From a virus (lineage: Duplodnaviria; Heunggongvirae; Uroviricota; Caudoviricetes): a DNA stretch of 4,956 nucleotides. Shown here in pieces: positions 1 to 4,956 of this stretch. Each line of letters opens with the position of its first letter. Within the stretch, counting starts at the first letter, position 1. Where the stretch lies: IMG/VR virus record IMGVR_UViG_2541047126_000008; one strand, 5' to 3'. Made by a program: the position numbers and the translations under genes. The notes beneath the pieces are model-generated. The model searched no databases, was not told the origin of the DNA, and worked only from the letters and a program-made list of their open reading frames with translations.

Positions 1-572
1 GTCACCTGGTCAGCAAATCCGTGTGCCAGACATTCGGCACCGGACATCCAGGTTTCATCCGCCAGCATGGCGGCAATTTCATCGGTGGTTTTTCCGGTTT
101 TCTGCGCATAGGCTGGCAACAGTACCGATTCGACTTTATCCAGCAAATCGGCATAACTGCGCATATCCTCAGCATCCCCGCCACTGAATCCCCATGGCTT
201 ATGGATCATCATGAAGGCATTTTCCGGCATAATGACCGTATCACCGGCCATCGCAATCACAGATGCCATCGAGGCGGCAACGCCATCCACATACACGGTA
301 ATGGTCGCCCCCTGATTTTTCAGGGCATTAAAAATGGCGATGCCTTCAAAGACATCGCCACCCGGTGAATTGATATTGAGATTAATGTGGGTGATATCGC
401 CCAGTGCATTCAGATCACTGATAAACTGCTTCGCTGTAACACCCCAGAAACCAATCTCGTCATAAATATAAATATCCGCGTCACTCTGGTGACCAGCCTG
501 CATCCTGAACCAGGAATTATTCTTCGGACTGGTCGTCGGTGTGCTGCGGCTCCTGTCGTTTCGTTGCGGCAC
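1..572 (-). CDS. ClpP-like (S14-type) prohead/head maturation protease, N-terminal part; 3' end lies beyond the left edge of the window
   Basis: Minus-strand frame open from about 572 down to position 3 with no stop (not in the ORF track because it has no stop inside the window). Hand translation from the ATG at 503..501: MQAGHQSDADIYIYDEIGFWGVTAKQFISDLNALGDITHINLNINSPGGDVFEGIAIFNALKNQGATITVYVDGVAASMASVIAMAGD...MIHKPW... The INSPGG, GxAASMAS (Ser codon 270-272) and MIHKP (His codon 201-203) motifs match the ClpP serine protease signature. Start is ambiguous: ATG at 503..501 has only a weak Shine-Dalgarno, whereas an in-frame GTG at 572..570 is preceded by a perfect AAGGAGG (revcomp of 578-584) with a 5-nt spacer; I report the longer version. 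Confidence 0.8.
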   Translation of the reverse strand, partial: MPQRNDRSRSTPTTSPKNNSWFRMQAGHQSDADIYIYDEIGFWGVTAKQFISDLNALGDITHINLNINSPGGDVFEGIAIFNALKNQGATITVYVDGVAASMASVIAMAGDTVIMPENAFMMIHKPWGFSGGDAEDMRSYADLLDKVESVLLPAYAQKTGKTTDEIAAMLADETWMSGAECLAHGFADQV

Positions 573-2026
573 TGCTGCCTCCTTTATCACTGGCCGGATC
601 GGTATCAAATACCAGATCCAGCTTGCGGTTTTCATCAATTTCGGCCTTGCGCCGACGTTTGACATCATCCGGATTACGACCACCTGCACGTACCCAGTCT
701 GATTCTGTCGCTGCTCCACCACGAATCTGAATTTTCCAGGCCTCAGCCTCCTTAACAGGGTCAATCCACGGCATCACCGGTCCGGAATACACCGCGGTAT
801 ACAGTGAAGAACGGTCAAGATCGCGGGGTAGCCTGATAACACCGGATGCCACAGCCTGTTTCAGCCAGGCACGATACATCGGGCGGGTGACGGCACCAAT
901 AAACCAGTCCTGCAGGATCAGGTAGCCATCAGTGGATTCAACCAGCTCCTGACGCTGGGCGCTGTAAGTGCCGTTATAGTTGCGCGCTGTACTGGAAAAA
1001 ATTCAGACGACTGCCCGCCGCCACGGCACGCAACTGACCATTACGAAAAGTTTCAAGGTTAGGATTGGGGCGATCCGACTTCACCATTCCGATTTCTTCG
1101 CCGGGTTTCAGATCGTCGTAAATAATGCCTGGCTGAATGGTAAGCTCGCGTTCCTTATCCTTGCTGCCATTACCATCCGGTTCATAGCTCTGCCCATCGC
1201 CTTTCCGGATGTACATCCCCAGAGCAGCGGCGATCCTTGCTGCAGTCAGCTCAGAATCCTCATACTCTTTCAGGGCACTGAGGCGGATCAGCACACCGGA
1301 CAACAAAGACGTCCCGCGCATCTGGTGCAGACGGCGAACAAATTTAAGATGCAGCATTCGCTCTGCATCCACTTCTTTGGTTTCCATCTGCCGTCCGGAT
1401 ACGGGACGGCTTTTATACACCAGATATTTTTCGGGACGCCCCCAGTCATCAACAAACACGCCCTGATTCAGCCTGTTGCTCTCATCACTGGTCATGGGAA
1501 TAAAGTCTGGCTCGAGCGCCTCCAGCCAGAAATGAACACCGGCAGAAGGCGTCAGGCTGTTTATGCGCCCGGAAACCATCTGGGCAAACACCTCACCATC
1601 GCGCAGCCAGGTACGCAGCATCAGACGTTCCAGCATCGGACGGGTAAACTGCCCGGTGACTTCCGGACTGACAGACCATTCACTCCATCGGGTGCGTATC
1701 TCCGCTGCCAGATCACGGGCAATGGCCCCATTGCGTAATACCGGATGTGGCTCGACAATAATCCCGTTTTTCCCCACCACCCGTTCTTCCAGCTTGTCAA
1801 ATACACCAATAACCAGATCGTGGTTGTTATCAAGGTAACGGGCCTGCTCACGTAACGACACGGCCCCGTACTGGCTTAACTGGTCGGCAGTTCGGTTTTC
1901 CCGCCGGGCTTTGTGTGTCCGCGTCGTTTTTACGGCCTCATAAGCCTGGATCACCGCACGGGAACGCAGCCTTGCCGCTTTCCATCCTGGTGAAAAAACG
2001 CCAATCACATCATCAAGAATTGCCAT
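517..2026 (-). pseudogene. Phage portal protein, lambda-type (PF05136-like), split into two frames by an apparent +1 frameshift in an A6/T6 homopolymer at 996-1001
   Basis: N-terminal segment: ATG at 2026..2024 (MAILDDVIGVFSPGWKAARLRSRAVIQAYEA..., a typical lambda-family portal N-terminus) runs in one frame to a TAA at 976..974 (...SRLNFFQYSAQL*), about 350 codons. The track ORF 974..2098 begins at an upstream in-frame Met, but 2026 is the likely start because it overlaps the gpW stop. C-terminal segment: a second frame is open from 1002 down to a TAA at 519..517 (...IFSSTARNYNGTYSAQRQELVESTDGY...QEPQHTDDQSEE*), about 160 codons. The two frames overlap only across 977-1002, which contains the A6 run; removing one A would give a single portal of about 500 aa. 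Confidence 0.8.
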
Positions 2027-2238
2027 CAGAACCTCGCCAGCCGGTACCCGGGATGCCCCCGTCGTCGTGTAATCAGAGCCGCAAGGCGGCGCTCCCACTC
2101 CTGCCGTCCCTGCCGGATCTCAGATAAGTTTTCCATGGTCATCTGCTGACCATTAAAGGTGACGGATTTTCCGTCCAGCACCGCCATTTCAGCTTCCGTA
2201 TAACGCTGAATCATGGCTTCGATATCATTCTGGTTCAT
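2026..2238 (-). CDS. Head-tail joining protein, gpW-like
   Basis: About 70 aa (MNQNDIEAMIQRYTEAEMAVLDGKSVTFNGQQMTMENLSEIRQGRQEWERRLAALITRRRGHPGYRLARF). Size, position between terminase and portal, and the C-terminal RRRG-P-GY motif resemble lambda gpW (which ends ...QRRRGPAGFYV, from memory). The track starts it at 2244, but GGAGG sits directly against that ATG; the second ATG at 2238..2236 has a 6-nt spacer and overlaps the terminase TGA as ATGA. Its stop TGA (2028..2026) overlaps the portal ATG as ATGA. Confidence 0.75.
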   Translation of the reverse strand: MNQNDIEAMIQRYTEAEMAVLDGKSVTFNGQQMTMENLSEIRQGRQEWERRLAALITRRRGHPGYRLARF

Positions 2239-4337
2239 AACCATCCTCCGGAAGTCAGCCAGGGGTTAACATCGTCAGTTACTGTTTTCTTCCGTTTTTG
2301 TTTTTTAACAGGCGTGGATACCGGTTCCGGTGAGGGTGACGGTTCGGTACTGTCCGGGACACTCTCCAGCCAGGTTTCCCGGCTCGCCCACCCCGGTGCA
2401 TCCGGCCAGCGGATCTTTTCGTATCCATGCAGAATGACCAGAGCCTCGGCATACACCATCAGGTCAAAAGCTTCGTTGGCACCGCGACCCGGCTTACTCC
2501 ATTTCCCGTCACTACTCCGCTCTTCATACGTCAGTTCGTCGTAAAACCAGCTCCCCAGCCAGTCAGGGAAATGCACATAGCCGGGACCTGGAGAGTCACG
2601 CCATAACGCGTTATTCACCCGGTCTTTCAGTGCATCCGTCTGAAGAAGCCAGAGCGGCACATCACCTGCGGCCTGCGCCCGTCGGCCCGTTCGTCCGGTG
2701 TTATCAGGGAATGTACGGGTGATCAGTTTTGCGCGCCGGATGCTGTCGCCCTTAAACAGGTAAATACGTTTACCAAGGCCATCACGACGGCAACGACGCC
2801 AGAATTTATAGGCATTATCAGTGACCCCGTCTTCACCGCCGGAGTCCACCGCCATTGCCATCAGTCGCATTTGTTGAGAAGGATCGGAGGCCAGCGGCCA
2901 GCTTTTATGAAAAACATCCGTCAGCAGGACATCCCAGTCTTCCGGATAGCTGGCCGGATCAATTCGCTGGCTCTCACCGTCGCTGTCACCGCGCAATGAC
3001 TGCGTGATGTTGTAACGATCAATAATCCAGCGTTCGCCACGGCTGCCATAGCCCGTTACCTGAACCACAAAACGGCGATGACGTCCCGCCTGCACATCCA
3101 CTGTCGCCACAAGGAAATTAACGCCATCCGGCACACTGCTGGAAGGAACTGGCTCTGCCCGCTGCTCAAGCAGTTCACTTTTTCGTTGCTCCATGCTGGC
3201 GCGGGGAAGATAAGGTAATCCCCAGTCGGTATTGATAACCGTCTTGAGTGTTTCTTCACTTCCGGTTGTCTCGTATTCCTGTTCTGCAGTAAGCAGTTTG
3301 TAAACGAGTTGCGAGAGTGTCTGGTAAGCAGCTGCCGGACCCTCCATCCAGAATGACGCAATACGTGAGCGTCGGGGATCACCATAACGACTACCATCCG
3401 CATTGATGGATTCACCATCCCGCAACCAGACCCCACGTCCGTTCAGCTCACGTTTTTGTTCAGGCATAATCCGTCCTGAACAGGAAGGACACTGAATATA
3501 AGCCGCCTCACTTGCCAGCACGGGATCGGCAATATCACGGAAACCAGCAACCACATCGCCGCAGGGCTGAAAATACTCACCACAGTGTGGACAGGGCCAG
3601 TACCAGCGACGGCGATCGCCACGGTTATAGAGCGACAGTATCCCCGTGGTTGGTGGAGCCTCATGCGGTGAAGTCCGTCGCCATTTCACATCCTTCACAT
3701 CCCTGCCGGGGGAACTCTCCACCAGCGTCATACCACTGGACATAAATGTGGTGGTACGTTTTGAGGCAAGAGAGAAGGCATCCCCCTCGCCATCAATATC
3801 TTCCGGAAAACGGTCATAATCCGTCAGCGCCACGCATTTATAATCTGATGAGGACATGATATTGACTGACGGCCAGCCGATTTTCAGGTAGTTGCCAGCA
3901 AGGAATGTTCTGTCATAAACGTTGTTGTCATTTTTGTTCGGACTCAGGCGACTGACCACTTCCGGGCTGACGCGAAACGTTCTGGCGAGTCGTTTTTTGG
4001 AGTGTTCGCGGGCTTTTTCCTCCGTCATCTGAATGATCAGCATATCCGCAGGATCGCAAATCACGTTGTAAATCACCCAGCCGTCAATCAGGCCGATAGT
4101 CTTGCCGGTTCGTGCCGGGCCAACAAATATCACTGCGTCGTATTCACGCGAGGCCAGGCAGTTCATCGGCTCAATAACATACGGTGCCACCAGCGGATCC
4201 CACGGGACTGAGTTCCCGGCCCCCATGGGCACCCGCATATACTGAGCAACGGCATCAGCAACCCGCATTCGTCTCGGTGCGCGAAGGATATAACCTGAAT
4301 CGGTTCGTGCTGCCTTTGCGGTTTCCTGATTCAGCAT
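2235..4337 (-). CDS. Terminase large subunit, lambda gpA family
   Basis: 700-aa ORF. Walker A P-loop VGPARTGKT near the N-terminus; CPHCGEY ... CPSCSG paired-cysteine motif (lambda gpA has ACPHCGEEQ, from memory); FLVATVDVQ segment resembling the gpA nuclease-domain region (lambda YLTAGIDSQ, from memory). AGGAGGAG Shine-Dalgarno (revcomp of 4340-4347) upstream of the ATG at 4337..4335; that ATG overlaps the upstream frame's TAA as TAATG. Confidence 0.93.
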   Translation of the reverse strand: MLNQETAKAARTDSGYILRAPRRMRVADAVAQYMRVPMGAGNSVPWDPLVAPYVIEPMNCLASREYDAVIFVGPARTGKTIGLIDGWVIYNVICDPADMLIIQMTEEKAREHSKKRLARTFRVSPEVVSRLSPNKNDNNVYDRTFLAGNYLKIGWPSVNIMSSSDYKCVALTDYDRFPEDIDGEGDAFSLASKRTTTFMSSGMTLVESSPGRDVKDVKWRRTSPHEAPPTTGILSLYNRGDRRRWYWPCPHCGEYFQPCGDVVAGFRDIADPVLASEAAYIQCPSCSGRIMPEQKRELNGRGVWLRDGESINADGSRYGDPRRSRIASFWMEGPAAAYQTLSQLVYKLLTAEQEYETTGSEETLKTVINTDWGLPYLPRASMEQRKSELLEQRAEPVPSSSVPDGVNFLVATVDVQAGRHRRFVVQVTGYGSRGERWIIDRYNITQSLRGDSDGESQRIDPASYPEDWDVLLTDVFHKSWPLASDPSQQMRLMAMAVDSGGEDGVTDNAYKFWRRCRRDGLGKRIYLFKGDSIRRAKLITRTFPDNTGRTGRRAQAAGDVPLWLLQTDALKDRVNNALWRDSPGPGYVHFPDWLGSWFYDELTYEERSSDGKWSKPGRGANEAFDLMVYAEALVILHGYEKIRWPDAPGWASRETWLESVPDSTEPSPSPEPVSTPVKKQKRKKTVTDDVNPWLTSGGWL

Positions 4338-4540
4338 TACTCCTCCTGCTGTAATTCCTCCTCATCATCCGCACCTGCTTCGGTCACCCGCAGGGCTATC
4401 TGATCGCGCAGATCATCAATAATGGACTGAACACGGCTCACAGCGGCAGGCTGCAGACCACAGTCACGTTCCAGAATATCCGGTAATGTCTCCAGCACCT
4501 GCACGACCGCTTTTGCCCAGATGGCAAACTCCCGTCTGAC
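4337..4540 (-). pseudogene. Terminase small subunit, 3' fragment (about 67 C-terminal codons); 5' part apparently displaced by the IS insertion
   Basis: Minus-strand frame open through 4540..4340 with no stop and no ATG, ending in a TAA at 4339..4337 that overlaps the terL ATG. Hand translation: VRREFAIWAKAVVQVLETLPDILERDCGLQPAAVSRVQSIIDDLRDQIALRVTEAGADDEEELQQEE*. The position immediately upstream of terL and the acidic C-terminal tail fit a Nu1-like small terminase. The frame runs on into IS sequence and hits a stop at 4573..4571. Family assignment is by position and composition only. Confidence 0.5.
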
Positions 4541-4582
4541 TGAACCGCCCCGGGTTTCCTGGAGAGTGTTTTATCTGTGAAC
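4541..4582. repeat. Terminal inverted repeat region of the IS3-family element (exact IR length not determinable without the other end)
   Basis: Plus-strand sequence tgaaccgccccgggtttcctggagagtgttttatctgtgaac lies between the IS boundary and the OrfB stop; the partner IR is outside the window, so the pairing cannot be verified here. Confidence 0.5.
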
Positions 4583-4956
4583 TCAGGCTGCCAGATCATC
4601 GTTTCCGATGGAAGCATAATAAGCTTTTTCTGCTTCTGCCGGAGGAGTATGGCCCAGCCTTCCCAGCAATCGTCGATTGTTATACCAGTCCACCCACGTT
4701 AGTGTGGCCAGTTCCACTTCTGCACGGTTTTTCCAGCTCTTACGGTGTATTACCTCCGCTTTGTAAAGACCATTGATGCTCTCAGCCATCGCGTTGTCAT
4801 ACGAGTCGCCTGTACTCCCTGTTGATGCCAGTAATCCGGCTTCTTTTAGTCGCTCCGTATAGGCCAGTGACACATACTGAGAGCCTTTATCGCTGTGATG
4901 GATGGTGCCAGACGGACGACGGGCCCACAACGCCTGCTCCAGCGCATCCAGCACGA
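4583..4956 (-). CDS. IS3-family transposase OrfB (DDE integrase core domain), C-terminal portion; N-terminus outside the window
   Basis: Track ORF 4583..4954 (frame stays open to the window edge). Translation ...HHSDKGSQYVSLAYTERLKEAGLLASTGSTGDSYDNAMAESINGLYKAEVIHRKSWKNRAEVELATLTWVDWYNNRRLL... carries the second Asp and the Glu of the DD(35)E triad (DSYDNAMAES) with a conserved Lys 7 residues after the Glu, plus the WVDWYNNRR tail typical of IS3-family OrfB. Confidence 0.9.
   Translation of the reverse strand, partial: VLDALEQALWARRPSGTIHHSDKGSQYVSLAYTERLKEAGLLASTGSTGDSYDNAMAESINGLYKAEVIHRKSWKNRAEVELATLTWVDWYNNRRLLGRLGHTPPAEAEKAYYASIGNDDLAA

Follow-up and report, generated by a model that had tools for sequence, protein, structure and literature searches.

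Does this block of packaging genes belong to a dead prophage, and if so, which of its lesions disabled it? The window (the whole stretch of DNA analysed, 4,956 nucleotides of IMG/VR record IMGVR_UViG_2541047126_000008) was originally predicted to be a recently inactivated, defective prophage remnant. In this study, we identified it, with a probability of about 0.9, as the packaging and head late-operon block of the lambdoid prophage Sp3 (ybhC-bioA) of E. coli O157:H7, hit by three separate events. All genes of the window lie on the minus strand, and the gene calls are backed throughout by Pfam and PHROG assignments; an Rfam scan of the window returned no family at threshold. The features are as follows.

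3..572, minus strand: first 190 codons of a ClpP-like prohead protease/major capsid fusion; its name and the GTG start at 572 follow the PGAP annotation of strain 7784, and the gene exits the window.
325..376, no strand: recombination breakpoint tract of 52 bp, shared without mismatch by Sp3 and a second O157 prophage, which is located at ompW.
517-2026, minus strand: whole portal gene, which stops after 350 of 502 codons.
517..995, minus strand: portal 3′ part, 159 codons, out of frame with the 5′ part; assigned from PHROG matches and pseudogene ECs_0827.
974..2026, minus strand: portal 5′ part, 343 native and 7 out-of-frame codons, with a premature TAA at 976-974.
996..1001, no strand: homopolymer of six A, which reads T6 on the coding strand, with a +1 insertion; in-frame relatives have five.
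2026..2238, minus strand: head-tail adaptor at the lambda W position, 70 aa, intact; 70/70 residues identical to mEp460 gp03.
2235..4337, minus strand: terL, gpA-type large terminase, 700 aa, intact; assigned from Pfam and identity to mEp460.
4337..4540, minus strand: 3′ remnant of terS, a DUF1441/phrog_141 small terminase; last 67 codons of 163 plus the stop.
4541..4956, minus strand: 3′ end of IS629/IS1203 (IS3 family), assigned from sequence identity and Pfam; the element extends past the window.

Compared with Sakai Sp3 (NC_002695 891124-929709), the window shows 54 differences, and because every one of them falls within 9-324, positions 325-4540 are 100% identical at the nucleotide level. 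The Sakai counterparts, ECs_0824 to ECs_0829, which are labelled ‘prophage Sp3’ in the record, have the same gene order and sizes as in the window, including an upstream portal ORF of the same 1125-bp size. Thus, both features expected of an Sp3 (CP-933K-type) prophage were found, namely, the near-identical terS-terL-adaptor-portal-protease block and the lineage-specific +1 portal frameshift, seen in Sakai as the ECs_0826/ECs_0827 split. In contrast to the window, terS (ECs_0824) is intact and free of an IS in Sakai Sp3, and the 5′ end of the protease gene has the Sp3 allele, where window 1-324 carries that of another prophage. In the Sakai record, Sp3 lies between ybhC and ybhB/bioA and carries nleB2-1, nleC, nleH1-1, and nleD as cargo. 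Since the window includes neither chromosomal flanks nor cargo genes, its placement at the Sp3 site is deduced from sequence identity.

The isolated phages mEp460, Ayreon, phi458, PhiR47_1, and vB_EcoS-569R4 share the gene order and ~98% DNA identity over 1-4540. Unlike the window, they encode the portal in one 502-aa ORF and have no break in terS, and thus provide a picture of the intact module.

The portal gene is a pseudogene of the PF05136 family. The 5′ part matches Pfam Phage_portal_2 (PF05136) at positions 3-324 of 354 (E=8e-74) and is the same ORF as Sakai ECs_0826, and the 3′ part matches phrog_537 (E=3e-65) and phrog_21 (E=3e-40), both described as ‘portal protein’; the Sakai record annotates this downstream fragment, ECs_0827, as a pseudogene. 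The run at 996-1001 is the sole indel relative to mEp460 and the O145 prophage, and deletion of one A from it yields a 502-aa ORF identical to the mEp460 portal at 500 of 502 residues. The window therefore holds the gene in two pieces rather than as the single ORF of ~500 aa expected of a lambda-family portal. The extra A relative to mEp460 and O145, together with the TAA after 350 codons, confirms the portal frameshift that had been predicted.

The original prediction conceded that a sequencing error at this site, together with an intact terS copy, would overturn it. A single-base change in a 6-base homopolymer is indeed typical for 454, Ion Torrent, and Nanopore data, in which case the portal would really be intact. 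However, the exact 80-bp frameshift allele occurs in 287 complete and independently sequenced genomes, Sakai with its annotated pseudogene among them, and PGAP splits the portal into two CDS in both 7784 and TR01. Because the same allele recurs exactly in 287 complete genomes, a homopolymer error of sequencing or assembly was rejected, and its probability is negligible. The carriers are all O157-type among the matches listed, and the in-frame allele is found in ~1565 genomes; the frameshift is thus a stable lineage marker. We propose that a T5 run of the portal gene gained one base long ago, which truncated the portal at 350 of 502 residues, and that this +1 change became fixed in the O157:H7 lineage.

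A functional portal might also be rescued by leaky or programmed recoding, with the ribosome slipping by +1 on UUU-U or RNA polymerase slipping on the T6 run, provided that enough full-length protein were made for the 12 copies needed per head. To restore the frame, tRNA-Phe would have to re-pair by +1 from UUU to UUU within A-AUU-UUU-UCC. A small hairpin lies upstream of the T run on the mRNA strand, and the downstream 159 codons are undamaged. However, UUC, an ordinary codon, comes next in frame, and neither a stop nor a rare codon adjoins it; the undamaged downstream ORF is accounted for by the youth of the lineage. Moreover, mEp460, the other isolated phages, and the ~1565 genomes have a plain in-frame gene. 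Since the functional relatives are in frame, recoding is not a trait of this portal family, and a programmed translational frameshift, which should be conserved in functional relatives and required by them, was rejected as a family feature. The T6 run is also shorter than the runs that give efficient transcriptional slippage. Finally, the DNA of Sakai Sp3 is not packaged (PMC2669165). The T6 run could permit rare +1 slippage, but slippage sufficient for portal function is very improbable. We therefore retain the reading of the portal gene as a pseudogene.

The second lesion, an IS in the small terminase gene, was likewise confirmed as predicted by the identity of the element, the DUF1441 remnant, and the locus of strain 7784. 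Positions 4541-4956 match the IS1203/IS629 of strain 7784 at 100% identity across 416 bp, and Sakai IS629, also at 100%, across 387 bp. The two hallmarks of IS629/IS1203 are present: a terminal inverted repeat, TGAACCGCCCCGGG..., which starts at 4541, and a DDE (rve) orfB transposase, whose C-terminal 123 codons occupy 4583-4954 and match Pfam rve, rve_3, and rve_2. In strain 7784, PGAP annotates the element as ‘IS3-like element IS1203 family transposase’, with a programmed frameshift. Adjacent to the IS, the terS remnant matches Pfam DUF1441 at positions 94-146 of 147 (E=1.6e-12) and phrog_141 ‘terminase small subunit’ at positions 110-176 of 183, and it aligns with the intact terS of strain TR01 and mEp460. 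Only this half of the split gene is inside the window, which accordingly lacks a full-length DUF1441/phrog_141 small terminase (~163 aa; 163-172 aa in intact relatives). The same locus in strain 7784 shows the complete 1310-bp IS flanked by a GAC/GAC 3-bp duplication, with the first 97 codons of terS beyond its far side; in the window, bases 4538-4540 (GAC) are the target-site copy beside the IS. Duplications of 3-4 bp have been reported for IS629 (PMC3271280). At the Sp3-type locus, PGAP annotates both terS halves as pseudogenes, alongside the two portal CDS.

The distribution of the two lesions among genomes sets their order. The exact IS/terS junction occurs in only 4 complete O157 genomes (7784, CV261, Z1835, and Z1836), and terS is uninterrupted in TR01 and Sakai, both of which carry the same portal frameshift. 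Since the frameshift is found in 287 genomes and the IS junction in only these 4, the IS is later than the frameshift. The ages of the lesions are thus very different, with the frameshift being lineage-wide. The Sp3-type prophages of the four genomes share the IS629, its insertion nucleotide, and its flanks with the window and are identical to it over 377-4956; they differ in keeping the Sp3 protease allele, with 55 substitutions relative to window 1-324. We propose that the second event was a simple transposition of IS629 that duplicated GAC and split terS after codon 97 in a small sublineage. The insertion marks this small O157 sublineage and could be of use in IS-based typing.

To what extent do these lesions explain the state of the prophage? 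In Sakai Sp3, the portal and integrase are scored as defective (D), the repressor and replication genes are absent, and no circularisation, replication, or packaging was seen after mitomycin C (PMC2669165, Asadulghani et al. 2009, Tables 1 and 2). The prophage was thus already dead when the IS struck, and the IS contributed nothing to its inactivation. Of the two disabling hits originally proposed, both are real, but the IS does not stand as a cause of inactivation. Similarly, the description as defective agrees with the inert behaviour of Sakai Sp3, whereas ‘recently’ is apt only insofar as the genes still share ~98% identity with their counterparts in live phages. The truncated portal would be unable to form a functional dodecamer, and a terS without its N-terminal DNA-binding half would not direct cos recognition; with both defects, the element is predicted to be unable to package itself. 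Sp3 would then persist as a grounded carrier of its four effector genes. The portal pseudogene and immobility of Sp3 are already published, and the finding is correct but ordinary. Beyond correct annotation it matters little, as Sp3 is a textbook case from the ‘defective prophage pool’ of O157:H7.

The remaining genes are better preserved. TerL shows the full gpA-type architecture of ATPase and endonuclease domains, with matches to GpA_ATPase (PF05876, positions 2-247 of 247, 242 bits against a cutoff of 25.6) and GpA_nuclease (PF20454, positions 1-294 of 294, 287 bits against a cutoff of 22.5). It is identical to mEp460 terL at 695 of 700 residues, and a Walker A-like GPARTGKT is visible in its translation. 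The terL ATG overlaps the terS stop (TAATG) and has AGGAGG upstream. The 70-aa adaptor matches phrog_118 ‘head-tail adaptor’ (E=8.5e-37); its membership in the Pfam lambda gpW family is unsupported, the only match being a sub-threshold one to DUF6148. For the protease, Pfam CLP_protease covers residues 30-190 (E=3.7e-37), and the frame is open across the hybrid joint described below. The earlier claim that terL, gpW, and the protease are intact thus holds for terL and for the gene in the gpW position; the protease can be judged over only 190 of its ~660-675 codons, which are open but form a hybrid of two alleles. A promoter scan found no sigma-70-like sites in the window. No minus-strand terminator-like site was found between the orfB stop (4583) and the terL start (4337), which, judged from these letters, would permit read-through from the IS into terL. 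Rather than demonstrable use, the intact state of the terL and adaptor genes probably reflects too little time for decay.

The O157 prophage pool might nevertheless mobilise or make use of the module, either because an intact terS and portal of co-resident prophages complement it or because its terL and adaptor genes are donated by recombination. Strain 7784 does contain a second complete DUF1441-terL-portal-protease module, and the window itself records exchange between the two modules. A precedent is Sakai Sp4, which is also a lambdoid O157 prophage with a small terminase gene split by an IS, and which excised, replicated, and was packaged with the help of another prophage, probably by the Sp14 terminase (PMC2669165). 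Sp4 differs from the window in its lambda Nu1-type terS, its ISEc8 (IS66 family), and its intact portal. We also asked whether Sp4 offers another example of IS629 inserted at the homologous position of terS, and rejected this because its nu1 is of a different family and the element that splits it is ISEc8. Because Sp4 is still packaged despite its disrupted nu1, and because co-resident prophages can complement each other, damage to packaging genes is not in itself proof of immobility in O157 or in EHEC generally. The immobility of Sp3 results mainly from its other defects. Against rescue of the present module, the paralogues are distant (terS 55%, terL 69%, and portal 78% identical), which casts doubt on cross-specific cos recognition and assembly. 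Moreover, Sakai Sp3, without a functional integrase or replication genes, was neither circularised nor packaged (PMC2669165), and the joint that records the exchange could be an assembly artefact. Use of the module through the pool is accordingly improbable, and we favour an immobile Sp3.

The left end of the window has a different origin. At the variable sites in 9-324, 55 of 55 match the second O157 prophage (two sequences) and not Sp3, and from 377 onward all match Sp3. Window 1-324 is thus the allele of the second prophage, which lies in an ompW context and is probably the counterpart of Sakai Sp9/CP-933P. The best match of the whole window among complete E. coli genomes is 98.9%, which reflects the clean allele switch within 325-376 and not scattered divergence. 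We propose that a crossover or conversion in the 52-bp protease tract, confined to the source genome, joined Sp3 to the allele of the ompW prophage. The chance that 1-324 is instead an assembly chimera across a shared repeat is only slightly short of even. The joint lies inside a tract identical in both parents, whose flanks are ~83-85% identical between them, and strain 7784, which also carries the IS junction, has both parental alleles. In addition, a 211-bp query across the joint was not found in 5,426 complete E. coli genomes, nor was an exact 100-bp pattern found in metagenome contigs and IMG/VR. However, a private recombinant would likewise be missing from other genomes, and the protease reading frame is maintained across the joint. 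Furthermore, homologous recombination between prophages is frequent and ongoing in O157:H7, with documented prophage-bounded rearrangements that include inversions and duplications (PMC8743559). Since 1-324 is not the Sp3 allele, the rest of the prophage on the left side may not be Sp3 either, and the prophage of the source genome may be a hybrid with head and tail genes from a more complete prophage. If real, the hybrid joint is a mark of prophage-mediated rearrangement in the source strain.

Finally, a similar lesion occurs outside O157. The Sp3-like remnant of O145:H28 (e.g., RM9872) is 97.7% identical to the whole window and carries an IS3-family element at the exact same terS nucleotide and in the same orientation. 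It differs in that its portal is intact (five A), its IS variant is 95.9% identical, the far side lacks a target duplication, and the early region is deleted as far as a DUF551 gene and the integrase. Altogether, an IS is present at terS 4540/4541 in 4 O157:H7 and 20 O145:H28 genomes, as two variants ~4% apart. To our knowledge, IS629 is regarded in the published literature as having no sequence-specific target. We tentatively suggest, with the odds against it, that terS 4540/4541 may be either a hot spot at which IS629-type elements insert or a repeatedly selected site in unrelated EHEC lineages. If so, repeated inactivation of the small terminase by IS elements would give EHEC a directed way of grounding prophages that carry effectors.

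The packaging module in the window is that of the lambdoid prophage Sp3, which lies between ybhC and bioA; positions 325–4540 are 100% identical to Sp3 of E. coli O157:H7 Sakai. In the Sakai record, Sp3 carries lpxR, pphA, nleB2-1, nleC, nleH1-1, and nleD. All of the coding sequence lies on the minus strand and is arranged as follows:

4956–4541, minus strand: 416-bp 3′ end of an IS3-family element; rve, rve_3, and rve_2 are matched by the last 123 codons of orfB (transposase), and the terminal repeat ends at 4541
4540–4337, minus strand: last 67 codons of the small terminase gene (terS); DUF1441, positions 94–146 of 147, and phrog_141, "terminase small subunit"
4337–2235, minus strand: terL, 700 aa; GpA_ATPase and GpA_nuclease, both full-length
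2238–2026, minus strand: head-tail adaptor, 70 aa, at the lambda W position; phrog_118
2026–517, minus strand: portal gene; Phage_portal_2, phrog_537, and phrog_21
572–3, minus strand: first 190 codons of a ClpP-like prohead protease/major capsid fusion; CLP_protease, named in strain annotations

The start and stop codons of adjacent module genes overlap (TAATG, ATGA), and the AGGAGG upstream of terL is terL's own.

The predicted frameshift of the portal gene is borne out. Compared with the O145 prophage and the isolated lambdoid phage mEp460, one extra A in the run at 996–1001 is the sole indel of the whole module. On the coding strand, CTG AAT TTT TCC AGT is changed to CTG AAT TTT TTC CAG, and the truncated portal consists of 343 native and 7 foreign residues followed by TAA (976–974), with the Pfam portal domain cut short by its final 30 positions and the entire C-terminal third missing. 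When one A is deleted in silico, a 502-aa portal ORF is obtained, which is identical to the mEp460 portal at 500 of 502 residues. A sequencing error at the homopolymer is excluded, since the exact allele is present in 287 complete E. coli genomes (100% match to an 80-bp query centered on the run) and in Sakai, where the upstream piece is ECs_0826 and the downstream piece is the portal pseudogene ECs_0827. Among the matches listed, this 100% band is O157-type throughout. The in-frame allele, one base shorter, occurs in approximately 1565 other genomes. If ribosomes slipped by +1 on UUU-U, the portal frame would be regained; however, such leaky recoding is unlikely, as live relatives do not use it, no stop or rare codon adjoins the slip site, and Sakai Sp3 is not packaged.

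Public annotations begin the 5′ portal fragment at an upstream GTG at 2098, within the adaptor gene, yielding a 374-aa call (974–2098 in the window, 4974–6098 in the Sp3-type locus of O157:H7 strain 7784, and 18529–19653 in the Sakai Sp3 locus). This fragment is named "phage portal protein" or "hypothetical protein" (ECs_0826) and bears no pseudogene mark. Judging by homology, the true portal start is the ATG at 2026. Additionally, a small G+C hairpin (1022–1006, minus strand) directly precedes the T6 run carrying the frameshift; hairpin and run form a terminator-like match inside the portal gene (1022–996), and the extra T extends the T tract.

The splitting of terS by an IS was also predicted correctly: strain 7784 has both halves of the gene around the element, and the window itself contains the distal half only. 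Strain 7784 has an IS1203/IS629 copy at this position to which the IS segment of the window is 100% identical; 387 bp of the segment likewise match Sakai IS629 at 100%. In strain 7784, the IS is complete (1310 bp), a 3-bp GAC duplication lies on both flanks, and the first 97 codons of terS lie beyond its far end; the published target duplication of IS629 is 3–4 bp (PMC3271280). The uninterrupted target in strain TR01 and phage mEp460 reads ...CCCGTCTGAC|ATCACTGG....

Two families labeled "unknown function", phrog_6039 (55 aa) and phrog_5710 (matching residues 1–98), each match one half of the split terS (window 4337–4504 and 7337–7828 of the comparison locus L004) and appear, from these matches, to be database families built from terS pseudogene fragments. 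Sakai Sp4 has its own small terminase gene, nu1 of the lambda Nu1 type, and this gene is split by ISEc8 of the IS66 family (32387–35081 of the Sp4 locus). Thus, IS disruption of the small terminase recurs in EHEC prophages with differing IS and terS families; together with the two phrog families, this is consistent with IS-split terS fragments being frequent in databases.

The exact IS/terS junction is found in only 4 of the 287 frameshift genomes (7784, CV261, Z1835, and Z1836), and Sakai and TR01 carry the frameshift with terS intact; therefore, the IS landed in an already dead prophage. The insertion did not cause the inactivation of Sp3. It is a sublineage marker, already in four public complete genomes. 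The two lesions are independent, as originally predicted, but differ in age. The data support the reading as a defective prophage, although it needs qualifying in two respects: when the lesions arose and how much they prove. As reported by Asadulghani et al. (2009), Sp3 lacks repressor and replication functions, its integrase, recombination genes, and portal are disrupted, and no circularization, replication, or packaging was found after mitomycin C treatment (PMC2669165). The defective state is thus already in the literature for a known, annotated, and experimentally characterized prophage. Complementation by co-resident prophages does occur for Sp4 (PMC2669165), but the paralogues in strain 7784 are distant (portal 78%, terL 69%, and terS 55% identical), and Sp3 fails before packaging already, at excision and replication.

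The terL and adaptor genes (the latter at the gpW position) are intact, as expected, being full-length and identical to their mEp460 counterparts at 695 of 700 and 70 of 70 residues, respectively. Several isolated phages, mEp460 among them, have a module approximately 98% identical to the window. The preservation of both genes would be explained most simply by a short time since inactivation. Consensus scans revealed no sigma-70-like promoters in the window, against 3.5 expected, and no terminator-like sites on the minus strand from the IS orfB stop to the terL start. Transcription may read into terL from the IS or from a late promoter farther upstream. Over the whole window, 18 terminator-like hairpins were counted against 4.3 expected, 12 of them on the plus strand, antisense to all genes.

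Only two items are unrecorded: a hybrid joint, the reality of which is uncertain, and a coincident IS site in O145. The best complete-genome match to the whole window is 98.9%. Relative to strain 7784, all 55 differences lie within 9–324, and identity is 100% from 377 on, while positions 1–324 are identical to the protease allele of the second prophage in this strain. In TR01, the second prophage lies at ompW with an OspG/NleH-type effector gene, and this ompW prophage is probably the counterpart of Sakai Sp9/CP-933P. The alleles switch inside a 52-bp tract (325–376) that is identical in both parents, with flanks only ~83–85% identical, and the protease reading frame is kept across the joint. 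The joint is absent from 5,426 complete genomes, from metagenome contigs, and from IMG/VR. It may reflect a private prophage–prophage recombination, possibly a large inversion: the two prophages of strain 7784 lie at 0.93 and 2.82 Mb in opposite orientation, an arrangement in which crossing over between them would flip the segment in between, and O157:H7 genomes commonly show inversions and duplications bounded by prophages as well as hybrid boundaries (PMC8743559). Alternatively, it may be an assembly chimera across the short repeat. Both lesions hold under either reading, and the prophage to the left of the window in the source genome may be other than Sp3.

In 20 O145:H28-type complete genomes, an IS3-family element sits at the identical terS base (4540/4541 in the window and 8539/8540 in the O145:H28 locus), in the same orientation as in O157 and 95.9% identical to IS629 over 1310 bp. 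In contrast to O157 Sp3, the portal beside this IS is intact. On its far side, the O145 element lacks a target duplication and borders on a DUF551 gene and the integrase, implying an adjacent deletion. Two insertions at one base by chance are very unlikely; the coincidence might reflect a preferred target, convergent insertion, or a shared history obscured by later IS homogenization. Given that IS629 is reported to have no sequence-specific target (PMC3271280), the shared site is a small oddity.

What the first reader, a model, noticed from the sequence alone, without database searches (positions are those of the whole stretch)
977..1002. Portal gene frameshifted at an A6 homopolymer
The portal reading frame stops at 976..974, while a second frame encoding another 160 portal-like codons is open from 1002 downward. 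The only overlap of the two frames (977-1002) contains the run AAAAAA at 996-1001 (TTTTTT in the mRNA, encoding FF). Deleting one A fuses the frames into a single portal of about 500 aa reading ...SRLNFSSTARNYNGTYSAQRQELVES.... This is either a genuine inactivating slippage mutation (consistent with the IS-disrupted terS) or a homopolymer sequencing error. The two have very different implications for whether the prophage is viable.
Basis: seen in the sequence. Interest (0 to 1): 0.55.

Follow-up and report, generated by a model that had tools for sequence, protein, structure and literature searches.

The report
Known portal pseudogene in O157 prophage
The portal gene of a decayed lambda-like prophage (Sp3 / CP-933M) of E. 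coli O157:H7 carries a real frameshift shared across the lineage; it is already annotated and published, so this is an ordinary dead phage gene, not a sequencing error and not new.

Summary
The portal gene lies on the minus strand (ATG at 2026). It stops at 976..974 after 350 codons. A second frame is open from 1002 to 517, and the two frames overlap only at 977-1002, around A6 (996-1001).

The window is the Sp3/CP-933M prophage of E. coli O157:H7. The 1510-nt gene is 100% identical in Sakai, EDL933 and many other complete genomes. The exact frameshifted 47-mer occurs once each in 287 of 5426 complete E. coli genomes. These include assemblies described as PacBio in their paper, so a sequencing error is excluded.

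In-frame relatives all read GAGTTTTTCC (Ser342, T5) where this allele reads GAATTTTTTCC. They comprise 1542 genomes, phages mEp460 and cdtI, and the orthologous prophage of O55:H7 CB9615, which differs by one other base. Neither single-step intermediate exists, so the change is G->AT (sense strand), not a pure run expansion.

The break maps to the boundary between the stem and the second wing segment of lambda gpB. The truncated product therefore lacks the second wing segment and the crown.

Sakai annotates a pseudogene here. Asadulghani et al. 2009 list the Sp3 portal as defective and Sp3 as non-excising. Viability does not hinge on this site. Already known; low interest.

The parts
517..2026 (-). 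Whole portal pseudogene (1510 nt; intact relatives have 1509 nt encoding 502 aa)
   Evidence: 100% identical over 1510 nt to Sp3 of Sakai, EDL933 and many other O157:H7 genomes. About 99% identical to the 1509-nt portal of phage mEp460. The repaired ORF matches PF05136 at profile positions 3-354 of 354.
974..2026 (-). 5' portal fragment: 350 codons plus TAA at 976..974
   Evidence: Pfam PF05136 at 249 bits, profile positions 3-324 of 354. PGAP extends it to GTG 2098 (374 aa), overlapping the upstream gene. Intact homologues start at the ATG that corresponds to 2026.
996..1002 (-). The mutated site: plus-strand AAAAAAT, sense-strand ATTTTTT, where intact relatives have GTTTTT (AGT Ser342 followed by a T run of 5)
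   Evidence: Alignments with mEp460, O145:H28 and O55:H7 CB9615. All 86 in-frame homologues collected have Ser342. Neither intermediate allele was found.
517..1002 (-). 3' portal fragment in the other frame: 161 codons, bounded upstream by TGA 1005..1003, stop at 519..517
   Evidence: Aligns to lambda gpB and to PDB 8vhx portal C-terminal regions. Sakai annotates its distal part as pseudogene ECs_0827. PGAP calls it a separate 'phage portal protein' CDS.
2026..2244 (-). 72-aa gpW-like head-tail adaptor gene; its stop (2028..2026) shares one base with the portal ATG
   Evidence: The equivalent gene in mEp460 is annotated as head-tail adaptor. No Pfam match.
2235..4337 (-). Large terminase subunit, 700 aa, intact
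   Evidence: Pfam GpA_ATPase and GpA_nuclease. Annotated as terminase large subunit in Sakai, EDL933 and mEp460.
4337..4540 (-). 3' remnant of the small terminase gene (DUF1441), cut by the IS
   Evidence: Pfam PF07278 profile positions 94-146 of 147. O157 genomes without the IS align only to 4540. Strain 7784 annotates two DUF1441 halves flanking an IS1203.
4541..4956 (-). Right end of an IS3-family element (IS629/IS1203 type); runs off the window
   Evidence: Terminal repeat ...CCCGGGGCGGTTCA ends at 4541. rve integrase-core domains. Identical to the IS1203 copy in strain 7784.
1..503 (-). 5' part of the ClpP-like prohead protease / major capsid fusion gene. It is recombinant: 1-376 is identical to another O157 lambdoid prophage, and 325 onward is identical to Sp3.
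   Evidence: Pfam CLP_protease. 55 differences from Sp3, all within 1-324. No differences from the TR01 1.76-Mb prophage over 1-376.

Best explanation
This is a genuine, inherited inactivating mutation in the portal gene of the cryptic lambda-like prophage Sp3 (Sakai) / CP-933M (EDL933) of E. coli O157:H7. Codon 342 and the following T run changed from AGT-TTTTT to AAT-TTTTTT in the sense strand. That is a net +1 base (G replaced by AT). Translation shifts frame after Phe343 and stops eight codons later. By homology with lambda gpB, the 350-residue product keeps the first wing segment, both stem helices and the clip. It lacks the second wing segment and the crown, about 160 residues, so it should not form a working dodecameric portal (inferred, not tested). 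The mutation arose after the split from the O55:H7 lineage represented by CB9615, whose orthologous prophage next to ybhC still has an intact portal. It has since been passed on clonally. It is one of several independent lesions in this prophage. Shown here: the lesion, its distribution, the ancestral state, and its mapping to the fold by alignment. Inferred: loss of function.
For: Sequence and frames. Identity with Sp3/CP-933M: the 1510 nt are 100% identical in Sakai, EDL933, TW14359, EC4115 and others. Sakai annotates prophage Sp3 with pseudogene ECs_0827 at this position.

Not an error: the exact 47-mer carrying the T6 allele occurs once each in 287 of 5426 complete genomes. These include PacBio RSII assemblies of strains 7784, 9000, 10671, 155 and 272. 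It also occurs in 9 IMG/VR prophage contigs.

Ancestral state: 1542 genomes carry in-frame GAGTTTTTCC. The phages mEp460, cdtI, Tritos and Ayreon have a 1509-nt portal. Of 99 full-length copies in fetched loci, 75 are intact 502-aa ORFs, and all 86 in-frame copies have Ser342. A 78%-identical paralogous portal in O157 also reads RLSFSS. No intermediate allele was found.

Recency: the repaired gene has 8 synonymous differences from the O145:H28 portal, and the only amino-acid difference is at the site itself. It differs from O55:H7 CB9615 by 1 SNP plus the lesion. The 12 T6 copies examined differ by at most 1 SNP.

Structural consequence: Pfam coverage drops from 3-354 to 3-324 of 354. The alignment to lambda gpB (8k38) has an offset of +27, which places residue 342 at gpB residue 369. 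The gpB domains are stem 343-367, wing 368-452 and crown 453-511 (PMC10721106).

Literature: PMC2669165 Table 1 scores the Sp3 portal 'D' (defective), and Table 2 shows no circularisation, replication or packaging. PMC5359411 calls Sp3 a 'fixed' prophage that is highly similar across strains.
Against: I could not see the reads behind this particular window. Its source genome is also not in the complete-genome set, because no record matches all 4956 bases. Loss of portal function is inferred from homology; the lambda gpB alignment is weak (23.5 bits, E = 2.5e-4), and there is no expression or assembly assay. The 287 genomes are independent sequencing experiments but a single evolutionary event. 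The allele counts rest on 28-mer seeding: about 68 of the 1897 portal-bearing genomes were matched by neither probe, so their alleles are unknown. Low-level ribosomal or transcriptional slippage on U6/T6 that would yield some full-length protein is not excluded.
Confidence: 0.95

Rival explanations
1. Homopolymer sequencing or assembly error: the real gene is intact and the extra A is an artefact.
For: The lesion includes a 6-base homopolymer, a classic site for indel errors. The window's own reads were not available. The window's left end is a recombinant or possibly chimeric join, so assembly quality cannot be taken for granted.
Against: The identical allele is found in 287 complete genomes from many laboratories. 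These include PacBio assemblies and the Sakai and EDL933 references. The allele also carries a linked base substitution (G->A, Ser->Asn codon) that a homopolymer miscount cannot produce. The pure +1 allele GAGTTTTTTCC is absent from all complete genomes.
Confidence: 0.01
2. Recoding site: +1 or -2 ribosomal slippage of tRNA-Phe on U UUU UUC, or transcriptional slippage on T6, produces enough full-length portal for the gene to remain functional.
For: U6 allows perfect re-pairing of tRNA-Phe after a +1 or -2 shift (read directly from the sequence). Both frames remain open and nearly unmutated.
Against: The two-frame arrangement is derived and confined to one clonal lineage. All functional phages and 1542 genomes encode a single ORF. 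No stimulator is evident: the following zero-frame codons (UUC, CAG) are common ones (my own knowledge of E. coli codon usage), and no Shine-Dalgarno-like element lies just upstream. The downstream 96 nt fold no better than shuffled sequence (z = +0.34). There are no Rfam hits. T6 is shorter than the runs of 9 or more usually needed for efficient RNA polymerase slippage (my own knowledge of the field). The lack of decay in the 3' frame is explained by recency: there is only 1 SNP relative to O55:H7. Sp3 neither packages nor excises.
Confidence: 0.03
3. The truncated 350-aa portal fragment, or the pair of fragments, has been retained for a new role. One example would be poisoning portal rings of incoming related phages (superinfection exclusion).
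For: The fragment keeps the N-terminal wing, stem and clip, which make subunit contacts. It sits in an otherwise intact late operon, and the allele is fixed in the lineage.
Against: Fixation is explained by clonal descent, and there is essentially no variation on which to test selection. Other prophages of this family show different, independent portal frameshifts (G5->G4 at codon 195; AA->A at codon 316), which is the pattern of random decay. The prophage lacks its regulatory region, so late-gene expression is doubtful.
Confidence: 0.01

Closest known systems
Prophage Sp3 of E. coli O157:H7 Sakai (ECs_0826 / pseudogene ECs_0827) = CP-933M of EDL933
   Same: The portal region is 100% identical over all 1510 nt, including the lesion. 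The gene order terS-terL-gpW-like-portal-ClpP/capsid fusion is the same. The portal is already scored defective in PMC2669165.
   Different: In this window terS is interrupted by IS629/IS1203, as in strain 7784 and a few other O157 genomes but not in Sakai or EDL933. Bases 1-324 come from a different lambdoid prophage.
Portal protein of phage mEp460 (YP_007112078) and relatives cdtI, Tritos, Ayreon
   Same: About 99% nucleotide identity. Once the frame is repaired, only 2 of 502 amino acids differ. The neighbouring genes are the same.
   Different: These are deposited phage genomes with one uninterrupted 1509-nt ORF. They read GAGTTTTTCC (Ser342) where the window reads GAATTTTTTCC.
Orthologous prophage next to ybhC in E. 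coli O55:H7 CB9615 (portal WP_000985949.1)
   Same: It lies next to ybhC, as Sp3 does in Sakai. Its portal differs from the window's by one SNP apart from the lesion.
   Different: The portal is intact, and integrase, excisionase, repressor, O and P genes are annotated. However, its ClpP/capsid fusion gene has an internal stop and bet is frameshifted. This is independent decay of the same element.
Bacteriophage lambda portal gpB (PDB 8k38; Pfam PF05136)
   Same: It belongs to the same Pfam family. The C-terminal third aligns, which places the lesion at the boundary between the stem and the second wing segment.
   Different: It is only distantly related (23.5 bits, E = 2.5e-4, over about 136 residues). 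It is 533 aa long versus 502 aa.

Membership tests
Lambda-family phage portal (Pfam PF05136 Phage_portal_2) | Sequence match above the curated Pfam threshold | tested here: met
   The 5' fragment scores 249 bits and the repaired ORF 272 bits, against a cut-off of 32.9.
Lambda-family phage portal (Pfam PF05136 Phage_portal_2) | Position in the head-gene module: terminase large subunit, small head-tail adaptor, portal, prohead protease | tested here: met
   GpA_ATPase/GpA_nuclease, then a 72-aa ORF, then the portal, then CLP_protease. The order is the same in mEp460.
Lambda-family phage portal (Pfam PF05136 Phage_portal_2) | One uninterrupted ORF of about 500 aa covering wing, stem, clip and crown | tested here: not met
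   The frame breaks at codon 343 and stops at codon 351. Pfam coverage ends at profile position 324 of 354. It is therefore a pseudogene of this family, not a functional member.
Lambda-family phage portal (Pfam PF05136 Phage_portal_2) | Forms a dodecameric ring at one capsid vertex | not testable with these tools
   This needs biochemistry or cryo-EM. By homology the truncated product lacks the second wing segment and the crown.
Prophage Sp3 / CP-933M of E. coli O157:H7 | Near-identity of sequence, including the lineage-specific lesion | tested here: met
   Window 325-4540 is identical to O157 Sp3 copies, and the T6 allele is found once per genome in 287 genomes.
Prophage Sp3 / CP-933M of E. 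coli O157:H7 | Integration next to ybhC | not testable with these tools
   The window contains no chromosomal flank. In Sakai the prophage abuts ybhC.
Programmed frameshift (recoding) site | The two-frame arrangement is conserved among homologues | tested here: not met
   1542 genomes and all deposited phages encode a single ORF. The split is confined to one clone.
Programmed frameshift (recoding) site | A slippery sequence plus a stimulatory element (a slowly decoded or stop codon, an upstream SD-like element, or a downstream structure) | tested here: not met
   U6 is slippery in principle, but the next codons are UUC and CAG and no SD-like element lies adjacent. The downstream fold has z = +0.34. 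There are no Rfam matches.
Homopolymer sequencing artefact | Run length varies between assemblies or chemistries, with no linked substitution | tested here: not met
   The allele is identical in 287 genomes, including PacBio assemblies and the two reference genomes. It is always linked to G->A, and GAGTTTTTTCC is never seen.

The most novel reading that the evidence does not exclude
The U6 run permits a low but biologically useful level of +1/-2 ribosomal or transcriptional slippage. Under this reading the Sp3 head module still supplies some full-length portal (or a truncated, assembly-interfering one) to the pool of interacting defective prophages in O157:H7. Nothing here supports this reading. 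It is merely not excluded, because no expression data exist.
Probability: 0.03. Interest if true: 0.35.

Novelty: already known. Interest (0 to 1): 0.07.

Why it matters
It matters little beyond bookkeeping. It also shows that the viability of this prophage does not depend on this site, because the element has lost immunity, replication and integrase functions and, in this strain, terS as well. There are two small practical points. First, NCBI's PGAP annotates the two halves as separate 'phage portal protein' CDSs in most O157 genomes rather than as one pseudogene, which inflates gene counts. Second, the G->AT allele is a clean marker that separates the O157:H7 copies examined here from the intact O55:H7 CB9615 orthologue.

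Tried and rejected
1. Sequencing error: rejected, because the allele is identical in 287 complete genomes and is linked to a substitution.
2. Pure A5->A6 slippage: searches for both single-step intermediates (GAATTTTTCC and GAGTTTTTTCC) found nothing in 5426 genomes. The event was either a single G->AT replacement or two steps on one branch. I could not tell which.
3. Gene conversion from a paralogous portal as the source of the double change: the 78%-identical paralogue in O157 TR01 also encodes RLSFSS, so there is no support.
4. Programmed frameshift: the downstream RNA fold is no better than shuffled sequence, Rfam is empty, and the arrangement is not conserved.
5. Selection test on the fragments after the frameshift: not possible, because 12 T6 copies differ by at most 1 SNP.
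6. Identifying the exact source genome: no complete genome or IMG/VR contig matches all 4956 bases.
7. A literature search for 'CP-933M' plus 'portal' found one paper, which I did not open.
8. I did not run structure prediction or the large protein-database searches. The Pfam and PDB alignments with published gpB domain limits were enough to place the break.

Full report
**1. The observation**

The portal gene lies on the minus strand. From ATG at 2026 the frame runs 350 codons and ends ...GSRLNFFQYSAQL with TAA at 976..974. The other frame has TGA at 1005..1003. It is then open from 1002 to the stop at 519..517, encoding 161 aa that begin IFSSTARNYNGTYSAQRQELVES. The plus strand reads G995, AAAAAA at 996-1001, then T1002. 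Deleting one T from the sense strand gives a 1509-nt, 502-aa ORF.

Pfam confirms the gene's identity. The 350-aa fragment matches Phage_portal_2 (PF05136) at 249 bits but only over profile positions 3-324 of 354. The repaired protein matches positions 3-354 at 272 bits. The neighbouring genes fit a lambda-type head module:
- GpA-type large terminase at 2235-4337
- a 72-aa gpW-like gene at 2026-2244
- a ClpP-like protease gene starting at about 503

**2. Where the window comes from**

The 1510-nt gene is 100% identical to a locus in E. coli O157:H7 Sakai, EDL933, TW14359, EC4115, Xuzhou21 and many others. In Sakai the locus lies inside the annotated feature 'prophage Sp3, lambda-like phage'. 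There the 5' part is ECs_0826 and the 3' part is the pseudogene ECs_0827, noted as 'phage portal protein'. In the PGAP-annotated genomes the two halves appear as two separate 'phage portal protein' CDSs.

**3. Real mutation or sequencing error?**

I designed 46-47-nt probes in which every 28-mer megablast seed must span the variable site. A hit therefore reports the allele itself.
- The window's allele (GAATTTTTTCC) is present exactly once in each of 287 of 5426 complete E. coli genomes, always at 100% identity.
- The in-frame allele GAGTTTTTCC is present in 1542 genomes.
- About 68 of the 1897 portal-bearing genomes were picked up by neither probe. Nearby SNPs are the likely reason.

The 287 genomes are one evolutionary event but many independent sequencing experiments. 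They include strains 7784, 9000, 10671, 155 and 272, which were sequenced on PacBio RSII (PMC5359411). They also include Sakai and EDL933, which to my knowledge were originally Sanger projects. Nine IMG/VR prophage contigs from other isolate genomes carry the allele as well. A homopolymer artefact is therefore excluded.

**4. What changed**

Alignments with phage mEp460, an O145:H28 prophage and the O55:H7 CB9615 prophage all show the same difference. The sense strand reads CTG AGT TTT TCC in the intact genes and CTG AAT TTT TTC C here. The allele therefore differs by a G->A change (Ser342 AGT to Asn AAT) and one extra T, which is G->AT overall.

Neither single-step intermediate occurs in any complete E. 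coli genome: GAATTTTTCC gave no match, and GAGTTTTTTCC gave no match. All 86 in-frame copies I collected have Ser342. A 78%-identical paralogous portal elsewhere in O157:H7 TR01 also reads RLSFSS.

The event was either one complex replacement or two steps on the same short branch, and I cannot distinguish these. The linked substitution is a further argument against a homopolymer miscount.

**5. When it happened**

O55:H7 CB9615 carries the orthologous prophage next to ybhC, as Sp3 does in Sakai. Its portal is an intact 1509-nt ORF that differs from the window's gene by a single SNP besides the lesion. The repaired gene has eight synonymous differences from the O145:H28 portal, and the only amino-acid difference is the site itself. 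Twelve T6 copies differ from each other by at most one SNP.

The gene was therefore under purifying selection until very recently. It was broken after the split from the O55:H7 lineage represented by CB9615 and has been inherited clonally since. This recency also explains why the downstream frame is still open, so there is no need to invoke selection on it.

**6. What the lesion does**

The repaired protein aligns to the solved lambda portal gpB (PDB 8k38), residues 305-440 against 332-474, without gaps around the site. That alignment is weak (23.5 bits, E = 2.5e-4). It places residue 342 at gpB residue 369. The published gpB domain limits (PMC10721106) are:
- wing: 24-249 and 368-452
- stem: 250-279 and 343-367
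- clip: 280-342
- crown: 453-511

The frame therefore breaks exactly where the second stem helix re-enters the wing. The 350-aa product lacks the second wing segment and the whole crown. That it cannot build a functional portal ring is an inference from the conserved portal fold, not something tested here.

**7. Is it a recoding site?**

Restoring the frame would require a +1 or -2 shift. tRNA-Phe could re-pair perfectly on U6, so a low level of slippage cannot be excluded. None of the hallmarks of a programmed site is present:
- The split is not conserved. Sixteen deposited phage genomes match the gene at 98-99% identity as a 1509-nt stretch with no split, and in mEp460 it is annotated as a single portal ORF. 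75 of 99 full-length copies in fetched loci are intact 502-aa ORFs.
- The next zero-frame codons are UUC and CAG, which are common codons.
- No SD-like element lies just upstream.
- The 96 nt downstream fold no better than shuffled sequence (z = +0.34).
- Rfam finds nothing in the window.

Other prophages of this family show different, independent portal lesions: G5->G4 at codon 195 in L060, AA->A at codon 316 in L091, and an amber at codon 492 in 11 loci. That is the pattern of random decay.

**8. Does prophage viability hinge on this site?**

No. Asadulghani et al. 2009 (PMC2669165) already list the Sp3 portal as defective. They also report no repressor or anti-repressor, a disrupted integrase, no replication genes and a disrupted recombination module. 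Experimentally Sp3 showed no circularisation, replication or packaging. The Sakai annotation agrees: int and bet are pseudogenes, and the immunity and replication genes annotated in CB9615 have no counterpart in Sakai.

In this window the small terminase gene is also cut. Only its last 67 codons remain (4337-4540, DUF1441 profile positions 94-146 of 147). They abut the terminal repeat of an IS629/IS1203 element at 4541. The junction is identical to that in strain 7784.

**9. Comparison with what is known, and verdict**

This is the already annotated and published portal pseudogene of Sp3/CP-933M. It is a member of the lambda portal family by sequence and synteny, but it fails the test of an uninterrupted ORF. 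There are two corrections: the change is G->AT rather than a simple run expansion, and the lesion is only one of many in this prophage. Novelty: already known. Interest: low.

Noticed in passing
window 1-376 (breakpoint within 325-376): The left end of the window is a clean recombinant within the ClpP-like protease/capsid fusion gene. Bases 1-376 are identical to a different lambdoid prophage of O157:H7 (TR01 at 1.76 Mb). Bases 325-4956 are identical to Sp3 of strain 7784. Against Sp3 there are 55 differences, all within 1-324. No complete genome or IMG/VR contig carries this junction. It is therefore either an inter-prophage recombination or inversion in the source strain, or a chimeric assembly join across a 52-nt identical stretch.
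   Followed up: partly
window 4337-4956; L004 7337-9141; L005 7336-8795: An IS629/IS1203 element is inserted in terS (DUF1441), with the junction at 4540/4541. The insertion is shared with only a few O157 genomes (7784, Z1835, Z1836, CV261). O145:H28 genomes carry an IS3-family element about 94% identical (24 differences in 416 nt) at exactly the same nucleotide of terS. In those genomes the far side of the IS abuts a DUF551 gene and an integrase instead of the terS 5' half. This could be an insertion hot spot, an exchange between prophages, or an IS-mediated deletion.
   Followed up: partly
window 974-2098 versus 2026: PGAP and the Sakai annotation start the 5' portal fragment at GTG 2098 (374 aa), which overlaps the upstream gpW-like gene by 72 nt. 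Intact homologues start at the ATG equivalent to 2026, and that ATG shares one base with the upstream stop codon (TGATG). The two halves are annotated as separate 'phage portal protein' CDSs in most O157 RefSeq genomes rather than as one pseudogene.
   Followed up: yes
L136 30790-44776 and L138 4131-7611 (O55:H7 CB9615): The orthologous prophage next to ybhC in O55:H7 CB9615 keeps an intact integrase, excisionase, LexA-type repressor, cro/cII-like genes, O, P and the portal. However, its ClpP/capsid fusion gene has an internal stop and bet is frameshifted. The same element is therefore decaying by different lesions in the two sister lineages.
   Followed up: partly
L060 (codon 195), L091 (codon 316), and 11 loci including L068, L029 and L134 (codon 492): Close relatives of this portal in IMG/VR contigs carry other independent lesions. 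There is a G5->G4 deletion, an AA->A deletion, and a recurrent GAG->TAG amber that removes only the last 11 residues. The amber may be tolerated.
   Followed up: no
window 1993-1998: The same gene contains a second T6 run, at sense-strand positions 29-34, and it is in frame and unchanged. Run length alone therefore does not single out 996-1001 as exceptional.
   Followed up: no

Follow-up and report, generated by a model that had tools for sequence, protein, structure and literature searches.

Organisation of the locus

All genes of the window, as we call the whole stretch of 4,956 nucleotides that was analysed, lie on the minus strand and belong to two elements: a lambda-like prophage of the Sp3/CP-933K type and an insertion sequence, of which the terminal 416 bp (4541..4956) are present before the element runs off the window end. 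The gene of the terminase large subunit (terL, 2235..4337) is intact and encodes a 700-aa protein of the lambda gpA type, recognised by the Pfam families GpA_ATPase (E 9e-72) and GpA_nuclease (E 1.9e-85) as well as by PHROG 15. Between terL and the portal gene, at the position of lambda gpW, the list of open reading frames and the gene order reveal an ORF of 72 aa (2026..2244). The portal gene itself (517..2098) is split by a +1 frameshift into two ORFs, 2098..974 and 879..517; alignment with the intact 502-aa allele of O145 places an extra T near window positions 1001-1002. It is followed by the 5' part of a ClpP-like prohead protease/major capsid fusion gene (1..572), whose bases 1-324 represent a divergent, mosaic allele, and among complete genomes compared with this part none came above approximately 93% over window positions 1-700.

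On the other side of terL follows an orphan 3' fragment of the terminase small subunit gene (terS, DUF1441 family; 4337..4540), in which the duplicated codon 97 is followed by codons 98-163 and a stop codon. The AGGAGG Shine-Dalgarno sequence of terL is located within the last terS codons and is kept despite the insertion. Apart from the interruption, the arrangement resembles the Nu1-gpA system of phage lambda (gene order nu1-A-W-B), with terS, a gpA-type terL combining ATPase and nuclease, a W-like ORF, a portal and a protease gene, and with overlapping terS and terL. The insertion sequence contributes its terminal inverted repeat (4541..4566) and the 3' part of the transposase gene orfB (4583..4954).

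Identity of the interrupted gene

A preliminary description of this DNA had noticed an open frame of about 67 codons immediately upstream of terL (4340-4540), without an ATG, with an acidic C-terminus and with a TAATG overlap to the terL start, and all of these features are present in the sequence: the minus frame 4540..4340 holds exactly 67 open codons (VRREFAIW...EEELQQEE), no ATG and an acidic tail, and the TAA of terS (4339..4337) overlaps the ATG of terL (4337..4335). The proposal that this frame is a remnant of terS agrees with the family searches. The fragment is identical to residues 97-163 of the EDL933 protein WP_000349509 and of ECs_0824 of strain Sakai, the latter annotated as 'phage terminase small subunit', and it aligns with positions 94-146 of Pfam DUF1441 (E 1.6e-12) and with positions 110-176 of PHROG 141, a family named 'terminase small subunit' (E 1e-28, the whole 163-aa protein reaching E 2.7e-77), while PHROG 57, again a terS family, is matched with E 8e-9. 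Phage records with an identical protein (PhiR40_1, PhiR47_1, PhiR55_1) or with one that is 86% identical (mEp460, Ayreon, phi458) annotate it in several cases as terS.

At the structural level, an AlphaFold model built from P0001 (99% identical to the EDL933 protein; mean pLDDT 76) shows a strand at residues 9-11, helices at 12-19 and 23-32, strands at 37-39 and 42-46 and a helix at 47-55, followed by long helices. The N-terminus is accordingly modelled as a winged helix-turn-helix with helices after it, and a winged helix-turn-helix predicted at this end of terS is a further likeness to lambda. The best matches of the model among viral structures (BFVD) are terminase small subunits, with E-values of 5e-7 to 1e-6. 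Foldseek against the PDB gave nothing at E 0.001, the top being winged helices of the MerR/BmrR/RacA type; a non-significant match (E 0.14) concerned a 72-residue chain of 6hn7, an entry from work on how E. coli pathogenicity islands redirect packaging. Unlike the gene order, the similarity of the protein to Nu1 is marginal: hhalign aligned 44 N-terminal columns over the Nu1 winged helix with E 0.0022 and a probability of 13%, the Pfam scan returned DUF1441 and no match to a Nu1 family, and PDB sequence searches with the intact protein and with a profile of 28 sequences yielded no significant match, a Nu1 structure not being recovered by the profile. Pfam lists DUF1441 as a family of unknown function; the terS role is assigned here from family, gene position and predicted structure.

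It could be argued from the uninformative Pfam entry, the weak Nu1 match and the lack of a significant PDB match that the interrupted gene encodes some other small DNA-binding protein, which merely happens to lie upstream of terL. We regard this as highly improbable, since both matched PHROG families, the viral structure matches and the phage annotations name a terS, and since the gene occupies the position of Nu1, with a stop codon that overlaps the start codon of terL, itself of the gpA type. The gene order in EDL933 and Sakai runs from the lysis genes over terS to terL, and no other terS candidate was found between the lysis genes and terL in the loci of strain 7784, EDL933 and Sakai. The terminase of Sp3 has moreover been counted as intact on the basis of the DUF1441 gene plus terL (PMC2669165).

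The insertion sequence and its target site

The preliminary description had also placed an IS3-family terminus at 4541, next to an OrfB transposase, and had thought of an IS629-type element. Both the boundary and the guess proved correct. Identity to the uninterrupted EDL933 locus stops exactly at 4540, the inverted repeat TGAACCGCCCCGGG begins at 4541, and in other genomes four further copies begin at exactly the same bases, their flanks being unrelated. By its sequence the element is a member of the IS3 family, IS629/IS1203: it shows 100% identity both with a second O157 copy and with segments annotated as IS629/IS1203 in Sakai Sp4, and RefSeq labels it 'IS3-like element IS1203 family transposase, programmed frameshift', an AL1L pseudoknot also being marked. 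The 123 C-terminal amino acids of OrfB, encoded by the last codons before the orfB stop, belong to the catalytic region of the transposase and match the integrase core families rve_3 (E 4.1e-12), rve (E 5e-10) and rve_2 (E 1.1e-6). The direction of transcription of the element is the same as that of terS and terL.

IS629 has a length of 1310 bp, and in this IS629/IS1203 group of the IS3 family orfA and orfB lie in the 0 and -1 frames and are joined by programmed frameshifting. The window contains only one end of the element, and its far side was therefore read in strain 7784, whose sequence agrees fully with window positions 325-4956 and differs at positions 1-324. The full copy of this strain measures 1310 bp (L001, 6342-7651) and shows both orfA and orfB in translation, of which only the 3' end of orfB lies in the window. 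Its ends, TGAACCGCCCCGG...CCGGGGCGGTTCA, are imperfect inverted repeats of the TG..CA type, in which 13/13 terminal bases and 22/26 of the first 26 bases match; the repeat in the window, TGAACCGCCCCGGGTTTCCTGGAGAG, was delimited by its match to the reverse complement of the other end. In length, TG..CA ends, the orfA/orfB arrangement with programmed frameshift and a 3-bp target-site duplication, the element is like the IS629/IS1203 of O157, and IS629 copies are known to generate duplications of 3-4 bp, 62% of them being located in prophages or in elements resembling these (Rump et al. 2011, PMC3271280). The Sp3 site is absent from the table of phage-associated IS629 target sites which the same study compiled for four reference genomes.

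Beyond the other end of the element, strain 7784 carries terS codons 1-97, with the predicted winged helix-turn-helix, and a repeat of GAC. One copy of this trinucleotide occupies window positions 4538..4540, where on the coding strand it forms codon 97 (GTC/Val), and GAC is found at both ends of the element in L001, in line with the target-site duplication of 3-4 bp that had been expected. The insertion is intragenic, not intergenic, because terS codons 1-97 directly adjoin the other end of the element. If the insertion sequence and one GAC are removed in silico, the exact intact 163-aa terS of EDL933 and Sakai is restored, and the empty EDL933 site is reproduced only when exactly 3 bp are removed together with the element; over 10,541 aligned bases the 7784 and EDL933 loci show 2 differences. 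We conclude with a probability of roughly 0.93 that IS629/IS1203 transposed into terS of an Sp3/CP-933K-type lambda-like prophage of an O157:H7-like E. coli, between codons 97 and 98 and with duplication of the 3 bp GAC; the splitting of terS, as originally suggested, is thereby borne out.

Multicopy insertion sequences are classic sites of mis-assembly, and in the E. coli records with the junction IS629 is found at 16-40 places per genome, so that a repeat collapsed or mis-joined during assembly has to be considered. The chance of such an artefact is close to nil: four complete O157 genomes that were sequenced independently show the identical junction, a fifth, ECP19-198, shows it in the form of two aligned pieces, and strain 7784 preserves both sides with a perfect 3-bp duplication.

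IS629, a common element in E. coli O157, is the principal cause of small-scale changes in the genomes of this serogroup. Insertions of this sort are well known and represent ordinary prophage decay, and the present case is already annotated, RefSeq marking an IS1203-family transposase flanked by two incomplete DUF1441 pseudogenes, the halves of terS.

A similar situation has been described for the nu1 gene of Sakai Sp4, likewise a lambda-like O157 prophage, in which an insertion sequence interrupts the terS that immediately precedes an intact terL (Asadulghani et al. 2009, PMC2669165). The event in the window is not the published one; the Sp4 element is ISEc8, a member of the IS66 family, which interrupts another terS in another prophage.

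Distribution and recurrence at the same position

Among approximately 1390 genomes with the locus (1360 contain most of the phage-side query), 25 complete E. coli genomes possess the junction between IS and terS, five of them being O157. Its presence in 25 complete genomes means that the junction is not a product of chance, and its restriction to so few of the genomes bearing the locus points to a recent insertion. As no more than 5 complete O157 genomes among those searched share it, the insertion could be used as a strain or sublineage marker.

Prophages of O145:H28 strains (for example, RM9872 and RM13514) contain an IS629-like element at the same terS nucleotide and in the same orientation, with the same terS 3' fragment beside terL. 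Compared with the copy in strain 7784, however, this element is a different IS629 subtype, with 54/1310 differences (4%) along its whole length. The two loci also differ otherwise. The far flank in O145:H28 is a DUF551 gene of the early region near the integrase, and the target site is not duplicated, a sign of an accompanying deletion, whereas the O157-type copy has the GAC duplication; the portal gene is intact in O145:H28 and frameshifted in the Sp3 type of O157.

Since prophages of O157:H7 and O145:H28 have two IS629 subtypes inserted at one and the same nucleotide with equal orientation, a recurrent target is suggested. That the site between codons 97 and 98 of terS is a true hot spot for IS629 is nevertheless a tentative idea, to which we give about one chance in three. 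Chance coincidence, spotted post hoc, would leave the same picture, as would one ancestral insertion that was spread by prophage recombination and later overwritten by gene conversion between insertion sequences. No target specificity has been reported for IS629 (PMC3271280). Should the hot spot be real, it could reflect a structural or sequence preference of the element, or repeated selection for terminase inactivation, which would lock in effector-carrying prophages, and it would offer a first handle on the target choice of IS629, which according to the literature is unknown. A CTCCCG motif shared by the flanks of other IS629 copies was rejected as a target motif on account of ascertainment bias, the copies having been picked by their similarity to the query and their flanks compared only where the BLAST alignments ran past the IS end.

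Functional consequences and state of the prophage

Due to the insertion, the 5' fragment of terS ends right after Val97, as the terminal TGA of the element serves as stop codon, and would encode only the predicted DNA-binding winged helix and the first long helix, while the 67 codons of the 3' fragment are orphaned without a start codon. In lambda, the C-terminal part of Nu1 contacts gpA. By analogy, in cis there would be no TerS able both to bind cos and to recruit TerL, and the prophage would have lost its own terminase holoenzyme. Late transcription, in turn, probably reads through the element, a view we base on the non-polar behaviour of IS629 in stx2, where neither the downstream late-gene transcripts nor phage production were abolished (PMC7430833).

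The region upstream of terS lies outside the window. Neither the exact 12-mer of lambda cosN (2 mismatches allowed) nor the 17-mer (3 allowed) was found, and a MAFFT alignment of the sequences that precede terS in lambda and Sp3 was uninformative. A candidate cosN-like sequence, GGGCGG..CGCGG, corresponds to the 17-mer with 4 mismatches, the pattern having been relaxed post hoc; it is located 186 nt upstream of the terS ATG, compared with 190 nt in lambda.

Lambda cannot recognise cos without its terminase small subunit. With terS split and no other full-length copy of the allele in strain 7784 (a 541-bp query found one place), the insertion might be taken for the lesion through which a phage, viable in other respects, became defective, and the preliminary description had indeed stated that it alone would block packaging. 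That statement stands in cis. It does not hold in trans, as Sp4 of O157 Sakai is packaged despite its IS-disrupted terS, probably by the terminase of Sp14 (PMC2669165). Nor was there a viable phage to be inactivated: EDL933 and Sakai, both without the insertion, have the same portal split, so the portal defect is older than the insertion. In Sakai Sp3 the integrase is disrupted, repressor and replication genes are absent, the portal is defective and head function is lacking, and even with an intact terminase this prophage was experimentally neither excised and circularised nor replicated nor packaged (PMC2669165), whereas Sp4 excises, replicates and is packaged in trans. That the insertion was the decisive lesion is therefore very unlikely. 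Given the portal frameshift and the other defects of Sp3, the insertion by itself leaves the fate of the phage unchanged.

We rather see in the insertion a recent and probably neutral step of decay in an already dead prophage. Taken alone it matters little, yet it provides a clean example of an effector-carrying cryptic prophage losing another packaging gene. The prophage is presumably retained for its cargo, which in Sakai Sp3 includes nleB2-1, nleC, nleH1-1 and nleD.

Organisation of the region and identity of the insertion sequence

Every gene in the window has the minus strand as its coding strand (ORF listing), and the gene order is the same as nu1-A-W-B-C in lambda. The gene of the terminase large subunit, terL (4337..2235, 700 aa), contains both lambda gpA domains (GpA_ATPase, E 9e-72; GpA_nuclease, E 1.9e-85) and is followed by a 72-aa ORF at the gpW position (2244..2026) and a portal gene broken into two ORFs (2098..974 and 879..517). 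The last gene in the window, present with its 5' part (572..1), encodes a ClpP-like prohead protease fused to the major capsid protein. Upstream of terL lies an open frame of 67 codons without an ATG (4540..4340; VRREFAIWAKAVV...DDEEELQQEE), whose TAA shares bases with the terL start (TAATG), with AGGAGG slightly upstream. Position 4541 is the first base of TGAACCGCCCCGGG, and the 3' end of a transposase gene, comprising the last 123 residues with an rve domain, occupies 4954..4583. The preliminary description of this junction was thus exact to the base.

When positions 4200-4956 were compared by BLAST with 5,426 complete E. coli genomes, the IS part was matched in 4,313 of them and the complete junction in only 25. 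Strain 7784, whose locus holds both IS ends, is 100% identical to window 325-4956. Its element measures 1310 bp with TG...CA inverted repeats, is annotated as 'IS3-like element IS1203 family transposase, programmed frameshift', and is 100% identical to a second O157 copy as well as to IS629/IS1203-annotated segments of the Sakai prophage Sp4. IS1203 is regarded as an isoform of IS629 in PMC3271280, where duplications of 3-4 bp are described. Further copies of the element begin with the identical first base, between unrelated flanks and with 3-bp repeats. Length, termini, annotation and this common start bear out the proposal of an IS3-family terminus of IS629 type at 4541.

All 55 mismatches between the window and strain 7784 fall within bases 1-324, which marks a sharp mosaic boundary in the protease/capsid fusion gene (minus strand); 43 are at third codon positions, and 12 amino acids are changed. 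Among complete E. coli genomes the best match of window 1-700 is about 93%, so the head-gene allele of the source strain is absent from them.

The insertion splits terS

At the far IS end in strain 7784 the sequence continues with GAC and then, in reverse complement, an ATG-started ORF of 97 codons (MDHELKNLVLNINQLAAL...PASDV); a second GAC occupies window 4538-4540, directly before the IS. The IS was deleted in silico together with 0 to 5 bp and each product looked for in O157 strain EDL933, whose prophage has an IS-free terS; the 3-bp deletion alone yields a sequence found there, restoring an uninterrupted gene of 163 aa (WP_000349509). Apart from this, 2 of 10,541 bases are different between the loci. 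Since only this removal restores the EDL933 gene, the IS entered precisely at the boundary of codons 97 and 98 and duplicated codon 97 (GTC). The insertion is intragenic, as had been proposed, and not intergenic, and the structural reading finds support. Events of this class are well described; the present one is routine and carries a RefSeq annotation already.

Family annotation, gene position and predicted fold are the grounds on which we accept the interrupted gene as terS. The only Pfam match is DUF1441 (whole protein E 4.6e-44; fragment E 1.6e-12, positions 94-146), and PHROGs assigns phrog_141, 'terminase small subunit', to the whole protein (E 2.7e-77) as well as to the 67-aa fragment (E 1e-28), in line with the expected nature of the latter; a weaker match is to phrog_57, likewise terS. 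The same gene in Sakai prophage Sp3 (ECs_0824) is annotated terminase small subunit. An identical protein is encoded in phage records PhiR40_1, PhiR47_1 and PhiR55_1 and an 86% identical one in mEp460, Ayreon and phi458, the terS label being frequent among them. The AlphaFold prediction for a homolog of 99% identity (29 sequences, mean pLDDT 76) has a winged helix-turn-helix at the N-terminus (residues 9-55), with a long helix (68-89) and a helical C-terminal region (94-162) behind it. Among predicted viral structures it matches terminase small subunits best (E 5e-7 to 1e-6), and no significant match was obtained among solved structures. A direct hhalign comparison with lambda Nu1 gave marginal similarity (E 0.0022, probability 13%).

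Consequences in an already defective prophage

The 5' fragment, stopped right behind Val97 by the IS terminal TGA, can encode residues 1-97 only, and the 3' 67 codons are start-less; terL is intact. Because gpA is bound by the C-terminal region of Nu1 in lambda, a cis-encoded TerS joining cos recognition to TerL would, by analogy, be lost here. An IS629 copy in stx2, within the late operon of a different O157 prophage, abolished neither the transcripts downstream of it nor phage production (PMC7430833), a result from which strong polarity on terL would not be expected.

A candidate cohesive-end site, GGGCGGGAGCGTCGCGG, is located outside the window in the strain 7784 locus (L001 8128-8112, minus strand). 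Of the 17 positions made up of lambda cosN and the 5 bases that follow it, 13 are matched. The site's distance upstream from the terS ATG is 186 nt (190 nt in lambda), and it is the sole match with at most 4 mismatches in 12.7 kb, where ~0.25 would be expected.

The prophage is of the Sp3/CP-933K type, which in Sakai is situated between ybhC and ybhB and carries nleB2-1, nleC, nleH1-1 and nleD. Compared with the intact 502-aa O145 allele, an extra T at window ~1001-1002, in the stretch 974-1010, puts the portal gene into the +1 frame; the identical split occurs in the IS-free EDL933 and Sakai Sp3, so the frameshift is older than the insertion. Sp3 was scored as having a defective integrase and portal, no repressor or replication genes and no head function, and neither circularisation, replication nor packaging was found, although its terminase was counted as intact (PMC2669165). 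The IS is thus one further hit on an already cryptic prophage. Sp4 DNA is still packaged despite an IS-disrupted nu1, probably by the Sp14 terminase (PMC2669165), and a terminase defect can be compensated in trans by other prophages of the O157 pool. The suggestion that the insertion alone blocks packaging is therefore reasonable in cis, but largely moot where this prophage is concerned. The Sp4 disruption is a parallel event and not the same one: the element there, immediately ahead of a terS remnant of 80 aa, is ISEc8 (IS66-family) instead of IS629/IS1203 (L006 32388-35082).

Distribution and recurrence at one nucleotide

The phage side is present in ~1,390 genomes, 794 of them with at least 99% identity; the listed annotation in these 794 is a single, IS-free DUF1441 gene, as directly confirmed in EDL933 and Sakai. 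Five of the 25 junction genomes are O157; the other 20, all named O145 or O145:H28 except two strains without a serotype in the name, have the IS at the identical nucleotide and in the same orientation. In O145 strain RM9872 (NZ_CP028379; L003 4342-5651), 54 of the 1310 IS bases are different (95.9% identity), distributed over its full length and among them nt 15-16 counted from the junction. This IS belongs to a different IS629 subtype, a 4% divergence being the distance described between subtypes (PMC3271280). Two independent hits at one nucleotide, in O157 and O145, would suggest that the codon 97/98 site possibly is a hot spot; no target preference of IS629 was found in PMC3271280. The recurrence could also be a post-hoc coincidence, or a single ancestral event followed by IS-IS gene conversion. 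Recurrent IS629 targeting of one terS nucleotide is hence a modest side lead. In RM9872, the one O145 genome examined at this end, a DUF551 gene close to the integrase borders the IS on its far side, without target duplication. A deletion therefore came with that insertion or after it, which points to IS-associated loss of the early and lysis regions.

The motif C/TTCCCG occurs ~7-12 nt outside the IS end in three other IS629 copies (L007, L008, L009) and likewise at the terS site; as the copies were chosen by BLAST extension into the flank, this resemblance probably reflects ascertainment bias. In other E. coli, the same terS exists in a frameshifted form, protein P0094 (129 aa, 25 member sequences; phrog_5710), in which the reading frame is lost right behind residue 100 (..PASDVRRE); this is a second, independent inactivation of the gene and lies within a few codons of the IS insertion.
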